DNA from: Candidatus Kuenenia stuttgartensis
GTDB lineage: Bacteria; Planctomycetota; UBA11346
Direction of reading: 5' to 3'
NCBI GenBank assembly: GCA_945876185.1
Contig: CAMCMZ010000010.1
Location: 4,614 to 68,613 of the forward strand
DNA length: 64,000 bases
Part shown: one piece after another, positions 1 through 64,000 of the stretch
Layout: every line of letters begins with the position of its first letter
How positions within the stretch are numbered: the stretch's first letter is position 1
Translations under genes and position numbers: made by a program
The notes under the pieces: model-generated
What the model was told of the DNA's origin: nothing
Databases searched by the model: none
Seen by the model: only the letters and a program-made list of their open reading frames with translations

Positions 1-1
1 G

Positions 2-379
2 GGTGTCCTGGGCGGAACCTGGCCCGATGCCGCCAGCGAATGGGAAGCCTCCGCCCTGGCCTGCGCCGCCATCCGCGATCGCCTTGGGCTCAGTTGGGCC
101 ATGTGCCATTGCGTGCGCAGTGCAGCGGTCGCTTGGGCGGACGGTCTCGCCCGACCACGCGGCCAGGTTGGCTGCCCCGGCTTCTTCACCGCCAAGCCGC
201 GCATCACCACCGGCGCCGGCGACCACTTCAACGCCGGTTTCTTCACCGCGCTGCTCGCCGGGCTGGAACCGGCGCATTGCATCCAGGCCGGTGGCGCCAC
301 CAGCGGCCACTACGTGCGGACCGGGAAGTCTCCGAGCCGGATTGAGATCACCGCCTTTCTGCGGGCCGAGAACGCATGA
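2..379 (+). CDS. PfkB-family sugar/carbohydrate kinase, C-terminal fragment (5' end lies outside the window)
   Basis: Frame 2 is open from the window edge to the stop at 377-379. The translation contains a PfkB signature-like motif, TTGAGDHFNAGF. Its C-terminus resembles the gene at 43373-44503 (LTGAGDRFNAGY). Confidence 0.6.
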   Translation, partial: GVLGGTWPDAASEWEASALACAAIRDRLGLSWAMCHCVRSAAVAWADGLARPRGQVGCPGFFTAKPRITTGAGDHFNAGFFTALLAGLEPAHCIQAGGATSGHYVRTGKSPSRIEITAFLRAENA

Positions 380-588
380 ATCAGCGCTTGACAAGCAGGC
401 GTTCATACGCCTTTCCGTGTCCGGCACCTGCCGCCGCAGGCGACACTTTCGGGTTGACTGCGCCGATCCTGCGACTGCATGCGAACTGTCATCCGCTCGT
501 TCCGTCAAGAGGTCGGATCGGACTCTTTTCGTGCGCTCTTGCGGCCTCACCGGTACTGCTCTAGACATCGCCCCCCAGCCCGCGCTCC

Positions 589-2094
589 ATGATCCCTCAC
601 ACCGTCGACCTTGCTGATGCCACCGGCCCTGACGCCAACGAGGCGCGACCTGCCCGCAGCGAACGCGCTCGCCCCGCCCCCCCAGGGCCGCGCCAGACGG
701 TCGTGCGCCAGCCGGTAGACAGCAGCGACCTGGGCGCCGCCTGGCCCGAGATCATCCGCCGCCTCTCGACGCCCGAGCACACCGCCGGCGTGCGCCTGTT
801 CCTCGCCTCGGCCAAGGTGCGGCCGACCGGGCTGGTCGATGGCGTCCTCGCGATCGACTGCCCGACCGCGATGTTCCAGGAGAAGATCCGCGAACGCTAC
901 GGTGCGATGCTGATCGAGGCCGCGACCGCCGTGCTGGGCCAACCGGTGCGCGAGATCGCCTGCCGCGTCACCGGTGCCGCCAGCCGCGAGCACGAATCCA
1001 AGGTCGCCTCCGTCGCGGCTGAAATCGCGCGTGGCAGCGATGCTGACGGCAGGCCCGGCCGCGCCTGGGGCCACGGCTTCAAGCTGCTCGACACCTTCGT
1101 GGTGGGATCATGCAACCGCCTCGCCTACGATGCGGTGATGGCGATCATCAACCGGCCCGACACGGCGGTGAATCCGCTCTTCATCCACGGCGCGTCGGGA
1201 CTTGGCAAGACCCACCTGGAACAAGGCCTGGCCATCGCCTTCAAGGAGCGCCATCCGCGCGCCAAGGTCCAGTACATCCGTTGCGAGCAATTCACCAACG
1301 ATTTCATCGCCGCCTGCAACCAGGGGCCGGAAGCCATCCGCGCCTTCCGGGTGCGCATGCGCCATCCTGATTTGCTGCTGATCGACGACATCCACTTCCT
1401 CAGCCAGGGACTGAAGGTCCGCACCAAGGACGAGCTGTTCTCGACCTTCGATGAACTCACCGAGCAGGGCAAGCGGGTGGTGATCACCTCTGACGCCAAG
1501 CCGCGCGACATCCAGTACCTGGAAGAACGCTTCGTCCAGCGTTTCGCGGGTGGTTTAGTGGTCGAGCTGCTGCGCCCGGATCCGGCCGTGCGGCGTGAGA
1601 TCATCCAAAGCAAGGCCCGCTCGCAGGTGGTGGCGCTGCCCGAATCCGTGGTCGACTACGTCGCCGACCACATCACCGACAACATCCGCGAGCTTGAAGG
1701 CGCAGTGAACAAACTCGTCCAGTTTGCACGCAGCTTCGATCGTAAGATCGACCTCGACCTCGCCCGTCAGGCTCTGGCCGACGTGGTCGAGCGCGCTGCC
1801 GGCGAGTCCGTCGAGGTCATGGTCCTGCGCGAGGTCGCCAAGCACTTCGAGATCGAGGTCGCGGATTTGACCGGCGGCAGCCGCGCCGGGGGCCGCTCGG
1901 CCGCCCGCCACGTCGCCATGTACGTGCTGAAATCCGCGAGTTCGCGCACCTATTCCGAGATCGGCCGAGCCCTGGGGGTGAAGAGCCACGCCAGCGTCGC
2001 GCACGCCTGCGAACAGGTCGCGCGCCGCCGCGCCGCTACGCCAGCGCTCGATGCGTTCATCGACGACCTGGTGCTGCGCACGCGCCGGACCTGA
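589..2094 (+). CDS. dnaA: Chromosomal replication initiator DnaA
   Basis: 501-aa ORF with AAA+ Walker A (GASGLGKTHL) and Walker B (LLLIDDIHFL). It has a C-terminal DnaA domain IV-like helix-turn-helix (AARHVAMYVLK...GVKSHASVAHA). The N-terminal ~45 aa may be an over-extension. Confidence 0.95.
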   Translation: MIPHTVDLADATGPDANEARPARSERARPAPPGPRQTVVRQPVDSSDLGAAWPEIIRRLSTPEHTAGVRLFLASAKVRPTGLVDGVLAIDCPTAMFQEKIRERYGAMLIEAATAVLGQPVREIACRVTGAASREHESKVASVAAEIARGSDADGRPGRAWGHGFKLLDTFVVGSCNRLAYDAVMAIINRPDTAVNPLFIHGASGLGKTHLEQGLAIAFKERHPRAKVQYIRCEQFTNDFIAACNQGPEAIRAFRVRMRHPDLLLIDDIHFLSQGLKVRTKDELFSTFDELTEQGKRVVITSDAKPRDIQYLEERFVQRFAGGLVVELLRPDPAVRREIIQSKARSQVVALPESVVDYVADHITDNIRELEGAVNKLVQFARSFDRKIDLDLARQALADVVERAAGESVEVMVLREVAKHFEIEVADLTGGSRAGGRSAARHVAMYVLKSASSRTYSEIGRALGVKSHASVAHACEQVARRRAATPALDAFIDDLVLRTRRT

Positions 2095-2162
2095 GCGACC
2101 GCGGCCGCAACCTCGCCAGTCTTCCAAGTCAGGCATCCGCGCAGGCGGAAAAGCGCAGCGAG

Positions 2163-5100
2163 ATGGTTCTTCCACGCGCAGCAGCCTGGACTAGCCTGCC
2201 GCCCACCATGGTTCCCGGTCGGATCAGGCTGCTCGCCGCGTTGGCCGCGCTCGTTTTCGCTGCCTTGGCGGCCCAGGCCGGCGAGGCCGTGAATCTCGTT
2301 CCGCCTGGGGTGCAGCGCCTCGCCTTGACTGAAGGCGAACGCGCCTGGCTGGCAGCGCATCCCGCCATCACCATCGCACTCGATGACGGCAATCCGCCCC
2401 TCAATTTCCGCCAGGCCGACGGCGGTTATGCCGGGATCAGCGTCGACTACCTGCGGCTGATCACCGCCAAGGTGGGCCTGGAACTGCACCTGGAAGGCTC
2501 GACCTGGAGCGAAGCCCTGGCCAAGGCGATGGCGCACCAGGTCGACGGCCTGATGTCGGCCTCCGACAAGGCGGAGCGTCGGGTCGCGTTGGGTTTCACC
2601 GCCGCCTATTGCGTGACCCCGGTGGCGATGGTCACCGCGCAGGACTTCCCCCAGGTGGAAAACCTGGCCGGCTTCGCGCGGCGGCGGGTGGCGGTGGTCG
2701 CCGGGACGATCCGCATCCCGCTCCTCAAGGACCACTGCCCCACGGCGACGCTGGTCGAGGTCGCAACTGCCCAGGACGGCATCAAGGCCCTGACCGAGGG
2801 CGGGGCCGAGGCGTTCTTCGACGATCTGCCGGTGGTGCAGAACTTCATCGACCACCACATGATTTCGCGTCTACGTGTCGCGCTGCTGTATTTCATTCCT
2901 GAAGTTGGGGCGCAGCGCGTCGCGGTGCGCAACGACCGGCCGGAACTGCTGGCCATCCTCGACAAGGCGATCGCGGCGATCAGCCCGGATGAGCATCGCG
3001 CCATCCAGGACCGTTGGCTGCGCCTGGCCGACAAGGCCGTCGTGCAGCGGGATCTCGGCCTGACGGTGGGCGAACGCGCCTGGCTGACGGCGCATCCAGT
3101 GGTCCGGGTCGGCTGCGATCCCGCCTGGCCGCCGTTGGAATGGGTCGATGACCAGGGCCGGCGCCAGGGCATTTCGGCCGACTATCTCAAGCGGCTGGAA
3201 GGCATGCTGGGCATCCGCTTCGAGATCGATGCCGCCACCGCCTGGCCGGACATCATGCGCCGGGCCGCGGCGGGCCAGATCGACGTGGTCGCCTGCATGG
3301 GGGACACCCCGGAACGCCGCCGGCAGTTCGCCTTTACCAAAGCCTATGTCACCTTCCCGATCTCGATCTTCGCCCGCAACGAGGTCGGCTACGTGGCCGG
3401 GATCGAGGCCCTGGCGGGGCGGCGCGTCGTGGTGGTCCGCGGCTACGTCGAGGATGAGCAGCTCCGCATCGGTCACCCCGAACTGACGCTGATCCAGGTG
3501 TCCACCGTCGAAGAAGCCCTGGCACGTCTGCGCCGGGGCGAGGCCGATGCCTACGTTGGCGGCCTGCTGCCCACCGCCTTCCAGATCCAGAAGCAGGGTG
3601 AGTTCGCCATCCACGTGGTCGGCGAGACGCCCTACGTCTACCGCCAGGCGATGGCGGTTCGCCCGGACTGGCCGGAACTGGCGGCGATTCTGGACAAGGC
3701 CCTGGCCGCGATCCCGCCCGAGGACCGCACCGCGATGGAACGCAAATGGGTGAGCCTGCGGTTCGAGCACGGCTTCGATGCCGCGTTGCTGTGGCAGCTC
3801 GGCATCCCGCTGGCGGTCGTGCTGGCGTTGTTCGTCTTCTGGAACCGCCGGCTGCGGGCCGAAGTGCGTCAGCGCACCCGGGTCGAGGCCGAACTGGTGG
3901 CCTACCGCGATCGGTTGGAGGACCTCGTCCAGGCCCGCACCGCGGATCTTCAGGCGGCGCTCAGCGACCTGCGCCGCCTCGCCGCCGCCGTCGACCAGGC
4001 GGCCGAGGGCGTGGTCATCGCCGATCCCGACGGGCGCATCGCGTTCGTCAATCCGGCCTTCACCCGCCTCACCGGCCGGGATGCGTCGGCGGCGATGCGC
4101 CTCGATCTCGCCAGCATCGGCCTGCCCTGGAACGATTCCGCCCTGCGCCAGGGGCGCTGGCAGGGCCGCATCGCCCTGCGCCGGCCGGACGGGTCCGGGG
4201 TCGACATCGAAGCCACGGTATCGGCCGTCACCGCCGGCGGCAGCCTGGTCAACCTGGTCTCGATCCTGCGCGACATCACGGTGGAGCGCGGTATCGAACT
4301 CCGCCTGGCCCAGTCCCAGAAGCTGGAGGCGATCGGCACCCTGGCCGGCGGCATTGCCCACGATTTCAACAACATCCTCACCATGATCATCGGTTCGGCG
4401 GAACTGGCCGCCCGGGCGAACGCCGACGAAGCACGCCGGGTCAAGAGCCTGGAGACCATCCTGACCGCCTCTGATCGTGCCCGCGACCTGGTGCGCCAGA
4501 TTCTGACCTTCGCGCGCGGCCGGCCGGTCAAGCGACGGCCGGTCGAACTGGCGGCGGTGGTGCACGCCGGGCTCAAGCTCATCCGCGCCTCGCTGCCGGC
4601 CTCGATCGAGATCAGCACCGACCTCGCCGCGCCGATCCAGATTCTCGGTGATCCCACCCAGATCGACCAGATCCTCATGAACCTGTGCACCAACGCCGGC
4701 CTGGCCATGCCCGACGGTGGCCGGTTGGACATCGGCCTCGCCCGGGTCGAACTCGACGCCGGGGACGCCGCCCTCCAGGTCGGCTTGAATCCCGGCCCGC
4801 ACGCCCGCCTGACCGTGCGCGACACCGGGGTCGGCATGACGCCCGAGATCCAGGCGCGCATCTTCGAGCCGTTCTTCACCACCCGCAGCAACGGCAGCGG
4901 TACCGGCAAGGGCACCGGCCTCGGCCTCGCCGTGGTGCACGGCATTGTGCGCGATTACGGCGGCGCCATTTCCGTCGCGAGCGAACCGGGACGCGGCACC
5001 ACCTTCACCATCCACCTGCCCCTTGCCGACCACGCGGCTGAACCTGCCCCCGTCGAGGCGGCGAGCCTGCCGCGCGGAAGCGAACGCATCCTCTTCGTCG

Positions 5101-5441
5101 ACGACGAACCCGTGCTGCGCGTCCTCGCCGAGGAAATGCTCGGTTCGCTCGGTTACCGCGTCACGGTCGCCAGCGACGGCCAGGCCGCGTTGGAAGAGCT
5201 CGAACGCACGCCCACAGGCTTCGACCTGGTGATCACCGACACCTCGATGCCCCGGATGACCGGCCTGGTCCTGATCGCAGAACTGCGCCGGCGCTTTCCC
5301 GCCCTGCCCATCATCCAGTGCTCGGGCGAGAGCGACGGCGAGGGCCACGCCGGTGTCCAAACCGGCGCCGCCCGCTTCCTGGCCAAGCCGATGACCATCG
5401 CCGAACTGGCGACGGCGGTGCGCGAGGTGCTCGACGGCTGA
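2163..5441 (+). CDS. Hybrid sensor histidine kinase: two periplasmic solute-binding (SBP_bac_3-like) domains, TM, PAS, HisKA, HATPase and a C-terminal receiver
   Basis: Signal/TM segment RIRLLAALAALVFAALAAQA; an alternative ATG at 2208 sits just before it. Two repeated SBP-like blocks. TM segment LWQLGIPLAVVLALFVFW. PAS (GVVIADPDGRIAFVNPAF), H-box (GGIAHDFNNILT), G-boxes (DTGVGM, GTGLGLAVV) and receiver (ILFVDDEP...DLVITDTSMPRMTG...KP). Confidence 0.9.
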   Translation: MVLPRAAAWTSLPPTMVPGRIRLLAALAALVFAALAAQAGEAVNLVPPGVQRLALTEGERAWLAAHPAITIALDDGNPPLNFRQADGGYAGISVDYLRLITAKVGLELHLEGSTWSEALAKAMAHQVDGLMSASDKAERRVALGFTAAYCVTPVAMVTAQDFPQVENLAGFARRRVAVVAGTIRIPLLKDHCPTATLVEVATAQDGIKALTEGGAEAFFDDLPVVQNFIDHHMISRLRVALLYFIPEVGAQRVAVRNDRPELLAILDKAIAAISPDEHRAIQDRWLRLADKAVVQRDLGLTVGERAWLTAHPVVRVGCDPAWPPLEWVDDQGRRQGISADYLKRLEGMLGIRFEIDAATAWPDIMRRAAAGQIDVVACMGDTPERRRQFAFTKAYVTFPISIFARNEVGYVAGIEALAGRRVVVVRGYVEDEQLRIGHPELTLIQVSTVEEALARLRRGEADAYVGGLLPTAFQIQKQGEFAIHVVGETPYVYRQAMAVRPDWPELAAILDKALAAIPPEDRTAMERKWVSLRFEHGFDAALLWQLGIPLAVVLALFVFWNRRLRAEVRQRTRVEAELVAYRDRLEDLVQARTADLQAALSDLRRLAAAVDQAAEGVVIADPDGRIAFVNPAFTRLTGRDASAAMRLDLASIGLPWNDSALRQGRWQGRIALRRPDGSGVDIEATVSAVTAGGSLVNLVSILRDITVERGIELRLAQSQKLEAIGTLAGGIAHDFNNILTMIIGSAELAARANADEARRVKSLETILTASDRARDLVRQILTFARGRPVKRRPVELAAVVHAGLKLIRASLPASIEISTDLAAPIQILGDPTQIDQILMNLCTNAGLAMPDGGRLDIGLARVELDAGDAALQVGLNPGPHARLTVRDTGVGMTPEIQARIFEPFFTTRSNGSGTGKGTGLGLAVVHGIVRDYGGAISVASEPGRGTTFTIHLPLADHAAEPAPVEAASLPRGSERILFVDDEPVLRVLAEEMLGSLGYRVTVASDGQAALEELERTPTGFDLVITDTSMPRMTGLVLIAELRRRFPALPIIQCSGESDGEGHAGVQTGAARFLAKPMTIAELATAVREVLDG

Positions 5442-5510
5442 GGTGGTCACAGGTCGTGGCATGCCTCTGGGAACACTGGTGGGGCGTGGCCTCGACGTCA
5501 CCATGCGAGC

Positions 5511-6206
5511 GTGGCCAGTTCGTTCGCTTCGACCCGTTGGAGCCAGGTGCTGGCGGCCGGATCCACCGACTCGGCCGAGGCCCGCGCCGCGTTGAGTTGG
5601 CTGTGCGAACGCCAGTGGTCGCCGCTGGTGCGTCAGGCCCAGCGCTGGGGATTGAACCCTGAAGCCGCTGAAGATGCAGTGCAGGACTTCTGCTGCCGGC
5701 TCATCGAGCGCCGTGCTGACTTGGGCGGATTGGATCCCGCCGCCGGGCGGTTTCGCGCCTGGTTGCTCACCGTCTTCCGCAACTTCCTGCGCGACCGCCA
5801 CGCCCACGAAGTCGCCGCCAAGCGTGGCGGCGGCACCCGGCGGACGGACCCGGCCTTCGCGGAATGCGCCGCCGCAGTCAGCGAGCCCGATTTTGACCGC
5901 GACTGGGCCGAGGTGCTCTTGGCCCAGGCGCTCGACCGGTTGCAGCGGGAAAATGTCAGCGCGACCCAGCGGTATGCCGCGCTCAAACCCTTCCTGTCCG
6001 GCAGTCCGGATGCGGGTGCCTATGCCGCGGCTGGCAGCGCCCTAGGCCTGAATGAAGGCGCGATCAAGGTGGCGGTGCATCGCCTGCGCCAACGCCTGCG
6101 CGAACTCCTGCGCCAGGCCGTGGCCGAGACCCTGGCCAACCCCAGTCCTGAGGCGATCGACGACGAGGTGCAGGCCCTGGTGGCGGCGCTGTCGCGGCCG
6201 AGGTAA
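5511..6206 (+). CDS. ECF-type RNA polymerase sigma factor (kinase-associated type)
   Basis: GTG start. The N-terminus (STRWSQVLAAG...AEARAALSWLCERQWSPLVRQA...AEDAVQDFCCRLIE) and the C-terminal region-4-like segment (GAIKVAVHRLRQRLRELL) are typical of ECF sigmas encoded next to Ser/Thr kinases. It lies 65 nt upstream of a kinase gene. Confidence 0.8.
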   Translation: MASSFASTRWSQVLAAGSTDSAEARAALSWLCERQWSPLVRQAQRWGLNPEAAEDAVQDFCCRLIERRADLGGLDPAAGRFRAWLLTVFRNFLRDRHAHEVAAKRGGGTRRTDPAFAECAAAVSEPDFDRDWAEVLLAQALDRLQRENVSATQRYAALKPFLSGSPDAGAYAAAGSALGLNEGAIKVAVHRLRQRLRELLRQAVAETLANPSPEAIDDEVQALVAALSRPR

Positions 6207-6271
6207 CCACTGACAGGGTTTGCCGTGGTGGTAGGCAGGAATGAGCCGCACGTGCTGCGGCGGGGGAACGC

Positions 6272-8350
6272 ATGAACTCAGTAGTCTCCTACGACGGTCA
6301 ATCGCTCGCAAACTTGATTGGATTTGGACAGGGGATCTTCGTCCTCGGGGTAGTTCTGGTTTTCCTGGTCGTGATTGGACTCTTGTCCTGGTTTTTCGCA
6401 CCGCGATCACGAGCTCTGGGATATGTGGTAGGGGGTTTAGGTCTGATGTTTGGATTATTGGGCTTTTTCACCCTCAACGGTGAGATCCCGTGGACCCAGT
6501 GGTTGGGCACCGAGATATCACGGCCAGGCGAAAAGTGGCTCGGCTGGTTCATGATATGGCTTGATCTCTTGCTAATTGCAGTGGTTCCTGGACTTTGCAG
6601 GACCCCCGTCGTGCCAACAGCTCCGGTGGCCCCGCCCGCACCGAGTCCAGTCGGGCCGGTATTAGCCCAGACTGGGGATCCCGATCCGTATCGGATCTAC
6701 GCCGAGGCGGTCTCCCCGCCGGTCCCGCGCAGTTCTGCTCCGGAACTTGCCGAGCTGGCACCCCATTTCCCCGAGCTCGATTTGCTCGAACTGATTGGCC
6801 AGGGCGGCATGGGCGCGGTGTACCGCGTCCGTCGCCACGCAGATTCGGCTTTGCTGGCTCTCAAGGTGGTCCGCATCAGCGACGACGATCGCGAGGGTTT
6901 CGCCGAGCGTTTCGCGCGTGAGGCCGAGGCCCTGACCCGGCTCGATCATCCCCACATCGTGGCGATACGAGGCCATGGCCGCGCTGGACCCTGGTGCTGG
7001 TTGCTCATGGATCTGGTCGAGGGCGCCAATCTGCGCCAGGTGGTCGCCACCGGCCGCCTGAGTCCGACCCAGACCCTGGCGTTGGTGCCGCCGCTGTGCG
7101 CTGCGCTGCAATACGCCCACGATCGCGGCGTGGTGCATCGCGACATCAAGCCCGAGAACATCCTTCTCGATGCCGCCGGCAACCCCCGGATTGTGGATTT
7201 CGGCCTTGCCAAACTGCGCCGCGTTGGAGACCAAAATCACACTCGCACCGGCGCGGTGATGGGTACCCCCCATTACATGGCCCCGGAACAGGTCGAGGAG
7301 GCCAAGGACGTCGATCACCGCGCCGACATCTATGCCCTCGGTGTGGTGGTCTATGAACTGCTCACGGGTCAGTTGCCGCTGGGCCGCTTCGAACCTCCCT
7401 CGCACCGGGTCGCGGTCGACGTGCGCATCGACGAGGTGGTGCTGAAGGCCCTGGAACGCGACCCCGAACGCCGCTGGCAGCAGGTCGGACAGGTCGGTCG
7501 CGCCGTCGATGCCATCGACCGGTCAAACGAGCGACCCCGCGTCGAGCTAGTTGGCGCGCCCACTGGTTCGCCGCCGATCGCCATAGCGGAATCCGCAGCG
7601 CCGACTCAGGCCTGGGGCATGGACGTGCAGACCTTCTGCGCCCTCCTGCATCTGTCCCAATTCGCTGGCATCATCATTCCTGCCCTCGGTTGGATCCTGC
7701 CACTCGTCATGTGGTTGAGCTGCCGGCATCGGCATTCAGACATCGACAACCACGGCCGGGTGGTGGTCAATTGGCTGATCAGTGAACTCATCTACGTCAT
7801 CGTCTGCGTGGTGCTGTGCTTCGTCCTGATCGGCATTCCGCTGCTGATCGCACTGCTGTTGATCGGCCTGATCTTCCCGATCATCGGCGCGGTGCGCGCC
7901 GGCCGGGGCGAGGTCTGGAACTATCCGCTCGCCATCCCGTTTTGCGGCCGGGGCGAAGGGCGACCTTCACCATCTGGGCAAGCGCGATCGGGTTGTGGCG
8001 TTGGCTGCTTGATCGCGGTTGCGGTCGTGACGGTGGTGCTGGTGATTGCGGCGGTGTCATTTGGCGTTTTGTTGTTGGCCCGATCGGAAAGACCAGTTCC
8101 GATACAACAGGTCGATCTGTCTTTGACGGGAGTGACCTGGACCGTCAAGGATTATGAATCAGTCGTCCGCCCCCTCGTCGAATCCCTGAGTTCCGATCGC
8201 CGCCGCAAGCCCTGGCCGGTGGAGGGAAAGCCGCAAGTGGTCATTGGACCCATCGACATCCAACGGGCTGACCAAGCCCTCGGCTTCAGTCGTCCCTACG
8301 GGACTGGCTACCTCCTTCTTACTCGTCCCGGGGTTGAAACCCCGGGCTAA
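6272..8350 (+). CDS. Membrane-embedded Ser/Thr protein kinase: N-terminal multi-TM region, Hanks kinase domain, DUF4870-like TM domain and an extra C-terminal TM plus tail
   Basis: Kinase motifs GQGGMGAVYR, ALK, HRDIKPENILL, DFGLAK, GTPHYMAPE. The DUF4870-like block is CALLHLSQFAGIIIPALGWILPLVMW...HGRVVVNWLIS. The last ~22 codons lie inside a repeat element (see 8283-8375). Confidence 0.85.
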   Translation: MNSVVSYDGQSLANLIGFGQGIFVLGVVLVFLVVIGLLSWFFAPRSRALGYVVGGLGLMFGLLGFFTLNGEIPWTQWLGTEISRPGEKWLGWFMIWLDLLLIAVVPGLCRTPVVPTAPVAPPAPSPVGPVLAQTGDPDPYRIYAEAVSPPVPRSSAPELAELAPHFPELDLLELIGQGGMGAVYRVRRHADSALLALKVVRISDDDREGFAERFAREAEALTRLDHPHIVAIRGHGRAGPWCWLLMDLVEGANLRQVVATGRLSPTQTLALVPPLCAALQYAHDRGVVHRDIKPENILLDAAGNPRIVDFGLAKLRRVGDQNHTRTGAVMGTPHYMAPEQVEEAKDVDHRADIYALGVVVYELLTGQLPLGRFEPPSHRVAVDVRIDEVVLKALERDPERRWQQVGQVGRAVDAIDRSNERPRVELVGAPTGSPPIAIAESAAPTQAWGMDVQTFCALLHLSQFAGIIIPALGWILPLVMWLSCRHRHSDIDNHGRVVVNWLISELIYVIVCVVLCFVLIGIPLLIALLLIGLIFPIIGAVRAGRGEVWNYPLAIPFCGRGEGRPSPSGQARSGCGVGCLIAVAVVTVVLVIAAVSFGVLLLARSERPVPIQQVDLSLTGVTWTVKDYESVVRPLVESLSSDRRRKPWPVEGKPQVVIGPIDIQRADQALGFSRPYGTGYLLLTRPGVETPG

Positions 8351-8375
8351 CCTCACCGCGTCCCTACGGGACGCG
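8283..8375 (+). repeat. Composite hairpin repeat element, copy 1 (three hairpin modules)
   Basis: Layout: cttcagTcgtccctacgggact - 21 nt - cccggggttgaaaccccgggcta - 9 nt - cgtccctacgggacg. CGTCCC/GGGACG forms a 6-bp stem and CCCGGGGT/ACCCCGGG an 8-bp stem. The element overlaps the 3' end and the TAA stop (8348-8350) of the kinase gene. Confidence 0.85.
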
Positions 8376-8413
8376 CGGTTTCCTCAATTACACTGAAATT
8401 TCCTGAGTATTTC

Positions 8414-8506
8414 CGTCCCGTAGGGACGAGGTGATGGTAGCCCGGGGTTTCAACCCCGGGTTTCACGACCATCGAGTGAAACTAGTCCCGTAGGGACGGC
8501 TGAAGA
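8414..8506 (-). repeat. Composite hairpin repeat element, copy 2 (inverted relative to copy 1)
   Basis: The reverse complement reads cttcagCcgtccctacgggact - 23 nt - cccggggttgaaaccccgggcta - 9 nt - cgtccctacgggacg. It has the same three modules, in the same order and with near-identical cores, as copy 1. Confidence 0.85.
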
Positions 8507-8688
8507 CCTGCTTAGGCTCATGGCCGATTCCTACGGATCAGGATCTCTGAAATTCCATGTCGGTCAGCGGAAATCAGCGGCATGAGAGCCGCAATTACCG
8601 ACTTTCCTTCACCTTGAAAACGACCAAGGGCGATGCTGTGATCTGGAAGGACTCGGTGGAACGGACCGTAACTTGGCAGTAACGCTGC

Positions 8689-11130
<2,442 letters not shown>

Positions 11131-11221
11131 CGGGGTTTCCGGGTTGGGGTCGGGGCGAGAATGGGTGCGGTCTAGGTAGGCCGCAGGAGGAAGACAAAAA
11201 AGTGCGCGGTGGCGATGGGCA

Positions 11222-13924
11222 TCAGCCGACTTCCAGCCAATTGCGTCCGATGCGCGCCTCGGCCGTCAGCGGCACGGACAGCGTCCACGCCCCGGCCATC
11301 GCGGTGGTCAGCCCGGCGGCGGCGGCATCGGCCACGGCCTCAGGCGCTTCGATCAACAGTTCGTCATGGATCTGCAGTAGCGGCCGGCAGCCGGCGGGCA
11401 GGTGGGCGGCGAGGCGCAGCATCGCCTGTTTGATGAGGTCGGACGCCGAACCCTGGATGGTCGAGTTGAGCGCCACGCGCTCGGCGGCCAGGACCTCGTT
11501 GCGGTTGGTCGAGGCCAGGCCGGGCACGTAACGCCGCCGGCCGCCCATGGTCACCACGTAGCCACGCCCCTTGGCGTCGGCGAGCAGTTGCCGCTTCCAC
11601 ATCAGCACGGTGGCGAAGCGGTTGAAGTAGTCGTCGATGAAGCGCTGGGCGTCGCCCCGGCTGATGCCGAGTTGCCCCGCCAGACCGAAGGCGGTCTGGC
11701 CGTAGATGATGCCGAAGTTGATCGCCTTGGCGGCGTTGCGTTGCGCCGGCGAGACCGCGTCCTCGGCGACGCCGTTGGCCTGGGCGGCGACGAAGCGGTG
11801 GATGTCGCGTCCGGCGCGGAAGGCCTCGATCAGGGTCGGATCCTGGCTCAGATGCGCGAGGATGCGCAGCTCGATCTGGGAATAGTCGGCAGCGATCAGC
11901 AGCGTGCCCGGCCGGGCGATGAAGGCGCTGCGCATCTCGCGGCCGAGGTCGCGCCGCTTGGGGATCGCTTGCAGATTCGGCCCGTCAGAGGCGATGCGCC
12001 CGGTTTCGGTGCCGGTCTGCTTGAGGTTGGTGTGGATGGCCTGGGTCAGCGGGTTGATGTAGTCGGGTAGGCGGACGAGGTAGGCGCTGATAAGCTTGGA
12101 CAACTGGCGGTGCTGCAAGAGCAGATCCGGCAGTTCGTGGTGGTGCCGCAGCGCGGCCAGGGTTTCGGCGTCGGTCGACGGGCCGGTCTTGTTCTTGCTG
12201 ATGACGGGCAGTTTGAGCTTGGTGAACAGCACCTCGGCCACTTGTTTCGGGCTGGCCGGGTTGAAGTCGGCGCCGGCGTGCTTGCGGATCTCGGCGGTGA
12301 CCTGAGTCAGGTAGTCTTCCAGGTGACGCTGGATGGTGGCGAGCGCGCTGCGGTCGACCGCCATGCCGGCGTGCTCCATGCGGCCGATTAGTACCGCGAT
12401 CGGGACTTCCTGGTCACGGTAGACGGCCAACAGGCCCTGCTCGGCGAGCTGGGCTTCCAACAATTGCGCCAGACGCCAGCACACCTGAGCGTCCTCGCAG
12501 GCGTAGCGCGCGACGGTGGCGATCTCGACCTCGGCCATGGTCTGGCCGCCGGCGAGATCGATGACCTGGCTGGTGGCTATTTTTTCCTCATGTAGCAGCG
12601 ACTGGGCAAGGAAGTCGATGCCGTGCGATTCGCGCGCCGGGTCGATCAGCCACGAGGCGAGCATGGTGTCGCCGTCGTAACCGGCGACCTCAAGGCCGTG
12701 CTGGAACAGCACGCGCCAATCGTACTTCAGGTTCTGCCCGACTTTTTTCACCGTCGCATCCGTCAGCACCGGGCCAAGGACCTCGCGGATGGCGGCGAGC
12801 GGCACCAGCTCGTGGCCGAGCCCGCGCACGGGGAGGTAGACCGCGCCGTGTCCGTCGGCCTCGCCCCAGGCCAGGCTGAGGCCGACCAAGTCCGCGCTGA
12901 GCGGATCCAGGCCGGTGGTCTCAGTGTCGAGCGCGAAGCGCCCGGCCGCGCGCAGGCGTTCGGCCAGCTCGGGCAGGTCGGCGGTCGCGAGGACGCGGTA
13001 GCTGCCGGATTCCAGGGCCTTTGCGCTGGCTGGCACGGCGCTGGTCACCGGCAGCGGAGCAGTGGCAGTCGCCGCAGTGGCCGGCGGCTGGAAGCGGCTG
13101 CGGTCGAAGCCGAATCTCGCGTAGACGTCGAGATCGATCGGCACCTCGCGCTTGACCTGGAATTGGTCGAGCGGCGGCAGGTCGGGCACGGTGACCAGAG
13201 TGATCAGCTTGCGCGTGAATTCCGCCTTGGGGATGAAGGCACGTACGTTTTCTTGCAATTTTCCTTTGAGATCATCGACGTGGGCGAGCACGGATTCCAT
13301 CGTGCCGTACTGCGCCAGCAGCTTGGCTGCGGTCTTCGGCCCGACGCCGTAGATGCCGGGCACATTATCCGAGGTGTCCCCGATCATGCTTAGGTAGTCG
13401 ACGACCTGATCCGGGCGGATGCCTTTTTCGGCCAACAGCTGTTCCGGCCCGCGCAGCAGATCCTTGGTGGTATCCCAGGTGCGGATGCGCTCGGACAGGA
13501 CCTGATCGACATCCTTGTCCTTAGTCAGCAGGCGCACATCCAGGCCGGCGGCGGCGGCGGTCTGCGCCAGGGTCGCGACCGCATCGTCGGCCTCGAAGCC
13601 GGGCACGGCCAGCACCGGTACGCCGCTGGCCTTCAGCAGTTCCTCGACATCGGGCAGCTGCACCCGCAGATCCTCGGGCATCGGATCGCGGTGCGCCTTG
13701 TAGTCAGCAAACAGCGTATGGCGGAAGCTCGGTTCGCGGTGGTCGAAGACGCAGACCCAATGGGTGAACACTGGATCGTGGCGCAGCTGGCGCGCCAGCT
13801 TGGCGAAGGCGAAGGTGACCCCGGTCGGCCGTCCACCCGGGCCGTTGAGGCCGGGCATGCCGAAGAAGAAGCGATAAGCGCAGTAATGACCATCGATGAT
13901 GGCGATGGCGGCCGGTGTCGGCAT
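11222..13924 (-). CDS. polA: DNA polymerase I (5'-3' exonuclease, 3'-5' exonuclease and polymerase domains)
   Basis: 900-aa ORF. The N-terminus is 5'-nuclease-like (IAIIDGHYCAYRFFF). Polymerase motif A is DYSQIELRILAH, motif B is RNAAKAINFGIIYG and motif C is LQIHDELLIE. Confidence 0.95.
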   Translation of the reverse strand: MPTPAAIAIIDGHYCAYRFFFGMPGLNGPGGRPTGVTFAFAKLARQLRHDPVFTHWVCVFDHREPSFRHTLFADYKAHRDPMPEDLRVQLPDVEELLKASGVPVLAVPGFEADDAVATLAQTAAAAGLDVRLLTKDKDVDQVLSERIRTWDTTKDLLRGPEQLLAEKGIRPDQVVDYLSMIGDTSDNVPGIYGVGPKTAAKLLAQYGTMESVLAHVDDLKGKLQENVRAFIPKAEFTRKLITLVTVPDLPPLDQFQVKREVPIDLDVYARFGFDRSRFQPPATAATATAPLPVTSAVPASAKALESGSYRVLATADLPELAERLRAAGRFALDTETTGLDPLSADLVGLSLAWGEADGHGAVYLPVRGLGHELVPLAAIREVLGPVLTDATVKKVGQNLKYDWRVLFQHGLEVAGYDGDTMLASWLIDPARESHGIDFLAQSLLHEEKIATSQVIDLAGGQTMAEVEIATVARYACEDAQVCWRLAQLLEAQLAEQGLLAVYRDQEVPIAVLIGRMEHAGMAVDRSALATIQRHLEDYLTQVTAEIRKHAGADFNPASPKQVAEVLFTKLKLPVISKNKTGPSTDAETLAALRHHHELPDLLLQHRQLSKLISAYLVRLPDYINPLTQAIHTNLKQTGTETGRIASDGPNLQAIPKRRDLGREMRSAFIARPGTLLIAADYSQIELRILAHLSQDPTLIEAFRAGRDIHRFVAAQANGVAEDAVSPAQRNAAKAINFGIIYGQTAFGLAGQLGISRGDAQRFIDDYFNRFATVLMWKRQLLADAKGRGYVVTMGGRRRYVPGLASTNRNEVLAAERVALNSTIQGSASDLIKQAMLRLAAHLPAGCRPLLQIHDELLIEAPEAVADAAAAGLTTAMAGAWTLSVPLTAEARIGRNWLEVG

Positions 13925-14447
13925 GGACAGGGGGTGTCTCTACGGAATTCCGCCGGATAGAGGGCGGTGCGTGATCGGTTCGGGGTTGGTTTCCGCCGCA
14001 GGGCCGGTCCCTGCACGCGGTCAGTTCAGCAGCACGGGCGGTTGGACCGAAGCCCGTGCTCGGCGGAACTCATAGGTTTCGGTCCCGAGTCTGTCAATTG
14101 CGAGTTCTCGGATCAAGGCCGCACCGGCACCGGGGTTTGGCCGAGCCGGCCCAGGATTCCTGCCGGTCGTCTGATCAATAAATCTGCAAATTCACTATGA
14201 GAGCAGGTGAAATAGCGAGTCTGGCAAGGCGCCGTCGTCTGCCATGAAATCACCATGACGGTGATCGATCGCAGATCGTGTGCCGCATTCCGCTGTTGGC
14301 GCACTCCGATTCTTCGGGGTCCACCTGGGTGAACACATGGCGAATTTCGGGTTGATGGAACGTGAGGACGCTTCGCCCGGGCGCGCGGTAAAATGGATCC
14401 GCTGATCTGCCCTTGGCAGGTTCCATAGCCGTGGGGTATGCTGGTCC

Positions 14448-16466
14448 ATGGAAGAGCAGCGCCTGCTGCAGATGGCCCAGATCAAGGGCTGGATCTCGCC
14501 CGAACAGCTCGCGCGGGCCCAGGCCGAGCAACAGGCTCTGGCCGACCGTGGCGTCGAGCACAGCCTGTGGTTCCTGGTCCAGGACCTGGGCTTCGTCACC
14601 GACGATCAGGCGCGCGAACTGCGCAAGCACACCTCGTCGACGCGCATCCGCGCGCTGGAGGTCGACGGCTACATCATCCAGCGCCGGTTGGGCAGTGGCG
14701 GCATGGGTGATGTCTTCCGCGCCCGGCATCGCGATGGCCGGCAGGCCGCGGTGAAGCTGCTGTCGGCGCGCTTCGCCCACCACGAGGAGCACCGCCGCCG
14801 CTTCGCACGCGAAGCGCGGGCGATGCTCGGCCTGCACCATGAGCACATCGTCGAGGCGTACGCCACCGGCGAGATCGATGGCACGCCCTGGCTCGCGATG
14901 GAGATAGTCGAAGGCCCGTCGCTGAAGCAGTGGCTGATCGATCACGGTCCGCTGCCGCGCGACCTCGTCCTGGTCATGCTGCGCCAGATCGCCTCCGCGC
15001 TCGCGCTCGCGGCCCATGACAGCGTCCTGCACCGCGACGTGAAGCCGGCGAACATCATCCTTGGTCAGGCGCGCATCGGGAGGGACGAACCTTTCGCGGC
15101 CAAACTGTGCGACTTCGGCCTCGCCAAGGTAGGTCAGCGGCTTGGCGAGGACACCCCGGGCCAGCTCACCGGCAGCGGCCTGGCGCTCGGCACCCCGCAC
15201 TACATGAGCCCGGAACAGGCCTCGGGTGATCACGACCTCGATCAGCGCTGCGACATCTACGGCCTCGCCGCCACCGCCTACCACGCGTTGCTCGGGCAGA
15301 CCATGCACAGCGGCAAGAGTTCGGCCGTGATCATGTACAAGCAGGTCACCGAAGGCGCCGACCTGGGGCTGCTCCGGCGCGCCGGCATCGATGAACCGCT
15401 GGTCGTGATTCTCGGCGGGATGCTGGAGATCGATCGCGCCCGGCGCACCGGCTCCTGGGAGAAGGTACTGGACGCGTTCAACCGGCTGGATCCACGGCCT
15501 GGCACCCCCGTGGCCTGGCCGGAGGAACATTTGCCCCTCACCCTGAAGTCCGACCGCTTCGCCATCCCCACCGCACGCCCGGTCTCGGTGCCAGCCGAAC
15601 CGGCTCCGGCGCCATTCACCAATTCCATCCCGCACGCGGCCCCCGTGCTGACGGATCCATCAGCGGTGGAGGCGAAAACCTCAGCCGCAGCCTTGCTCGC
15701 GCCGTTCACGGATGCTGCGGTGGCACGCTCCCGGGCGCGCCCAGGTCTGCTTTGGGCGGTGTTGCTCGCGCTCGCGGCCAGCGTGCTCATCGTCGCGATC
15801 GGGATGCTGGTCTTGGCCGTGCGTCGGCCTGCCGTGGCGGCGACGCCGCAGACGCTGACGGCCATCCTCAACGAGCCTCGACGGGATGCGGTTGTCCTGC
15901 TCGCGCCGGGCCGCTACCCCGGGCCGGTGCGACTCGGCGTCGCCCAGAGTGGGGTGATGCTGCGCGCCACCGGACCAGGGGTGTACATCGACGGTGGCGC
16001 GCAGCCGGCGCTGCGCTGCGAACCCGGTTTGGTCCGGGCGGTGGTCGACGGGGTCGAACTGGCCAGCACCGGCAGCGCGGTCGAGGTCCTCGCCGGCTCC
16101 GGTCTCGCGCTGAACCGGGTGGTGGTGCGCGGCGGCGATCCCGCCATCGAGGTGTCGGGTGGAACCGTGGATCTGTCCGGGGTGCGGGTCATTGCCACCG
16201 GCACCGCCGTGCGCTGCAATCTGGCGGAACGAGTCAGCCTGATCGATGTCGATCTCAACGGATCCGTCGGCCTGGCCATCGACCACAGCGACCGGATCTC
16301 CCTCGATCGCGTTTCCATCCACGCCACCAGAACAGGAATCTCCTGGGATGGCCCCCGCCCGACGACGGCATGGAGCGACCTGTCCGTGCGCGCGCCGCAA
16401 CCGGTCCTTGGGCTGAGTGTCATCGCCACCGACGGCAGCGGTCCGCGACCGGGTTCGCTGCCCTGA
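14448..16466 (+). CDS. Ser/Thr protein kinase with a GspE/MshE-N-like N-terminal helical module, one TM and a C-terminal right-handed beta-helix (PbH1-like) domain
   Basis: Kinase motifs GSGGMGDVFRA, HRDVKPANIIL, DFGLAK, GTPHYMSPEQ. TM segment LLWAVLLALAASVLIVAIGMLVLAV. The C-terminus has repetitive beta-helix-like segments (VVRGGDPAIEVSGGTVDLSGVRVIATGTAVRCN...). Confidence 0.85.
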   Translation: MEEQRLLQMAQIKGWISPEQLARAQAEQQALADRGVEHSLWFLVQDLGFVTDDQARELRKHTSSTRIRALEVDGYIIQRRLGSGGMGDVFRARHRDGRQAAVKLLSARFAHHEEHRRRFAREARAMLGLHHEHIVEAYATGEIDGTPWLAMEIVEGPSLKQWLIDHGPLPRDLVLVMLRQIASALALAAHDSVLHRDVKPANIILGQARIGRDEPFAAKLCDFGLAKVGQRLGEDTPGQLTGSGLALGTPHYMSPEQASGDHDLDQRCDIYGLAATAYHALLGQTMHSGKSSAVIMYKQVTEGADLGLLRRAGIDEPLVVILGGMLEIDRARRTGSWEKVLDAFNRLDPRPGTPVAWPEEHLPLTLKSDRFAIPTARPVSVPAEPAPAPFTNSIPHAAPVLTDPSAVEAKTSAAALLAPFTDAAVARSRARPGLLWAVLLALAASVLIVAIGMLVLAVRRPAVAATPQTLTAILNEPRRDAVVLLAPGRYPGPVRLGVAQSGVMLRATGPGVYIDGGAQPALRCEPGLVRAVVDGVELASTGSAVEVLAGSGLALNRVVVRGGDPAIEVSGGTVDLSGVRVIATGTAVRCNLAERVSLIDVDLNGSVGLAIDHSDRISLDRVSIHATRTGISWDGPRPTTAWSDLSVRAPQPVLGLSVIATDGSGPRPGSLP

Positions 16467-16469
16467 TCT

Positions 16470-16572
16470 AAAAATCGCAATTGCACCCCATCTGCGGCGT
16501 TGGTCGTCAGTCATGTGGCGCTGCCACACTCCTTCCTCCCGCCTTGCATCTGGGGCGCACTTGCGATTTTTT
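16470..16572 (+). repeat. 103-bp MITE-like element with ~26-bp terminal inverted repeats, an A-tract/U-tract hairpin (copy 1)
   Basis: Sequence is AAAAATCGCAATTGCACCCCATCTGC...GCATCTGGGGCGCACTTGCGATTTTTT. It is near-identical to the reverse complement of 35391-35492. It starts 3 nt after the TGA stop of the kinase gene (16464-16466). Confidence 0.8.
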
Positions 16573-16731
16573 CAGAATTTCTTCCAGTGAAGACGCTGCG
16601 AAAACGGTCGTGTTGCCAGCGTTCAAGGCAGTGAAGACCAATATGAGCACATCGCCCAGTCGGTGACGGCGCGAAATTCACCAGCCTGTATGCCAGCACC
16701 TGCATGCAAAAAAGCGAATTTTTTGGTGATG

Positions 16732-17433
16732 TCAGCCCAGATCGAAGACCAGGATCTCGCTGCCGGCGGTGGTGGCAGTGCAGGTGAATGCGGATTCGCC
16801 GCTCACCGCCACGCCGTCTCCGGCCAACAGCTGAAGCCCTCCTGCCGTGACCGCGCCGCGCGAAACCTGGATCCAGGCGTGGCGATCCTTGGTCAGGACA
16901 TGAGTGATCGCCTGGTCCTGGCCCAGCGTCGCAGCGAATACGGTGGCGTCGCTGTGGATGGCGAGCCCACCGGCCTGGCCGGCGCGACTGGCGATCGGGC
17001 ATAGCTGATCGTTGCGATCGGCTGCGGGGATGTGGCGCTGTTCCCAGCGCGGTGTGATCCCGGTGGTCAGGGGCAGAAGCCAGATCTGGAGCAGGTGCAG
17101 CGGCGTGGATTCGGATGGGTTCCATTCGCTGTGTCGAATTCCGCGTCCGGCAGACATGACCTGGGAATCGCCGGGACGCAGCACCGCGCCGCTGCCCAGG
17201 CTGTCGCGGTGTTCCAGCTCGCCCGCCAGGACCCAGGTCAGGATCTCCATGTCGCGGTGGCCATGGGTGCCGAAGCCCTGGCCCGCGGCGATGCGGTCCT
17301 CGTTGATCACCCGCAGGCTGCGGAAGCCATCGTGGGCGGGATCGTGGTAGTCCGCGAAGGAAAACGTGTGGAAGGTGTCGAGCCAGCCGTGGTTGGCATG
17401 GCCGCGATCGGCGGCGGGACGGTGGGTGAACAT
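16732..17433 (-). CDS. Pirin-family protein (cupin)
   Basis: Pirin-like metal-binding motifs: GFGTHGHRDMEILTWVLAGELEHRDSLG. I chose the ATG at 17433 (MFTHRPAADRG...). The longer ORF to 17577 would overlap the neighbouring kinase gene. Confidence 0.85.
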   Translation of the reverse strand: MFTHRPAADRGHANHGWLDTFHTFSFADYHDPAHDGFRSLRVINEDRIAAGQGFGTHGHRDMEILTWVLAGELEHRDSLGSGAVLRPGDSQVMSAGRGIRHSEWNPSESTPLHLLQIWLLPLTTGITPRWEQRHIPAADRNDQLCPIASRAGQAGGLAIHSDATVFAATLGQDQAITHVLTKDRHAWIQVSRGAVTAGGLQLLAGDGVAVSGESAFTCTATTAGSEILVFDLG

Positions 17434-17497
17434 GCGGCGCAGGTTACTGGTCCGGCCCAAAGTGGCCAGGGACCGAAGCGGATCTTTCGACGGGCCA

Positions 17498-18376
17498 TCA
17501 GGCCGGTACCAGCACCCGCACCGTGCCGCCGTGCGCAATCGTCCAGGTGCCGGCTGCCACCAGGAATGGTTCCCCATCGACCTGCATCGGCATCGGCCGG
17601 GCGAGCGTGAAGCGGAAGGATTCCCCTGGCGGCAGCGCCCGCGCCGAGCTCATCCCGGCGATCACCAGGCCAAAGCCCGGTGGACCAGGCAGAGCGAACG
17701 GGTCGCAGCGCCGGTCGTCATCGCGGATCGATGGCGCAAGTCGGCAACCCGAGGCGTAGCTCGCGATATTGGCCCAGACCAGGCAGCGCGTGCCGGGCGG
17801 CGGCGGCGGGTCGACGACCTGCTCCAGCAGTTCTCCGGTCGACAGCAGGCCGGCCAGGGTGTAGGCGGCCTTGTTCACCAGACCGCCCGCAAGCAATCGG
17901 GGCCAGGCGGAGCGCCAGGCGTGGAACCGGCCCGCCACGGCGGCGTCGTAGCCGAGGCCAAGGTAGGCGTACCAGTCACGGGTGAGCCCAGGTCCGGAAA
18001 TGGTCCAGCGATCGCAGGAGCGGATCGATGCGGATGCGAGGTGGAGCAGCCGGCTTTCAAGTCGGAGTTGAATATTCCAGCCCAGGTGCCGGGCTAAGTC
18101 GTTACCGGTGCCCAGGGGCAGGATGCCCACGGCCGGCGGCAGGCGCGCGTCGGCCCGCCAGGCAGCAGATAGGCAGGCGCTGACCGTGCCGTCACCGCCA
18201 CAGGCCACCAGCCGAGCGCCAGCGTCGCGGCAACCCCGGGCAATGACCTCCAGATCGTCGCCCGGCAGCAGATGCACGGCGTCGGGACAGAGCGTGGAGA
18301 GTTCCCGGGCCAGGCGGGTGCCAGTGCGTCCACCACTTGCCGGATTGATCACGAAGCGCAGCGCGGGCATCGGCAC
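17498..18376 (-). CDS. Diacylglycerol/lipid kinase family protein (YegS/BmrU-like)
   Basis: DAGK catalytic-domain motifs: FVINPASGG, VACGGDGTV, LPLGTGNDLARHLGW. Confidence 0.8.
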   Translation of the reverse strand: MPMPALRFVINPASGGRTGTRLARELSTLCPDAVHLLPGDDLEVIARGCRDAGARLVACGGDGTVSACLSAAWRADARLPPAVGILPLGTGNDLARHLGWNIQLRLESRLLHLASASIRSCDRWTISGPGLTRDWYAYLGLGYDAAVAGRFHAWRSAWPRLLAGGLVNKAAYTLAGLLSTGELLEQVVDPPPPPGTRCLVWANIASYASGCRLAPSIRDDDRRCDPFALPGPPGFGLVIAGMSSARALPPGESFRFTLARPMPMQVDGEPFLVAAGTWTIAHGGTVRVLVPA

Positions 18377-18573
18377 AGGATCGCGTGCGTGCGTGCATCC
18401 TCAAGTCCGCAGGAGGTTTGCCGCGCATTCGTTCAGACTGGATCCGCGTCTGATGCCTCCGGTTCGCCTTGACGCTCCTGCCCGGTGCGGCTATGAGTTT
18501 CGTGGTGTAGACTGGCGGACACCGGTCGCACCTCCTTAGCCCTGACACGACCCTTGCACGAAGGAACCCGCGG

Positions 18574-19467
18574 GTGGAATCAGAGATCGAGCGCCTGCGC
18601 AAGAAAGTCGAGAATTTCCCCTCGGCTTCGAGCTATAACCGGCTCGCCGAGCTGTCTCGCCTGGCGGGCGATGACGGCGACGCCGAGCGGGTGTGCCGTA
18701 AGTGCATCAAGGAATTTCCCCGCAACGGTCAGGCCTACGTCATCCTCGCGGAGATCCGCCTGGCCCAAAACAAGAAACCGGATGCGGTGCAACTGCTGCA
18801 GATCGCGATCGAGCGCGATCCCCGTTCGTACACCGCGCACCGCCTGATGGCGGATCTTCTCATCGCTGATGGCGCGAAGGATCAGGCCCTGGCCCACCTG
18901 CGTCAGATCGTCACCTTCAAACCGAACGATCCGGCGGTCAGCGCGCGGATCGTGGAACTGGAAGGCAAGCCGGGCAAACCGGCGGACACCGCTCCCACCG
19001 TGGTGGGTGGCGCACCCGTGGCGCGGCGCGCCATCCCTACTGCGGGGGCGACTCCGGCCACCCCGGCCCAGGCGGTCGCCAGCACCCAACCGTCAGCCCT
19101 GCCGGCGCGCCCGCTGCCGGCGACCCGTGTCTCAGCCCTTGACGCCCTCTGCGCCGAATCCGGCGTCAGCGGCGCCTTGGTGGCCGATGGCAGCGGACGG
19201 ACCGTGGTCGCGCGCAAGCTGCCGGCCGCGCAAGAGGAACTCCTTGCGGCGCTCGCCAGCGAAGTGGTCCGCAATGGCGCCGCGGCCCTGAGCACGGTCG
19301 GCCAGGACCGGCTGTCCACCCTCACCGTGGTCGGGGCCCAGGGCCAGATGATGGCGTTCAGCCGCGATCAGCGCCTGACCGTGATCGTGCTCGCCTCCAC
19401 CCAGGTCCGCCCGGCGATGCTCGAGTTGAGGGCACGCCAGGTTCTCATCGATCTTGGAGCCGGGTGA
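18574..19467 (+). CDS. TPR repeat protein fused to a C-terminal Roadblock/LC7 domain
   Basis: GTG start with an upstream AAGGA. The N-terminal ~135 aa are TPR-like (GQAYVILAEIRLAQNKKPDAVQLLQIAIERDPRSYTAHRLMADLL). A Pro/Ala-rich linker follows. The C-terminal ~110 aa are Roadblock-like (GVSGALVADGSGRTVVARKL...LSTLTVVGAQGQMMAFSRDQRLTVIVLAS). Confidence 0.75.
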   Translation: MESEIERLRKKVENFPSASSYNRLAELSRLAGDDGDAERVCRKCIKEFPRNGQAYVILAEIRLAQNKKPDAVQLLQIAIERDPRSYTAHRLMADLLIADGAKDQALAHLRQIVTFKPNDPAVSARIVELEGKPGKPADTAPTVVGGAPVARRAIPTAGATPATPAQAVASTQPSALPARPLPATRVSALDALCAESGVSGALVADGSGRTVVARKLPAAQEELLAALASEVVRNGAAALSTVGQDRLSTLTVVGAQGQMMAFSRDQRLTVIVLASTQVRPAMLELRARQVLIDLGAG

Positions 19468-19814
19468 TGGACGAACTCCTGCAGCAGCTCAACCACGTGC
19501 GCGGCATCGGCGGCTCGATGCTGTTATCAGCCGAGGGTCTGCCCATTGCCGCAGCCTTGCGCGAAGGCACCGACGAGAACGCCCTCGCCGCCGCCGCTGG
19601 CGTCCTCATGGAGTCCGCAGCGCGCCTGGGTCGGCATCTCAGCCTGGGCGGGATCGGTTCGCTCTCGACCGCCGGCGATCAGGGCGCCCTGCTGATCCTC
19701 GCGGCCGGCAAATCCTGGCTCGCGGTGATCATCGACCCCTCGGCCAACCTCGCCCTGCTCCAGCTTGAGGCGCGTCCCTTCGTCGAACGCATCAGCCAGC
19801 GCCTGACCCTGTAA
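19464..19814 (+). CDS. Roadblock/LC7 domain protein (MglC-like paralog)
   Basis: Roadblock pattern: VRGIGGSMLLSAEGLPIAAAL...AAAAGVLMESAARLG...LLILAAGKSWLAVIIDPSANLAL. The start overlaps the stop of the upstream gene (GTGATG at 19464-19469). Confidence 0.8.
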   Translation: MMDELLQQLNHVRGIGGSMLLSAEGLPIAAALREGTDENALAAAAGVLMESAARLGRHLSLGGIGSLSTAGDQGALLILAAGKSWLAVIIDPSANLALLQLEARPFVERISQRLTL

Positions 19815-19857
19815 GGTCCGGCCGCCGGCAGGTGCGGCTTCTTTTCGCCATCCTCCT

Positions 19858-19886
19858 TTCGTCAACATCATTCGATACCATACGAT
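19858..19886 (+). promoter_or_regulatory. Possible sigma-70-type promoter upstream of mglA (TTCGTC-17 nt-TACGAT)
   Basis: TTCGTC at 19858-19863, a 17-nt spacer, then TACGAT at 19881-19886. GGAGA lies ~12 nt before the ATG at 19910. This rests on a pattern match only. Confidence 0.25.
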
Positions 19887-19909
19887 ACCAAGAGCGGAGA
19901 ACGTGAACC

Positions 19910-21283
19910 ATGGTGCAGATCAATTTCGGTCAGCGCGAGGTCAGCTGCAAGGTGGTGTTCTATGGCCCCGGCATGTCGGGGAAGACCACGAATCTTGAGA
20001 TCATCCACAAGAAGGCGCCCAAAGATGCCGTGGGCGAGATGGTGTCGATCGCTACCGAGACCGATCGTACGCTGTACTTCGACTTCCTGCCGCTCGACCT
20101 CGGTCAGGTCGCAGGCATGCGCACCAAGTTCGCGCTCTACACCGTGCCGGGTCAGATCTACTACAACGCGACCCGCAAGCTGGTGCTGCAGAGCGTCGAT
20201 GGCGTCATCTTCGTCGCCGATTCGAACCCGGACAAGATGAGCGAAAACCTGGAATCCCTCCAGAACCTGCGCGACAACCTGAACGAGATGGGCCTCACCA
20301 TCGACGATCAGAGCAGTCAGGGCTTCGTGCCGGTGGTACTGCAATACAACAAGCGCGACCTGCCCAACGCGTTGCCGGTGGCGGACATTGATGCGCAGAT
20401 CAACCCGATGAAGGCCCCGACCTTCGAGGCCTGCGCCCGCGACGGCAAGGGCGTGTTCGCAACCCTGAAGGAGATCTCGCGCCTGGTGATCGAGAAGCTC
20501 AACCGCGAGCACGCCCCCGCCGCCAATCGCCGGCGTACCGCGACCTCGATGACCCCGGTGGGGCAATCAGCGCTGCCGCTCCCGTCGGGCGCACCGCCCT
20601 CGCCGCCGCCAAGCACCACGACCGGATCCAGGCCGTCAGTGATGGCGGTCGCCCCGCAGTCTGGCGGCACCCCGGCCGGCGGACAGCCCACCGTGGCCAA
20701 TACACCGCGTCCGCCGCCGGCCGCGATCCGTCCGCCGCCGCCCCGTCCGGCACCACCGCCACCCACGGCCAGCCCGACCATGACCCCGAATCGGCCGATG
20801 CCGGTGACCTCGCCGACGCCGTCACGGGCGATGCCGAGTCCGCCGCCGCCACGCCCCTATCAGCCGCCCGTGCCGGCGGCCACCCCGGCGCCGACTCCTG
20901 CGGATGAACTCAGTCCGCGCGAGAAGCATCTCAGCAAGCCCAAGCCGCCGACCATCACCAGCGCGGCGAAAGCCCCGACGCCGGATCTCGGCCACACCGA
21001 GCCGAACCTGAAGCGCTACCAGCAGCAGTCGAACGGTGGCGGCGCGCTCAAGACGCTCGCGATGATCTCGCTGGTGCTGATCGCCATCCTCGTCGTCTTC
21101 ACGATCCTGATCATCTTCGTCCCCTTCGTGCGCAAAGCGGTGCGGCCGATCTTCCCACCCGGCATCCAGCGCATGCTGATGGATGAGAACGAGAAGTCCG
21201 CCGCCCTGCCCCGGGCGGATCGCGTCCCGGTGGCGATCGTGCTGACCCGTGCCGGTGACGATGGGGTCGGCCATGGTCAGTGA
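19910..21283 (+). CDS. mglA: MglA-family Ras-like small GTPase with a long Pro-rich C-terminal extension and a C-terminal TM anchor
   Basis: The first ~195 aa are collinear with Myxococcus/Thermus MglA: P-loop GPGMSGKTTN, switch I ETDRTLYFDFLPL, switch II YTVPGQIYYN, NKRD box QYNKRDL. A ~180-aa Pro-rich region follows. The hydrophobic helix is ALKTLAMISLVLIAILVVFTILIIFVPFV (about nt 21044-21130), followed by a 50-aa tail. Confidence 0.9.
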   Translation: MVQINFGQREVSCKVVFYGPGMSGKTTNLEIIHKKAPKDAVGEMVSIATETDRTLYFDFLPLDLGQVAGMRTKFALYTVPGQIYYNATRKLVLQSVDGVIFVADSNPDKMSENLESLQNLRDNLNEMGLTIDDQSSQGFVPVVLQYNKRDLPNALPVADIDAQINPMKAPTFEACARDGKGVFATLKEISRLVIEKLNREHAPAANRRRTATSMTPVGQSALPLPSGAPPSPPPSTTTGSRPSVMAVAPQSGGTPAGGQPTVANTPRPPPAAIRPPPPRPAPPPPTASPTMTPNRPMPVTSPTPSRAMPSPPPPRPYQPPVPAATPAPTPADELSPREKHLSKPKPPTITSAAKAPTPDLGHTEPNLKRYQQQSNGGGALKTLAMISLVLIAILVVFTILIIFVPFVRKAVRPIFPPGIQRMLMDENEKSAALPRADRVPVAIVLTRAGDDGVGHGQ

Positions 21284-21794
21284 GAACGAGGCCCTGCGCC
21301 TGCGTCGGCTGGTCTTCTACGCCAATGACATCGAGAAGTTCAACCAGGCGCTGCTCGCCTTCGTACGCAAATCTAACGCCCAGGCCGTGCTGCTGGTCGA
21401 CAAGGACGGCCACCTTGTCGCCCGCCAGGGCTTCAAGCAGTCCGGCCACGACGGATCGTCGCTCGCGGCCTTGGTAGCGGGCAGCTTCGCCAGCACGCAA
21501 CAGGTCGCCAAGATCCTTGGTGAACCTGAGTTCCGCACCCTGTCGCATCAGGGTCAGACCCAAAGCATCAACGTCATCCTGGTCGGCGACCGTACCCTCC
21601 AGATCGCGGTGTTCTCGTCCCAGATCAAGCCGGGCATGATCCAGGTGATGTGCGCTGAATTGGCCAAGCAGATCGAGGCCCTCCTGGTCGAAGCCGGCAA
21701 GCGCATCCCGCTCGACGAGGGCGCCCAGCCGCTCGGCAAGGAATTCAACCAGGAAATGAAGAACCAGCTCGATTCCCTTTTCGGCAACCTCTGA
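21273..21794 (+). CDS. mglB: MglB-like Roadblock/LC7 protein (candidate MglA GAP)
   Basis: Collinear with Myxococcus MglB: AVLLVDKDGHLVARQG...SSLAALVAGSFASTQQVAKILGEPEF...INVILVGDRTLQIAVF, with a C-terminal acidic helix ending LDSLFGNL. The ATG at 21273 overlaps the mglA 3' end by 11 nt. Alternative starts exist at 21249 and 21261. Confidence 0.8.
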   Translation: MVSENEALRLRRLVFYANDIEKFNQALLAFVRKSNAQAVLLVDKDGHLVARQGFKQSGHDGSSLAALVAGSFASTQQVAKILGEPEFRTLSHQGQTQSINVILVGDRTLQIAVFSSQIKPGMIQVMCAELAKQIEALLVEAGKRIPLDEGAQPLGKEFNQEMKNQLDSLFGNL

Positions 21795-21890
21795 TTCCAA
21801 GATCCGGCCCGTCCTCCATCCGCCCATCCGACCGGGCCGCGCCTGCCCGCACTGGCGCTTGCGGCAATCCGGCATTACCTTTTCCCACGC

Positions 21891-24800
21891 ATGGGTTTCC
21901 AAGGCCAACTCAGTTCCGTCAACCTCTCGGACATCCTCCAGACGCTGCAGGTCAATCACCAGACCGGCGCCCTGGTGGTGGGTGGTGGCGATGATGCGGT
22001 GCGGGTCTGGTTCGACCAGGGCCAGATCGCCGCGTGCTATGCCCCCATCGTCGACAATCTGCCGTATTTGCTGCGGGCCCTGCTGCAAAAGGGCCTGATC
22101 CCGCCCGAACAGGCGCGCGACTTCGAGCGCCGCAACCGCGAGACCGGACAGCCGCTGCGTGAACTGCTGGAGGCCAGCGGCACGATCGGCATCGTCGAAC
22201 TCGACGAGGTGTGCGCCTGGTGCATCGAGGAGATCGTCTGCCCGATCTTTGAGCGCACCGAGGGCGAGTTCGCCTTCACCGACGGTGAACCGCCGCCGGA
22301 ACTGCTCGCTGCGACCAGCGTCTGGATGGGTGCCCTGCGCCTGCAGACCACCCAGCTCCTGCTAGAGGCCACCCGGCGCAAGGATGAATGGCAGCGCATC
22401 CGCGAAGTCATCACCGATCCCGCGGCGCTGCTGGTGGTCGACAACGACGGCCGCGCCAACCTGCGCAACCTCCAGACCGACCCCGACATGCTCAAGGTGC
22501 TGCGCTACCTCGACGGTCGCCACACCATCGACTCCATCGCCGAAGCGGTCGGGGTGACCCGCTTCGACTGTTTCACCATCGCAGCCCAGCTCGTCCTCGC
22601 CGGCGTCGCGCGCACCTGCACCGCGCAGGAGGTGGTCGAGGACGCGGTCCGGCTCAAGACCGATGGAGACTGCGTCAAGGCTGGTGAACTGCTGGAAAAC
22701 GTGCTGCGCACGGCGAAGGTCCCTGAGGTCCTGCGTCCGCTCGCCGAGATCAGCATCCAGATCAACCAGATCCCGCGCGCGGTCGAGCTCTACCTCGACC
22801 TCATCCAGCTCAGTCAGGATCAGGGCGACCTGGAAGCCGCGTTGACCGATCTCAACACTGTGATCGGGCTGTCACCGGACGACCCGGATCTCCACTTCGA
22901 ACGCGCTCAGGTCCTGGCAGACCTCGGCCACATCGAGCAGGCCGCCGCCGGCTACGGCAACGCGGCGCAGGCGTACCTCGCCACCAAAGACGTGAACAAG
23001 GCGATCGACTCCTGCCACCGCGCCAAGAACCTGCTGCCGCGCGCGCCGGAACCGCACCGCTACCTGGCCCGCGCCTACCTGCTGGAAGGCCAGACTGAAA
23101 ACGCCGCCGTCGAATACAAGGCGCTCTGGCATGCGTTGCTCACCATCACCAGTCCGCGCAAGGCCTTGGAAGAGCTGCGCGTCATCCTCGACAGCGACTG
23201 CAAATATCCGGCGATCAAGGATCAGGTGCTGTCGCACGCCCAGAACAGCGAAGCGGTCAAGACCAGCCGAGCCACGCGCCTATTGGTTTACGTCGTGCTC
23301 ATCCTGCTGCTCATCGTCGGCGCGTCGATCGGCTGGCTGACCTTCAGCAAGCTCAAAACCCAGCGCGACGGCCGCGAAGCGCTGCATGCCTTGGACGACC
23401 GTTTTGCCCGCGAACGCGAATCCTTGCCGCCGCCGCATGGGCTCATCCTCGATGACATCAGCCAGGTGCAATTTCGTTATCGTTCCTCTACCGAAGTGAC
23501 CCACGAGGCGGCGACCCTGACCGAGCAGGTGCGCAGCGATTGGGAAGCACGATCCAAGGCGCGCATCGATGAGGCCCTCGCCCTCGGCCGCAACGGCAGG
23601 TTTGAAGCAGCGCGCAATCTGCTCCTGCGAACCCAGACCGAATTCCGCGGCACCGATGCCGCCGCCAAGGTGGACAGCCTGGTGCAGGACATCCAGGGCA
23701 GCGCCATCAAGGTCGAGGTCGTCGCCAAGGTCGAGGAAGCCAAACGCAAATGGCAGGACCTGGACTGGGACGGCGCGGTGCGTGATCTCAAGCCCATCTT
23801 GGATCGCTCCGATCTGCCGCCCGACCTGCGCAGCGAATATCAGGGTTTGTCCTACCAGTGGACGGCAGCCCTGGCGAGCAGCGATGAACTGGGCAAACGG
23901 GCGGACCGCATCGCGGATCGCGGCGATCGCCGGGCCGCGATCGCCGCCTTCCGCCGCGCAGCATCCGGCCAGGGCGAGGCCGGTTGTGCTCGCGCCCGAT
24001 CGCGCCTTGCAGGATTGGAGCTGGATGACGCCAAGGACATCGCCACCCGGGCCCGGGATGCAGCCCAGCGCGGCGATGACGCCGGGGCCTTCGCCGCCGT
24101 TGAGCTGCTCCAGAACCTGGCGCGGGATTCGATCGCGATCTCGGTGCGCGACTTTGTCGCCAATCTCGAACTGCCGTTCACCCTGCGCGTCGATCACCAG
24201 GCGACCGTGCTGACCCTCCACCGCGCCGGCACGGCGACCACGGTGCGCCGACCGCAGGACGCAGTCGGTGCGTGGTCGCAGATGGTCCCGTGCCGCCTGT
24301 CAGAGGAGATCAGCGGCAGCGCCAGCCGGACCGGCTTCACCACCCTGCCATTCACCATTTCCATCAAGGACAAGCGCACCCAGATCGCGATCAGCCTGCG
24401 TCGCGGGCCGCGCTGGAGCGTGCCCCTGGCAGGTGCCGCCACGTTCGGGCCGGTGTCCGCCGACCGCTTCGCCGTCCTTGGCACCAGCCGGGCCACCTTC
24501 GAGATCGTCGACGCGGCCAGTGGCAACGTGCGGGCCGTGCCCTTCCCGGATTGCGTCACCGAATTCCGCCTGCCCGCGGCGATGCACCAGGGCCGGGCCT
24601 ACCTGCTGCTTGACGATCGCGTCGCCGCGATCGATGTCGCCACCCGCAATCTGCTCTGGACCTGGCCCCCCGAACGCTCCGCCATCCGTCAGAACTTCAA
24701 ACCGGTCGGTGGCATCGGCGCCGGCGACCATGAGCTGATCCAGGGCCAGATCCTGCTCTATCTCGGTTCCGGCCGATCCCAGTTGACCATCCTCGCCGTC

Positions 24801-25487
24801 GATGGGACCAGCGTCGTGGCGTATCCGCGGCTGCTCCTGCCCAACGACCTCAGCGGCCAGCCGACCGTCGGCCGCCACGGTCATTTCAGTGTCCTCACCG
24901 TTCCGGCCGGCAATCAACTCGTCGGGTTCGACGTCACCGCCATCACCGAGAGCACCAAGCCGCGCCAGTTGTTCAGCATCCGCACCCGAGGCGACCTGGA
25001 AGGCGTGCCGCAACGGGTGCGCGTGAAGGGCCGGCCGGCCTTGCTGCTGTGTGATATCAGCGGGCAATTGGTGGCGGTCGACACCGACCCCGAAGCCGAT
25101 GACAATCGCCGCGTGCTTGGGTCCTGGGCGGTCGATGGCGTCCGCCCCAGCACTCCGGTCATCCTGCCCGGTGGCAAGGTCGCGGTGACGGCGACCTCGG
25201 ATGGCCGCGTGGTCGCGATCGATCTGGAACGTCCGGGCCATATCCTGTGGCGCCATCCGCAGACCGGCAATCTGGCCCAGGTTCCCGGCCAGGTCGGGGT
25301 TGGCCGCAACACCATCTATGTTGCCGATGTCGCTGGCATCCTGCACGCCATCGACCCCGCCACCGGATCCGGCCTGTGGCGAGCGGATCTCGGCAGTCCG
25401 GCTTGCGCCAGCGTCTGGGCTGCGGACGGACGCATCCTGGTGCCGGTGCGGTCGGGGGCGTTGCTGTGTTTTGATGAGGGTGATTGA
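21891..25487 (+). CDS. Large DUF4388 (PATAN-like) - TPR - TM - coiled coil - PQQ-like beta-propeller protein
   Basis: The N-terminus GQLSSVNLSDILQTLQVNHQTGALVV matches the DUF4388/PatA-N-terminal pattern. Several TPR-like repeats occupy aa ~290-420. The single TM is RLLVYVVLILLLIVGASIGWLTF. The C-terminal ~430 aa carry repetitive beta-propeller/PQQ-like blades (GRVVAIDLERPGHILW, GILHAIDPATGSGLW, GALLCFD). Confidence 0.8.
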   Translation: MGFQGQLSSVNLSDILQTLQVNHQTGALVVGGGDDAVRVWFDQGQIAACYAPIVDNLPYLLRALLQKGLIPPEQARDFERRNRETGQPLRELLEASGTIGIVELDEVCAWCIEEIVCPIFERTEGEFAFTDGEPPPELLAATSVWMGALRLQTTQLLLEATRRKDEWQRIREVITDPAALLVVDNDGRANLRNLQTDPDMLKVLRYLDGRHTIDSIAEAVGVTRFDCFTIAAQLVLAGVARTCTAQEVVEDAVRLKTDGDCVKAGELLENVLRTAKVPEVLRPLAEISIQINQIPRAVELYLDLIQLSQDQGDLEAALTDLNTVIGLSPDDPDLHFERAQVLADLGHIEQAAAGYGNAAQAYLATKDVNKAIDSCHRAKNLLPRAPEPHRYLARAYLLEGQTENAAVEYKALWHALLTITSPRKALEELRVILDSDCKYPAIKDQVLSHAQNSEAVKTSRATRLLVYVVLILLLIVGASIGWLTFSKLKTQRDGREALHALDDRFARERESLPPPHGLILDDISQVQFRYRSSTEVTHEAATLTEQVRSDWEARSKARIDEALALGRNGRFEAARNLLLRTQTEFRGTDAAAKVDSLVQDIQGSAIKVEVVAKVEEAKRKWQDLDWDGAVRDLKPILDRSDLPPDLRSEYQGLSYQWTAALASSDELGKRADRIADRGDRRAAIAAFRRAASGQGEAGCARARSRLAGLELDDAKDIATRARDAAQRGDDAGAFAAVELLQNLARDSIAISVRDFVANLELPFTLRVDHQATVLTLHRAGTATTVRRPQDAVGAWSQMVPCRLSEEISGSASRTGFTTLPFTISIKDKRTQIAISLRRGPRWSVPLAGAATFGPVSADRFAVLGTSRATFEIVDAASGNVRAVPFPDCVTEFRLPAAMHQGRAYLLLDDRVAAIDVATRNLLWTWPPERSAIRQNFKPVGGIGAGDHELIQGQILLYLGSGRSQLTILAVDGTSVVAYPRLLLPNDLSGQPTVGRHGHFSVLTVPAGNQLVGFDVTAITESTKPRQLFSIRTRGDLEGVPQRVRVKGRPALLLCDISGQLVAVDTDPEADDNRRVLGSWAVDGVRPSTPVILPGGKVAVTATSDGRVVAIDLERPGHILWRHPQTGNLAQVPGQVGVGRNTIYVADVAGILHAIDPATGSGLWRADLGSPACASVWAADGRILVPVRSGALLCFDEGD

Positions 25488-25598
25488 AACCGCGGGGCGC
25501 TGCCCCGCAGGCCCCGCCAGGGCTGGCGCCCTGGACCCGGCCCTGCCCGGAAGGGCGTGCTGGCGCGTCCTTGCGTTGATCACGCGATTGCCCGGATG

Positions 25599-25634
25599 GG
25601 CGGGGAGGCGCTTCGCTGCCCGCCTACGGTTTTT
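25599..25634 (+). terminator. Possible intrinsic terminator (weak)
   Basis: GGCGGG-14 nt-CCCGCC, followed by tacggTTTTT. A 5-nt spacer before the T-run weakens the call. Confidence 0.35.
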
Positions 25635-25663
25635 GAATGAGGTGTCCTAGTCGTAACCGGATG

Positions 25664-25690
25664 GGCGGGGGCGCTGCTTGCCCGCTTTTT
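25664..25690 (+). terminator. Intrinsic (Rho-independent) terminator downstream of the MglA cluster
   Basis: GCGGG-ggcgctgcttg-CCCGC, immediately followed by TTTTT. It lies between convergent genes ending at 25487 (+) and 25746 (-). Confidence 0.6.
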
Positions 25691-25745
25691 GCGGGAACCT
25701 GCCGACCATGCCATCCGCCTGGGGCGGTTTAGGTCCTGAAGAAGA

Positions 25746-26498
25746 TTAGATCCCCTGGCCCAGGCGTTCGGAGAGGAAGCGGTTCAGGCCGGCGGCGAGG
25801 ATCTTCTTCTGGGTCTTGGGGACATCGTAGTCAAGGCGGTGGAAGGTGAGCATTTCGCCGTCGAAGGTGGCGAAGCTGGCGCGCACGTCGCGGTCGCGGG
25901 GCTGGCCGACCGAGCCGACGCAGATGTAGGCCTTGTGGCCTGGCGGCAGACGGAATTCGCGGTGGCCGTCGTGGGGGAAGATGGTCCCGAGCATGGTGGC
26001 CATGAACGGGGTGTGGTTGTGGCCGGCGAAGCAGAGATCGAAACCGGCGAAGTCGCGTGACAGGGTTTCGATCATCTGCTGGCTCTCGACGGGGTTTTCC
26101 GGTTCGTCGACGTAGTCGTGCACGGGGTCGTAGATCGAGCCGTGCACGAGCAGCATCTTGCCGCGCAGGACGAATGGCTTGCGCGCGGCGAACCAGTCGA
26201 GCGGGTGCTGGCCGTTCACCGCCGGGGATTCGGCGAGCTGCTTGCGCGTCCAGTCGATGGCGTGGGCGGCGTGAGGATTGAAGCGGTGGCGCTTGGTGAC
26301 CAGGGCCTCTTCATGGTTGCCCATCAGGCTGGCGGTGAACCGCCGGGTCGCGATCTCGGCCACGGCGCGCGGATCGGGTCCATAGCCGATGACATCGCCC
26401 AGGCAGAGGAATTCCTTGACGCCCAGGCGTTCGCATTCCTCCAGCACCACCTCGGTGGCCTCCAGGTTGGAATGGAGGTCGCTCAGGATCGCGATCAT
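25746..26498 (-). CDS. Metallophosphoesterase (calcineurin-like, YfcE/MJ0936-type)
   Basis: Motifs ILSDLHSN, LGDVIGYGP, GNHE, VHGS, GHNH. The start overlaps the maf stop (ATGA at 26495-26498). Confidence 0.85.
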   Translation of the reverse strand: MIAILSDLHSNLEATEVVLEECERLGVKEFLCLGDVIGYGPDPRAVAEIATRRFTASLMGNHEEALVTKRHRFNPHAAHAIDWTRKQLAESPAVNGQHPLDWFAARKPFVLRGKMLLVHGSIYDPVHDYVDEPENPVESQQMIETLSRDFAGFDLCFAGHNHTPFMATMLGTIFPHDGHREFRLPPGHKAYICVGSVGQPRDRDVRASFATFDGEMLTFHRLDYDVPKTQKKILAAGLNRFLSERLGQGI

Positions 26499-27154
26499 GG
26501 CTGGCCGCCGATCGCCGGGAATGCACCGGAACGGTTCGGCCGGCCGATGATCGGGACGATGCCGGGGAAGACCCGGTCGAGGGCTTCGCGGTAGAGCCGC
26601 ACCACGGCGGCCAGGTTCAGGCCGACCACGGTGTCCCAGCCGCCGGCCAGGTCGGCGATGAAGCGGTCGCCGCTTTCCTGGATGGCGTAGGCCCCGGCGC
26701 GGCCATCGGATTCACCGCTGTCGACGTAGGCGCGAATTTCCTCCGGAGTCATCCGGCGCATGGTGACCTTGGCCATGGCCACCGACACCGCTTCCGTGCC
26801 CAGGGTGCTGTCCGGGGCGACGGCGATGACGCAGGTGCCGGTGAAGACGTGGTGGGTGCTGCCGCTGAGGGCGGACAGGATGCGCATGGCATCGGTGCGG
26901 TCGGCCGGCTTGCCGATGAGCTCATTGCCCAGGGCGACCACGGTGTCGGCCGAGACCACTACTGATTCACCCGGAATAGGCGGTTTCAACACGGCGCCAC
27001 GCGCCTTGATGCGGGCGCGTTCGACCGCCAGGGCGGGCGCGGGGAGGCCGGTGACGGTCTCCTCGTCGCCGCTGCTCGCGACCACGGTGAAGGGGGCGGT
27101 GGTCCGCTTGAGGAGCGCGGCGCGCTGCGGACTTTGGCTGGCAAGGTAGATCAC
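26495..27154 (-). CDS. maf: Maf-like nucleoside-triphosphate pyrophosphatase
   Basis: The GTG start at 27154 gives VIYLASQSPQRAALL..., a typical Maf N-terminus. Further motifs: SADTVV, GKP, AGAYAIQ. The ORF-track extension to 27685 is antisense to hemL and was rejected. Confidence 0.85.
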   Translation of the reverse strand: MIYLASQSPQRAALLKRTTAPFTVVASSGDEETVTGLPAPALAVERARIKARGAVLKPPIPGESVVVSADTVVALGNELIGKPADRTDAMRILSALSGSTHHVFTGTCVIAVAPDSTLGTEAVSVAMAKVTMRRMTPEEIRAYVDSGESDGRAGAYAIQESGDRFIADLAGGWDTVVGLNLAAVVRLYREALDRVFPGIVPIIGRPNRSGAFPAIGGQP

Positions 27155-27172
27155 GCCCTCAGGATAGCCCGC

Positions 27173-28540
27173 ATGAGCCGCATCCGCAACCCGCGCCTGG
27201 CCCGCTTGTCCAAACCCGCCGACGCCCAGGCAGCTGAACGTCCGATCGCCGGACCGCGTTCGCGCCGGCTGTTCGCCCGCGCCAGCGCCGTCCTGCCTGG
27301 TGGAGTCAATTCGCCGGTGCGCGCCTGGAAGCGCCTCGGCGGTGAGCCGCCGACCATCGTGCGCGGCAAGGGAGCGCGCATCGAGGACGCCGATGGGCGC
27401 ACCTACATCGACTATGTGCTGTCGTGGGGCCCGCTCATTCTCGGTCATGCTCATCCGCAGGTAGTTGCAGCGGTGCGCGCTGCCGCCGGACACGGGCTCG
27501 GCTTCGGCGCTCCGACCACGGGTGAGACCGAACTGGCGGAACTCCTGCGTTCGGCGCTTCCATCCATGGAAAAAGTGCGCCTGGTGTCCTCCGGCACCGA
27601 GGCCTGCATGAGCGCCCTGCGCTTGGCGCGGGCCGCGACGAAGCGCGAGATCGTGATCAAGTGCGACGGCTGCTATCACGGCCACAGCGACCCCCTGCTG
27701 GTCGCGGCCGGCAGCGGCTGCGCCACGCTGAACACCCCGGATTCCTCAGGCGTTCCCGCCGCCTTCAGTGCGACCACGATCTCGATCCCGTTCAACGATC
27801 TCGTTGCCGCCGAACGCGTGTTCGCGGCGAATCCCGGCGCCGTGGCGGCGGTGATCGTCGAGCCGGTCGCCGGCAACATGGGTTTGGTGCTGCCGCGCCC
27901 GGAATGGCTGCCCGGCCTGCGAGCGCTGTGCGACGCCCATGGCAGCGTGCTGATCTTCGACGAGGTGATGACCGGTTTCCGCGTCGCCTGGGGCGGCTGG
28001 CAGAACGTGTGCGGCGTGCGGCCGGACCTCACCTGCCTCGGCAAGGTGATTGGCGGCGGTCTGCCGGTGGCGGCCTATGGTGGCCGGCGCGAGATCATGG
28101 ATCTGCTCGCACCGCTGGGCGGCTGCTATCAGGCCGGGACGCTGTCCGGCAATCCGGTCGCGGTCGCAGCCGGCCTGGCGACGCTGAAGCAGTGCGCGCA
28201 GCCTGGATTCTATGAGATCGAATCCACCCGGCTGACCTTGATGCTGCTGGGGTTCTCCTCGCTCGCCCAGGAATACGGTCTGCCGATGCAGTTCGCCCAG
28301 GCTGGATTGATGTGGGGATATGCGTTTTCCAGCACCCCGATCACCGATTACGCCAGCGCCGCCGCTGCCGATCTGGATCGCTGGCGTACGTTCTGCCGTG
28401 GCATGTTGCAGGAACGCATCTACCTCGCGCCAAGCCCGTTCGAGGCGGCCTTCTGGTCCTCGGCGCACGATCGCCGGGCGGTGGCGGCGACGCTCGCCGC
28501 CGCGGGCAAGGTCCTCAAGCGGATGCAGTCGCCGCAATGA
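27173..28540 (+). CDS. hemL: Glutamate-1-semialdehyde 2,1-aminomutase
   Basis: LFARASAVLPGGVNSPVRAW, the PLP-lysine region CLGKVIGGGLP and the overall length are typical of HemL. The start is uncertain: ATG at 27173 or TTG at 27134. Confidence 0.9.
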   Translation: MSRIRNPRLARLSKPADAQAAERPIAGPRSRRLFARASAVLPGGVNSPVRAWKRLGGEPPTIVRGKGARIEDADGRTYIDYVLSWGPLILGHAHPQVVAAVRAAAGHGLGFGAPTTGETELAELLRSALPSMEKVRLVSSGTEACMSALRLARAATKREIVIKCDGCYHGHSDPLLVAAGSGCATLNTPDSSGVPAAFSATTISIPFNDLVAAERVFAANPGAVAAVIVEPVAGNMGLVLPRPEWLPGLRALCDAHGSVLIFDEVMTGFRVAWGGWQNVCGVRPDLTCLGKVIGGGLPVAAYGGRREIMDLLAPLGGCYQAGTLSGNPVAVAAGLATLKQCAQPGFYEIESTRLTLMLLGFSSLAQEYGLPMQFAQAGLMWGYAFSSTPITDYASAAAADLDRWRTFCRGMLQERIYLAPSPFEAAFWSSAHDRRAVAATLAAAGKVLKRMQSPQ

Positions 28541-29709
28541 TCGACGGCCTGGTCGACATTCTTGGCCTTACCGCGCGGGATCTCGAATCCGCCGCCGCCT
28601 TGCGCCTGAGTGCCGGAGCTGGGATCGCGCCCAAGGTGTTCGGTCAGGCGCAGCGGGAGGGGGTCTTCGCGCCCGAGCGCCATGTCCACCTGCCGGCCAC
28701 CGCCGCCGGCTGGCGCGCCGCATTTCGCGTCGGCCTGCTGACCGTGGTGCGAACCGTCGAAGAAATCAACGAGGCCGGCCCGACGGCAAAGGCCGTGCTG
28801 CGCTTAGACGACGGTTACGAGGTCGAATGCGTCCGCATCCCGATGCGCTACGCCGACGACGGCAGCGTCACCGGTTGGACGCTCTGCCTGTCGAGCCAGG
28901 TCGGTTGCCGCATGGGCTGCGGTTTCTGCGAGACCGCACGTATGGGGCTGGTGCGGCAGCTGACCGCGGCCGAGATCGTGGCCCAGGTGGTGACCGCCCG
29001 CGTCGCGCTGGGTTGGACGACGCGCAACCTGGTTTTCATGGGGATGGGCGAGGCGCTCGACAACGTCGAGAACCTGATCCAGGCGATCCGGGTACTGAAT
29101 GACGACCGTGGCCTGGGTTTCGGCCTCGACCACATCACCGTCTGCACCAGCGGCCACGTCGAGGGCCTGCGCCGGCTGTCCGCCCAAGGATGGAAGCGGC
29201 TCAACCTGTCGATCAGCCTCAACGCCAGCACCGATGAAACCCGCTCGCGTCTGATGCCGGTCAACCGCAAGACGCCCTTGGCCGAACTCCAGGCTGCCCT
29301 GATCGCTTACCGCCCGCGCCGGAATTTTGCCTTCGCGGTGAACTACTGCCTGATGCCGGGTTTCAACGACACCGAGGCCGATGCTTGGCGCATCGCGGAA
29401 TTCACCCGGCCGCTAGGCCGGGCGTTGCTCAACCTGATCCCCTACAATCCCGGCAACCTGCCGCTGACCCGCGCCCCCACCGAGGACGAGGTCGTGCGCT
29501 TCGTCGGCTGGCTGCGCACCGCCGGCGTCGCCGTGCGCCGCCGCATCACCAAGGGCCGCTCGATCATGGCGGCTTGCGGACAGCTCGGAAATGCGGAGCT
29601 GCGCCGAACCGGTCGACCTGCGCCGGGACCCGGCTTGACGCGGCAGGCGTTGGTCCATGCAGTTGCGTCTTCACCTGAGCCCACCTCCATAAAGGATTCC
29701 CCATGCTGA
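28537..29709 (+). CDS. rlmN: Radical SAM RlmN/Cfr-family rRNA/tRNA adenine C2/C8 methyltransferase
   Basis: The ATG at 28537 overlaps the hemL stop (ATGA). The radical-SAM cluster is [17 protein letters not shown], followed by GMGEALDN and the C-terminal catalytic Cys motif AACGQL. I cannot distinguish RlmN from Cfr without a phylogeny. Confidence 0.8.
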
Positions 29710-30137
29710 TCGGCATCTCACCGCTGCTGTCGCCCGAACTGCTCACGACCCTCTACCGCATGGGACATGGCGACGAGATCATCCTCGCCGACGCGCACTT
29801 TCCGGGCCACAGCATCGGGCCGCAGGTGGTGCGCGCCGACGGGCTGCGCATCCCGGCGCTGCTGGACGCCATCCTGCCGCTGATCGCGCTCGACACTTAT
29901 GTCTCCGCACCGTTGGCGATGATGGCGGCGGTGCCCGGCGATCAGCTCGATCCGACCGTGGAGCTCGACTACCGCGCCGCCATTGACCGTCATTGGCCCC
30001 AGACCCCGGCTATCGGGCGCATCGACCGCTTCGCCTTCTACGACCGCGCCAAGACCGCCTTCGCGATCGTGATGACCGGGGAGACCGCCAAGTACGGCAA
30101 CATCATCCTGAAAAAAGGCGTCACTCCGTTGCGCTGA
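29703..30137 (+). CDS. fucU: L-fucose mutarotase (RbsD/FucU family)
   Basis: Near-collinear with E. coli FucU: [39 protein letters not shown]...[32 protein letters not shown]. Confidence 0.9.
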
Positions 30138-30335
30138 CGCCCCGTTGATTTGGCCGGAACAGGGTCGGACCCAACCGCTTGCGCCGGGGACCGCCAGGCT
30201 CCAGCCTAGCAAGCGACCTGGTGCGCACCAGGCGCCTCAGGCACATTTGTTTTCGCTGTTGTTCCTGTTTTTCTCCACCTTGCCAGCACCTTGTCACCCC
30301 CGTATCACCCGTCCTCCACTCACACGAGGCCCAAC

Positions 30336-31244
30336 ATGTCCGCGCAATTCGGCTCCTGGATCGGCACCGGCTCGGCCGGCACCTACACCCCCACCGTCGA
30401 TCCCGCTCTGGTCGATGATCCGCGCTTTCCAGCGCTATTGGCTGCCGCGAAGGGTGGCGTCTCGTTCGCCGGTGCGGTCGGCATCGTCACCGGCGCCAGC
30501 GATCCGCATTCGATCGGTTACCGCATCGCGCTGAACCTCGCGCGCGGTGGCGCCTCGGTGGTGATCACCGGTTCGCGCGACCTGCCGAAGATCACTGCTA
30601 CCGCTGAACAACTGGCGGCTGAGGCAAAAGCCGGCCGCGTCCTGCCGGCCCAGGTCAACCAGGGCGACCTGCCCCAGATCGACGCCCTGCTCGACCACCT
30701 CAAGGGTCAGAACCTGGCCGCGACGCACATCTTTCCATTCGCGGCGATCAACCATCCGGCGCTGTTCTCCGGCATCCGGCCCGAGGACTACGCCCGCGTT
30801 TTCGCGGTGAATGTCTATGGCGTCTATCATCTGGCAGCCCAGCACGCCCGCCGCGCCCCGCGCAACGTGCCCTGGTACGTCTGCATCCCGCTGTCGCCGA
30901 ACGATGGCAGATTGCAGGGCTCCGGCCTCTACCCGGCAAGCAAGCAGGCGCTGCGACCGATCGTCGTCCAGGGCCAGAACGAGATCGGCGACCGTCGCGG
31001 CGGCACCTATACCGGGGTCGAGATCGCCTGGACTCGCTCAGCGTTGATGAGCAAGCTCGACGCCGGTGTCGCCGCCGCACGTGCGGAAGGGCTGAAGGTG
31101 TTCGAGACCAGCGACACCGCTGACGTCTGCACCCTCTGCGGCATCCCGGCCGCACAGGCGCTGAAAGGTACCGTGATCGACGCCGGCGGCGGCTTCGGCA
31201 AGGTCAGTCCCGCCACCATGGCGAAGGTGCTCGGCGGACACTGA
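30336..31244 (+). CDS. Short-chain dehydrogenase/reductase (SDR) family oxidoreductase
   Basis: Rossmann motif IVTGASDPHSIGYRIA, plus the catalytic Y-x3-K (YPASKQAL). I chose the ATG at 30336 rather than the longer ORF from 30291. Confidence 0.7.
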   Translation: MSAQFGSWIGTGSAGTYTPTVDPALVDDPRFPALLAAAKGGVSFAGAVGIVTGASDPHSIGYRIALNLARGGASVVITGSRDLPKITATAEQLAAEAKAGRVLPAQVNQGDLPQIDALLDHLKGQNLAATHIFPFAAINHPALFSGIRPEDYARVFAVNVYGVYHLAAQHARRAPRNVPWYVCIPLSPNDGRLQGSGLYPASKQALRPIVVQGQNEIGDRRGGTYTGVEIAWTRSALMSKLDAGVAAARAEGLKVFETSDTADVCTLCGIPAAQALKGTVIDAGGGFGKVSPATMAKVLGGH

Positions 31245-31250
31245 CGGCAA

Positions 31251-31405
31251 AATGCTTAAATGCTTAAATGCTTAAATGCTCGAATGCTTGAATGGTAGAG
31301 TGATTGAATGCCTGAATGTTCGAATCCCAATATTCAAGCATTCAAGCATTCCGGCATTCAAGCATTTCCCCAAGTCTCAAGCATTCCGGCATTCGAGCAT
31401 TTCCC
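31251..31405. repeat. Palindromic array of 8-bp tandem repeats (AATGCTTR units, then inverted CATTCAAG units)
   Basis: The left arm has ten consecutive 8-mers from 31251: aatgctta x3, aatgctcg, aatgcttg, aatggtag, agtgattg, aatgcctg, aatgttcg, aatcccaa. The right arm, from 31331, carries the reverse-complement units (tattcaag, cattcaag, cattccgg, cattcaag, catttccc...). It fills the gap between convergent genes. Confidence 0.9.
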
Positions 31406-31409
31406 CCAC

Positions 31410-33680
31410 TCAGGGTTTCAGCACACTTTCACTACGATACGCCCCGGTTTTCAGATCAAGCGTGCCGGTGAACTTATGGCCTCCGGCTTCGATGGTGAGG
31501 ACGCCTTCCTTCCAGCCGAGGTCGAGCGGGCCGCCTTTGCCAGCAGGTGAGCGGAACAGAGCGCGGTGGGCTGAGAGGTCGTGCTCCTTGCCGGCGCGCC
31601 AGACGCGCACGGTTTTCTCATCGCTGAACTGGAGGGCGACAGACGCGCCAGAGGCGGCGCTGACGCCGACCTTGCTCTCCGCCAGGGCAGAGAGGTCGAC
31701 CTTGGCGTTGGCCAGCACCTTGGCTTTGAAAGCATCGAAATCGCCATGGGTTTCTGCTTCGCCGATTTCAATGGCAAACCCGGAGACCGGGCCGGCGCTG
31801 ACGTCGCCGGACAACAGGGCGGTGCCGGCGGGGGCGCCGGTCTTGCCGCTGAAGTTCTTGTGGCGGGCGGGGTCGAGTCCCTTGAATGCGCCGTTGACCG
31901 GCAGGAAGGCGAGCCAGGTGCGTTCGCATTTCACCAGGGCCTTGCCATCGATGACTTCGACCGTGGCGTCGCTGGGGACCTGGATGTTCCACTGGCCTTT
32001 GTCAGTGCGCTTGAGGAAGAGCAGCAGGTTCCGGTGCTGGGCGATGCGGTCATCCTTGCTGCGGTTGAGGACCAAGCTGCCTTTTTCCTGAGTGCTGGGG
32101 ATGATCAGGTCGCAACCGCGAGTGGCGTGGTCGACCAGGATCTTGCAGCCGGCAACGTCATAGCCGCTGCCTTCGACCAGCGATCCGGCCTGGTACGTCT
32201 TGGCGATAAAGGTCGTTTCATGGTACAACGGTTGGTCCGCGGCCCCGGGCAGCCAAGTGCTGTAGGTCGGGTGGCTGACGAGGATTTCCACCGGCTCGGG
32301 GAATTCCTTCTTCATCAAGGCCACGGTGGCGGCCGGCGGACGGTAGGCCGAGGTCACGAAGTGGACCAGATCGCGGTCGGGATGCGGCAGGGGAACCGGC
32401 GAACCGGCGAAAAGGTAGCCGACCTCGGCCGGCCCTCCGCAGAGACCGGTTGTAGTGCCGTAATCGCGAGCGGCGGGTGCGGCGCTGGCTCCACGGCGGT
32501 ATTTCAAGGCACCGGTCGCGGTCAGATAGTCCAAGATCGCCTTGGCGAAACCGCGGACTTCCGGATCCTTGGCGAAGTCGTGTAGATTCACATAGGCCGT
32601 AATGGTGTGGGCGAGATACGCCGGGCTGTCCCATTCGCCCATGCCGATGCTGAAGAAGTTGCGCGCCGTGACGCGCAGGCGCTCTTTGGCGATGCGGCGC
32701 ACGAGTTCGTTGCCAGTTTCCTCTGCCAACAGGTAGACGGTGGTTTCGCGCATGCCGCGCAGGTTGTCGGTGCAGCGCCACTCGATCACCCCGCCCCGGG
32801 TGCCGGGTCCCCAGGATTCTCCGACCGGTCCGGCGCCGATCCCGTGGGTTGGGTGGGGGCGCTGGTTGGTGCGGCGATCGTATTCCTCGAAGACCAGCCA
32901 GTCGCCGGCGGCGAGCAGGGCGTACCAGGTGCGCCAGGCGGCGAGGTCTTTGGGTGGTTCCGGCGCCAGCACCGGAATAACCTTGTCGCGCAGGTATTTG
33001 GCAAAGGCCTTCTTGTTGGTCTGGCCTTCGCGCTCGGCCGCGTCGGCCATCTCGCTCAATTGAGCCGGGGAACGCCAAATCTTTGCCAGAGTTTCCGCAG
33101 CATAGGCACGGACCTGCTCATCCGGGCAGTCCAGCAGCAGCACCAGTTCGAGGTTCGGCCGGGGATCGGTCGCGACCAGGGCGGCCGCGCCGGTCTTCAT
33201 TAGCGCAAGATGGGCGGGATCGAGGTGCTGACCGAAGAAGAAATACTTCCGCATCTGCCCCTTGATGGTGAATCCGTAGTAGAAGTCGACGCCCTTGGTT
33301 TCAGCGTTCTGGCCGGCTTCGCCGTCCGGCGCGCACAGCATGGCGATCGAGGCTTTGCGTTCGGCGTCGCCGGCCGGGTCACTGGTCGCGCCCGCCGCGA
33401 GGAACGACATGCAGTTGACCGGGTAGGTGTTTTTCTCGCGTTCATCAGCGGTGCCGCCCGGGTGCTTTTTGGCATAGGCCCGGATCGCCGCATCGGCGCG
33501 GGTGCGAAAGGCGTCTTCGTATTCCGCCGGCCAGGGATTGGCGAAGCCGGCCGGCAGCGGGATCGGTACCGGGACGATGCGGCCCTGCGCATCGACCGTG
33601 ACGCGGTCCTCGCCGGAGTGCCCCAAGGACAGCGCGGCAGCGAGGATGGAGGACACGAGGCTGAGCCTGAACGAGGTCAT
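31410..33680 (-). CDS. Large secreted protein of unknown function (signal peptide)
   Basis: Coding-like 756-aa ORF from the ATG at 33680 (MTSFRLSLVSSILAAALSLGHS). I recognised no domain. Amino-acid composition is normal, unlike the shadow ORFs. Confidence 0.6.
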   Translation of the reverse strand: MTSFRLSLVSSILAAALSLGHSGEDRVTVDAQGRIVPVPIPLPAGFANPWPAEYEDAFRTRADAAIRAYAKKHPGGTADEREKNTYPVNCMSFLAAGATSDPAGDAERKASIAMLCAPDGEAGQNAETKGVDFYYGFTIKGQMRKYFFFGQHLDPAHLALMKTGAAALVATDPRPNLELVLLLDCPDEQVRAYAAETLAKIWRSPAQLSEMADAAEREGQTNKKAFAKYLRDKVIPVLAPEPPKDLAAWRTWYALLAAGDWLVFEEYDRRTNQRPHPTHGIGAGPVGESWGPGTRGGVIEWRCTDNLRGMRETTVYLLAEETGNELVRRIAKERLRVTARNFFSIGMGEWDSPAYLAHTITAYVNLHDFAKDPEVRGFAKAILDYLTATGALKYRRGASAAPAARDYGTTTGLCGGPAEVGYLFAGSPVPLPHPDRDLVHFVTSAYRPPAATVALMKKEFPEPVEILVSHPTYSTWLPGAADQPLYHETTFIAKTYQAGSLVEGSGYDVAGCKILVDHATRGCDLIIPSTQEKGSLVLNRSKDDRIAQHRNLLLFLKRTDKGQWNIQVPSDATVEVIDGKALVKCERTWLAFLPVNGAFKGLDPARHKNFSGKTGAPAGTALLSGDVSAGPVSGFAIEIGEAETHGDFDAFKAKVLANAKVDLSALAESKVGVSAASGASVALQFSDEKTVRVWRAGKEHDLSAHRALFRSPAGKGGPLDLGWKEGVLTIEAGGHKFTGTLDLKTGAYRSESVLKP

Positions 33681-33757
33681 GGGAATGCCTTTCTGCGAGG
33701 TCACGGGATCGGGACCGAGCGCCAGCATGAGGAATACGGTCTGAGGCGCCCCATGTT

Positions 33758-33821
33758 GCCGCGAACCAGTGCCGCGAACCAGTGCCGCGAACCAGTGCCG
33801 CGAACCAGTGCCGTGAACGGT
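33758..33821. repeat. 13-bp tandem repeat (GCCGCGAACCAGT x4 plus a degenerate fifth unit)
   Basis: Perfect units at 33758-33770, 33771-33783, 33784-33796 and 33797-33809, then gccgtgaacggt. It is intergenic, between the phosphohexomutase stop (33827) and the start of the secreted-protein gene (33680). Confidence 0.9.
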
Positions 33822-33826
33822 GCGAC

Positions 33827-35152
33827 TCAGGCGGTGATCGCGGCCTTCACCTTGGCGAGCATTTCATCGCGCCGCACCGCGCTGTCGGCTTCCAGGTTCA
33901 GGCGCACCACCGGCTCGGTATTGCTGGCACGGAGGTTGAACCACCAGTCCGGACCGCGCACGGTGACGCCATCGAGTTCGCTCACCGCGCCGCCCGGGAA
34001 GGCGCGCAGGCGGGCCAGGGTCGCGTCGGCGTCGCGAACCTTGAAATTTATCTCGCCGGTGTGGAAGTAGGTGCACAGTGGCTTGACCAGCGAGGACAGG
34101 TTGCCGGCGCCGCTGATGATGTTGGCGAGCAGGATAAAGGCGTAGAGGCCCGAATCCGCACCGTAAAAGTCGCGGAAATAGTAGTGGCCGCTAAGTTCGC
34201 CCGCCATGGCGGCGTGGTGCTCTTTCATGGTTTTCTTGATGAAGCTGTGGCCGACCCGGGTCTCGACCGCAGTGCCGCCGAGTTTGCGGATCAGTTCGGG
34301 CACCGCCTTGGACGAGCGCAGGTCGTAGACGATCGCAGATGGCCCTTCGGTTTCGAGGAAATGCCGCGCCAGCAGGGCGGTGGTGAGGTCGCAGGGCACG
34401 AACTCGCCGGTCTCATCGACCAGGGCGCAGCGGTCGCCGTCACCGTCGAAGGCGGCGCCGAAGTCAGCTTTTTCCGCCACCACGCGCGCGCGCAGCGCGG
34501 CGAGGTTTTCGAGCTTGAGCGGGTTGGCGTCGTGGTTGGGGAAACGGCCATCGGGATCGAAGTACATCGGCACGATGAGCACGCCGGGCAACCGCGGGAG
34601 GAGATGCTGGAAGATCGTGCCGACCATGCCGTTGGATCCATCGACCACGATTTTCAGCGGGCGCTTCAGCCGCAGTTGCGCCGCGATCAGATCCGCGTAG
34701 GCGGCGATGGTCACGGCCTCATCGATCCTGCCGCCGGGACGTTTCGCCACCGATTTCGCGCGCGCCAGGGCCTCGATCTGTTCCATGCCGGTACCGGCAC
34801 CGACCGGCTTGAAACCGGGCGCGGTGATCTTGATCCCACCGTACTGCCGTGGGTTGTGCGAGGCGGTGATCTGCGCGCCGCCGGCGGTGCCAAGATGATG
34901 GCAGGCGTGGGTGTGGGCCGGCGTCGAGACCATGCCGACATCGACCACGATCACGCCAGCTTCGACCAGGCCGCGCACGAAGGCGGATTTCAGCGTCGGC
35001 GAGGACTCGCGCATGTCGCGGCCGACGCCGAATCGTTTGCCGGCCAGATTCAGATACTGCGCCGTGGCGTGGCCGATGTGATAGGCCAAGTCCTCGTCGA
35101 GTTCCTGCGGATAGACGCCGCGGATGTCGTAGGCCTTGAACGGGTCGGGCAT
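33827..35152 (-). CDS. Phosphomannomutase/phosphoglucomutase (alpha-D-phosphohexomutase family)
   Basis: N-terminus FKAYDIRGV, active-site serine loop TASHNP, metal-binding loop FDGDGDR and sugar-binding GELSGH. Confidence 0.9.
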   Translation of the reverse strand: MPDPFKAYDIRGVYPQELDEDLAYHIGHATAQYLNLAGKRFGVGRDMRESSPTLKSAFVRGLVEAGVIVVDVGMVSTPAHTHACHHLGTAGGAQITASHNPRQYGGIKITAPGFKPVGAGTGMEQIEALARAKSVAKRPGGRIDEAVTIAAYADLIAAQLRLKRPLKIVVDGSNGMVGTIFQHLLPRLPGVLIVPMYFDPDGRFPNHDANPLKLENLAALRARVVAEKADFGAAFDGDGDRCALVDETGEFVPCDLTTALLARHFLETEGPSAIVYDLRSSKAVPELIRKLGGTAVETRVGHSFIKKTMKEHHAAMAGELSGHYYFRDFYGADSGLYAFILLANIISGAGNLSSLVKPLCTYFHTGEINFKVRDADATLARLRAFPGGAVSELDGVTVRGPDWWFNLRASNTEPVVRLNLEADSAVRRDEMLAKVKAAITA

Positions 35153-35390
35153 GGGGAGCTCCTCGGGAGCCGGGACGCTAGAGCGACACAGGCACTGCGC
35201 CAGCGGGGCTCTTAAGCCGGCGAAGGGGCCAGCGGAATGTCCGGTTCAGCCTGTTCACAAGTGACCTCGGAATGAGATTTTGAAGAGACTTGCGCGGTCA
35301 CCAAATGGGTGATGGGTCGATGTGCCCAAAACTGCTTCGATTGCTGGCAATGTCCCCGCCATCAAAAACAGCCCACCCACGATTCCCAGT

Positions 35391-35492
35391 AAAAATCGCA
35401 AGTGCGCCCCAGATGCAAGGCGGGAGGAGGGAGTTTGGCAGCGCCAAATGACCGACGACCAACGCCGCAGATGGGGTGCAATTGCGATTTTT
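35391..35492 (-). repeat. 103-bp MITE-like TIR element (copy 2, inverted relative to copy 1)
   Basis: The reverse complement matches 16470-16572 with only a few mismatches. On the minus strand it begins 4 nt after the TGA stop (35497-35499) of the FecR-like gene. Confidence 0.8.
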
Positions 35493-35496
35493 ACGT

Positions 35497-36378
35497 TCAG
35501 TTCGGTGGGCCGGGTGGGCCGGCCAGGGCGGTGCGGCTTGGGCCGGACCCAACCACGGTCTGCACCACCTGCTGCGTCACCTGCTGGCGGATCTCTTCGT
35601 TGATCACGTTGGTGACCTCGCGGGCGATCTCGCGCGTGACCTGCTGGTTGATTATCACGTTGGCCTGTTCGCGGGCCACGTTGCTGAAAAAGTCGGGCAT
35701 CAGGCGCATCGTTTCAGTGGCCGCGATGTCGGTGGCCCACGATGATCCGGCCGGATCAGGAACCAGTCCCTGGTCGTGGGCGGTCTGGGTTGCCGTGAGA
35801 CTGAGGACTTGCGGCCGCGAACTGAGTGTTTCTGCCGAGCCCAAACCGCCGCCGGAACTGGCGGAAACTCCCTGGCGCGGCAAGAGGTCGACCTCGGAGG
35901 TCTGGCGGTTGAGCGCCAGGGCAACCTCGCGCCGCAGGCCGACCTTGAGCGCTCCGCGCACCAGGACGATGTAGTCGGCGTCGGTGCGGGTGCGTTCGAC
36001 GATGAACAGGGTGCCCACGACGCGCGCCTCGGCGGCGGCTCCGCGCACGATCAGCCCGGGCCAGCGGCCACGGTCGGGCAGGTCGACCTGCACCGTGCCT
36101 GCATCCAGGACGAGGACGAGTTTGCCGTTCTCACTGGTCAGGGTGAGAGCCGACTTGGGCGACAGGATGACGGCACTGCCCGGGGCGCCGTCGATGCCGA
36201 TGCGCACCAGGTCCGCAACGGATTTCACCGTGGCGCCGGAGGCGATGGCGGCACCGGGCGCAGCGGGGGCGCCGTCGATGGTGGCCAGGCCGGTCTGGAA
36301 TACCGCCAGAGGCTGGTCGGCCGTGTGGCCGCTGGACCATCCGAGGATCAAGATGCAGAGGGGAAGGATCAGGCGCAT
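35497..36378 (-). CDS. Secreted FecR-domain-like protein with a repetitive helical C-terminus
   Basis: The ATG at 36378 gives the signal peptide MRLILPLCILILGWSSGHTA. The central beta-rich region resembles FecR (AVILSPKSALTLTSENGKLVLVLDAGTVQVDL...RVVGTLFIVE). The C-terminal repeat is VTREIAREVTNVINEEIRQQVTQQVVQTV. Confidence 0.55.
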   Translation of the reverse strand: MRLILPLCILILGWSSGHTADQPLAVFQTGLATIDGAPAAPGAAIASGATVKSVADLVRIGIDGAPGSAVILSPKSALTLTSENGKLVLVLDAGTVQVDLPDRGRWPGLIVRGAAAEARVVGTLFIVERTRTDADYIVLVRGALKVGLRREVALALNRQTSEVDLLPRQGVSASSGGGLGSAETLSSRPQVLSLTATQTAHDQGLVPDPAGSSWATDIAATETMRLMPDFFSNVAREQANVIINQQVTREIAREVTNVINEEIRQQVTQQVVQTVVGSGPSRTALAGPPGPPN

Positions 36379-36389
36379 GGTAGGGTTCC

Positions 36390-37511
36390 TTACCAGGTTG
36401 CGGCCAGGCGCAGGCCGTATTGAGCGCGGTCGTAATTGTCGGTGTCGATGGTCGCGCGTCGGCGGCCGAGGGCGGCGTAGGGTCCAAGGGTGGCGTTGGC
36501 GCAGATCCAGATGTCGGCGTTGGCGCGCAGGGTGTAGATCACCTGGCGTTCGTCGGCGTTGCCGGGTGGGCCCTGGTCGTAGATCCGCCATTCCGCACTG
36601 CCGCGTGCGCCGAGATCGACCGTGCCCAGGCCCGGCTTCGTCCCGACCCGCCACATCAGGGCGAGGCCGGGCACCACGGCGCGGTAGCTGTTGAGCGCAT
36701 CTTCAGCGACATAGCGGGCACCGCGCAAAGACAATTCCACCCGGCGATAGGTGTTGTCGGGCGAAAAGCGCAACCAATGGCGCCAGGTCGCGTCGGCAAG
36801 CCAGCCGCCTTCCGACGCCTGCTCGTCGTAGCGCAGATGCTGAAGCCCCAGGCCGACCACATCGATGTGCTGACCATAGACCTTGAAGCCGTAGACCGAG
36901 CCGCTGAACGCCTCGGCGGAGGTCTGGTGGTCGAGCCAGAAGCGGTTCCAACTCGCCACCGCGCCGAGATCTGCCCGGCCGATCCCAGGGGCGGTGACCG
37001 GCACCCGGCCGTTGAGCACCAGACCGATGCGATCGAGATCCGCCTCGTGGACGGTGGGGTAGCGGTTGCTCTCGCCGATCAGTTGCACCCCGACCTCGCG
37101 GCCGACGGCATCGCCGGCACGCCAGCCGGCGCGGGCGCTGCCGGTCCAGGCGAAGCCGCGTTCATCAGTGGCGGAAGGCGACTGGCGCGATTCGAGCAGG
37201 ATGTTGCTGTCGTAGCCAGCGGAAGTCTCGGCCGAGAAGGTCCATGGGTTCTTCGTCGCCGGCGCGGTGGCGCCGACCTCTTGCGCTTTCCCTGGCGCCG
37301 CAGCGGGGGGTGCCTGCGGCGGCGGTGGCACGGCGACGGGTGGCGGCGGCGGAGGTGGCGGGACTTCGGCTACGGCTGCCGCCGGCGGAGCCGGTGGTGG
37401 CGGAGGAACGTCTACCGCAGGCAGAGGTGGGGCTGGGGGCGGCGGCGGCTCAGCTGCGGTTGACATGCCCATCAGGATGAGGGCGGACAGGCCAGGGACG
37501 ACGCGGTTCAT
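36390..37511 (-). CDS. Putative outer-membrane beta-barrel protein with an N-terminal polyproline region
   Basis: Signal peptide MNRVVPGLSALILMGMSTAA, then a ~60-aa Pro-rich tract. About 290 aa of alternating beta-strand pattern follow, ending YGLRLAATW (C-terminal aromatic residue). Its ATG directly abuts the stop of the upstream kinase gene. Confidence 0.6.
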   Translation of the reverse strand: MNRVVPGLSALILMGMSTAAEPPPPPAPPLPAVDVPPPPPAPPAAAVAEVPPPPPPPPVAVPPPPQAPPAAAPGKAQEVGATAPATKNPWTFSAETSAGYDSNILLESRQSPSATDERGFAWTGSARAGWRAGDAVGREVGVQLIGESNRYPTVHEADLDRIGLVLNGRVPVTAPGIGRADLGAVASWNRFWLDHQTSAEAFSGSVYGFKVYGQHIDVVGLGLQHLRYDEQASEGGWLADATWRHWLRFSPDNTYRRVELSLRGARYVAEDALNSYRAVVPGLALMWRVGTKPGLGTVDLGARGSAEWRIYDQGPPGNADERQVIYTLRANADIWICANATLGPYAALGRRRATIDTDNYDRAQYGLRLAATW

Positions 37512-41765
<4,254 letters not shown>

Positions 41766-41912
41766 CCGGGTAACCGTTCTGGCCGTGCGGCCGAGATGCT
41801 GGAATGCTTGCGTACCATACGGTCGACCCTTGCCGGGCAAGACAGCGCACCGCCCACCGTCCACGTGAGGAGCCCTGATGGCGGGCGATGGCGGGACGGA
41901 CAGGGCCGGGGA

Positions 41913-43292
41913 TCAGGCGCGCACACTCATCGTCGCCCACGGCCCACGGTAATAGCGCCAGGCCATGGCTCCGGCGACCACCCAGACATAGGCGGCCAGC
42001 AGCAGGTAGCACCAGACCAGCGCCTGATCACCGGCCAGCGCGGGCACCCACCAGATCGGCACCGCCAGGCAGACCACCGATAACAAGACGAGCACCACCA
42101 GCGGCCAACGAGTATCGCCCGCGCCTTGCACCGCGAAGCGCCAGATCCACTGCAGGGCGTCTGCCGGGGCCATGAGCGCCAGGCACGCCATCACCGGTAT
42201 CGCGTGGGCCAGGATGCGCTGCCAGGCTTCCGGGTCATTGCCGCGTCCCGGGGCAAGCAGCTCCGCCGGGAACAGCAGGAAGGCGGCAACGAGCAGGACG
42301 ATGTACGGCACCAGCAGCAGCATGGCAGAGCGCACCGCCGTGCGCGCGAGTTCCGGCCGACCGGCGCCGACCGCCGAGCCGGTGGCGATCGCGACACCCT
42401 GGCTGAAGCCGATCACCGGGACGAGCACCACCAGGTAGGTCGAAAACGCCAGGTTGCTCGCAGCCAACCGGTCTGTTCCAAGGTGGCTGACCACGGCGGT
42501 GAAGACGACAAACGCGGTCATCTCCAGGATTTCGGTGATCCCGCGTGGCACGGCGTAGCGGCAGAAACGTGCGATGCGCGCCCGGTCGAGGTTGCGCGCA
42601 TCCCAGGTGTGGAACTGGTGCCGCAGCGCCGGGCTGAAGAACCAAACCAGCCAGGCGGCGAGCATGGCGAGCGAAGTGCCCAAGCTGGCGATGCCCGCCC
42701 CGGTGACGCCGAGCGCCGGCACGCCCAGCCCACCCAGGACCAGCCAGTAGTTCAACCCGATGCAGATGACCGCACCGGCCAGGCCGAAGGCGAGCACCAG
42801 CCGGGTGCGGCCAAGTCCGCCGCAGAAGGCGGCGATGCCCATGCACGCCGCGATCGGGCCGGTCTCGGCGAGGTACCAGCCGAGCAGTTCCGCGAGTTTG
42901 CCCTCGACCGCAGGTTCGGTGCCGAAGGCGCTGGCCAGCAGGTGGCGGAAGGGGATGAGCGCGAGGGAGACCAGCAGTGCGGCGCCGGCAACCAGGAACA
43001 TCGGCCACGCCATCGCCCCGGCTTCACGGTCTTCGCGAGCGGCGTGGTGCTGGGCGGCGAAGGTGCCCAGGTAAGCGCAGGTGAGAATGAACAGACTCTG
43101 TCCGGTCCAGGCCAGCATCCCCGCCGGCAGGCTGGCGGCGAGAGCTTCGGGGCCCGACCAGGACAGCACCGTGCGGTTGACATAATGTAGAAAAAAACCA
43201 AGCCCGTTGCTGAGTGCCAGCGGCAGCGCGAGGGCGGCCAGCCCGCGCGGCGTCGCCAGGGACGCCGGATCCTGCGGGGTCTGGGTGGTCAT
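41913..43292 (-). CDS. MATE-family efflux transporter
   Basis: About 12 predicted TM segments. The N-terminus LALPLALSNGLGFFLHYVNRTVLSW is typical of MATE (NorM-like) proteins. I chose the ATG at 43292. Confidence 0.8.
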   Translation of the reverse strand: MTTQTPQDPASLATPRGLAALALPLALSNGLGFFLHYVNRTVLSWSGPEALAASLPAGMLAWTGQSLFILTCAYLGTFAAQHHAAREDREAGAMAWPMFLVAGAALLVSLALIPFRHLLASAFGTEPAVEGKLAELLGWYLAETGPIAACMGIAAFCGGLGRTRLVLAFGLAGAVICIGLNYWLVLGGLGVPALGVTGAGIASLGTSLAMLAAWLVWFFSPALRHQFHTWDARNLDRARIARFCRYAVPRGITEILEMTAFVVFTAVVSHLGTDRLAASNLAFSTYLVVLVPVIGFSQGVAIATGSAVGAGRPELARTAVRSAMLLLVPYIVLLVAAFLLFPAELLAPGRGNDPEAWQRILAHAIPVMACLALMAPADALQWIWRFAVQGAGDTRWPLVVLVLLSVVCLAVPIWWVPALAGDQALVWCYLLLAAYVWVVAGAMAWRYYRGPWATMSVRA

Positions 43293-43372
43293 GGGGCGGG
43301 CAGGGTGGTCACGATATCGCGGCGGACAACCACCACGGTTGACGATCGCCCGCAACGACCTGAGGCTCCGGC

Positions 43373-44503
43373 ATGCTCACCACCGCGCTTCCCCACCTCG
43401 CCAACGTCCTGCGTTCCCGCGCCCAGGAGATCGACCAGTTAGAGGTCGTCGCCGGCTTCGACGGATTCGTCGACGAGATGACCTCGGTGGTCGAGGAACG
43501 CACCTCGCTGACCACCTTCCAGCCAGTCGCCAGCCTTGCCACCATGGCTGGATATTTCCAAGCTGCTGCCGGGCGTTCAGCCCTGCGCGAGATCGTCATC
43601 CACCGCCGCGATGCCGGCGGCTGTGCGGTGAATCTGGGCGATGGCATTGCCGCGCTCGGGGTGAAACTGGATTACTTCGGCACCATCGGCACCCCGCGCG
43701 TGCCCGCCTTCGACGCCTTCGCCGGGGTTTGCCGTTCGTGCACCGCCTGGGGTCGCGAACCCGGTCGCACGCTCGCACTCGAGTTCACCGACGGCAAGTA
43801 CATGCTGTGCTCGGTCAGCCAACTCGCCGAGTTCACCCCCGAGCTGCTCGACCGCGTCCTTGCCGATGGCGCGTTTCTCACCGCCTGCCGCCGCGCCAAG
43901 GCCATCGCGATCACCAACTGGACCCTCTACCCGCACATGACCGCCTGTTGGAAACATCTGCAGAAACAGGTGTTTTCGCAACTCGATCATCGTCCCGCGT
44001 TCTTCTTCGATCTGGTCGACCCCAGCAACCGCAGCAGCGACGACATCCGGGGCATGCTGGCCGCGCTGGCCGGGTTCACCGCCCATGGCGAAACGACCCT
44101 GGGCCTGAACGGCAACGAAGGCAACGCTATGGCGCGCATCCTGGGTCTTGCCACCTGCACCGAGGACCCCGCCGCGCTCGCGACGCAGGCCGCCGCGATC
44201 CGCGCTGCCCTGAAGATCGACGCAGTGGTCATCCACGGCGTACACCAGGCTGCGGTGGCCGACGCCGCCGGTACGGCCCACGCCCCGACCCCGTTTTGCG
44301 CCAAGCCGAAGAAACTCACTGGTGCCGGCGACCGCTTCAACGCGGGCTACATCCTCGGCCGCTGCCTCGGGCTCGATCCGCGCACGCGTCTGTTCCTGGG
44401 CAACGCGACCAGCGGATTGTTTGTGCGCCAGGCGCGCTCGGCCAGCCGGGGCGAACTCCTTGCTCTGATCGAAAATTGGGCCGCCGGAACGCTCGCGGAC
44501 TGA
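43373..44503 (+). CDS. PfkB/ribokinase-like superfamily kinase (atypical, long)
   Basis: C-terminal anion-hole motif KKLTGAGDRFNAGYILG. The N-terminal VVAGFDGFVDE is reminiscent of ADP-dependent sugar kinases. It is a paralog of the fragment at 2-379. Confidence 0.6.
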   Translation: MLTTALPHLANVLRSRAQEIDQLEVVAGFDGFVDEMTSVVEERTSLTTFQPVASLATMAGYFQAAAGRSALREIVIHRRDAGGCAVNLGDGIAALGVKLDYFGTIGTPRVPAFDAFAGVCRSCTAWGREPGRTLALEFTDGKYMLCSVSQLAEFTPELLDRVLADGAFLTACRRAKAIAITNWTLYPHMTACWKHLQKQVFSQLDHRPAFFFDLVDPSNRSSDDIRGMLAALAGFTAHGETTLGLNGNEGNAMARILGLATCTEDPAALATQAAAIRAALKIDAVVIHGVHQAAVADAAGTAHAPTPFCAKPKKLTGAGDRFNAGYILGRCLGLDPRTRLFLGNATSGLFVRQARSASRGELLALIENWAAGTLAD

Positions 44504-44563
44504 ACTCCCGGCGGGTGAGGTCGCCTTCCAAAGAACTCGCCGCAATTTGCCGCAGCACAGTTG

Positions 44564-44630
44564 ATGGCCACAAAGAACACAAAGGCCACAAATCGCCATC
44601 CTATGTGATCCTTGTGTTCTCTGTGGCCAT
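44564..44630. repeat. Long inverted repeat (21-bp stem) flanked by ~28-bp imperfect direct repeats
   Basis: ATGGCCACAAAGAACACAAAGG (44564-44585) pairs with CCTTGTGTTCTCTGTGGCCAT (44610-44630). The flanking direct repeats begin CCAAAGAAC at 44528 and 44644. Confidence 0.75.
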
Positions 44631-44748
44631 TCCCCTGCATTTCCCAAAGAACCCGGCAGATTTGTTCAGCCCACGCGGCAGATGAGAACGGTTCTTCGGA
44701 TGGTCAGGGTGAGGTCGAGGTTTGAAGTCCATCGCCTTGCTTTCCTGA

Positions 44749-45573
44749 GTGGACGCGAAACCTGCGCCTGCCATGGAAACAGCAGCCATCCCGGCGGTCG
44801 AAACCGCCGCACGCGAGATCCCCAGCGTGCTCAGCGCCGAGGCCTGGGCTGCCCTGGCCACGCCCGAGGCGCTGCTCGCGGTCGCCACCCTGACCGCGCT
44901 CGAGATCGTGCTCGGGATCGACAACATCGTCTTCCTGAGCGTGCTCACCGGACGCCTGCCCGTCGCTGAGCGTCCCTTTGCGCGCCGGGTCGGGCTGCTG
45001 CTCGCCATGGGCATGCGCATCCTGCTCCTGCTGTCGATCACCTGGATCATGTCGCTGACCCGGCCGCTGCTGACCATCGCCGGCATCGGCCTCACCGGCC
45101 AGCGCCTGATCCTGCTCGCGGGCGGCGCCTTCTTGCTGTGGAAATCGGTGAAGGAGATCCATCACAAGGTCGAAGGCGCCGAGGAACACCACACCTCGGG
45201 ATCCAACGTGGTGAAGGCCACCTTGGCGAGTGTGCTCATCCAGGTCGCCCTGATTGATCTCGTGTTTTCCCTCGATTCGGTGATCACGGCGGTCGGCATG
45301 ACCACCAACATTCCCTCCATGATCGTGGCCGTGATGGTCTCAGTCGGGGTGATGATGTGGGCGGCCGGACCCATCGGCGACTTCGTTGAACGCCATCCGG
45401 CGGTGAAGATCCTCGCCTTGTCGTTCCTGATCCTGATCGGGGTGCTGTTGATCGCCGAGGGTCTGGGCCAGCACCTCGACAAGGGCTACATCTACTTCGC
45501 GATGGCCTTCGCCCTCGGGGTTGAACTCCTGCAGATCCGCATGCAGAAAAAGGCCGGCCAGGGACCGGGATGA
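44749..45573 (+). CDS. terC: TerC-family integral membrane protein
   Basis: TerC signature region ALEIVLGIDNIVFLSVL, a second repeat VFSLDSVITAVGM, and multiple TM helices. Confidence 0.85.
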   Translation: MDAKPAPAMETAAIPAVETAAREIPSVLSAEAWAALATPEALLAVATLTALEIVLGIDNIVFLSVLTGRLPVAERPFARRVGLLLAMGMRILLLLSITWIMSLTRPLLTIAGIGLTGQRLILLAGGAFLLWKSVKEIHHKVEGAEEHHTSGSNVVKATLASVLIQVALIDLVFSLDSVITAVGMTTNIPSMIVAVMVSVGVMMWAAGPIGDFVERHPAVKILALSFLILIGVLLIAEGLGQHLDKGYIYFAMAFALGVELLQIRMQKKAGQGPG

Positions 45574-46031
45574 TCTCCGTCGTGCATCTTCCGGTGCTGT
45601 TGCTGGGCGTCGCCGGCATGGCTGCGGTCTTCGCCAAGGTCGAGATCCACATCGAGGGAAAAGACGGCTGGGCCGGGTCCCTGCCGACCTGGCGCATCGA
45701 AAAGCATTGGCTGCTCGATGTTTTCTTTGGCGGCCGGCCGCTGACCGGCTATCACGCCTGGGCCCTACCGTTTTCGCTGCTGATTTTCCACTTTCCGCTG
45801 CTCTTCGCCTGGGACTGGTCGTGGCGGCTCGAAGCTCGTTGCCTCGCCTGCCTGATGGTGTTCTGGATCATCGAGGACCTGCTCTGGTTCATCCTCAACC
45901 CTGCCTGGGGCTGGCGACGGTTCACACCGACTGAGGTCCGCTGGCACAAGCACTGGTTGTTCGGCCTGCCCACCGATTACTGGACCTTCGCCATCATTGC
46001 CGCAGGTCTGCTGTGGTTCGCCTATCGCTGA
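45570..46031 (+). CDS. Trp-rich integral membrane protein of unknown function
   Basis: Start overlaps the terC stop (ATGA at 45570-45573). Four hydrophobic segments. No domain recognised. Confidence 0.5.
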   Translation: MISVVHLPVLLLGVAGMAAVFAKVEIHIEGKDGWAGSLPTWRIEKHWLLDVFFGGRPLTGYHAWALPFSLLIFHFPLLFAWDWSWRLEARCLACLMVFWIIEDLLWFILNPAWGWRRFTPTEVRWHKHWLFGLPTDYWTFAIIAAGLLWFAYR

Positions 46032-46076
46032 CGCAGGCTGACTATGCGGCCATGGGCGGCGGGGCCGCGACCAGGA

Positions 46077-46640
46077 TCACTTGATGCCGAGCAGCTTTTT
46101 CCGGAGATCGCTGTCAATTGGGTCGTCACCGAGCCAGATCGAGAACTGCACCTTGGCGAAGGCCGCGCCAGGCACGGTGCCCAGGTCGCGTCCGTTGAGC
46201 GCCATCGTGGTGCCGACACCGGGCCGGTAGATGAGGTCCAGCACGTCGTTCTCCTTCACCTCCGGCCAGAGCGGGTTGATCGCGGCCACGCCGGCGTCGA
46301 CCTCGGCTTTGGGGGTGTTACCGAGACGCTTGGCGCAATGCTCGATGTTCGCCTCGGCCTGCTCCTTGGCGGTGCATCCACGCAGCCAGGTGAACGACAG
46401 CCGGCGCGGATGCTCGCCCAGCGCCGCCGTCGCCGCCACCCCAGCGGGCAGATAGCAGCGCACGTCGTAGATCTTGAACCAGAAATAAGTGTAGCGGCCC
46501 TGACCGCGCAGGGGCAGGGCGGCGATCACGGGCGCTGTGGCGGCGGGAACCGCCGGAGTCGGATCCGTCGGTCGGACTACTGGCACCTCGCCGGCAGCGA
46601 CGCACCCGAGCAGGGTCAGGATGGACAGGTGGCGGCGCAT
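46077..46640 (-). CDS. Periplasmic chalcone-isomerase-like family protein
   Basis: Signal peptide MRRHLSILTLLGCVAAG. The pattern GRYTYFWFKIYDVRCYLP...FAKVQFSIWLGDDPIDSDLRKKLLG resembles the bacterial Chalcone_3-type family. I recognised this from memory only. Confidence 0.5.
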   Translation of the reverse strand: MRRHLSILTLLGCVAAGEVPVVRPTDPTPAVPAATAPVIAALPLRGQGRYTYFWFKIYDVRCYLPAGVAATAALGEHPRRLSFTWLRGCTAKEQAEANIEHCAKRLGNTPKAEVDAGVAAINPLWPEVKENDVLDLIYRPGVGTTMALNGRDLGTVPGAAFAKVQFSIWLGDDPIDSDLRKKLLGIK

Positions 46641-46726
46641 GGTTCGCTGGGGGTCACCTTGCTCAGCGCTTCACTTGGTGAAAGACGGAAAAACCGCAAC
46701 CCACGACAGTGGCCAGGATCTGATCC

Positions 46727-49700
46727 TCAGCGCAGCAGGTCGCGCTCTGAACCGTTGGCGACTTCGCGTACCCATATCAGGTCCGGGCCGAGGCCGATGC
46801 GGATGATGGCATCGTTGGCCAGGCGGTAGACCAGCACGCTGACGCCGTCGCTGTCGACCCGCTCGGGCGCACCCAGGACCTGTTCGACCTCGGCGCGCTT
46901 CATGCCGACGCGCAGCGATTTCAGGGTCTCGCGGGCGAGCGCGGGCCGCAGGCCTGGGTTCGCACCCAGATTCGCACCGGCGCCAACGGTCGCCACGCCG
47001 ATCGGGATGTTCTCGCCCTTGCGGTCGAGGCGCAGGGTCAGGCGCTGGCTGCGTTCGGTCGGCCGACCCCAGTCGAGGATCACCGTCGCGCTGACCGTGG
47101 CCGGGCCAAGGAGGCCGGTCTGGCGCGAGCCATAATAGTGCGCCTTGATCTGGTAATTCCCTGCCCCAGCGCGGCGCAGCAGGTATTCCTCGGGGCCATA
47201 CCCCTGGGTGCAGTCGGGCGAGACCAGCCCACCGCAGGCGGTGCGATTCTTGCCATAGAAGGCTTCTTCGCCGTCCGGTTGCAGCACATGCAGGTCGAGG
47301 TCGGTCGCATCGGCGTCCCAGCCCATGACGATGCGAAGGTCGCAGTCGAGGTTCGCACGCAGGCGGCTGTCGAGGTCGGGCACGCGTACGCCGGCGATGG
47401 TGCTGGAACGGGCAACCAGGCGGTTGAACTCCTCGAGCGCGATGACCTCGCACTGCGGGAAGCGATCCCAGTTGCCGTCGATGGTCCAGCGTTCGCCGAG
47501 ATCGCGGTCTTCGAGCGGTTGGCGCTTGATCACCCGCGTCAGCAGTTCCAGCGCCTCGCTGGCGTCGGGAGCCGCCTTCATCGCATCAAAACGATTGGCC
47601 AGGGCCAGGGCGAGATCGCGGTAGGATTGCGGTTCCTCGGGTCGCAGACGCAGGACCTTGCGTAAGCTTGCGATTGCGCCGTCGAGTTCGCCCGCGTCCT
47701 GCAAGCGCCACGCCAGCACGCGCAGCAGGCTGGGGTCGTCGAGTTTCAGTTCCGCCAGGTTGGAGAGCACGCGCAGACCGAGACGCTTGTCCTGCGTCAG
47801 CACCAGCCCGGCGCAGTCGAGCACCGCCGCCGGGGTGGTGATGAGCGACGGCCGTTGCGCCAGCCAGGCGTCGTAGGCCTTGCCCGGCCCGGCGGCGCGC
47901 AGGGTGGTCAGCCAGGGGGTGTCGGGGTTCCATGCCGTGATGGTAATGGAAGCTTGGGCTGGTTGCTCTGGGTCACCGATAGCCTTAGGTTTCAGTGCTC
48001 TTTCACGCCTTCCGCCTTGGCGAAAACCGACGGGCCCGGATTCGCTGCTGCCAGCACCGACGGTCGTGAAAGCGCCTTGACCGCCCAATTCGATATCAGA
48101 AACCGCCTCTTCGCGACCTTTCGGAGCAGCCTCTTCGCGCGGCTCTGCGATCCCTGCCACCGCCCTTGGAGAGGCGGCGGGTGCCGTAGTCTGGACTGAA
48201 GGTGAAGGGGGGGTGGCTGGCGAAGATGGAATCGGTGCTGCCCCTGACCCCGATGGTTCGGGGCGTCCGACATCTCCAAACAACAGTTGCTGCTTGATGG
48301 GAAACTTCCCCTCCCACCACCGCACCCGTTCCGACCACCACTGCACCAGCCGTTCCTGATGCCCGTTCCAGCGCTGGTTCTGCTGCTGCTGGCGGCCTTT
48401 GAGCTGGGCCAGGTACTGGGTCTGGAGTTCCGGCCAGGTTGCCGGCGGTTCGACGCCGTGGCGCACGTACTGGTCGAGGCTTTCGAGCACCAGCAGCGAG
48501 GTGCCGGCGGTCACCACGCCGTAGGACCGGCCGAGCGCGAGCAACGACGCGCGGTTCGCGTCGGGGAAGACCGCGAGTTCCGCCGCCTTCGCTCCGGCCC
48601 AGGCGCGGGCGACCGCGCTGCCGGGTACCGAGGCAGCACTGCGCAGCTCGACATTCCTGCCATCACCGTAGCGCCAGCGCAGGGTCGCCTGGCCGTCGCC
48701 GCGCAGGCGGGCGAGGATGAGCGTGCGCTCGCCCCGGGTCGCGGTCTGCACCTCGTCGATGATTCCCGGCGCGGCATCGAGGCGCTGGAACGGGTTGCCC
48801 TCACCCAGCAGTCCGGCGAGCGCGGCGAAGGGTTCCGTGGTCGTGAGGTCGACGACCTGGCCGCCACTGCGTGCGGCGATGAGGCGCAGGAAAGCCTCGT
48901 CATGGTTGGGCTCATGCATGGCGGCAAACACCGGCACGTCTCCGCCAGCGGGCAGACCCTCACTCCAGGTGCCCAGGCCGTCGCTGATCAGCAGCCAGGC
49001 CGCATCAGCGGGGTTGGGCAGGGCGGCGCGGCGCAGATCGAGTCCAGCGAGGTTGCTCGCGCCGTCGTACGGCAGCGCCGCGAGGTGCGCATCGAGCTTG
49101 CCGGCGTCAGTGAAGGCGATCGGCGGCTGCGTTGCCAGATCAAAGCTGACCAGATCGATCGTCAGGCCCGGCACCGCCCGGAAGAGCGCGGCCAGGAGTT
49201 TGCGTCCGCGTTCAGCCCCGGCTGGCGTGGTCGAACCACTGGCATCCCAGGCCACCGCGACGCGCTGCGGCCGGCGGTTGCTGGCCGCCTCATTGGGACC
49301 GGCTTTCGCGCTGATCACGGCAAATCGCTCACCGTTGCGTTCCTCGATCTGGGTCAGCACCGTCGGCAGGTTGGGCAGTCGCACCAGCAGGTCATCGCCG
49401 GGAGTCACGTCCTGCATGGTCGTTTCCGCGCGCTGGCCGTGGGCCCAGCGGGTCAGGCGCAGGTCGCCGAAGCCGCCAAGCACCGGTTCGACCCCGGGCG
49501 CGCTGATCTCGACCGTCAGCTTCAGCTGCGGGATCGCGGTGCGCGGCAGGGGCAGGCGCAGGGCGGCCTCGTCGCCACGCACGGTCAGAGGTGCGGTCCA
49601 GACCACTTTCACCGTGCGCGTGCCGTTGGCAGGCAGCGGGAAGATGCGGGTGCGGAAGGCGTTGCCGCGCACGAGTTCGACCAGCCCGGGATCGACGCGG

Positions 49701-50083
49701 CGGCGGCTTTCCGTTTCCAGCACCACGCGCGCCTTGTCCTGCGCCACGATCACGCCGTCGACCATGCGCCCGTTCACATCCAGGGCATAGCCGCCCACTG
49801 CCGCGCCGTCGGGCAGGGGGAACTCCAGTTCGCCCGACAACTGCCGGGGATTGGGATTCAGCAGCACCATGGTGGTGGTGACCTCGGCCAGGACGCCCCG
49901 CACCTGGGCGCTGATATCCAGGCGCTGGAGCACAATCGGCTGCTCGTTCGGCGGCAGCACGATCTTGGGCGGCTGGACCGGCGGTATCGGCCACGGTGGC
50001 GGCATTACCGGAGGAACTTCGATCGCCCAGGCACCAGCGCAGAAGGCGGCGCAGGTCAGGAGGACGGCGAGCAGGTGGCGCAT
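46727..50083 (-). CDS. Secreted VIT - vWA - TPR - DUF2135 - BamE-like multidomain protein
   Basis: The ATG at 50083 gives the signal peptide MRHLLAVLLTCAAFCAGAWA. VIT-like block: VTTTMVLLNPNPRQLSGELEFPLPDGAAVGGYALDVNGRMVDGVIV...RTRIFPLPANGTRTVKV. vWA MIDAS-like: VAVAWDASGS. DUF2135-like: DLDLHVLQPDGEEAFYGKNRT...GYGPEEY...NYQIKAHYYG. C-terminal SmpA/BamE-like: LRVGMKRAEVEQVLGAP. Confidence 0.85.
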   Translation of the reverse strand: MRHLLAVLLTCAAFCAGAWAIEVPPVMPPPWPIPPVQPPKIVLPPNEQPIVLQRLDISAQVRGVLAEVTTTMVLLNPNPRQLSGELEFPLPDGAAVGGYALDVNGRMVDGVIVAQDKARVVLETESRRRVDPGLVELVRGNAFRTRIFPLPANGTRTVKVVWTAPLTVRGDEAALRLPLPRTAIPQLKLTVEISAPGVEPVLGGFGDLRLTRWAHGQRAETTMQDVTPGDDLLVRLPNLPTVLTQIEERNGERFAVISAKAGPNEAASNRRPQRVAVAWDASGSTTPAGAERGRKLLAALFRAVPGLTIDLVSFDLATQPPIAFTDAGKLDAHLAALPYDGASNLAGLDLRRAALPNPADAAWLLISDGLGTWSEGLPAGGDVPVFAAMHEPNHDEAFLRLIAARSGGQVVDLTTTEPFAALAGLLGEGNPFQRLDAAPGIIDEVQTATRGERTLILARLRGDGQATLRWRYGDGRNVELRSAASVPGSAVARAWAGAKAAELAVFPDANRASLLALGRSYGVVTAGTSLLVLESLDQYVRHGVEPPATWPELQTQYLAQLKGRQQQQNQRWNGHQERLVQWWSERVRWWEGKFPIKQQLLFGDVGRPEPSGSGAAPIPSSPATPPSPSVQTTAPAASPRAVAGIAEPREEAAPKGREEAVSDIELGGQGAFTTVGAGSSESGPVGFRQGGRRERALKPKAIGDPEQPAQASITITAWNPDTPWLTTLRAAGPGKAYDAWLAQRPSLITTPAAVLDCAGLVLTQDKRLGLRVLSNLAELKLDDPSLLRVLAWRLQDAGELDGAIASLRKVLRLRPEEPQSYRDLALALANRFDAMKAAPDASEALELLTRVIKRQPLEDRDLGERWTIDGNWDRFPQCEVIALEEFNRLVARSSTIAGVRVPDLDSRLRANLDCDLRIVMGWDADATDLDLHVLQPDGEEAFYGKNRTACGGLVSPDCTQGYGPEEYLLRRAGAGNYQIKAHYYGSRQTGLLGPATVSATVILDWGRPTERSQRLTLRLDRKGENIPIGVATVGAGANLGANPGLRPALARETLKSLRVGMKRAEVEQVLGAPERVDSDGVSVLVYRLANDAIIRIGLGPDLIWVREVANGSERDLLR

Positions 50084-50318
50084 GAGGATCTCCGTTCGGT
50101 GGAAGATGAACGGCGGCAGTTGGCCAGCGTTCAGTCGGGATGGAATCGTCCGCCGGCGCGCTGTCGACGCGGCGTGGCGCCGGCCGGCATGCTGGCGCGT
50201 GGGAACGGCACGCGTGTAACGCGTCGGTAACAACGGCGTTCCCTCCGCCTACGGCAGCGGGCGGGAGATGGTTCGGGGAGGATTGACAGCATGTCAGTCA
50301 CCATATCGTACATTCACG

Positions 50319-50669
50319 ATGACTAGGCCAGACCAATGCTGCGATCAGCCGGCCGACTGCGCCAACCCTCCGGCGCAGCGCCCAGCCCCGTCTCCGCTTG
50401 ATGAACAGGAAACGGAACTCGCCGACCTCGCCAAGGCGATCGCCCATCCGGCGCGGGTGCGCATCCTCAAATTGCTGGTCGAACGGAATTCCTGCGTCTG
50501 TGGCGACATTGTCGATGAATTGCCGCTGTCCCAATCGACGGTCTCGCAGCACCTCAAGCAGTTGAAGGACGCGGGGCTGATCCAAGGGGAAATCGACGGA
50601 CCCCGGGTGTGCTACTGCGTCAACGCCGCCAGACTGAAGCGCCTCAAAGTGCTGATCGCCGGCATATGA
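50319..50669 (+). CDS. arsR: ArsR/SmtB-family metalloregulator
   Basis: Winged-helix motif [11 protein letters not shown]...[29 protein letters not shown], with the As(III)-type CVC motif. It is the first gene of an ars cluster. Confidence 0.85.
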
Positions 50670-50682
50670 TCGGATCCTTACG

Positions 50683-51378
50683 ATGAATAAGCTGGCACCG
50701 CGCCTGCTCGCCGAGTTCCTCGGCACCCTTGGCCTGCTCGCGGTCGTGGTCGGGTCGGGGATCATGGCCGAGCGTCTGGCCGGCGGCAACGTGGCGGTGG
50801 CGCTGCTCGCCAATGCGCTCGCCACCGGGGCCGCCCTGATCGCGTTGATCGCGGCCTTCGGTGGCGTCAGCGGGGCCCACTTCAACCCGGTGGTGAGCGC
50901 GATGCAGGCCTGGCGCGGTGCGATCACCGGGAAGACGGCGGTGGCCTATGGCGTGGCCCAGGTGATCGGCGCCCTGGCAGGTGTGGTGCTGGCCCATGCC
51001 ATGTTCGAGTTGCCGCTCGTCCAGTGCTCGGCCCACATCCGTACCGGAATCGGGCAATGGTTGAGCGAGATCGTCGCCACCGTTGGACTCCTCTTGGTCA
51101 TCCACGGCACCGTCCGCCATCGCCCGGACGCCGTGCCCTACGCGGTGGCCGGCTATGTCACCGCCGGCTACTGGTTCACCGCCTCGACCTGTCTCGCCAA
51201 TCCGGCCGTCACCATCGCCCGCGCCTGCACCGACACCTTTTCCGGAATCCGACCGCAGGATGCGCCGGGTTTCATCCTGGCGCAGATCGTTGGCTTGGTG
51301 TTGGCGCTGGCGTTGATGTGCCTCTTGCAAAACTCCGAGGAAAACCCCGTGGAAAACCCCAAGGAAAAACACAAATGA
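50683..51378 (+). CDS. aqpS: Aquaglyceroporin (MIP family), AqpS-like arsenite channel
   Basis: Two NPA-type boxes (HFNPVVS and LANPAVTIAR) and six TM segments. It lies between arsR and arsC. Confidence 0.8.
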   Translation: MNKLAPRLLAEFLGTLGLLAVVVGSGIMAERLAGGNVAVALLANALATGAALIALIAAFGGVSGAHFNPVVSAMQAWRGAITGKTAVAYGVAQVIGALAGVVLAHAMFELPLVQCSAHIRTGIGQWLSEIVATVGLLLVIHGTVRHRPDAVPYAVAGYVTAGYWFTASTCLANPAVTIARACTDTFSGIRPQDAPGFILAQIVGLVLALALMCLLQNSEENPVENPKEKHK

Positions 51379-51827
51379 AATCCAAGATCCTCTTCCTGTG
51401 CACCGGCAATTCCTGCCGCTCGCAGATGGCCGAGGCCTGGTGCCGGGCCCTGCAGTCCGACCGCTACGAGGCATTTTCCGCCGGCACCATCGCCAAGGGG
51501 CTGAACCCCAAGATGGTCCAGGTGATGCGGGAACTCGGTATCGACCCGACCATTCACCAGACCTCGAAGACGCTGACGAGCGTGCTCGACGCCGGGGTAA
51601 AACTTGATCTCGTCGTCACCGTCTGCGGTCACGCCCACGAGACCTGCCCGCTGTTTCCGGGTGGAAAAACCAAGGTCGTGCACGTTGGCTTTGACGATCC
51701 GCCGGAACTTGAGAAGACCGCCGCCACGCCAGAGGAGGCGTTCGGCCATTACCGCCGTGTCCGGGATGAGATCCGTGCATTCATCGCTGCCTTGCCCGAA
51801 TCCTTGCCTAATTCCCTGCCTGTTTGA
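51375..51827 (+). CDS. arsC: Arsenate reductase, LMW-PTPase type
   Basis: KILFLCTGNSCRSQMAE (the CX5R P-loop), plus downstream Cys residues in VTVCGHAHETCP. The start overlaps the aqpS stop (ATGA at 51375-51378). Confidence 0.9.
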   Translation: MKSKILFLCTGNSCRSQMAEAWCRALQSDRYEAFSAGTIAKGLNPKMVQVMRELGIDPTIHQTSKTLTSVLDAGVKLDLVVTVCGHAHETCPLFPGGKTKVVHVGFDDPPELEKTAATPEEAFGHYRRVRDEIRAFIAALPESLPNSLPV

Positions 51828-51847
51828 CCCAACCTGGAGAAATCACC

Positions 51848-52765
51848 ATGACCCTACCCGACATCCGCACCACCGTCCGCGAGAAATACGGTGCCATGGC
51901 CCGCGCCGGCGTCCCCGGCAAGGCCGGACGTGAATCCGCAGGCAGCGCTGGCGGTTGCTGCTCGCCATCGTCGACCACCAGTTCCACGAACGCCTGCTGC
52001 GCCCCGGCCGCCGATCCGACCGCGTTGGCGGCAGCGATCGGCTATGACGCCGGCGAACTGGCGCGCATCCTGCCCGAAGGCGCGAATCTCGGGCTTTCTT
52101 GCGGTAATCCCGGTGCGATTGCGGCGTTGAAACCCGGCGAGACCGTGCTCGACCTCGGCAGCGGCGCGGGTTTCGATGCGTTCCTCTGTGGGCCGAAGGT
52201 CGGTGCGACCGGCCGCGTCATCGGCGTCGACATGACCGCCGACATGCTCGCCCGGGCACGCGGCAACCTCGCCGGCTACACCGCGCGCACCGGCCTCGCC
52301 AACGTCGAGTTCCGCCTGGGCGAGATCGAGCACCTGCCGGTCGCCGACGCCAGCGTCGACGTGGTGATCTCGAACTGCGTCATCAATCTTTCACCGGATA
52401 AACCCCAGGTCTGGCGCGAGATCGCCCGGGTGCTGAAACCCGGCGGCCGGGTCGCGGTGAGCGACATGGTGCTGCTGCGGCCGCTGCCCGAGGGCGTGCG
52501 CACGGCGGTCGAGGCCTACGTCGGCTGCATCGCCGGCGCCTCGCTGCTGGATGATCTGCGAGCGATGCTGACGGACGCTGGACTGGTGCGCCTCGCCCTG
52601 ATCCCCAAGCCGGCCTACGTTGCGACGCTCAGCGCCAACGACGATCCGCTCTACCGTGAGGTCCAGTCCGCCCTGCCGCCCGGCACGATGCCGGCGGACT
52701 TCATCACCAGCATGGACATCAGCGCCCAGCGGCCTTCAGCGTGCTGCGCCCCCGGTTGCTGCTGA
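51848..52765 (+). CDS. arsM: Arsenite S-adenosylmethionine methyltransferase
   Basis: N-terminus VREKYG, a Cys-rich tract GGCCSPS...ACC, LSCGNP, SAM motif [11 protein letters not shown] and VISNCVINL. An alternative TTG start lies at 51824. Confidence 0.85.
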
Positions 52766-52777
52766 CGTTTTCCCTGC

Positions 52778-53641
52778 ATGGCGACCATCCTGCATCAGCA
52801 TTCCAGCGACGGCCCGGTCGCCATCCTCGGCTGCGTCTATGGCAACGTCCCGGCCCTGCGGGCGTGCCTGGCCGACGCCAGGTCGGCCGGGGCGACCCTG
52901 CGGATCTTCCTGGGCGACCTCACCGGGATGTGCGGCCACAGCGATGAGGTCGTCGATCTCGTGCGCGCCGCGTGCGAGGTCATCATCGCCGGCAACCACG
53001 AACAGCAGGCGGCGATCGGTTCCGCCTCCTGCGGTTGTGGCCACCGTGATGCCGAGGATGAACGCCGCAGTTGCGCCGCCCACGCCTTTGCAATGGCGAG
53101 TCTGAGCGACAGCCGACGGGCGTGGATGGCCGACCTGGCGGATTCCGGCGTAGTCGACCTGCCCTGGGGTCGCATCCTTTGCTGCCACGGCAGTCCCGAC
53201 CGCAGCAACGAATTCCTCTACGCCAGCACCTGCGACGATGCGCGATTGACCGCCTGGCTGGATGCAACCGGGGCCAGCGTCCTGGCCTGCACCCACACCG
53301 GCCTGCCGTGGGTGCGCGGTTTGCCCGGTGCCCGTTTGCCTGGTGCCCGCCTGCCTGGTGATCGCATCGCCGTGAACTGCGGTGCCGCCGGGACGCCCGA
53401 TCACGACGGTGACGCGGCCGTCCACTATGCTCTGCTGTCGCGGTCATCGCGTGGCGACCCTGAGGTCGCAATCCGTCGGGTCGCCTACGACCACACCGCC
53501 TGGGTCGAGCAAATCCTGGGCGAGGGCGCCGACGCCCGCATGGTGGAGACGCTGCGCACGGGTTGGAAGACCTATGGGCTGGCCAACTTGCCCGAGGCGG
53601 AACGCCACCGCGCTGCCGCCGCACGGGCCACCTCACCCTGA
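52778..53641 (+). CDS. Atypical metallophosphoesterase-family protein with a Cys-rich insert
   Basis: Motifs FLGDL and AGNHE are present, and CHGSP is retained. The first DxH motif is replaced by GCVYGN. The Cys-rich insert is GSASCGCGHRDAEDERRSC. It contains an in-frame 15-bp triple repeat (LPGAR LPGAR LPGDR). Confidence 0.65.
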   Translation: MATILHQHSSDGPVAILGCVYGNVPALRACLADARSAGATLRIFLGDLTGMCGHSDEVVDLVRAACEVIIAGNHEQQAAIGSASCGCGHRDAEDERRSCAAHAFAMASLSDSRRAWMADLADSGVVDLPWGRILCCHGSPDRSNEFLYASTCDDARLTAWLDATGASVLACTHTGLPWVRGLPGARLPGARLPGDRIAVNCGAAGTPDHDGDAAVHYALLSRSSRGDPEVAIRRVAYDHTAWVEQILGEGADARMVETLRTGWKTYGLANLPEAERHRAAAARATSP

Positions 53642-53791
53642 CCCACCCTGACCCTGGTTGCTTGGCGATCGTATTGACGCTGATCAAGGCCGGCTGATTC
53701 CCGGCTTTCATCCTGCGACGCGGCTGGCACGGTCGCATTCCATTGCCACGCCCTTTCCCGTTCTGCTGCGTCCGCCAAGACAAGGATCACC

Positions 53792-54589
53792 ATGTCGACG
53801 TCAACTTCACCCGATCAGGATTCCCGTCAGCTCATGGTCCTGGCGGCGCAGGTTCCCCCGCGCCTGCCATTGACGCATGACGAATCGGCCCGGGTGGCTG
53901 CTGCGTTGGCCCGTTTCGGCGCCGGCCTCACCGAACATCTGACCACCACCAAGGTGGCGCTGGCCGGCCCGGCCGGTTCTACCGCCGCCGGCGAACGACT
54001 GATCGCCGAATCCCACGCTCTCGAAGTCGCTGCCCTGGATGGCACCTGGTCCGGATTCGCCTCGCATTGGAGCGATGCGTCGGTGATCGCCCGTGAACCA
54101 GCGGCTTTCGCCACCGCCTGGGAGACCTTCTCCATCGCCCTGAACCGGCTCCTCGCGCGCGAGGCCGGCCAGGTGTTTGTCCCTGGATCATCCGCCTCCG
54201 GCCCGGCCGTCGCTCCGCCGCGGACCGGCAGCGCCAAGCTCGACACCGATCATGCGCGCATCTTCGCCCTGATCGCCGCCCTGCGCGAGCAAACCGGCGA
54301 GGTCGGGGCTGGGATCATCGCCGAACTGGTCACCTATGCCGAGGAGCATTTCGATCTGGAGGAACAACTGATGGAGGCCAGCGCGTATCCCGGTCGCCAG
54401 GACCACCGCCAGGAGCACCACCGCTGCCGCACCATCGTGCTCGGATTCCGCAATGACTACCTGGATGGTCGCATCGTCGATCCAGGGTCCGTCCTTGGTT
54501 TCTTTGAAGGCTGGCTGGTCACCCACATCGCCCACACCGACCAGGCGATGGCAGAACACTTGCGCGCGGCGGGGCTGATCCCGGCCTGA
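53792..54589 (+). CDS. Protein with a C-terminal bacteriohemerythrin domain and an unknown N-terminal domain
   Basis: The C-terminal ~130 aa carry hemerythrin His/Glu ligand spacing: DTDHARIF...YAEEHFDLEEQLM...HRQEHHRC...WLVTHIAHTDQ. Confidence 0.7.
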   Translation: MSTSTSPDQDSRQLMVLAAQVPPRLPLTHDESARVAAALARFGAGLTEHLTTTKVALAGPAGSTAAGERLIAESHALEVAALDGTWSGFASHWSDASVIAREPAAFATAWETFSIALNRLLAREAGQVFVPGSSASGPAVAPPRTGSAKLDTDHARIFALIAALREQTGEVGAGIIAELVTYAEEHFDLEEQLMEASAYPGRQDHRQEHHRCRTIVLGFRNDYLDGRIVDPGSVLGFFEGWLVTHIAHTDQAMAEHLRAAGLIPA

Positions 54590-54777
54590 CGCGATTCAGC
54601 CCAGGCCGGAAGCCAACCGGGGCTGACCGCCAGCAATCGGCAACTTTTTGCGGTCGCCTGGGTTTGCGGGGTTGAGTTGAGACGTGTCGTGCCCCAACCC
54701 AATTGCCTGAGTGAACCGGATCAGCACCGTCGTTTTCCCGCGCTGATCGAATGCACCCGGTTGGCCAGAGGAATCGC

Positions 54778-57186
54778 ATGCCCCAGACCCAGTCCCTGAC
54801 TCTGCACCGCACACCGTCTGAGATCGTCTTCCGCACGCCGCCGGGCCGCTGGGAAGAGGGCCTGTTCTTCGGCAACGGCATCCAGGGCGGCATTCTGTCC
54901 GGCCATCGCACCCATGAGCGTCTGATCCTCAACCGTCAGGGGCTTTGGCTGCCGGCGGCGGATCCGAAACGGGTTCGCCAGCCGGTGGCGCACGTCCTGC
55001 CCGAGGTCCGCCGGCTCATCCTGGCTGGGCATCCCGACCAGGCCGAAGTGCTGTGGAAACGCGCAGCCAAGGACGCGGGCTGGATGTACGTCTACAGCGA
55101 TCCCTGCCATCCGGCCGGCGAGGTGCGGTTCACCCCTGAATATGGCGGGCTTTTCCAGGGCTGGCGGCGCGCCGTGGACTGCACCCGGGGCGTAGTGCGC
55201 GCCTGGTGGACGGAAGCCGATGGCGCCAGCCTGGAACGCAGCGCGTTTTCCAGCCGGACCGATGCCGTCACCGTCCTTCGGCTTGGCTGCGACCGTCCTG
55301 GCCGGATCACCGGCCGCCTGATCCTGCAACCGGTGGATCCGGGTGCCGAGTCGATCTGGCTCGGCACGACCTTTCCGGGCCTGGATCCGGAAGGCTGGCG
55401 TGGTCGCACGGTGCCGGTGAAGGACCTCATCCGCACCGTGACCACGGTCGAATCAGGCGGCTGGCACTTGCGCGGCGATTACACCCATGGCGGCGGCTGG
55501 GGCGTGGTCGCCCGCCTGGTGGTGTGGGGGGGATCCGTGACCTGGGACGGGACCAGTGTGGTGCTGGTGGGCTGCGATGAGGTCCTGGTGCTCAGTTCGG
55601 TCTACGTCGGCGATCATGGCCAGGCGGGTCCGGAACGCTCGCGTCTTGAGGCGATCGCGGCCGACCACGATACGCTGCTGCAGCGCCATGCCGAGGCGCA
55701 TGCGGCGCAGTTCGATCGTTGCCAGCTCGATCTGGGCGGATCCCAGGATGGGCGCAGCGTCGAGGAACTGATCCTGGATGCCGGCGATGGGCCGGTGCCT
55801 CCGGCGCTGATCGAGCACCTGCACGCGTTCGGCCGTTACCTGCTGCTGGCCTGCGCCGGGGGCGAGGAACCCCCGCACCTGCAAGGGATCTGGTCCGGGG
55901 TCTGGCGCCCGCCGTGGTTCGGCAACTACACCCAGGATGAGAACGTCCAGATGATGCACTGGGCGGTCGAGCCGGGTCGTTTGGAGGCCTGCGCCCAACC
56001 GCTGCTGGCGTACTTCGCACGCCAACGCGAGGACTGGGCCCGCAATGCCCGCGAATTGTTTGGTTGCCGCGGACTGCTCGCCCCTCTGCTGCAGTCTGCC
56101 AACGACGGTCGGGCCGACTGCGCTGAGTGGCATTTTTTTCTCAGCGGCACGGGTTGGCTTGCTGGTCACGCCTGGGATCGCTGGCTGTTCTCGGGCGACC
56201 GCCAGGTGCTGGAACACGACTGCCTGCCGTTGCTGGAGGGCATCGCCGCGTTCTATGTCGATTTCCTCATCCCGCTCGCCGACGGCCGACTTCACTGCGT
56301 GCCGTCGCTGTCGATCGAGAACCATCCCCTGGAATGGCCGGCCCGGACCAGCATCGACGCGACCATCGATATCGCCGTGGTGCGCGAGGTGCTCGACCGG
56401 GTGATCGTCGCGTCCCAGACGCTCGACCGCAACGCCGACCTCATCCCGCTTTGGCGTTCGATCCTCGATCGCCTGCCCGCCTACCGGATCAACGAACTCG
56501 GCGGCCTCGCGGAATGGATCCCGCCTCAGTTGAAGGACAACGTCCACCATCGGCACATCTCGCACCTGTATCCGCTCTTCCCGGGACGCGAGATCGACGC
56601 GCACCGCAACCCGGAACTGTTCCGCGCCGCCCGCATCGCCCTCGATCAGCGACGGGTGGTCGGGGTGCGCAGCCAGACCTCGTGGTCGCACATCCATCTG
56701 GCCCACGCCTATGCCTCGACCGGATCAGGCGTCGAGGCCTCGGAATGTCTTGATGTGGTCATCCGGGCCTGCGTCATGGCCAACCTCATGATCAGTCACG
56801 ACGACCGGCGCGGCACCGGCCTGGCGATGGGGGCGATCGGCGGCGATGGACGCTGGCAGCTCGACGCCAGCCTGGGCCTGACCTCGCTGTGCTATCACCT
56901 GCTGGTGCAGAGCAGCGAGGATTCCATCACCATCCTGCCCGCCCTGCCGCCGCATTGGCGCACCGGCCGCATCGGCTCTGTAGCGACGCGTTGCCGGGTC
57001 GACCTCACCGTGGCCTGGGATCTCGACGCCGGTCGTTGCGATCTCGACCTGCATCCGCGCAACGGCGCGCCGGAATCCATCCGCATCGAGGCCGGTTCCG
57101 GCTGGAGTGGCGTCGGTGTCACGCGCATTCCAGCCTCTGGGGTACGCCTCACCCTGCGGCGTGCGGGCGTCCCTGTTGCCCGCTGA
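54778..57186 (+). CDS. Glycoside hydrolase family 95-like (alpha-L-fucosidase type)
   Basis: GH95-like N-terminus: WEEGLFFGNGIQGGILSG...ERLILNRQGLW. The central signature is LQGIWSGVWRPPWFGNYTQDENVQMMHW. The length is typical of GH95. An alternative ATG lies at 54751. Confidence 0.75.
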   Translation: MPQTQSLTLHRTPSEIVFRTPPGRWEEGLFFGNGIQGGILSGHRTHERLILNRQGLWLPAADPKRVRQPVAHVLPEVRRLILAGHPDQAEVLWKRAAKDAGWMYVYSDPCHPAGEVRFTPEYGGLFQGWRRAVDCTRGVVRAWWTEADGASLERSAFSSRTDAVTVLRLGCDRPGRITGRLILQPVDPGAESIWLGTTFPGLDPEGWRGRTVPVKDLIRTVTTVESGGWHLRGDYTHGGGWGVVARLVVWGGSVTWDGTSVVLVGCDEVLVLSSVYVGDHGQAGPERSRLEAIAADHDTLLQRHAEAHAAQFDRCQLDLGGSQDGRSVEELILDAGDGPVPPALIEHLHAFGRYLLLACAGGEEPPHLQGIWSGVWRPPWFGNYTQDENVQMMHWAVEPGRLEACAQPLLAYFARQREDWARNARELFGCRGLLAPLLQSANDGRADCAEWHFFLSGTGWLAGHAWDRWLFSGDRQVLEHDCLPLLEGIAAFYVDFLIPLADGRLHCVPSLSIENHPLEWPARTSIDATIDIAVVREVLDRVIVASQTLDRNADLIPLWRSILDRLPAYRINELGGLAEWIPPQLKDNVHHRHISHLYPLFPGREIDAHRNPELFRAARIALDQRRVVGVRSQTSWSHIHLAHAYASTGSGVEASECLDVVIRACVMANLMISHDDRRGTGLAMGAIGGDGRWQLDASLGLTSLCYHLLVQSSEDSITILPALPPHWRTGRIGSVATRCRVDLTVAWDLDAGRCDLDLHPRNGAPESIRIEAGSGWSGVGVTRIPASGVRLTLRRAGVPVAR

Positions 57187-57222
57187 TCGCTGCGAATCCA
57201 GGTGCCACTAGCGCCTGTGAGA

Positions 57223-59748
57223 TCACTCCTCGCGCAGCACCGCCAGCGGCGGGACGTGCCAGGCGCTGCGGGTGGTGATCAGCGCGGTACCGGTCGCGGT
57301 GCTGCTGAGGACCAGGATCAGGGCCGTGACTTCCAGCCAGGGAATGGTCAGGGAAACCTGCATCTGGCTGGTGGTCAGCAGCAGGCCACCGACCAGACCG
57401 GCGGCGCTGCCCAGCACGGCTGCGACGATTGTGGCAGTGCCGAACTCGACCGCCAAGGCGAGCGCGACCGTGCGACGGGTGCCACCCAGGGCACGGATCA
57501 GCGCTGATTCCTGGCGGCGTGCGCGGGCCATCGCCGCGGCGGTGCCGGCGACCACGGCCAGTCCGGCCAGCAACGCCACCACCGCGACCGCCGCGATGCC
57601 GGCGGACAGCCGTGCGACCAGGGCACGAGCCTTCACGGTGGCATCGCCGATGTCGATCGCAGTGATGTTGGGAAAGCGGCGGGCGAGGTCGGCGGTGAAG
57701 GTTTGCCGCAGGGGCGTGGCCATGGTCGGGATGGTGCCGATCCAGACGGCCGGGGCGCCGCTCAAGGCTGCCGGGGCGCAAGTGATGAACATGTTGGGCT
57801 GAAAGGTCAGCCAGTCGATGCGGCGCAACCCGGTGATGGTCAGTTCGATCTCGACGCCCTGGACATCGAAGCGCAGACGCGAGCCCAGGCGCACGCCGAC
57901 CTGATCCGCCCAGCGGGTCTCCACCGCGCACTCGGTCGCCGCCTGCGGCCAACGGCCGGCGATGAGGTGCTCGCCGGGTCCCGGCGCGACCGCCCAGGTC
58001 AGGTTCTGCTCCCGTCGATGGAAAAACGCCCTGCGTTCTGCCTCGCGGGAGCGCAGCGCGACGGCCTCGCCGGCTGCCTTCGTCTCCACTCCGTCGATGG
58101 CTTGCAGCCGGGCGCGCACCAGGGGACGCAGATTGGGAACGAGCCCGCGTTCACCCAGGAAGGCCGTGAACGCCGCCTGCTGATCATCCTGCACGTCGAG
58201 GACGAAGAACCCAGGCAGCTGGGTCAGGCGATCCGGCGCGAGCTCAGCCAGGATCGAGCCACGCAGGGTGAGCAGGGCGCTGCCCAGGGCGGCGGCCAGG
58301 CCGAGGGCCACCAGCAGCGTGCCGCCGCTGCGGCTCAGGTTCGCCCAACCCTGGCGCAGGGCGAAGGACGGCGGTTTGAGGCGGGCGATCACGGGCAGGA
58401 GCAACCCGCCTGCCAGGGCGAGGCCGCCGGCCAGGATGAACGCGCCGGCCGCGATCGACGGCCCGATGAGCCACGAACGGACCTCCACGGCGGCGAGGAT
58501 CAGGGTGGTTCCCAGGGTTGCAGCCAGGATGAGGGCGGTCGTCACCCACGGGATGGCCGCCGGCGCCTCGCCACGCAGCACGGCGAGCGGAGCCATCCGC
58601 GCCAGGGTCAAGGTGGGAACCAGGGTGGAAACCAGGGCGGCGGCGATCCCCAGGACGAGGCCCAGAGCCAGGTCGATGGTCAGCGGCCAGGCCGGTGCCA
58701 GGCCCATCGCCAGGGTGGCGCCGGTCGCCAAGCCGGCCCCCAGGCCGGTGCCGAGCAGACCGCCAGCCAGACCCAGGCCGACGGCCTGGAGCAGGAAGAC
58801 ACCGGCGACGCTGGTGCGATCCGCCCCGAGCACGCGCAGCACGGCCAGGTCTTCAGCCTGGGTCAGCATCATGGCGCGGGCCAGGGCGGCGACGCCGATC
58901 GCGCCAAGACCCAGGGCGAACAACGCCACCAGACGCAGGAAGTCGGCCCCGCGCGCGATGGCGCGGGCGGCGGTCTGCGCCGCCTCGCCTGCCGTACGCA
59001 CGCTGACCTGATCGCCGGCGGGCCCCGGCCCCATGATTTCCAGCGGCGCTTCGCTGAGCTTGAGTCGGTGGCGCAAGGCCGTCGCGACGGCCAGTGCGTC
59101 GGCAGGATCCGGCACCGTCGCGAGCAGGTGGAACCGGGCCCGGATGCCCGGATCGCCCAGTCCAGCCGGCCCCAAGGCTGCGAGCGGCACGTACACCTTG
59201 GGCCCCAGGCGGAAGGCGCTGCCACCGTTGCCGGGTTCAGAAACGATGCTGCCGACAATGCGGAAGTGGCCCCGTCCCAGGACCAATTCATCCCCGACCT
59301 GCAGTTTCAGGCGCGGCAGCAGATCGGGATCGACCAGCGCTGCCTGCGGACTCCGTCCCAGGTCAATGACGCTGGCGACCGGTTCGCCACCCAGTGCCCC
59401 AACGAGCGGCCAGCCCTCGCCGATCGCGGCGAGTTCGACCATGACCGCCTGGCCGCCGCCGGCAGCCATCGCGGTCAGGGTGCGCAGTTCAGCGGTGCGC
59501 GAACCCGGCGGCAGCACGGCGGCGAGCGACTCGCGCACGGCGGATTCCAGCGGCCGGGCGGATGAGACCTCCAGGTCGGCAGCAATCAGGCTGCGTGCCT
59601 CGCGCGCGAGGTGGGCTTCGAACGCTGCCACGGTGCCGGTGACCGCCCCGCGCGCCGCCACCCCGATCGCGATGCAGGCCAGGGCCAGCACGGCCAGGCC
59701 GCGGCGGCCGACGAGCAGGCGCCACGCCAGGCGGATCCGGGCGGTCAT
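57223..59748 (-). CDS. ABC transporter permease with duplicated FtsX-like domains (YbbP-like)
   Basis: About 10 TM segments in two FtsX-type modules. The ATG at 59748 lies 1 nt downstream of the stop codon of the upstream ATPase gene. Confidence 0.85.
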   Translation of the reverse strand: MTARIRLAWRLLVGRRGLAVLALACIAIGVAARGAVTGTVAAFEAHLAREARSLIAADLEVSSARPLESAVRESLAAVLPPGSRTAELRTLTAMAAGGGQAVMVELAAIGEGWPLVGALGGEPVASVIDLGRSPQAALVDPDLLPRLKLQVGDELVLGRGHFRIVGSIVSEPGNGGSAFRLGPKVYVPLAALGPAGLGDPGIRARFHLLATVPDPADALAVATALRHRLKLSEAPLEIMGPGPAGDQVSVRTAGEAAQTAARAIARGADFLRLVALFALGLGAIGVAALARAMMLTQAEDLAVLRVLGADRTSVAGVFLLQAVGLGLAGGLLGTGLGAGLATGATLAMGLAPAWPLTIDLALGLVLGIAAALVSTLVPTLTLARMAPLAVLRGEAPAAIPWVTTALILAATLGTTLILAAVEVRSWLIGPSIAAGAFILAGGLALAGGLLLPVIARLKPPSFALRQGWANLSRSGGTLLVALGLAAALGSALLTLRGSILAELAPDRLTQLPGFFVLDVQDDQQAAFTAFLGERGLVPNLRPLVRARLQAIDGVETKAAGEAVALRSREAERRAFFHRREQNLTWAVAPGPGEHLIAGRWPQAATECAVETRWADQVGVRLGSRLRFDVQGVEIELTITGLRRIDWLTFQPNMFITCAPAALSGAPAVWIGTIPTMATPLRQTFTADLARRFPNITAIDIGDATVKARALVARLSAGIAAVAVVALLAGLAVVAGTAAAMARARRQESALIRALGGTRRTVALALAVEFGTATIVAAVLGSAAGLVGGLLLTTSQMQVSLTIPWLEVTALILVLSSTATGTALITTRSAWHVPPLAVLREE

Positions 59749-59749
59749 G

Positions 59750-60412
59750 TCAGGCCTGCACGCGGCCGTCGACCAGCCGCAGCTGACGGGCGCAGCGCGC
59801 GGCCACCCGTTCATCGTGGGTCACCAGCACCAGGGTGGTCCGGCGCTCGGCCGCGAGGGAAAACAGCAGATCGGCGAGGTCGGCGCCGGTGCGCTGATCG
59901 AGGCTGCCGGTCGGTTCATCGGCGAAGATCAGGGCCGGATCGTTGGCGAGTGCCCGCGCCACCGCCACGCGCTGTTGTTCGCCGCCTGACAACTGGCGCG
60001 GCTGATGGTCGCGCCGGGCGCCCAGCCCGACCCGTTCCAGCCAGGCGATGGCGCGAGTGGTCGCGTCCGCCGCGCCGGCGAGATCAAGCGGAGTGCGGAC
60101 GTTTTCCAGCGCGCTGAGCGCCGGCAGCAGGCGATGCGACTGGAAGACGAAACCCATGCGGCGGGCTCGGAAGGCGGCGCTCTCGCTGTCGCTAAACGCG
60201 GACAGATCGCGACCTTCGATCTCGATCCGGCCCCGGCTCGGCTGATCGAGTCCGGCGAGCAGGCCGAGCAGGGTGCTCTTGCCCGAGCCGGACGGTCCGA
60301 CCACGGCGAGGGACTCGCCGGCCTCGAGTGAGAACGTGATGCCATCGAGCACGGTCAGCGGGCCGCTGGGGGTCGGGTAGTCGCGGCCGAGGTGGTGGGC
60401 GGAGAGGATCAT
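59750..60412 (-). CDS. ABC transporter ATP-binding protein (YbbA/LolD-like)
   Basis: Walker [12 protein letters not shown], signature [15 protein letters not shown] and Walker [13 protein letters not shown]. Confidence 0.9.
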
Positions 60413-60417
60413 GGGGA

Positions 60418-60441
60418 AATGCTTGAGTGCTTGAATGCTGG
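60418..60441. repeat. Three-unit copy of the 8-bp AATGCTTG repeat family
   Basis: aatgcttg, agtgcttg, aatgctgg. It almost fills the 31-nt spacer between the tesA-like stop (60444) and the ABC ATPase start (60412). On the coding strand it ends CAAGCATTTCCCC-ATG, the same terminal motif seen at 31358-31370 in the large array. Confidence 0.7.
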
Positions 60442-60443
60442 GA

Positions 60444-61058
60444 TCAGGGGCGTGGCTTGGGTTTGAGCAGCGGTTTCAGCCAGGTGAGAACCTTGGCGGC
60501 GATGATCTTCTGGCCTTCGACGTTGGGGTGGATCAGGTCGGGCTGGTTGTAGCGGGGGTCGAGGGCGATGCCCTCCAGCAGGAAGGGCAGCAGCGGCAGG
60601 TCCAACTGCTTGGCCAGGCGCGGGTACACGTTGTCAAATGCGGCGCGGTAGTCGGGGCCGAGGTTGCCCGGCACGCGCATGCCGATCAGCGCGGCGGCGG
60701 CGCCGGTGGCGCGGACCTTGGCGACGATGGCACGCAGGTTCGCCTCAAGTTGCGTCACCGGCAGGCCGCGCAGGCCATCGTTGCCACCGAGCGCGATCAC
60801 CACCAGATCCGGCTTGGCTTTCAACACCCAGTCGATCCGGCGCAGGCCGCCGGCGCTGGTGTCGCCCGAGACCCCGGCGTTTACCACCCGCCAAGTGGCG
60901 GTGGCACGATCCTTGGCCAAGTCAGCCGCGATCAGCGCGGGGTAGGCCTGCTCCGCCGTCAACCCGTGCCCGGCAGTGAGGGAATCGCCAAGGAAAACCA
61001 CGGATTCGGCGGACAGTGCGGCGAGCGCCAAGAACAGGACCAGGATGCGGACGACCAT
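60444..61058 (-). CDS. SGNH/GDSL hydrolase, TesA-like arylesterase/thioesterase
   Basis: Signal peptide present. Block I is VFLGDSLTAG, block III is LGGNDGLRG and block V is DLIHPN. Confidence 0.85.
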   Translation of the reverse strand: MVVRILVLFLALAALSAESVVFLGDSLTAGHGLTAEQAYPALIAADLAKDRATATWRVVNAGVSGDTSAGGLRRIDWVLKAKPDLVVIALGGNDGLRGLPVTQLEANLRAIVAKVRATGAAAALIGMRVPGNLGPDYRAAFDNVYPRLAKQLDLPLLPFLLEGIALDPRYNQPDLIHPNVEGQKIIAAKVLTWLKPLLKPKPRP

Positions 61059-61120
61059 GGCGTGAACCTACGAGCGGCGCCGGCGCCGCCATGCCAGGCA
61101 TTCCGACCTGGGACGTGCGG

Positions 61121-61885
61121 TCAGGATTTCTTGCCCGGCTTCGCCACACGTACCGTCGTCGGCCTGTTCTTGTAGACCGAGGAATCGTCGTCTTCGCCGT
61201 CCACCGGCCAGTGTGGGCCGACATAGAGATCCATCTCGCCCGGATCGATCGGCAGACGGCCACCAGAATCGCTGCCGACCTCAGCAGCGGAACGGAGGGG
61301 GGCGGGCTGCTGCGCCACCGGCGGCATCACGTTCGATCCGGCCGCGGCCGGCGGGGCGCTGGTTTCCGGCCGGCGCACGTTCAGGCGATGCACGCTCAGG
61401 TTGACCTCGACCGCGTTCTGCTCTGGCATCAGTTCGGCGAAGCGGCGACGCAGCAGGCGCTGGCAGAACCGGTTGCGTTCGGTGACGTTGGGCACCTCCC
61501 ACAGGGTCATCACCGCGTCGATGATCACCGCCCGCTTGACCCGGTCCTCGTAGACGCGCACGTGCGCCTTTTTCACCTCGGGCTCGCCTTCGATGGCGCG
61601 GGTCAGAGCCTCTTCGATTGCGATAAGGTTCACCGCGATGCGGCCGTTTTCCGTGGTGTAGCTGATCTCGCGCGAGCGCACCAGGACGCGCACCCAGCGC
61701 ATGAAGAGTGACAGCGGCCCGAGGATGAACACTCCAGCGACGCTGCACAGCAACACCACGCCGGTGGCGCTGCGCATGAAGGCCACTGCCGGCTCGACCA
61801 GGGGCGGGGCCGAAACGAGCGCGACCAGGCCGCCCCCGACCAACATCGCCAGCAGCAGCGTCGTCACCAGGATCACCTTGGGCAT
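61121..61885 (-). CDS. Membrane-anchored Asp23/Gls24-like (DUF322-like) protein
   Basis: The ATG at 61885 gives two N-terminal TM helices. The pattern that follows is RIAVNLIAIEEALTRAIEGEPEVKKAHVRVYEDRVKRAVIIDAVMTLWEVPNVTE...VEVNLSVHRLN. I rejected the upstream ORF extension to 62236. Confidence 0.5.
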   Translation of the reverse strand: MPKVILVTTLLLAMLVGGGLVALVSAPPLVEPAVAFMRSATGVVLLCSVAGVFILGPLSLFMRWVRVLVRSREISYTTENGRIAVNLIAIEEALTRAIEGEPEVKKAHVRVYEDRVKRAVIIDAVMTLWEVPNVTERNRFCQRLLRRRFAELMPEQNAVEVNLSVHRLNVRRPETSAPPAAAGSNVMPPVAQQPAPLRSAAEVGSDSGGRLPIDPGEMDLYVGPHWPVDGEDDDSSVYKNRPTTVRVAKPGKKS

Positions 61886-62154
61886 GCGGCATGATGGTCC
61901 CAGCGCCGGGTCGGCGCAACCCGGCGATCTGCCCCCCTGGGACCGCCGGTTTGCAACCGGCCGCAGGTCCCGAGGCGAGCCGGCCATGGCCGGATGAATC
62001 GTGAATTGCTGGAGAACTGTGATCGGCCATGGTCGGATCGCCTGACCATCAGGGCCAATCCCCAACGTAGGTTTACACTCGGCCGAAGTTCCCTCCCCGT
62101 CGCCCCCCGGCATCGTCGCCTTGCGTGCGCAGGCCCCGCCCGAGCATCCCGGCC

Positions 62155-63357
62155 ATGGAAGCCAGCCGCCAGGACGACCGCTACCGCCAACGTGGAGTCT
62201 CCGCCGGGAAGGAGGAGGTCCACGCCGCCATCGCACGCCAGGATGCCGGCCTCTTTTCGGGCGCGTTCTGCAAGATCATCGCGGACGAACTGACCGGCTC
62301 ATTCGACCACTGCCTGATCGTCCACGCCGACACCGCCGGCACCAAGGCGTCGCTGGGTTACCTCGCCTGGCGCGAGGGATTTCCCAACGTCTGGCGCGGC
62401 ATCGCGCAGGACGCGTTGGTGATGAACCTGGATGATCTCGGCTGCGTCGGCGCGCTGGGGCCGTTTCTGATTTCGAACACCATCGGTCGCAACGCCAAAC
62501 TCATCCCCGGCGCGGTGCTGGGCGAGATCATCGACGGCTACCAGCGCCTGTGCGACCTGCTGACGCGCGACGGCATCCCGTGCCTGATGACCGGCGGCGA
62601 GACCGCCGACGTGGGTGACCTCGTCCGCACCCTCGACGTGGGCTGCACCATCACCGCCCGCCTGCCTCGCGCCGAGGTCATCGACGCCGCCCGCATCACG
62701 GTGGGCGACGTGCTGGTCGGGTTCAGTTCGCTCGGCCAGGCCGCGTGGGAAGACGCACCCAATTCAGGCATCGGCTCGAACGGCCTGACCAGCGCACGCC
62801 ACGAACTGCTCGGCGGTTATCGTGAGAAATACCCCGAGACCTACGCGCCCCAGATCGATCCGGCGCTGGTCTATTGCGGCAAGCATCGCCTGGAGGAACC
62901 GCTGCCGGGTGACCCGGCTTTCACCGTTGGCTCCGCCCTGCTGTCACCGACGCGCACCTACCTGCCACTCATCAAGCGCCTGTTGCAACGGATCCCGCGC
63001 GCGGACGTGCACGGACTCATCCACTGCTCCGGCGGCGGCCAGACCAAGATCCTGCGGTTCGGTGCCCCCGGCGCGGCGCGCGGCCTGCGATTCATCAAGG
63101 ATGCGCTCTTTCCAGTGCCGCCGCTGTGCGCCGCCATCCAGGCCAGCACCGGCCTGAAATGGAGCGAGATGTATTCGGTCTACAACATGGGCCACCGCCT
63201 GGAGGCGGCCCTGCCTGCCGCCCACGCCGCCACCGCCATCGCTGTCGCCCGCGACTTGGGGTTGGATGCCAAGATCATCGGCCGGGTCGAGGCCAACGAC
63301 GGGCCGGGGAACGTGGTCGAGGTGCGGGGTGGGCATGGTACGTTCGTTTACCGGTAG
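62155..63357 (+). CDS. purM: Phosphoribosylformylglycinamidine cyclo-ligase (AIR synthetase), long type
   Basis: DRYRQRGVSAGKEEVHAAI...FCKII...VHADTAGTKASLGYLAW...GIAQDALVMNLDDLGCVGA...GGETAD matches the ~390-aa PurM type found in Bacteroidota and PVC. Confidence 0.85.
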   Translation: MEASRQDDRYRQRGVSAGKEEVHAAIARQDAGLFSGAFCKIIADELTGSFDHCLIVHADTAGTKASLGYLAWREGFPNVWRGIAQDALVMNLDDLGCVGALGPFLISNTIGRNAKLIPGAVLGEIIDGYQRLCDLLTRDGIPCLMTGGETADVGDLVRTLDVGCTITARLPRAEVIDAARITVGDVLVGFSSLGQAAWEDAPNSGIGSNGLTSARHELLGGYREKYPETYAPQIDPALVYCGKHRLEEPLPGDPAFTVGSALLSPTRTYLPLIKRLLQRIPRADVHGLIHCSGGGQTKILRFGAPGAARGLRFIKDALFPVPPLCAAIQASTGLKWSEMYSVYNMGHRLEAALPAAHAATAIAVARDLGLDAKIIGRVEANDGPGNVVEVRGGHGTFVYR

Positions 63358-63363
63358 GATTAT

Positions 63364-63855
63364 ATGAAAACACTCTTGTTCCTTTGCCTATGCGCGGCCC
63401 TGTCCGCTGAAGACATTTTTCCCACCCCGTTGGCGGCATCATTCGGGGCCAGCATTGGTCAGGTGTGGATGCTCAACGATGCAGGCCGCGAGTTTTTGCG
63501 AGAGCACGGGGGAAAGAAAGTGAACGAGGTCCTTCATCTGGACCAAATGGATGTGATATTCCTTTCAAATTACAATGAATTCAGCGTTATTCCATCACCC
63601 CACCTTACCAGGGAATCTTTGCCGGAACTTAAAGCGAGCATTTTTGCAAAACGATTCCCCACCCTGGATAATACCGAGGGAAGGCTCAGGAGCGGCGTCT
63701 ATGGGGTATCATCAACCAGTGTTCTTGGGGAATTGATATTCGTCTCCAAGGATCACAAGGTTTTCAGGATCACGATCGGAAGAGGCCCCAAGATTGACCC
63801 CAGCAGTAAGAACAGGAACCATACATTTTATTTGGACTATATTGCGTTGGAATAG
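63364..63855 (+). CDS. Orphan secreted protein encoded in a low-GC islet
   Basis: Signal peptide MKTLLFLCLCAALSA. The amino-acid composition is coding-like (K/N/F/I-rich). G+C by my count is 27/60 on the line starting 63361 and 22/60 on the line starting 63541, against 40/60 on the line starting 63241 in purM. Confidence 0.55.
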   Translation: MKTLLFLCLCAALSAEDIFPTPLAASFGASIGQVWMLNDAGREFLREHGGKKVNEVLHLDQMDVIFLSNYNEFSVIPSPHLTRESLPELKASIFAKRFPTLDNTEGRLRSGVYGVSSTSVLGELIFVSKDHKVFRITIGRGPKIDPSSKNRNHTFYLDYIALE

Positions 63856-63883
63856 TTGGAATGACCACGATTCCCTTTCCCTC

Positions 63884-64000
63884 ATGTCCCAACCCCTCGT
63901 CATCATCTCCTGCGTCGGCCTGACCCCGCGCCACCTCGGCGCGGACACGCCGAACCTCAGCGCCCTCGCCGGGGCCGGATTCGCCGCGCCGCTCAGCGGC
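63884..64000 (+). CDS. Alkaline-phosphatase-superfamily (nucleotide pyrophosphatase/phosphodiesterase-like) protein, N-terminal fragment
   Basis: The ATG at 63884 gives MSQPLVIISCVGLTPRHLGADTPNLSALAGAGFAAPLSG, open to the window end. The pattern resembles AP-superfamily N-termini. Only 39 codons are visible. Confidence 0.4.
   Translation, partial: MSQPLVIISCVGLTPRHLGADTPNLSALAGAGFAAPLSG

Follow-up and report, generated by a model that had tools for sequence, protein, structure and literature searches.

A five-gene cluster of uncultured Planctomycetota encodes an MglA with a transmembrane segment, three Roadblock proteins and a PATAN-propeller protein, and is a candidate GTPase switch for a type IV filament-like machine

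Among described systems, the MglA-MglB pairs of Myxococcus xanthus and Thermus thermophilus offer the nearest comparison with the locus studied here. The MglA proteins known so far are soluble chains of about 195 aa (195-203 aa in the PDB), their Roadblock partner MglB is encoded adjacent to them, and the switch also involves MglC, RomR-RomX, RomY and SgmX, of which MglC and SgmX are the Roadblock and TPR proteins of Myxococcus. Characterised MglA systems work inside-out on motility machines. According to Wuichet & Sogaard-Andersen, who also defined the Group-1 MglA motifs, MglA proteins are general polarity regulators (Wuichet & Sogaard-Andersen 2014; PMC4316618). In the trans-envelope Agl-Glt gliding machine of Myxococcus, MglA-GTP binds to the cytosolic region of the membrane protein GltJ, which also recruits MglB, and the state of the GTPase controls assembly (PMC11135422). 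PATAN domains, which the cyanobacterial PatA-type regulators PixG, PixE and PilG carry together with a REC domain, bind the pilus motor proteins PilB1/PilC in Synechocystis and act there as an output domain (bioRxiv 10.1101/2021.06.11.447907). The neighbourhood of PATAN and MglA/MglB genes has been noted by comparative genomics (Makarova et al. 2006; Wuichet & Sogaard-Andersen 2014); an earlier note on the present DNA had stated this for PATAN/DUF4388 and MglA/Roadblock genes, and PMC4316618 confirms it. In addition, the eukaryotic systems Rag-Ragulator and SR-beta place a Ras-superfamily GTPase at a membrane with several Roadblock-fold proteins, and the actinobacterial conservons CvnA-D bring an MglA-like GTPase together with a Roadblock protein and a membrane protein.

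The present cluster lies in a 64-kb stretch of DNA (the window, by which we mean the whole stretch analysed) and is surrounded by the housekeeping genes dnaA, polA, rho, hemL and maf. Its five co-directional open reading frames occupy positions 18574-25487 of the forward strand (Table 1), and the same five genes appear in independent gene calls on public copies of the contig. The stop codon of g1 (TGA, 19465-19467) lies inside a GTGATG that it shares with the start of g2, which may begin at GTG 19464, overlapping by 4 nt, or at ATG 19467, the choice of the public gene callers, overlapping by 1 nt. The mglB gene begins at ATG 21273 and overlaps mglA, whose stop codon ends at 21283, by 11 nt. 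Because of these overlaps, g1 and g2, as well as mglA and mglB, are predicted to be translationally coupled. The gaps measure 95 nt between g2 and g3 (about 33-105 nt in relatives) and 96 nt between g4 and g5, and thus the tight packing, the two overlaps and the gaps of ~95 nt that the earlier note had described are all borne out. The note had also placed terminators at the end of the cluster. Two GC-rich elements of a hairpin and a T-run do lie between g5 and the convergent Metallophos gene, each preceded by CCGGATGGGCGGGG, but the terminator region as a whole folds no better than shuffled sequences (z = -1.2). A consensus scan also marked a weak terminator-like hairpin in the gap between g2 and g3; it is thermodynamically unremarkable (folding z = 0.55) and is probably not a functional terminator.

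Table 1. Positions of the cluster genes, their predicted protein parts and nearby hairpin elements in the window
Feature	Position (nt)	Strand	Description
g1	18574..19467	+	297 aa; TPR-Roadblock
g2	19464..19814	+	115-116 aa; stand-alone Roadblock/LC7
Weak terminator-like hairpin, then TCTTTT, in g2-g3 gap	19820..19839	+	consensus scan
g3 (mglA)	19910..21283 (stop end)	+	457 aa; G domain, tether, transmembrane helix and tail
g3 G domain, aa 1-200	19910..20509	+	phmmer against PDB
g3 disordered Pro-rich tether, aa 201-375	20510..21034	+	29% Pro
g3 juxtamembrane motif, H340-L-x-K-x-K-P-P ... T363-x-P-x-L-K-R-Y-Q	20927..21019	+	conserved
g3 transmembrane helix, aa 386-404 by hydropathy	21065..21121	+	Kyte-Doolittle 19-residue mean 3.42
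g4 (mglB)	21273..21794	+	173 aa; Roadblock/LC7
g5	21891..25487	+	1,198 aa; PATAN-wHTH-TPR, transmembrane segment, helical region, beta-sandwich, propeller
g5 predicted cytoplasmic part	21891..23243	+	PATAN, wHTH-like, TPR-like
g5 transmembrane segment, aa 464-482	23280..23336	+	Kyte-Doolittle mean 2.69
g5 predicted periplasmic part	23343..25487	+	helical repeats, beta-sandwich, propeller
Two hairpin and T-run elements	25598..25691	+	starts 25598 and 25663; GC-rich

Judged by its sequence, g3 is a Group-1 MglA with complete catalytic motifs, as the earlier note had it, and GTPase activity is predicted. Its G domain matches Thermus MglA (3t12_A) at E = 5.8e-72 over aa 2-196 (phmmer against the PDB). 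The motifs read from the translation are the P-loop G19PGMSGKT26 (GxxxxGKT), R53-T54, T78VPGQ82 and the G4 motif N147KRD150 (NKxD); the P-loop and G4 align with Thermus and Myxococcus MglA, and the intrinsic Arg finger R53 beside the G2 threonine T54 and the G3 motif TVPGQ are both invariant in a 25-sequence alignment. The coupled mglB that belongs to Group 1 is likewise present, with its 11-nt overlap, and is conserved in 17 loci. These features place the G domain with Group-1 MglA and not with Rag/Arf or the Group-2 protein CvnD. Group-1 MglA is, however, a single-domain soluble protein of ~195 aa, and g3, at 457 aa, carries in addition a disordered tether and one transmembrane segment. Therefore, we regard g3 as an orthologue of the MglA G domain with a new architecture.

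The membrane anchor of this MglA, made of the linker, the juxtamembrane motif and the transmembrane helix, is a family trait. A single transmembrane segment occurs in 113 of the 120 closest MglA homologues and in all 17 syntenic orthologues (17/17), and the juxtamembrane motif is conserved in the 17 orthologues and forms nearly invariant columns in the 25-sequence MglA alignment. In the AF2 model, aa 204-376 have a pLDDT below 50, and the transmembrane helix spans aa 378-403 with a pLDDT of 86-91; 53 aa follow it as a C-terminal tail. The membrane-tethered MglA that the earlier note had supposed is thus found, and the literature that we searched contained no description of such an anchor. The resemblance to Rag-Ragulator, SR-beta and the conservons is one of analogy only. 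Unlike in those systems, the anchor is here a C-terminal transmembrane helix on the GTPase itself, and the histidine kinase, longin domain and LAMTOR1-like anchor of Rag-Ragulator and conservon systems are absent from the cluster. The K+R count flanking the helix is 2.7 on the N-side versus 1.8 as the family mean and 1 versus 3 in the window protein. JGI pipelines label tethered MglA homologues 'signal recognition particle receptor subunit beta'.

The three smaller proteins had been described as a TPR-Roadblock fusion, a stand-alone Roadblock protein and an MglB orthologue, and domain searches agree. In g1, a low-complexity linker joins TPR repeats (aa 1-125; TPR_19/TPR_16) to a Roadblock/LC7 domain at about aa 186-297, which Robl_LC7 recognises with 26.5 bits (cut-off 23), and both ends are conserved in an alignment of its orthologues (n=16). 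The C-terminus of g1 and the g2 family match with an hhalign probability of 88%. The g2 protein itself matches Robl_LC7 at E = 1.5e-12. Among solved structures, its family profile comes closest to two Asgard Roadblock proteins, 7yh1_D and 7f8m_A (E about 4e-11), and to the conservon protein CvnB5, with MglB following at E = 5e-3. By profile, g2 is thus nearer to the Roadblock proteins of archaea and of CvnB type than to either MglB or MglC. We considered g2 as an MglC and rejected this, since the profile reaches MglC (7ct3) at only E = 0.35, behind CvnB5, dynein LC7 and the Asgard proteins. The g4 protein (Robl_LC7, E = 1.3e-10) is predicted to be MglB from its specific similarity to characterised members, namely M. 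xanthus MglB (6izw_B, E = 2.3e-17, aa 12-169) and Thermus MglB (1j3w, E = 2e-11); against the NCBIfam MglB equivalog NF052242 it scores 69.7 bits, under the cut-off of 200. That model is named GTPaseActivMglBThm and appears to be of Thermus type. Extra Roadblock paralogues and TPR proteins are shared with Myxococcus, but the sequence of g2 does not resemble MglC, g1 combines its TPR and Roadblock parts in a single chain, and the genes examined include no recognisable GEF of RomR/RomX type.

The g5 protein opens with a full PATAN domain, including its helical insertion. DUF4388/PatA_N (PF14332) matches aa 4-168 at 77.9 bits (threshold 25, E = 8e-22), and in the AF2 model (mean pLDDT 87.6, about 85-94 in the PATAN-wHTH-TPR part) the domain covers aa 1-175 with the insertion at aa 59-121 between beta elements. 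A wHTH-like domain (aa 185-242; weak HTH_47) and TPR-like helices (aa 245-451; TPR_11/TPR_19) follow. A hydrophobic segment (Kyte-Doolittle >= 1.6) occurs at the transmembrane position in 107 of 110 family members, whose length is near-constant at about 1,200 aa; AF2 confidence is low at aa 459-487. Beyond it, the model shows helical repeats (aa 485-757), a beta-sandwich (aa 760-835) and an eight-bladed propeller (aa 840-1198), whose last part matches PQQ_2 (aa 1104-1195, E = 4e-14). The layout given in the earlier note, DUF4388/PATAN, TPR, one transmembrane segment and a C-terminal propeller, therefore stands except for its coiled coil, which is modelled as the helical repeats and beta-sandwich. 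Foldseek likens the propeller to BamB (8orr/3q54, E about 2e-12, target-normalised TM 0.70-0.74) and to the eight-bladed designer protein Tako8 (TM 0.79), and it has the BamB-type eight-bladed fold. Nevertheless, g5 is not BamB: with TIGR03300 it reaches 39.7 bits, well under the cut-off of 285, and over aa 1098-1196 alone, and the protein is bitopic rather than a lipoprotein. Nor is it a PatA-type response regulator; Response_reg (REC) was not found in g5, and PATAN is here the N-terminus of a single-pass membrane protein with a predicted periplasmic propeller. The periplasmic helical and beta-sandwich module (aa 490-840) has only 15 representatives among 1.84e9 proteins, and g5 is lineage-specific, with no counterpart in Myxococcus. 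The K+R count is 2.5 on either side of the transmembrane segment, so that the positive-inside rule favours neither orientation.

The earlier note would have given up its idea if related genomes did not keep the gene order or if g5 did not end in a propeller; neither proved to be the case. The order is kept in 17 of the 26 informative Planctomycetota loci, i.e., those in which 3.4 kb or more is available ahead of g5. In nine shorter loci, mglB adjoins g5 six times. Identity of g5 ranges from 32 to 87% across the compared loci, and the order survives even at 32-38% (L025, L028, L032 and L042). In 8 of the 26 loci, none of g1-g4 lies upstream of g5, and L018 retains mglB alone. The coupling of g5 to g1-g4 is thus frequent but not obligatory. 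The cluster was found only in MAGs of one uncultured Planctomycetota lineage and is not PVC-wide. Genes, domains, motifs, conservation of the transmembrane segments and synteny are direct observations.

Directly 3' of g5, 20 of 27 related loci carry a pseudopilin cassette of GspG-, GspH-, giant GspK- and GspJ-like genes. The cassette also occurs in loci without g1-g4 (L007, L009 and L020), and in L040, of the same kind, the first pilin-like gene is retained before the contig ends. The prepilin N-terminal methylation domain (N_methyl/TIGR02532) exceeds its cut-offs, whereas the T2SS matches (GspG/H/K/J) all fall under family cut-offs, and matches to proteins D, A and C of the PVC 'Verru_Chthon cassette' (TIGR02596/02599/02600) are weak, with all equivalog scores under cut-offs. 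The giant protein has 1,600-1,980 aa, five to six times the size of GspK, and matches it at the N-terminus. Unlike in T2SS, neither the 10-kb flanks of the relatives nor the 64-kb window contained a gene for a PilB/GspE ATPase, a PilC/GspF platform or a secretin. Neither the window nor L001, its relative at 87% identity, has the cassette, so that for the present genome the putative output link comes from the relatives only; effector genes adjoining the cluster were likewise found in neither. The earlier note had reported no type IV pilus genes and an unknown output; the window indeed contains no pilins, but the cassette in the relatives narrows the output.

We propose that the five genes together encode a single small-GTPase switch of MglA/MglB type that sits at the membrane and is specific to this lineage, and we infer its protein contacts, membrane topology, signalling direction and output from the data above. 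MglA would be held at the cytoplasmic membrane by its Pro-rich tether of ~175 residues, juxtamembrane motif and C-terminal helix. MglB would, purely by homology, be its GAP. For g1 and g2, the likeliest arrangement would be a heterodimer of Roadblock proteins that serves as regulator or scaffold of the switch, in the manner of MglC or of Ragulator. The bitopic g5 would be the hub: its cytoplasmic PATAN-wHTH-TPR part may read or recruit MglA, and its periplasmic helical arm, beta-sandwich and propeller may contact an envelope machine. Because the pseudopilin cassette directly follows g5 in most relatives, this machine would most likely be a type IV filament (pilus or pseudopilus), whose assembly MglA-GTP would license or position until MglB-stimulated hydrolysis resets the switch. 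Signalling would run inside-out. This is the logic described for GltJ, which is unrelated to g5 in sequence and domains (ZnR-linker-GYF versus PATAN-wHTH-TPR), and no Glt/Agl gliding genes are present here. A likely link to type IV filaments would be shared with Myxococcus and Thermus, and the binding of PilB1/PilC by PATAN fits the pseudopilin neighbourhood. Because of that binding and the cassette in 20 of 27 loci, an inside-out filament link is the better-supported reading, and we give even chances to the scheme in which an MglA/MglB-type switch acts by way of g5 to control a type IV filament-like machine. The position of g5 beside pilus-like genes in most relatives suggests GTPase control of a surface filament.

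The earlier note had instead cast g5 as a receptor that couples an extracytoplasmic cue to the GTPase, and no result came out in favour of that claim. In such an outside-in scheme, the propeller would sense a ligand or the envelope state, PATAN-TPR would set the nucleotide state or position of the tethered MglA, and some other cytoplasmic output would follow. The architecture of one transmembrane segment between a large periplasmic propeller and a cytoplasmic interaction domain would suit a receptor, as would the family-specific periplasmic module, since ligand-binding domains are often of this kind, and the lack of adjoining effector genes in the window and L001. We nevertheless hold it to be unlikely: domain searches found no kinase, cyclase or HAMP in g5, PATAN is an output domain in Synechocystis, characterised MglA systems point the other way, and the tight and frequent adjacency to pseudopilins suits a machine component better than a sensor. 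Still less probable, in our judgement, is a polarity or envelope-biogenesis module (polar growth, division, outer-membrane or cell-wall assembly) with the pseudopilins as a lineage-specific coincidence. The BamB matches of the propeller, the housekeeping neighbours and the general role of MglA in polarity are consistent with it, but g5 is not BamB, eight-bladed propellers are generic interaction scaffolds, and the genes conserved beside the cluster are pseudopilins and not envelope-biogenesis genes. That g1-g2, mglA-mglB and g5 are independent genes, adjacent through shared ancestry, is very improbable. The absence of g1-g4 from 8 of 26 loci, the hairpin between g2 and g3 and the origin of all loci in one phylum would speak for it; against it stand the non-significance of that hairpin, the overlaps and short gaps, the order kept at low g5 identity, and the published and independent associations of PATAN with mglA/mglB elsewhere.

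These associations occur in four other phyla. In loci of Gemmatimonadota, Zixibacteria and Ignavibacteria, genes for soluble PATAN proteins lie no more than 3-5 kb from mglA/mglB, and the PATAN proteins near mglA in other phyla have 360-540 aa. Moreover, a second Planctomycetota family (L050) has a PATAN-TPR-transmembrane-PEGA-propeller design, with mglA 2 kb away.

The five co-directional open reading frames that the earlier note placed at 18574-25487 are present, and gene calls made independently on public copies of the contig agree on the same five genes: a TPR-Roadblock fusion (g1), a Roadblock protein (g2), mglA (g3), mglB (g4) and a PATAN-propeller protein (g5), of 297, 116, 457, 173-181 and 1,198 aa, respectively. 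Their third-position GC content (0.82-0.86) is typical of real genes in this window, the overall GC content of which is 67%. Both overlaps read from the sequence were recovered; the g1 stop and the g2 start share GTGATG, and the mglB ATG lies at 21273, 11 nt ahead of the mglA stop. The remaining two intergenic gaps are 95 and 96 nt. A consensus scan marks a terminator-like hairpin in the g2-g3 gap. Because this hairpin folds no better than shuffled sequences and the gap is ~33-66 nt in most relatives, it is probably not a terminator and is unlikely to split the cluster after g2. Two hairpin and T-run elements (starts at 25598 and 25663) occur 3′ of g5, before a convergent Metallophos gene. The repeated element to which they belong, with copies 65 nt apart between the convergent genes, may be a bidirectional terminator that has been duplicated, or else a small repeat element. 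Separately, a tandem repeat of CGATACC with 10-nt spacing (19873-19889), in a relatively AT-rich stretch ~25 nt 5′ of the mglA start, may be a regulatory or promoter element.

Coordinates of features in the window, in the g5 protein (AF2, AlphaFold2 model) and in related loci
Feature	Location	Strand	Description
dnaA	window 589-2094		Bac_DnaA + Bac_DnaA_C
Ser/Thr protein kinase	window 6272-8350
CoaE and Rho RNA-binding/ATPase domains	window 8689-11130	-	one uninterrupted 813-aa ORF
Ser/Thr protein kinase	window 14448-16466
Lipid kinase	window 17498-18376	-	DAGK_cat/DAGK_acc; divergent from g1
Duplicated hairpin element	window 25592-25691		2 x CCGGATGGGCGGGG, each opening a GC-rich hairpin, then a T-run
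Ser/Thr protein kinase	window 37512-41864
g5 PATAN with helical insertion	aa 1-175		AF2
g5 wHTH-like domain	aa 185-242		AF2
g5 TPR-like helices	aa 245-451		AF2
g5 hydrophobic segment	aa 459-487		AF2, low confidence
g5 helical repeats	aa 485-757		AF2
g5 beta-sandwich	aa 760-835		AF2
g5 propeller	aa 840-1198		AF2
Cassette gene 1			pilin-like, ~200 aa, GspG-like
Cassette gene 2			pilin-like, ~450 aa, GspH-like
Cassette gene 3			giant protein, 1,600-1,980 aa, GspK-like
Cassette gene 4			pilin-like, GspJ-like; seen in four loci, where the locus reaches far enough
Cassette loci	L003, L006-L011, L014, L015, L017-L020, L022, L023, L025, L027, L028, L032, L034, L040
Cassette examples	L022:13859-15897; L006:15667-22412

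Residues 2-196 of g3 align with Thermus MglA (E = 6e-72) and Myxococcus MglA (E = 7e-65), and the P-loop, the R53-T54 pair, TVPGQ and NKRD, which define Group-1 MglA (PMC4316618), are all present. Judged by these motifs, the G domain is a Group-1 member. The whole protein is not of the "single-domain soluble" kind that characterizes this group: solved MglA proteins have 195-203 aa, and in g3 a further 257 residues follow the G domain. They include a linker in which 29% of residues are Pro, a conserved juxtamembrane motif (HLxKxKPP ... TxPxLKRYQ), a single, very hydrophobic helix (KD 3.42) and, at the end, a tail of 53 aa. In the AF2 model aa 204-376 are disordered, and aa 378-403 form a helix predicted with confidence. 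An open frame and exactly one transmembrane (TM) segment are retained in all 17 syntenic mglA orthologues despite many indels, and one TM segment is found in 113 of the 120 nearest database MglA homologues (257-544 aa). Therefore, the extension is no read-through artefact. The TM-anchored homologues have a median linker of 148 aa and a median tail of 82 aa, and the anchor occurs in over 110 of the database's protein clusters.

In L018, one of the related loci holding g5-family or PATAN genes (numbered from L001), a gene directly 5′ of mglB (L018:6798-8177) joins the juxtamembrane motif and the TM anchor to Rho_N and DUF4912, with no G domain. Either a domain swap or a chimeric assembly would account for this protein, and the combination suggests that the MglA anchor is a module in its own right. 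Outside Planctomycetota, the PATAN-adjoining MglA proteins of Zixibacteria and Ignavibacteria MAGs (L044, L052, L057, L061 and L067) have 463-649 aa and C-terminal extensions that are long and acidic or of low complexity; their genes sit 3-4 kb from those of soluble PATAN proteins, and no TM helix was found in the MglA proteins of these two groups. The order Roadblock-MglA-MglB occurs in L044 and L057.

The other small proteins of the cluster have Roadblock folds. In g1, three TPR-type repeats and a low-complexity linker precede a C-terminal Roadblock/LC7 domain (Pfam, 26.5 bits vs. a cut-off of 23), and a profile-profile comparison with the g2 family gave 88% probability. The g2 protein is a single Roadblock domain (E = 1.5e-12). 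Its family profile scores the Asgard Roadblock entries 7yh1 (described in PMC10933270) and 7f8m, CvnB5 and dynein LC7 above both MglB (E = 5e-3) and MglC (E = 0.35), and the profile search does not support an identification of g2 as MglC. The g4 protein matches the MglB of Myxococcus (E = 2e-17) and of Thermus (E = 2e-11) and is, by homology, an MglB.

The g5 protein opens with a PATAN/PatA_N domain (77.9 bits), also contains TPRs and ends in a PQQ_2/BamB-like segment. Lacking a REC domain, it is no PatA-type regulator. In the AF2 model, built on 21 homologues (mean pLDDT 87.6), the C-terminal propeller of the earlier note was borne out as an 8-bladed propeller that groups with 8-bladed BamB proteins (Foldseek, E ~2e-12, TM 0.70-0.79). 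Identification of g5 as BamB or a PQQ dehydrogenase was rejected, the match being one of fold only and the family models scoring far below their cut-offs. The hydrophobic segment is kept in 107 of 110 family members, and family length is nearly constant (~1,190-1,230 aa). Because g5 has no signal peptide, an N-terminal PATAN domain of cytoplasmic type and a single TM segment, the propeller is predicted to lie outside the cytoplasm; charges around the TM segments (positive-inside rule) say nothing about the topology of g5 and give an ambiguous picture for MglA. At 90% identity the family forms 116 clusters, all from Planctomycetota MAGs or metagenomes, and among 1.84 billion proteins the predicted periplasmic helical/beta-sandwich module has only 15 representatives, all of the g5 family.

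A scan of one genome per GTDB species returned 42 loci with g5-family members. The gene order g1-g2-mglA-mglB-g5, on the conservation of which the earlier note had made its reading depend, occurs in 17 of the 26 loci with at least 3.4 kb of upstream sequence, and the full order persists down to 32-38% g5 identity. In the shorter loci, mglB adjoins g5 in six of nine. Eight loci have g5 without any of g1-g4 upstream, and L018 retains only mglB. A DAGK-type lipid kinase gene lies 5′ of g1 and divergent from it in 14 of the 17 syntenic loci; lipid signalling at the membrane that anchors MglA could connect it functionally to the cluster. The lineage of the cluster is known here from metagenome-assembled genomes only. 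Two contigs of the MAG Co_metawrap_1754 (L006, coverage 22x; L015, coverage 12x) each carry a complete cluster with cassette: either the bin is mixed or the genome has two paralogous systems. The hits in L006 and L023, which belong to different MAGs, have identical coordinates and identities.

The cassette, a set of pseudopilin-like genes, follows the g5 orthologue co-directionally within ~50-300 nt in 20 of the 27 loci with enough downstream sequence. Its pilin-like proteins exceed the N_methyl/TIGR02532 thresholds, and their best matches are to GspG, GspH and GspJ, all sub-threshold. The giant protein matches GspK at its N-terminus (E = 7e-5), and there are weak matches to Verru_Chthon cassette proteins D, A and C, which are uncharacterised. 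The cassette is also found 3′ of g5 where g1-g4 are missing (L007, L009 and L020); in L040, likewise without g1-g4, the first pilin-like gene is present and the contig then ends. This persistence makes g5 the hub that joins the two sets of genes, GTPase and pseudopilin. The cassette is not adjacent to g5 in the window or in L001 (contig CAZZJC010000002.1; 87% identical), and neither the cassette nor any prepilin motif was found elsewhere in the 64-kb window.

In the model that we consider best supported, and that we hold to be evenly balanced between right and wrong, MglA and MglB would form a switch at the membrane. The g5 protein would read the GTP state of this switch on the cytoplasmic side, with its PATAN-wHTH-TPR region, and on the periplasmic side its arm and propeller would engage a machine resembling a type IV filament; the g1/g2 Roadblock pair would serve as regulator or scaffold. 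Support comes from the MglA/MglB homology, from the recurrence of the PATAN-MglA/MglB neighbourhood across phyla (also PMC4316618), from Synechocystis, where PATAN has been shown to bind PilB1/PilC (bioRxiv 10.1101/2021.06.11.447907), and from GltJ, a precedent for a machine component in the membrane that recruits MglB as well as binding MglA-GTP (PMC11135422). A second, distant Planctomycetota protein of 1,033 aa (L050:316-3417) has the architecture PATAN-TPR-TM-TPR-PEGA-PQQ propeller, with mglA ~2 kb downstream, and this shared design next to mglA argues that the design itself is under selection. The contacts between the proteins, the signalling direction and the output are all predictions of the model. 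More tentatively, this planctomycetal lineage may possess a Ras-like switch bound to the membrane permanently. MglA, itself an integral membrane protein with a long flexible tether, would be regulated by three proteins of Roadblock fold, and the membrane-spanning PATAN-propeller protein g5 would be the hub that couples the GTPase cycle physically to a PVC-type pseudopilus with a giant GspK-like tip protein. Functionally, the system would parallel the eukaryotic platforms in which GTPases and Roadblock proteins are anchored at a membrane, Rag-Ragulator among them.

The earlier note suggested that g5 could be receptor-like, and an outside-in receptor is in our judgement unlikely. A role in polarity or in the envelope that is independent of pili is less probable still. 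Mere inherited adjacency of the genes has very little probability. An anti-phage defence system was rejected, as a PADLOC scan of all five proteins found nothing relevant.

Among prokaryotic Ras-like GTPases MglA is the model, and it is known to act as a soluble protein shuttling between the cell poles. A family with a conserved TM anchor of its own and a long disordered tether cannot act by such soluble shuttling. An integral-membrane MglA would surprise a specialist. The anchored family moves bacterial small-GTPase biology nearer to the logic of eukaryotic membrane-anchored GTPases, in a phylum already noted for its unusual cell biology. If the more tentative reading is true, this MglA would be without precedent among prokaryotic small GTPases in needing a membrane anchor of its own to function. 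If g5 bridges MglA to a periplasmic filament complex, the role that GltJ has in Myxococcus gliding, GTPase-gated trans-envelope assembly would extend beyond that system. The association of PATAN with MglA is known already from comparative genomics (PMC4316618). What is new is the family of TM-tethered MglA proteins, the fixed cluster of five genes including the TPR-Roadblock fusion, the bitopic PATAN-propeller protein and the connection of that protein with a pseudopilin cassette in which one protein is giant and GspK-like. Neither a membrane-anchored MglA nor this cluster is described in the literature searched, in which subscription journals are thinly covered, so that absence is not proof. 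The cluster also offers a testable setting for the PATAN domain, multi-Roadblock regulators and the giant-GspK-like pseudopilin cassette, all of which are poorly understood.

The rest of the window holds housekeeping and signalling genes, including dnaA, a hybrid histidine kinase, Ser/Thr kinases, rho, polA and hemL. Because dnaA is present, the window is probably near the chromosomal replication origin. The ORF with CoaE and Rho domains may be a fusion of dephospho-CoA kinase with Rho, or rho with a mis-extended start. One of the Ser/Thr kinases is fused to DUF4870 and another (1,450 aa) to an FGE-sulfatase domain, and synteny of the cluster with the kinase at 14448-16466 is confined to L001, the closest relative.

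Follow-up and report, generated by a model that had tools for sequence, protein, structure and literature searches.

An MglA-type GTPase of Planctomycetota with a proline-rich linker, a predicted C-terminal membrane helix and a partly conserved tail

In bacteria, MglA is the paradigm of a small GTPase that exerts spatial control, and the published mechanism needs a soluble protein that exchanges between the cell poles. The canonical protein has about 195 residues, forms a single soluble domain and moves from pole to pole through the cytosol. One survey of small GTPases in prokaryotes used a size window of 150-240 aa to define the class (Wuichet and Sogaard-Andersen 2014, PMC4316618); the hallmarks that it gave for group-1 MglA are that TVPGQ replaces DxxGQ as the G3 motif and that switch I (G2) contains an intrinsic arginine. 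The survey includes 39 MglA-clade sequences of more than 240 aa; planctomycete genus names are absent from its supplementary text. Here we describe an mglA gene in a 64,000-nucleotide stretch of DNA (the window) whose product, unlike the canonical protein, carries 257 extra residues, made up of a leash, juxtamembrane motifs, a predicted transmembrane (TM) helix and a putatively external tail.

One reading frame for G domain, linker, helix and tail

The mglA gene (19910..21283, + strand) translates as one stop-free frame of 457 aa, with a GGAG about 11 nt 5' of its ATG. The uninterrupted continuation of the frame beyond the G domain, on which the original prediction was built, contains no stop or frameshift. 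Its parts are as follows:

19910..20509, + strand: MglA G domain, aa 1-200, with P-loop, switch I containing the intrinsic Arg53, TVPGQ with Gln82, and NKRD
20507..20914, + strand: proline-rich disordered linker, aa 200-335, from composition and AF2, with a near-invariant RRRT at 207-210
20915..21040, + strand: cytoplasmic juxtamembrane motif KHLxKxKPP...LGxTxPNLKRYQ...GGG, aa 336-377, from 112 aligned C-terminal regions
21041..21130, + strand: predicted TM helix, aa 378-407, from hydrophobicity, AF2 and homologues
21131..21283, + strand: post-helix tail, aa 408-457, and stop codon, with a conserved start RKAVRPIFPPGIQRML followed by a variable P/A-rich end; overlaps mglB

All of the MglA motifs quoted in the original prediction are present in the translation: GPGMSGKTTN at aa 19-28, DRTLYFDFLP at 52-61, PGQIYYN at 80-86 and NKRD at 147-150. 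DRTLYF supplies R53 of switch I, and YTVPGQ lies at aa 77-82. The conserved domain had been expected to end near aa 195, which agrees with phmmer searches of the PDB in which aa 2-199 align with solved MglA structures (T. thermophilus 3t12, E = 5.8e-72; M. xanthus 6h17/5ymx, about 7e-65). Arf is the next family in the PDB (E = 2.7e-5), and the Pfam Arf model matches the protein weakly (1.1e-5, 25.4 bits). Across 58 homologues there is no variation at K25, R53, T54, T78, V79, P80, G81, Q82, N147, K148 or D150, and the domain folds as alpha/beta in AF2. Judged by its sequence, the G domain is that of a group-1 MglA, complete and with its catalytic residues intact, although a 457-aa protein with a TM helix falls outside the 150-240 aa soluble single domain by which the group is delimited.

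The residues that follow form a Pro/Ala/Thr-rich spacer much like the one of about 180 aa that had been described, with 29% P, 12% A, 11% T and 9% S over aa 200-375 (176 aa). AF2 assigns the linker low pLDDT and almost no secondary structure (a single four-residue helix at 209-212). In relatives its length ranges from 116 to 256 aa, and no motif common to linkers phylum-wide was found, composition alone being kept. The two motifs that flank the helix are conserved far more than the linker: on the cytoplasmic side H340, L341, K343, P346, T363 and P365 are each at least 90% conserved, and on the other the tail-start motif FVPxVRxxLPxGxQRxL is kept across the window's clade when 112 C-terminal regions are aligned.

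Between these motifs the hydrophobic segment ALKTL...VPFV reaches a top 19-residue Kyte-Doolittle mean of 3.42, and AF2 places a helix at aa 378-403 with pLDDT of about 90. The original prediction of a 29-residue hydrophobic helix was thus exact in its limits (aa 379-407, nt 21044-21130), and so was that of a 50-residue tail running into the start of mglB. The C-terminal helix is single, no N-terminal hydrophobic segment or signal peptide being found in the protein. AF2 adds short helices in the tail region at aa 405-414 and 417-429. A tail anchor has at most about 30 residues past its helix, and the window protein carries 50-54; the description of the protein as "tail-anchored" therefore holds for the presence of a predicted C-terminal membrane helix but not in the strict sense, since 50 residues including a conserved motif come after it. 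Since the protein has one helix and its N-terminal domain depends on GTP, the tail probably lies outside the cytoplasm, in the periplasm. The charge bias is ambiguous (two K/R before and three after the helix, within 15 residues), which leaves the positive-inside rule uninformative, so the case for an N-in orientation is that the G domain needs cytoplasmic GTP and that the protein has no signal peptide.

Long spurious open reading frames are abundant in high-GC genomes, several overlap the mglA locus in other frames, and the source is a metagenome-assembled genome (MAG) of 123 contigs. These facts would favour an artefact, either a frameshift or assembly error that joins mglA to a gene for a small membrane protein downstream of it, or a chance frame in GC-rich DNA. 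Homologues tell against it. Among the 120 best matches, taken from independent assemblies, 112 have the same layout of G domain, linker, helix and tail in one continuous frame, so that relatives carry the extension rather than being uniformly of about 195 aa. Compared with a relative of 88% identity (L047), the extension has a dN/dS of 0.15 and the linker 0.14; all 12 differences in the juxtamembrane motif are synonymous, and the post-helix motif has 1 non-synonymous and 2 synonymous ones. The codon-position GC pattern of helix and tail resembles that of the G domain, and the C-terminal motifs are conserved as protein. These comparisons indicate that the extension is under purifying selection. 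An artefact is very improbable, and we rejected a frameshift or chance frame on the recurrence of the layout in homologues and on the dN/dS.

The gene cassette

The gene order is TPR-Roadblock, Roadblock, anchored MglA and MglB, often followed by a PATAN-TPR-TM-propeller protein. Around mglA the features are:

18574..19467, + strand: TPR-Roadblock protein, 297 aa, first gene of the cassette (Pfam TPR_19, 2e-11; Robl_LC7, 5.5e-6 at aa 191-264)
19464..19814, + strand: small Roadblock/LC7 protein, 116 aa (Pfam Robl_LC7, 1.5e-12)
19820..19839, + strand: candidate hairpin and T run within the 95 nt that separate the small Roadblock gene from mglA; may be a weak terminator or attenuator (consensus scan only)
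21249..21794, + strand: MglB, Roadblock-type putative GAP, 173-181 aa (phmmer against the PDB)
21891..25487, + strand: PATAN(DUF4388)-TPR-TM-beta-propeller protein, 1198 aa (Pfam DUF4388, 8.4e-22; TPRs; PQQ_2, 3.6e-14)

In the TPR-Roadblock protein a P/A-rich linker connects N-terminal TPRs to a Roadblock/LC7 domain at the C terminus. Of 43 related loci, 39 have this gene directly upstream. Its stop codon is overlapped by 4 nt by the start of the small Roadblock gene, whose position is likewise kept in 39 of the 43. The nearest solved structures to the small Roadblock protein are 7f8m and 7yh1 (Roadblock/LC7), not MglB. The candidate hairpin has six pairs, five of them G-C, and is followed by TCTTTTC. 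MglB has three candidate starts (GTG at 21249, ATG at 21261 and ATG at 21273) which, with the mglA stop at 21281-21283, give an overlap of 11-35 nt. Its matches in the PDB are MglB of M. xanthus (6izw_B, 2.3e-17) and of T. thermophilus (1j3w, 1.9e-11), and NCBIfam model NF052242 scores 69.5 bits, under its cut-off of 200. MglB is encoded downstream in every related locus that extends far enough, except L079.

The PATAN protein has a single hydrophobic segment (aa 458-488, helix approximately 462-484) that is predicted to divide it into about 460 cytoplasmic and about 710 extracytoplasmic residues. It has about 115 homologues with a length of about 1197 aa. The sequence of its TM segment is not conserved. 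Its gene is directly 3' of mglB in 16 of the 27 loci of sufficient extent and missing from the neighbourhood in the other 11. When residues 1-205 of MglA, together with GTP and Mg, were folded with PATAN aa 1-455, using alignments for both, ipSAE was 0.00 in two runs (mark 0.32), an outcome that bears on binding in neither direction. No protease gene was found in the cassette.

Distribution of anchored MglA in Planctomycetota

MglA is present in 93 of the 151 Planctomycetota genomes sampled. For the phylum as a whole we took 36 complete best-hit MglA genes, each from a different family (about 36 families). A hydrophobic C-terminal anchor is found in 33, and in 31 of these the helix is followed by 2-18 residues, as in a tail anchor. 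Several of the genomes with an anchored MglA in this sample are near-complete. The predicted anchored form is the normal MglA across Planctomycetota, and the structural core of the original prediction, an MglA orthologue tethered to the membrane by a long flexible leash, is supported and generalises across the phylum. The predicted anchors of most planctomycete families are true tail anchors, from which those of the window's uncultured clade differ by their flanking motifs and a tail of 17-160 aa. The nearest relatives are without exception MAGs of uncultured organisms, and the "Kuenenia" or "Brocadiaceae" names that some of them bear automatically were considered unreliable.

The helix is missing in about 7% of close homologues and in three of the 36 phylum-level genes, so the anchor is dispensable in certain lineages. 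Long-tailed MglA without a helix occurs in three cases (L025, L036 and L044), and short forms are also found in the phylum. A search of the window's genome, which is 82% complete and so may still encode a second, soluble MglA, brought up no short form, and a kinase fusion was the one further match. That helix-less long-tailed or short forms exist in some lineages shows that a soluble MglA is viable, and would accord with a conditional anchor, in which a membrane precursor is cleaved within the linker or helix to free an MglA of about 200 aa that acts in soluble form as in Myxococcus. All the results given here are compatible with such cleavage. Against it, no linker motif resembling a protease site is conserved phylum-wide, the cassette lacks a protease gene, and the anchor is kept in 33 of 36 families despite variable linker sequence and length, which would be odd for a part that is discarded. 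We consider this explanation highly unlikely.

A literature search for planctomycete, transmembrane or tail-anchored MglA, with subscription journals mostly outside its coverage, yielded no paper describing a helix-anchored form of the protein, a design that is standard in Planctomycetota.

Proposed mode of action and comparison with known systems

Our preferred reading, with a probability of about 0.7, is that the MglA of the window is catalytically intact, belongs to group 1 and stays permanently in the membrane as an integral protein, forming a membrane-confined MglA/MglB switch with envelope partners. In the mechanism that we infer, from its topology and GAP control by MglB to the confinement of signalling, the accessory roles and the process served (polarity, pili or envelope organisation), a cytoplasmic G domain would be joined by a disordered leash of about 175 residues to one TM helix, followed in the window's clade by a short conserved stretch and a variable P/A-rich tail on the outside. 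MglA-GTP would be the "on" state, and a co-translated MglB Roadblock dimer would turn it off by way of Arg53 and Gln82 of MglA, as in Myxococcus and Thermus. The output of MglA would be limited to the shell that the leash can reach, because the switch could not leave the membrane, and its position would be set by membrane capture or lateral diffusion and by local regulators, not by cytosolic exchange. The two extra Roadblock proteins, one of them with TPRs, would be the likeliest regulators or adaptors, and the single-pass PATAN-TPR-propeller protein the likeliest effector. That the motifs to either side of the helix are conserved suggests that the anchor may also dock to a membrane partner. 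That an MglA held in this way could not shuttle between the poles and must act differently, as originally proposed, is a reasonable inference, although the protein may still diffuse laterally in the membrane or be released by proteolysis.

Docking could go further. The helix and its flanks might serve for docking and signal relay in a trans-envelope complex, with the tail sensing or holding a periplasmic partner, for example the outer part of the PATAN-propeller protein, and so coupling events outside the cytoplasm to the GTP cycle of MglA. The near absence of amino acid changes in both flanking motifs, conserved far above the linker, fits such a relay, as does the fact that the cassette often encodes another protein predicted to cross the membrane once, with a large propeller outside. 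The PATAN gene, however, is absent from the neighbourhood at 11 of 27 loci, and the TM segment of its product is not sequence-conserved. Most planctomycete families, with their 2-18 post-helix residues, have no conserved flanks, so any relay would be a clade-specific add-on. We regard the relay as unlikely, but as the most plausible of the alternatives to a membrane-confined switch.

Were a whole phylum to use an integral-membrane MglA, it would mean that the same switch can work in another spatial regime, in which capture is lateral and regulation local. The anchored form further reveals a weakness in defining small GTPases by their size. With its three Roadblock proteins and a PATAN-TPR-propeller protein, the conserved cassette leads to hypotheses on polarity, pili or envelope organisation, and these would be informative because, to our knowledge, planctomycetes lack many of the systems that canonically serve polarity and division in bacteria. 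Planctomycete cells have elaborate membrane invaginations and bud from a pole. A bolder proposal, which we hold to be rather improbable, is that Planctomycetota independently invented an anchored small GTPase in the eukaryotic style with a multi-Roadblock platform reminiscent of Ragulator/Rag; the module would mark or organise membrane domains such as poles, buds, pilus or crateriform sites and invaginations, and in the window's clade the anchor would have become a docking element for the periplasmic propeller protein.

The closest known counterparts are MglA and MglB of M. xanthus and T. thermophilus, which share with the window's proteins the G domain, TVPGQ, the switch-I arginine, the catalytic glutamine and NKRD; the mglB gene directly downstream and translationally coupled is a further likeness of the window. 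The window locus differs from the canonical pair in adding two upstream Roadblock partners.

In eukaryotic Ras, Rab and Rho a hypervariable region leads to a C-terminal prenyl or palmitoyl anchor. The layout of the anchored MglA parallels that of anchored Ras and Rab: a G domain, a flexible and poorly conserved spacer and a C-terminal anchor are the shared design, with no homology claimed. The window protein differs in its MglA lineage, in a spacer four to five times longer and in an anchor that is a protein helix and not a lipid, so it would not be extracted by a GDI-like chaperone. SR-beta and Miro likewise have a small-GTPase fold held by a TM helix of their own. In SR-beta, however, the anchor is N-terminal and the protein pairs with SR-alpha, whereas the anchor in the window protein is C-terminal; Miro has a C-terminal tail anchor but, unlike the window protein, two GTPase domains and EF hands. 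Many homologues bear the JGI automatic name "signal recognition particle receptor subunit beta". We rejected this label as a mis-annotation, given the C-terminal anchor and the weakness of the Arf matches (1.1e-5 and 25.4 bits; 2.7e-5 in the PDB) beside that to MglA (5.8e-72).

PATAN-domain proteins have been linked to MglB and MglA genes before (Makarova et al. 2006, as cited in PMC4316618), PATAN genes have now and then been recorded beside MglA of groups 1 and 5 (PMC4316618), and in M. xanthus PATAN proteins co-occur with SgmX (PMC11580455). The window's arrangement differs from these in that PATAN heads a 1198-aa protein predicted to cross the membrane once, with TPRs inside and a propeller outside, and in that the neighbouring GTPase is predicted to be anchored too.

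The mglA frame and its C-terminal extension

The gene for MglA-TM is a single unbroken reading frame with GGAG about 11 nt 5' of its ATG, running without a stop beyond the G domain as originally predicted.

Features of mglA and its 457-residue product
19910..21283, + strand: mglA
aa 19-28: P-loop, GPGMSGKTTN
aa 52-61: switch I, DRTLYFDFLP
aa 80-86: switch II, PGQIYYN
aa 147-150: NKRD
aa 200-375: linker, Pro 29%, Ala 12%, Thr 11%, Ser 9%
aa 379-407 (nt 21044-21130): 29-residue hydrophobic stretch, followed by a 50-residue tail
21249 (GTG), 21261 (ATG), 21273 (ATG): candidate mglB starts
21281-21283: mglA stop codon

The translation contains all the G-domain motifs quoted in the original prediction, and the composition that follows them bears out its Pro/Ala/Thr-rich tract. 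The predicted hydrophobic segment lies at the coordinates claimed for it, with a Kyte-Doolittle mean of 3.42 in its best 19-residue window. From the candidate starts, the coding sequence of the tail does overlap the beginning of mglB, by 11-35 nt.

A homologue search near the length of MglA-TM gave 7329 matches, of which the best 120 were examined. Nearly all of these are 385-520 aa long, and 112 carry the extension, with a strongly hydrophobic segment preceded by a P-rich linker whose length is about 100-260 aa and whose Pro content is 10-42%. Compared with its 88%-identical relative at locus L047, mglA has a dN/dS of 0.04 in the G domain, 0.14 in the linker (aa 200-335) and 0.15 over the whole extension, and the juxtamembrane motif carries 0 non-synonymous versus 12 synonymous changes; the extension is under purifying selection. 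In an AlphaFold2 model built with a 58-sequence alignment the G domain is folded. The stretch aa 213-377 has scarcely any secondary structure beyond one short helix (aa 336-341); aa 378-403 form a helix (pLDDT ~90), and two short ones follow (aa 405-414 and 417-429). A frameshift, mis-assembly or chance ORF is ruled out for practical purposes, and we consider it extremely improbable that the 457-aa frame is an artefact. Three close homologues of 285-335 aa (P0101, P0110 and P0114), on contigs of 83-358 kb, are without the helix, perhaps as genuine soluble variants, perhaps through frameshifts in their genes.

The G domain and its gene cassette

Among solved structures, residues 2-199 match Thermus thermophilus MglA (3t12, E 5.8e-72) and Myxococcus xanthus MglA (6h17/5ymx, E ~7e-65), with Arf as the next-best family (E 2.7e-5). 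Pfam and NCBIfam give weak matches to generic small-GTPase models, which accounts for the automatic JGI label 'SRP receptor beta'. The hallmarks of group-1 MglA proteins, a TVPGQ G3 motif and an intrinsic switch-I arginine (Wuichet and Sogaard-Andersen, PMC4316618), are both present and are invariant among 58 homologues, as are K25, T26, T54, Q82, N147, K148 and D150; the switch therefore appears catalytically intact. By sequence and genomic context MglA-TM is a group-1 MglA, though not the small, single-domain, soluble protein by which that group is also defined.

The source MAG (3.8 Mb, 123 contigs, 82% complete) has one other MglA-like G domain (L002:977-3043, contig C77; 38% identity), in fusion with a Ser/Thr protein kinase domain. 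The ORF of this fusion, at least 689 aa long, leaves the locus; the open frame is 1130 aa, genomes of the same family have similar frames of 1149 and 1445 aa, and a signal peptidase II gene lies directly upstream.

The five-gene co-directional cassette and its surroundings
14448-16466, +: 672-aa Ser/Thr protein kinase, ~2 kb upstream
17498-18376, -: diacylglycerol-kinase-like gene, immediately upstream
18574-25487: cassette
Gene 1: TPR-Roadblock, 297 aa
Gene 2: Roadblock, 116 aa
Gene 3: MglA-TM, 457 aa
Gene 4: MglB, 173-181 aa (6izw_B at 2.3e-17)
Gene 5: PATAN(DUF4388)-TPR-TM-beta-propeller, 1198 aa, one helix at ~aa 462-484
19820-19839: hairpin and T run
25662-25684: terminator-like hairpin

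The cassette is flanked by the divergent DAG-kinase-like gene on one side and a convergent phosphoesterase gene on the other. The order of genes 1-4 is kept in 39 of 43 related genome loci, and the PATAN gene comes directly next in 16 of the 27 long enough to show it; a more distant relative with a true tail anchor (L006) has the same parts rearranged. PATAN genes near MglA/MglB have been mentioned in passing only (PMC4316618; PMC11580455). The hairpin at 19820-19839, a consensus match, falls within the 95 nt that separate mglA from the 116-aa Roadblock gene. It could attenuate read-through and determine how much MglA and MglB is made relative to the two upstream Roadblock proteins.

Where a relative keeps all five genes (L003:13695-17380), those that come next encode a protein with a prepilin-type N-methylation motif and large proteins lacking annotation, which hints weakly at a connection with pilus-like or pseudopilin systems. 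Neither MglB nor the PATAN protein is adjacent to the more distant anchored MglA P0113 (473 aa; L005:8001-9422); downstream lie an ECF sigma-factor gene and a row of unannotated genes, ending with a T2SS/T4P-type ATPase (T2SSE).

Predicted membrane topology and proposed mode of action

In the window's clade of uncultured Planctomycetota, RRRT (aa 207-210), directly past the G domain, is almost invariant. Sequence on both sides of the helix is conserved in this clade, with KHLxKAKPPAL...LGxTDPNLKRYQ...GGG before it and FVPAVRxxLPxGxQRxL after it; the tail beyond is P/A-rich, variable and 17-160 aa long. Because MglA-TM has only one helix, lacks a signal peptide and depends on GTP in its N-terminal domain, the tail should lie outside the cytoplasm; we infer this location, since the charges flanking the helix are uninformative on orientation. 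The original prediction of a tail-anchored MglA thus holds for a membrane helix near the C-terminus and fails for a strict tail anchor, as 50 residues follow; MglA-TM would strictly be a single-pass N-in/C-out protein. With these conserved flanks the helix might form a trans-envelope docking or relay element, a refinement confined to the window's clade that we regard as rather unlikely.

Our preferred reading, with a probability of about 0.7, is that MglA-TM and MglB constitute a membrane-confined switch. As in the homologous complexes of Thermus and Myxococcus, MglB would be the GAP of MglA-TM. The leash of 175 proline-rich disordered residues, whose mean reach we roughly put at ~10 nm (tens of nm when fully extended), would allow the G domain to sweep a shell close to the membrane; that proteolysis instead sets this domain free seems quite improbable. 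The extra Roadblock proteins may serve as regulators or adaptors, and the PATAN-TPR-propeller protein probably acts as an effector or scaffold.

Anchored MglA in Planctomycetota and known anchored GTPases

The closest relatives of the source MAG are uncultured Planctomycetota MAGs without exception. An even sample of 151 Planctomycetota genomes contained an MglA G domain (E <= 1e-40) in 93; the open frame around the best match per genome usually spans 300-530 aa. Best matches were read from 40 genomes spread over the sampled families; 36 were complete, and 33 of these end in a hydrophobic segment, so that anchored MglA is the norm in the phylum and not a peculiarity of this genome. True tail anchors, with 2-18 residues past the segment, make up 31 of the 33, and across the phylum conservation of the linker is limited to composition. 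The three lineages with a long tail and no helix (L025, L036 and L044, in genomes G020, G007 and G008) have proline- or charge-rich tails of 60-135 aa; G008, a 9.3-Mb single-contig genome, carries four MglA-like genes that differ in length.

The reference survey (PMC4316618) selected GTPases by a size window of 150-240 aa, and we found no mention in it of planctomycetes or anchored forms. The literature searched, whose coverage was incomplete, yielded no description of a helix-anchored MglA, which does not prove that none exists. The design of MglA-TM resembles that of the anchored Ras and Rab proteins and of SR-beta and Miro, which are anchored by a helix; with all of these its homology is limited to the shared fold.

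Follow-up and report, generated by a model that had tools for sequence, protein, structure and literature searches.

What is a 155-base tract built of two opposed runs of a single 8-base unit, AATGCTTG, and why does it occupy the gap between two convergent genes? We read this tract in the window (the whole stretch of DNA analyzed here, 64,000 nt long), which belongs to a Planctomycetota MAG of 3.8 Mb with 66% GC and 82% completeness (G000), and compared its unit with the rest of that genome, with related genomes and with genomes from other phyla.

Anatomy of the octamer tract and its spacer

The units of the left arm read, in order, aatgctta (three times), aatgctcg, aatgcttg, aatggtag, agtgattg, aatgcctg, aatgttcg and a degenerate aatcccaa (Table 1). 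The ten head-to-tail octamers from 31251, the first three of them aatgctta, that the initial annotation had described are borne out by the sequence and by TRF, which finds period 8 twice, at 31251-31318 (8.5 copies) and 31332-31366, as well as a period of 16 over 31338-31401. The pivot, which had been placed near 31327, was found at about 31325-31334, and the reverse-complement octamers expected after it lie at 31335-31407. The right arm terminates in the boundary motif GCATTTCCCC(C) and contains a local 35-bp duplication (31343-31377 and 31378-31407), which the orthologous element in a genome of the same genus (G001) does not have. The two ends of this duplication are CAAGCATTTCCCC at 31359-31371 and GAGCATTTCCCC at 31395-31406; these are the two local copies of a motif that had been reported at slightly shifted positions, and the remaining copy of that motif was placed exactly, at 60413-60425, where it forms the boundary of a second array, of three units. 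A two-unit probe allowing up to three mismatches had 16 matches in the window against 0.26 expected, and none of 100 shuffles gave as many. The GC content of the tract is 0.41, compared with about 0.66 in its surroundings.

Table 1. Features of the tract and its neighborhood (positions in the window), and unit numbers at orthologous arrays in the genome of the window (G000) and in G001.
Feature	Position	Strand	Description	Basis	Units in G000	Units in G001
Upstream convergent gene	30291..31244	+	short-chain dehydrogenase/reductase (SDR)	Pfam adh_short_C2/adh_short
Left arm	31251..31330	+	ten in-phase AATGCTTG-type octamers; outer three identical (AATGCTTA), tenth degenerate	sequence, TRF, probe matches
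Pivot and loop of palindrome	31321..31334 (pivot about 31325-31334)			loop position in folds
Right arm	31335..31407	-	AATGCTTG-type units, reading CAAGCATT on the plus strand (caagcatt and similar)	sequence, TRF, probe
Downstream convergent gene	31410..33728	-	772 aa, conserved	3′ end aligns with G001
Second array of the window	60413..60441	+	GGGGA, then three units; fills the spacer of two minus-strand genes
Window palindrome					9+8	3+4
Array	C9:14725				3	6
Array	C72				7	3
Array	C10:65031				3	6
Array	C100				5	3
Inverted pair	C70				5+7	3+4
Array	C22				6	6 + N-gap + 7
Array	C21				4	2
Array	C9:21118				4	3

The element fills the whole 165-bp spacer between the two convergent genes. The array begins 6 nt after the TGA stop codon of the SDR gene (31242-31244), and the stop codon of the 772-aa gene (tca on the plus strand, 31410-31412) lies 2 nt past the boundary motif at the other end. 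Orthologues of the SDR gene were found in 30 of the 31 family genomes searched, and in three other genera (G044, G042, and G012) the spacer at its 3′ end contains inverted heptamer or octamer arrays of TCGTTCG, GGATGGT, and GTCCGGAA. The 772-aa protein had no match in Pfam or NCBIfam. A separate tandem repeat is located at 33757-33818, between the start of the 772-aa gene (33728, reverse strand) and an ORF that begins at 33782 on the forward strand: its 13-bp unit TGCCGCGAACCAG is repeated 4.8 times with 97% identity (TRF score 117).

Folding of the tract gave -67.5 kcal/mol (z -8.5) for the plus-strand RNA, -74.6 kcal/mol (z -8.0) for the minus-strand RNA, and -35.7 kcal/mol (z -6.4) for the DNA. 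An imperfect stem of about 70 bp forms from either strand, and no shuffle folds as well as either RNA strand; the earlier description of the tract as a tandem array that is at the same time a long imperfect palindrome, capable of a hairpin of about 70 bp, agrees with the sequence and with these folds. The G:U asymmetry between the strands amounts to only 7 kcal/mol and is not decisive for strand choice. The tract is probably transcribed into both 3′ UTRs, where it is predicted to form a long hairpin; the RNA forms of the unit are (AAUGCUUG)n and (CAAGCAUU)n.

The octamer family in the genome and its relatives

The genome search that the initial annotation had proposed gave 74 matches for the two-unit probe against 0 for its reversed control, and identified a family of 15 arrays, distributed over about 13 loci and each made up of 3 to at least 16 units, so the array is not unique. 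AATGCTTG is the sole AT-rich octamer family in whole-genome TRF. Two arrays with the same orientation and at least 14 units each lie at contig ends (the start of C23 and the end of C61); long arrays evidently break the assembly. The arrays themselves are not assembly artefacts: the sequence around them is unique, an independent MAG has them at orthologous positions, and they are present in complete isolate genomes. The second array of the window lies 2 nt past one stop codon and 5 nt ahead of the next ATG, and has six units in its G001 orthologue. C70 is a second inverted pair, with an 83-bp spacer; most members of the family are single arrays, unable to form a hairpin. The units are strictly tandem, with a conserved AATGC core and other positions variable, and a boundary motif, GGG(G)AAATGCT (also written GGG(G)AAATGCTTG), is common to several loci and to a genome of another genus (G010). 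The unit has 37% GC in a genome of 66% GC, and its GC-richer variants (AATGCTCG, AATGCTGG, and AATGCCGG) may reflect the amelioration that an AT-rich unit would undergo in a GC-rich host. The neighboring genes are of housekeeping type and have no common function.

Repeats of other units were also observed in these genomes. For example, C37:1398-1524 of G000 contains (GCTGAGTTC)x3 followed by (GAGCAGT)x14, upstream of the start of an SDR-type gene, and in G010 (L295:1380-1530, contig C81) three arrays are stacked in one spacer, namely a GACAGCCGAT-type array, GTCGCGGT x4, and CGAGCATT x7. At about 2440-2520 of L146 (G001 C28; orthologous to G000 C100:2094-2133), an array adjoins an apparent, putative tRNA 3′ end (GGTTCGAGTCCCAC...).

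We searched 40 relatives for the unit: it is present in G001 (96% complete) and in G010, occurs once in G020, and is absent from G002 (of the same genus, 94% complete) and from the remaining genomes. Comparison of G000 with G001, in which the array flanks are 82-92% identical, revealed unequal unit numbers at all 10 orthologous loci compared (Table 1); all the genomes are short-read MAGs, so the assembly may have collapsed the unit counts of long arrays, and variation in the population may be masked by the consensus. The length comparison that the initial annotation had called for, made here between two genomes of one genus, shows the arrays to be variable; of the three roles it had suggested, only the slippage-prone microsatellite has direct support. 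An array unique in the genome and invariant in length would have spoken against a special function; with about 13 loci, and unit numbers that differ at all ten of the loci compared, this array is neither. An eleventh element, in G001 C37 (5+4 units, 104-bp spacer), has no counterpart at G000 C3:33311-33368; arrays are kept at 10 of these 11 sites through about 10-15% DNA divergence. None of 12 arrays of G010 adjoins the orthologue of a G000 gene that has an array, and all four inspected G000 spacers orthologous to G010 arrays are empty. Arrays therefore gain and lose units quickly, as replication slippage would give, and elements appear and disappear between close relatives, while another genus has the unit in different spacers. 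Taken together, the unit-number differences, the empty sites and the non-orthologous G010 arrays indicate that the family changes by slippage and also gains or loses sites. A palindromic insertion of about 230 bp in G001 C7 (L304, about 1200-1640) lies between two direct copies of a 31-bp host sequence (TCAGTCGTGGTGGTAGCCGGTGCCGGCGAGG); its empty site is the orthologous G000 C21:43100-43140.

The arrays are closely associated with the ends of genes, with gaps of -1 to 8 nt between stop codon and array. Three AATGCTTG units contain a TGA in every frame, and the CAAGCATT strand contains neither a stop nor a start codon. The TGA of the array itself terminates the upstream gene at C61 and at C9/L143 in G001 (...W K K C L N A stop). 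Across phyla, arrays after stop codons are split 19 to 12 between the two orientations, and arrays adjacent to start codons read CAAGCATT in the sense direction in 11 cases versus 2. That translation stops in every frame of one strand may be why gene ends tolerate the arrays.

The exact three-unit word was found in 102 stretches of species-representative genomes; the hosts are one archaeal MAG and bacteria of at least nine phyla, and in several of these genomes it occurs at many loci. Pure arrays occur sporadically in unrelated isolates (e.g., Francisella, Bartonella, and Shewanella), and the unit was found in none of 400 other sampled Bacteroidota genomes. We dropped horizontal transfer as a reading of this cross-phylum occurrence, since the unit is rare and its recurrence may be the yield of a large unit diversity. 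In viral contigs the exact three-unit word is present in only 5 stretches; phage carriage looks low.

Short tandem arrays around small genes

In two Bacteroidota genomes, AATGCTTG-type arrays bracket a gene of the PF05635/TIGR02436 family (L061:2073-2453 and L050:5198-5614). The two proteins encoded between these arms are mutual best hits with 62% identity, and share at most 43% identity with others. Brackets of this kind were also found with other units: of 20 PF05635 genes in four genomes, at least 14 lie between inverted arrays, whose 6-9-bp unit varies among the copies (another copy, L170, has GGACTGAA arms). In the family to which the genome of the window belongs, PF05635 genes are found in 30 of 47 other genomes, a single genome having as many as 30 matches, and 11 of the 26 PF05635 loci read there have inverted 10-mers common to both flanks, mostly GC-rich heptamers. 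Among metagenome homologues with at least 58% identity, 12 of 20 have phased AATGC-N3-AATGC flanks, compared with 2 of 31 more distant homologues of similar GC content (Fisher p = 5e-5, with related sequences treated as independent). On these sequence comparisons, arm type tracks the clade of the PF05635 protein.

No PF05635 gene was found in G000, G001, or G002 (82%, 96%, and 94% complete), and in G049, which is rich in AATGCTTG arrays, PF05635 genes occur only with other arms, so AATGCTTG arrays proliferate without a visible cognate gene. The tract encloses no ORF between its arms. The spacers compared, those of the inverted pairs in C70 and L148 and of the tract itself, are unique and unrelated to one another, with no conserved core or remnant ORF. 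A second kind of small gene, GxxExxY, was found between inverted arrays of other units: in G000 a TIGR04256 (GxxExxY) gene lies between inverted CACAAAGRG 9-mer arrays (C58:17497-18135, L125), and the GxxExxY gene of G001 has inverted ACAGGATG arms. The arms of this 9-mer family, GGCC + (ACAAAGRGC)x3, have 67 matches, and there are 22 gene-less pairs that form hairpins of 63-241 bp with unrelated spacers; one such gene-less pair is in the window, at 44566-44629, and the gene-bearing copy is 639 bp long. A literature search on PF05635, TIGR02436, and S23p returned nothing on flanking tandem arrays, and we found no paper describing the link between gene and array; searching the literature for the unit itself, in every rotation, brought up primers and unrelated matches only.

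Two further arrangements were seen in Bacteroidota MAGs. In a Prolixibacteraceae MAG (L061:1131-1928), a 51-bp higher-order repeat, made of four GAATGCAT-type octamers and a 19-bp linker, is repeated 16 times; it adjoins an inverted AATGCTTG array and a PF05635 gene and is open as an ORF (ECMNARRRECFNEEIKN...). In a Saprospiraceae MAG (L042:5009-7334), five tandem SSB paralogues of 122-133 aa have a AATGCTTG array between each.

Explanations and comparison with known systems

We favor, at about even confidence, the reading of the window tract as a gene-less, slippage-prone member of a class of array-armed intergenic repeats. The AATGCTTG arrays would then be orphan arms of a small-gene cassette; they may come from a low-GC donor, given the low GC content of the unit in this GC-rich genome, and may be carried passively. 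Transcripts of the two convergent genes would both run into the imperfect stem, which, if active at all, would act as an RNA structure at the 3′-end, either a barrier to exonucleases or a substrate of RNase III. The genome encodes RNase III, and by analogy with the S23p intervening sequences, which are RNase III substrates (PMC4990558), a processing or stabilizing effect of the hairpin is plausible. Persistence at 10 of 11 sites through the divergence given above would also be compatible with a selected function for the arrays. The link between gene and array itself can be read either way, with the arrays as the arms of a cassette or as a landing site for the gene. In a wider reading, which as a whole we put forward only tentatively, selfish cassettes of a widespread and so far undescribed class would have tandem inverted arrays of 7-9-nt units as their recognition arms, and their cargo would be a small oligomeric protein (a PF05635 four-helix bundle or a GxxExxY PD-(D/E)XK nuclease). 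One protomer would read one unit, so that unit and protein would co-evolve; gene-less arrays would be orphan, slippage-active footprints that shape 3′ and 5′ UTRs and sometimes donate stop codons; and the same phenomenon would take in the STRR and TAACTGA repeats already published.

Several other explanations have to be weighed against the gene-less repeat that we favor. The tract may be a protein-binding array, in which each 8-nt unit is a putative site for one subunit of an oligomeric nucleic-acid-binding protein that regulates or organizes the neighboring genes; candidates are an Avd-like four-helix bundle, ribosomal protein S1 or a cold-shock protein (on RNA), and a nucleoid or AT-hook protein (on DNA). 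The strict periodicity with a conserved AATGC core, the co-variation of arm unit with PF05635 clade, the orientation bias upstream of start codons (11 versus 2), and the regulator binding proposed for TAACTGA repeats (MacGregor, PMC4679880) all suit this explanation, but no PF05635 gene was found in the three genomes of the genus, unit number is conserved at no compared locus and the neighbors have no function in common, and we consider it rather unlikely. We regard as unlikely, too, a selected RNA module at the 3′-end, serving both transcripts as a bidirectional terminator, a 3′-exonuclease barrier, or an RNase III site. The tract does sit 6 nt and 2 nt past the two stop codons and fills the spacer, its strands (-67.5 and -74.6 kcal/mol) fold better than every shuffle, a palindrome is also present at the orthologous G001 site, inverted arrays of other units follow the SDR gene in other genera, and RNase III is present and cuts the S23p intervening sequences (PMC4990558). 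Against this, the arms of G000 and G001 differ in length by a factor of more than two, the outer AATGCTTA units are expanded on one arm only, and most family members are single arrays that cannot pair, so a terminator function cannot be a common property of the family.

An intrinsic terminator is a short GC-rich stem-loop followed by a run of U, whereas the stem here is AT-rich and about 70 bp long, with tails (UUUCCCCC and UUUUGCCG) that hold no U-run, and a consensus scan of 31245-31409 found no terminator site. The arrays may also be microsatellites that arose independently in situ from chance AATGCTTG-like seeds, with no common origin, mobility, or link to a cassette. The evident slippage dynamics, the overall rarity of the unit, and the sporadic pure arrays in unrelated isolates speak for this explanation; we nevertheless find it improbable, because about 13 loci have one AT-rich unit in a 66% GC genome (reversed control 0) that contains no other AT-rich octamer family, the boundary motif is shared, unit and boundary occur together at non-orthologous sites in G010, and the layout of inverted pairs recurs. 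It is very improbable that the tract is a phase-variation (contingency) locus, at which unit number would switch a flanking gene: unit number changes fast, and at C9/L143 and C61 a gene takes its last residues and its stop codon from an array, but the tract is downstream of both genes and leaves frame and promoter spacing unaffected, unit number has no bearing on frame when every frame contains a TGA, and the neighbors are of housekeeping type.

STRR and TAACTGA repeats have been known for decades without a mechanism or a known function. The points added here are the presence of AT-rich, foreign-looking arrays in GC-rich Planctomycetota, with a unit number that changes at all loci compared between genomes of the same genus, the ability of arrays to rewrite gene ends through donated stop codons, and the use of the same unit as inverted arms of a four-helix-bundle (S23p/Avd-like) gene elsewhere, with arm type following protein clade. 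If the link between gene and array is causal, many bacterial repeats that now lack an explanation would have an origin open to test, and a function would be suggested for two small proteins that are very common but of unknown function. In practice, such arrays break short-read assemblies and shift the annotation of gene ends.

We compared the tract with known systems. CRISPR arrays have repeats of 23-55 bp and unique spacers of similar length. The units here are 8 bp long and stand head to tail with no spacers, and we rejected a CRISPR array. A search against Rfam 15 gave no match at the gathering score, only sub-threshold hairpin look-alikes of miRNA precursors (at most 28 bits against cut-offs of 53-100). 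Five matches to Y1_Tnp were found in the genome, none with an excess of AATGCTTG units in its flanks, and the best of them, a Y1/RAYT gene at C8:10866-11195 (L306), is flanked by different, REP-like palindromes (GTCCCGTAGGGAC and CCCGGGGTTKAAACCCCGGG), which looks like a classical REP-RAYT system; the same palindromes are seen in other spacers (e.g., C3:16980-17100), and a further probable copy is the repeat that TRF lists at 8441-8465 (unit CCCCGGGTTTCAA). The initial annotation had seen no match to CRISPR, REP, or a typical terminator, and the unit size, the terminator scan, and the differing RAYT palindromes confirm this. REP/BIME and REPIN-RAYT elements are, like the AATGCTTG element, extragenic, palindromic, multi-copy, and often at the 3′-ends of genes, but REPs are not tandem arrays of short units. 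A classical MITE would have terminal inverted repeats, a target-site duplication, and a conserved internal sequence. Inverted arms are present here; the three spacers compared (C70, L148, and this tract) are unrelated, and no target-site duplication is visible at the single presence/absence site. Hairpin MITEs such as Correia elements are likewise gene-less, multi-copy inverted repeats that are transcribed with their neighbors and lie near stop codons; unlike them, the AATGCTTG element has no conserved core, varies in arm length by unit slippage, and has no identified transposase partner. With the contingency loci of host-adapted pathogens it shares slippage in unit number, but many AATGCTTG loci share one unit, and the window tract lies downstream of both stop codons and not in a frame or promoter.

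The S23p/PF05635 ORF is found in intervening sequences of 23S rRNA (for example, in Coxiella and Leptospira), which have terminal inverted repeats that pair into a long RNA stem and are excised by RNase III (PMC4990558). AATGCTTG similarly forms inverted arms around the same gene family elsewhere (L061 and L050), whereas the window locus has no ORF, lies between protein genes and not in rRNA, and has arms of tandem 8-mers in place of a unique 28-bp stem. The closest published analogues are the TAACTGA repeats and the heptamers of the cyanobacterial STRR. TAACTGA direct repeats are intergenic and occur in marine Beggiatoaceae, cyanobacteria, and some Bacteroidetes; MacGregor proposed that they bind a post-transcriptional regulator, and a single indirect TAACTGA repeat was reported in BOGUAY (MacGregor 2015, PMC4679880). 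The AATGCTTG arrays differ from these repeats in their unit, in a period of 8 and not 7, in a GC-rich planctomycete host, and in their frequent hairpin-forming inverted pairs, and the PF05635 / GxxExxY gene link is not described in the TAACTGA paper (PMC4679880). By the features that define STRRs, the AATGCTTG family has many loci with one unit, stops in three frames, and overlap with gene ends, but its unit is not a heptamer. Like TAACTGA and STRR repeats, it consists of short tandem units at many intergenic loci per genome, sporadic across phyla, and, as in the TAACTGA repeats, these units stop translation in three frames one way and are open in reverse, overlap the stop codons of upstream genes, and lie near start codons (PMC4679880).
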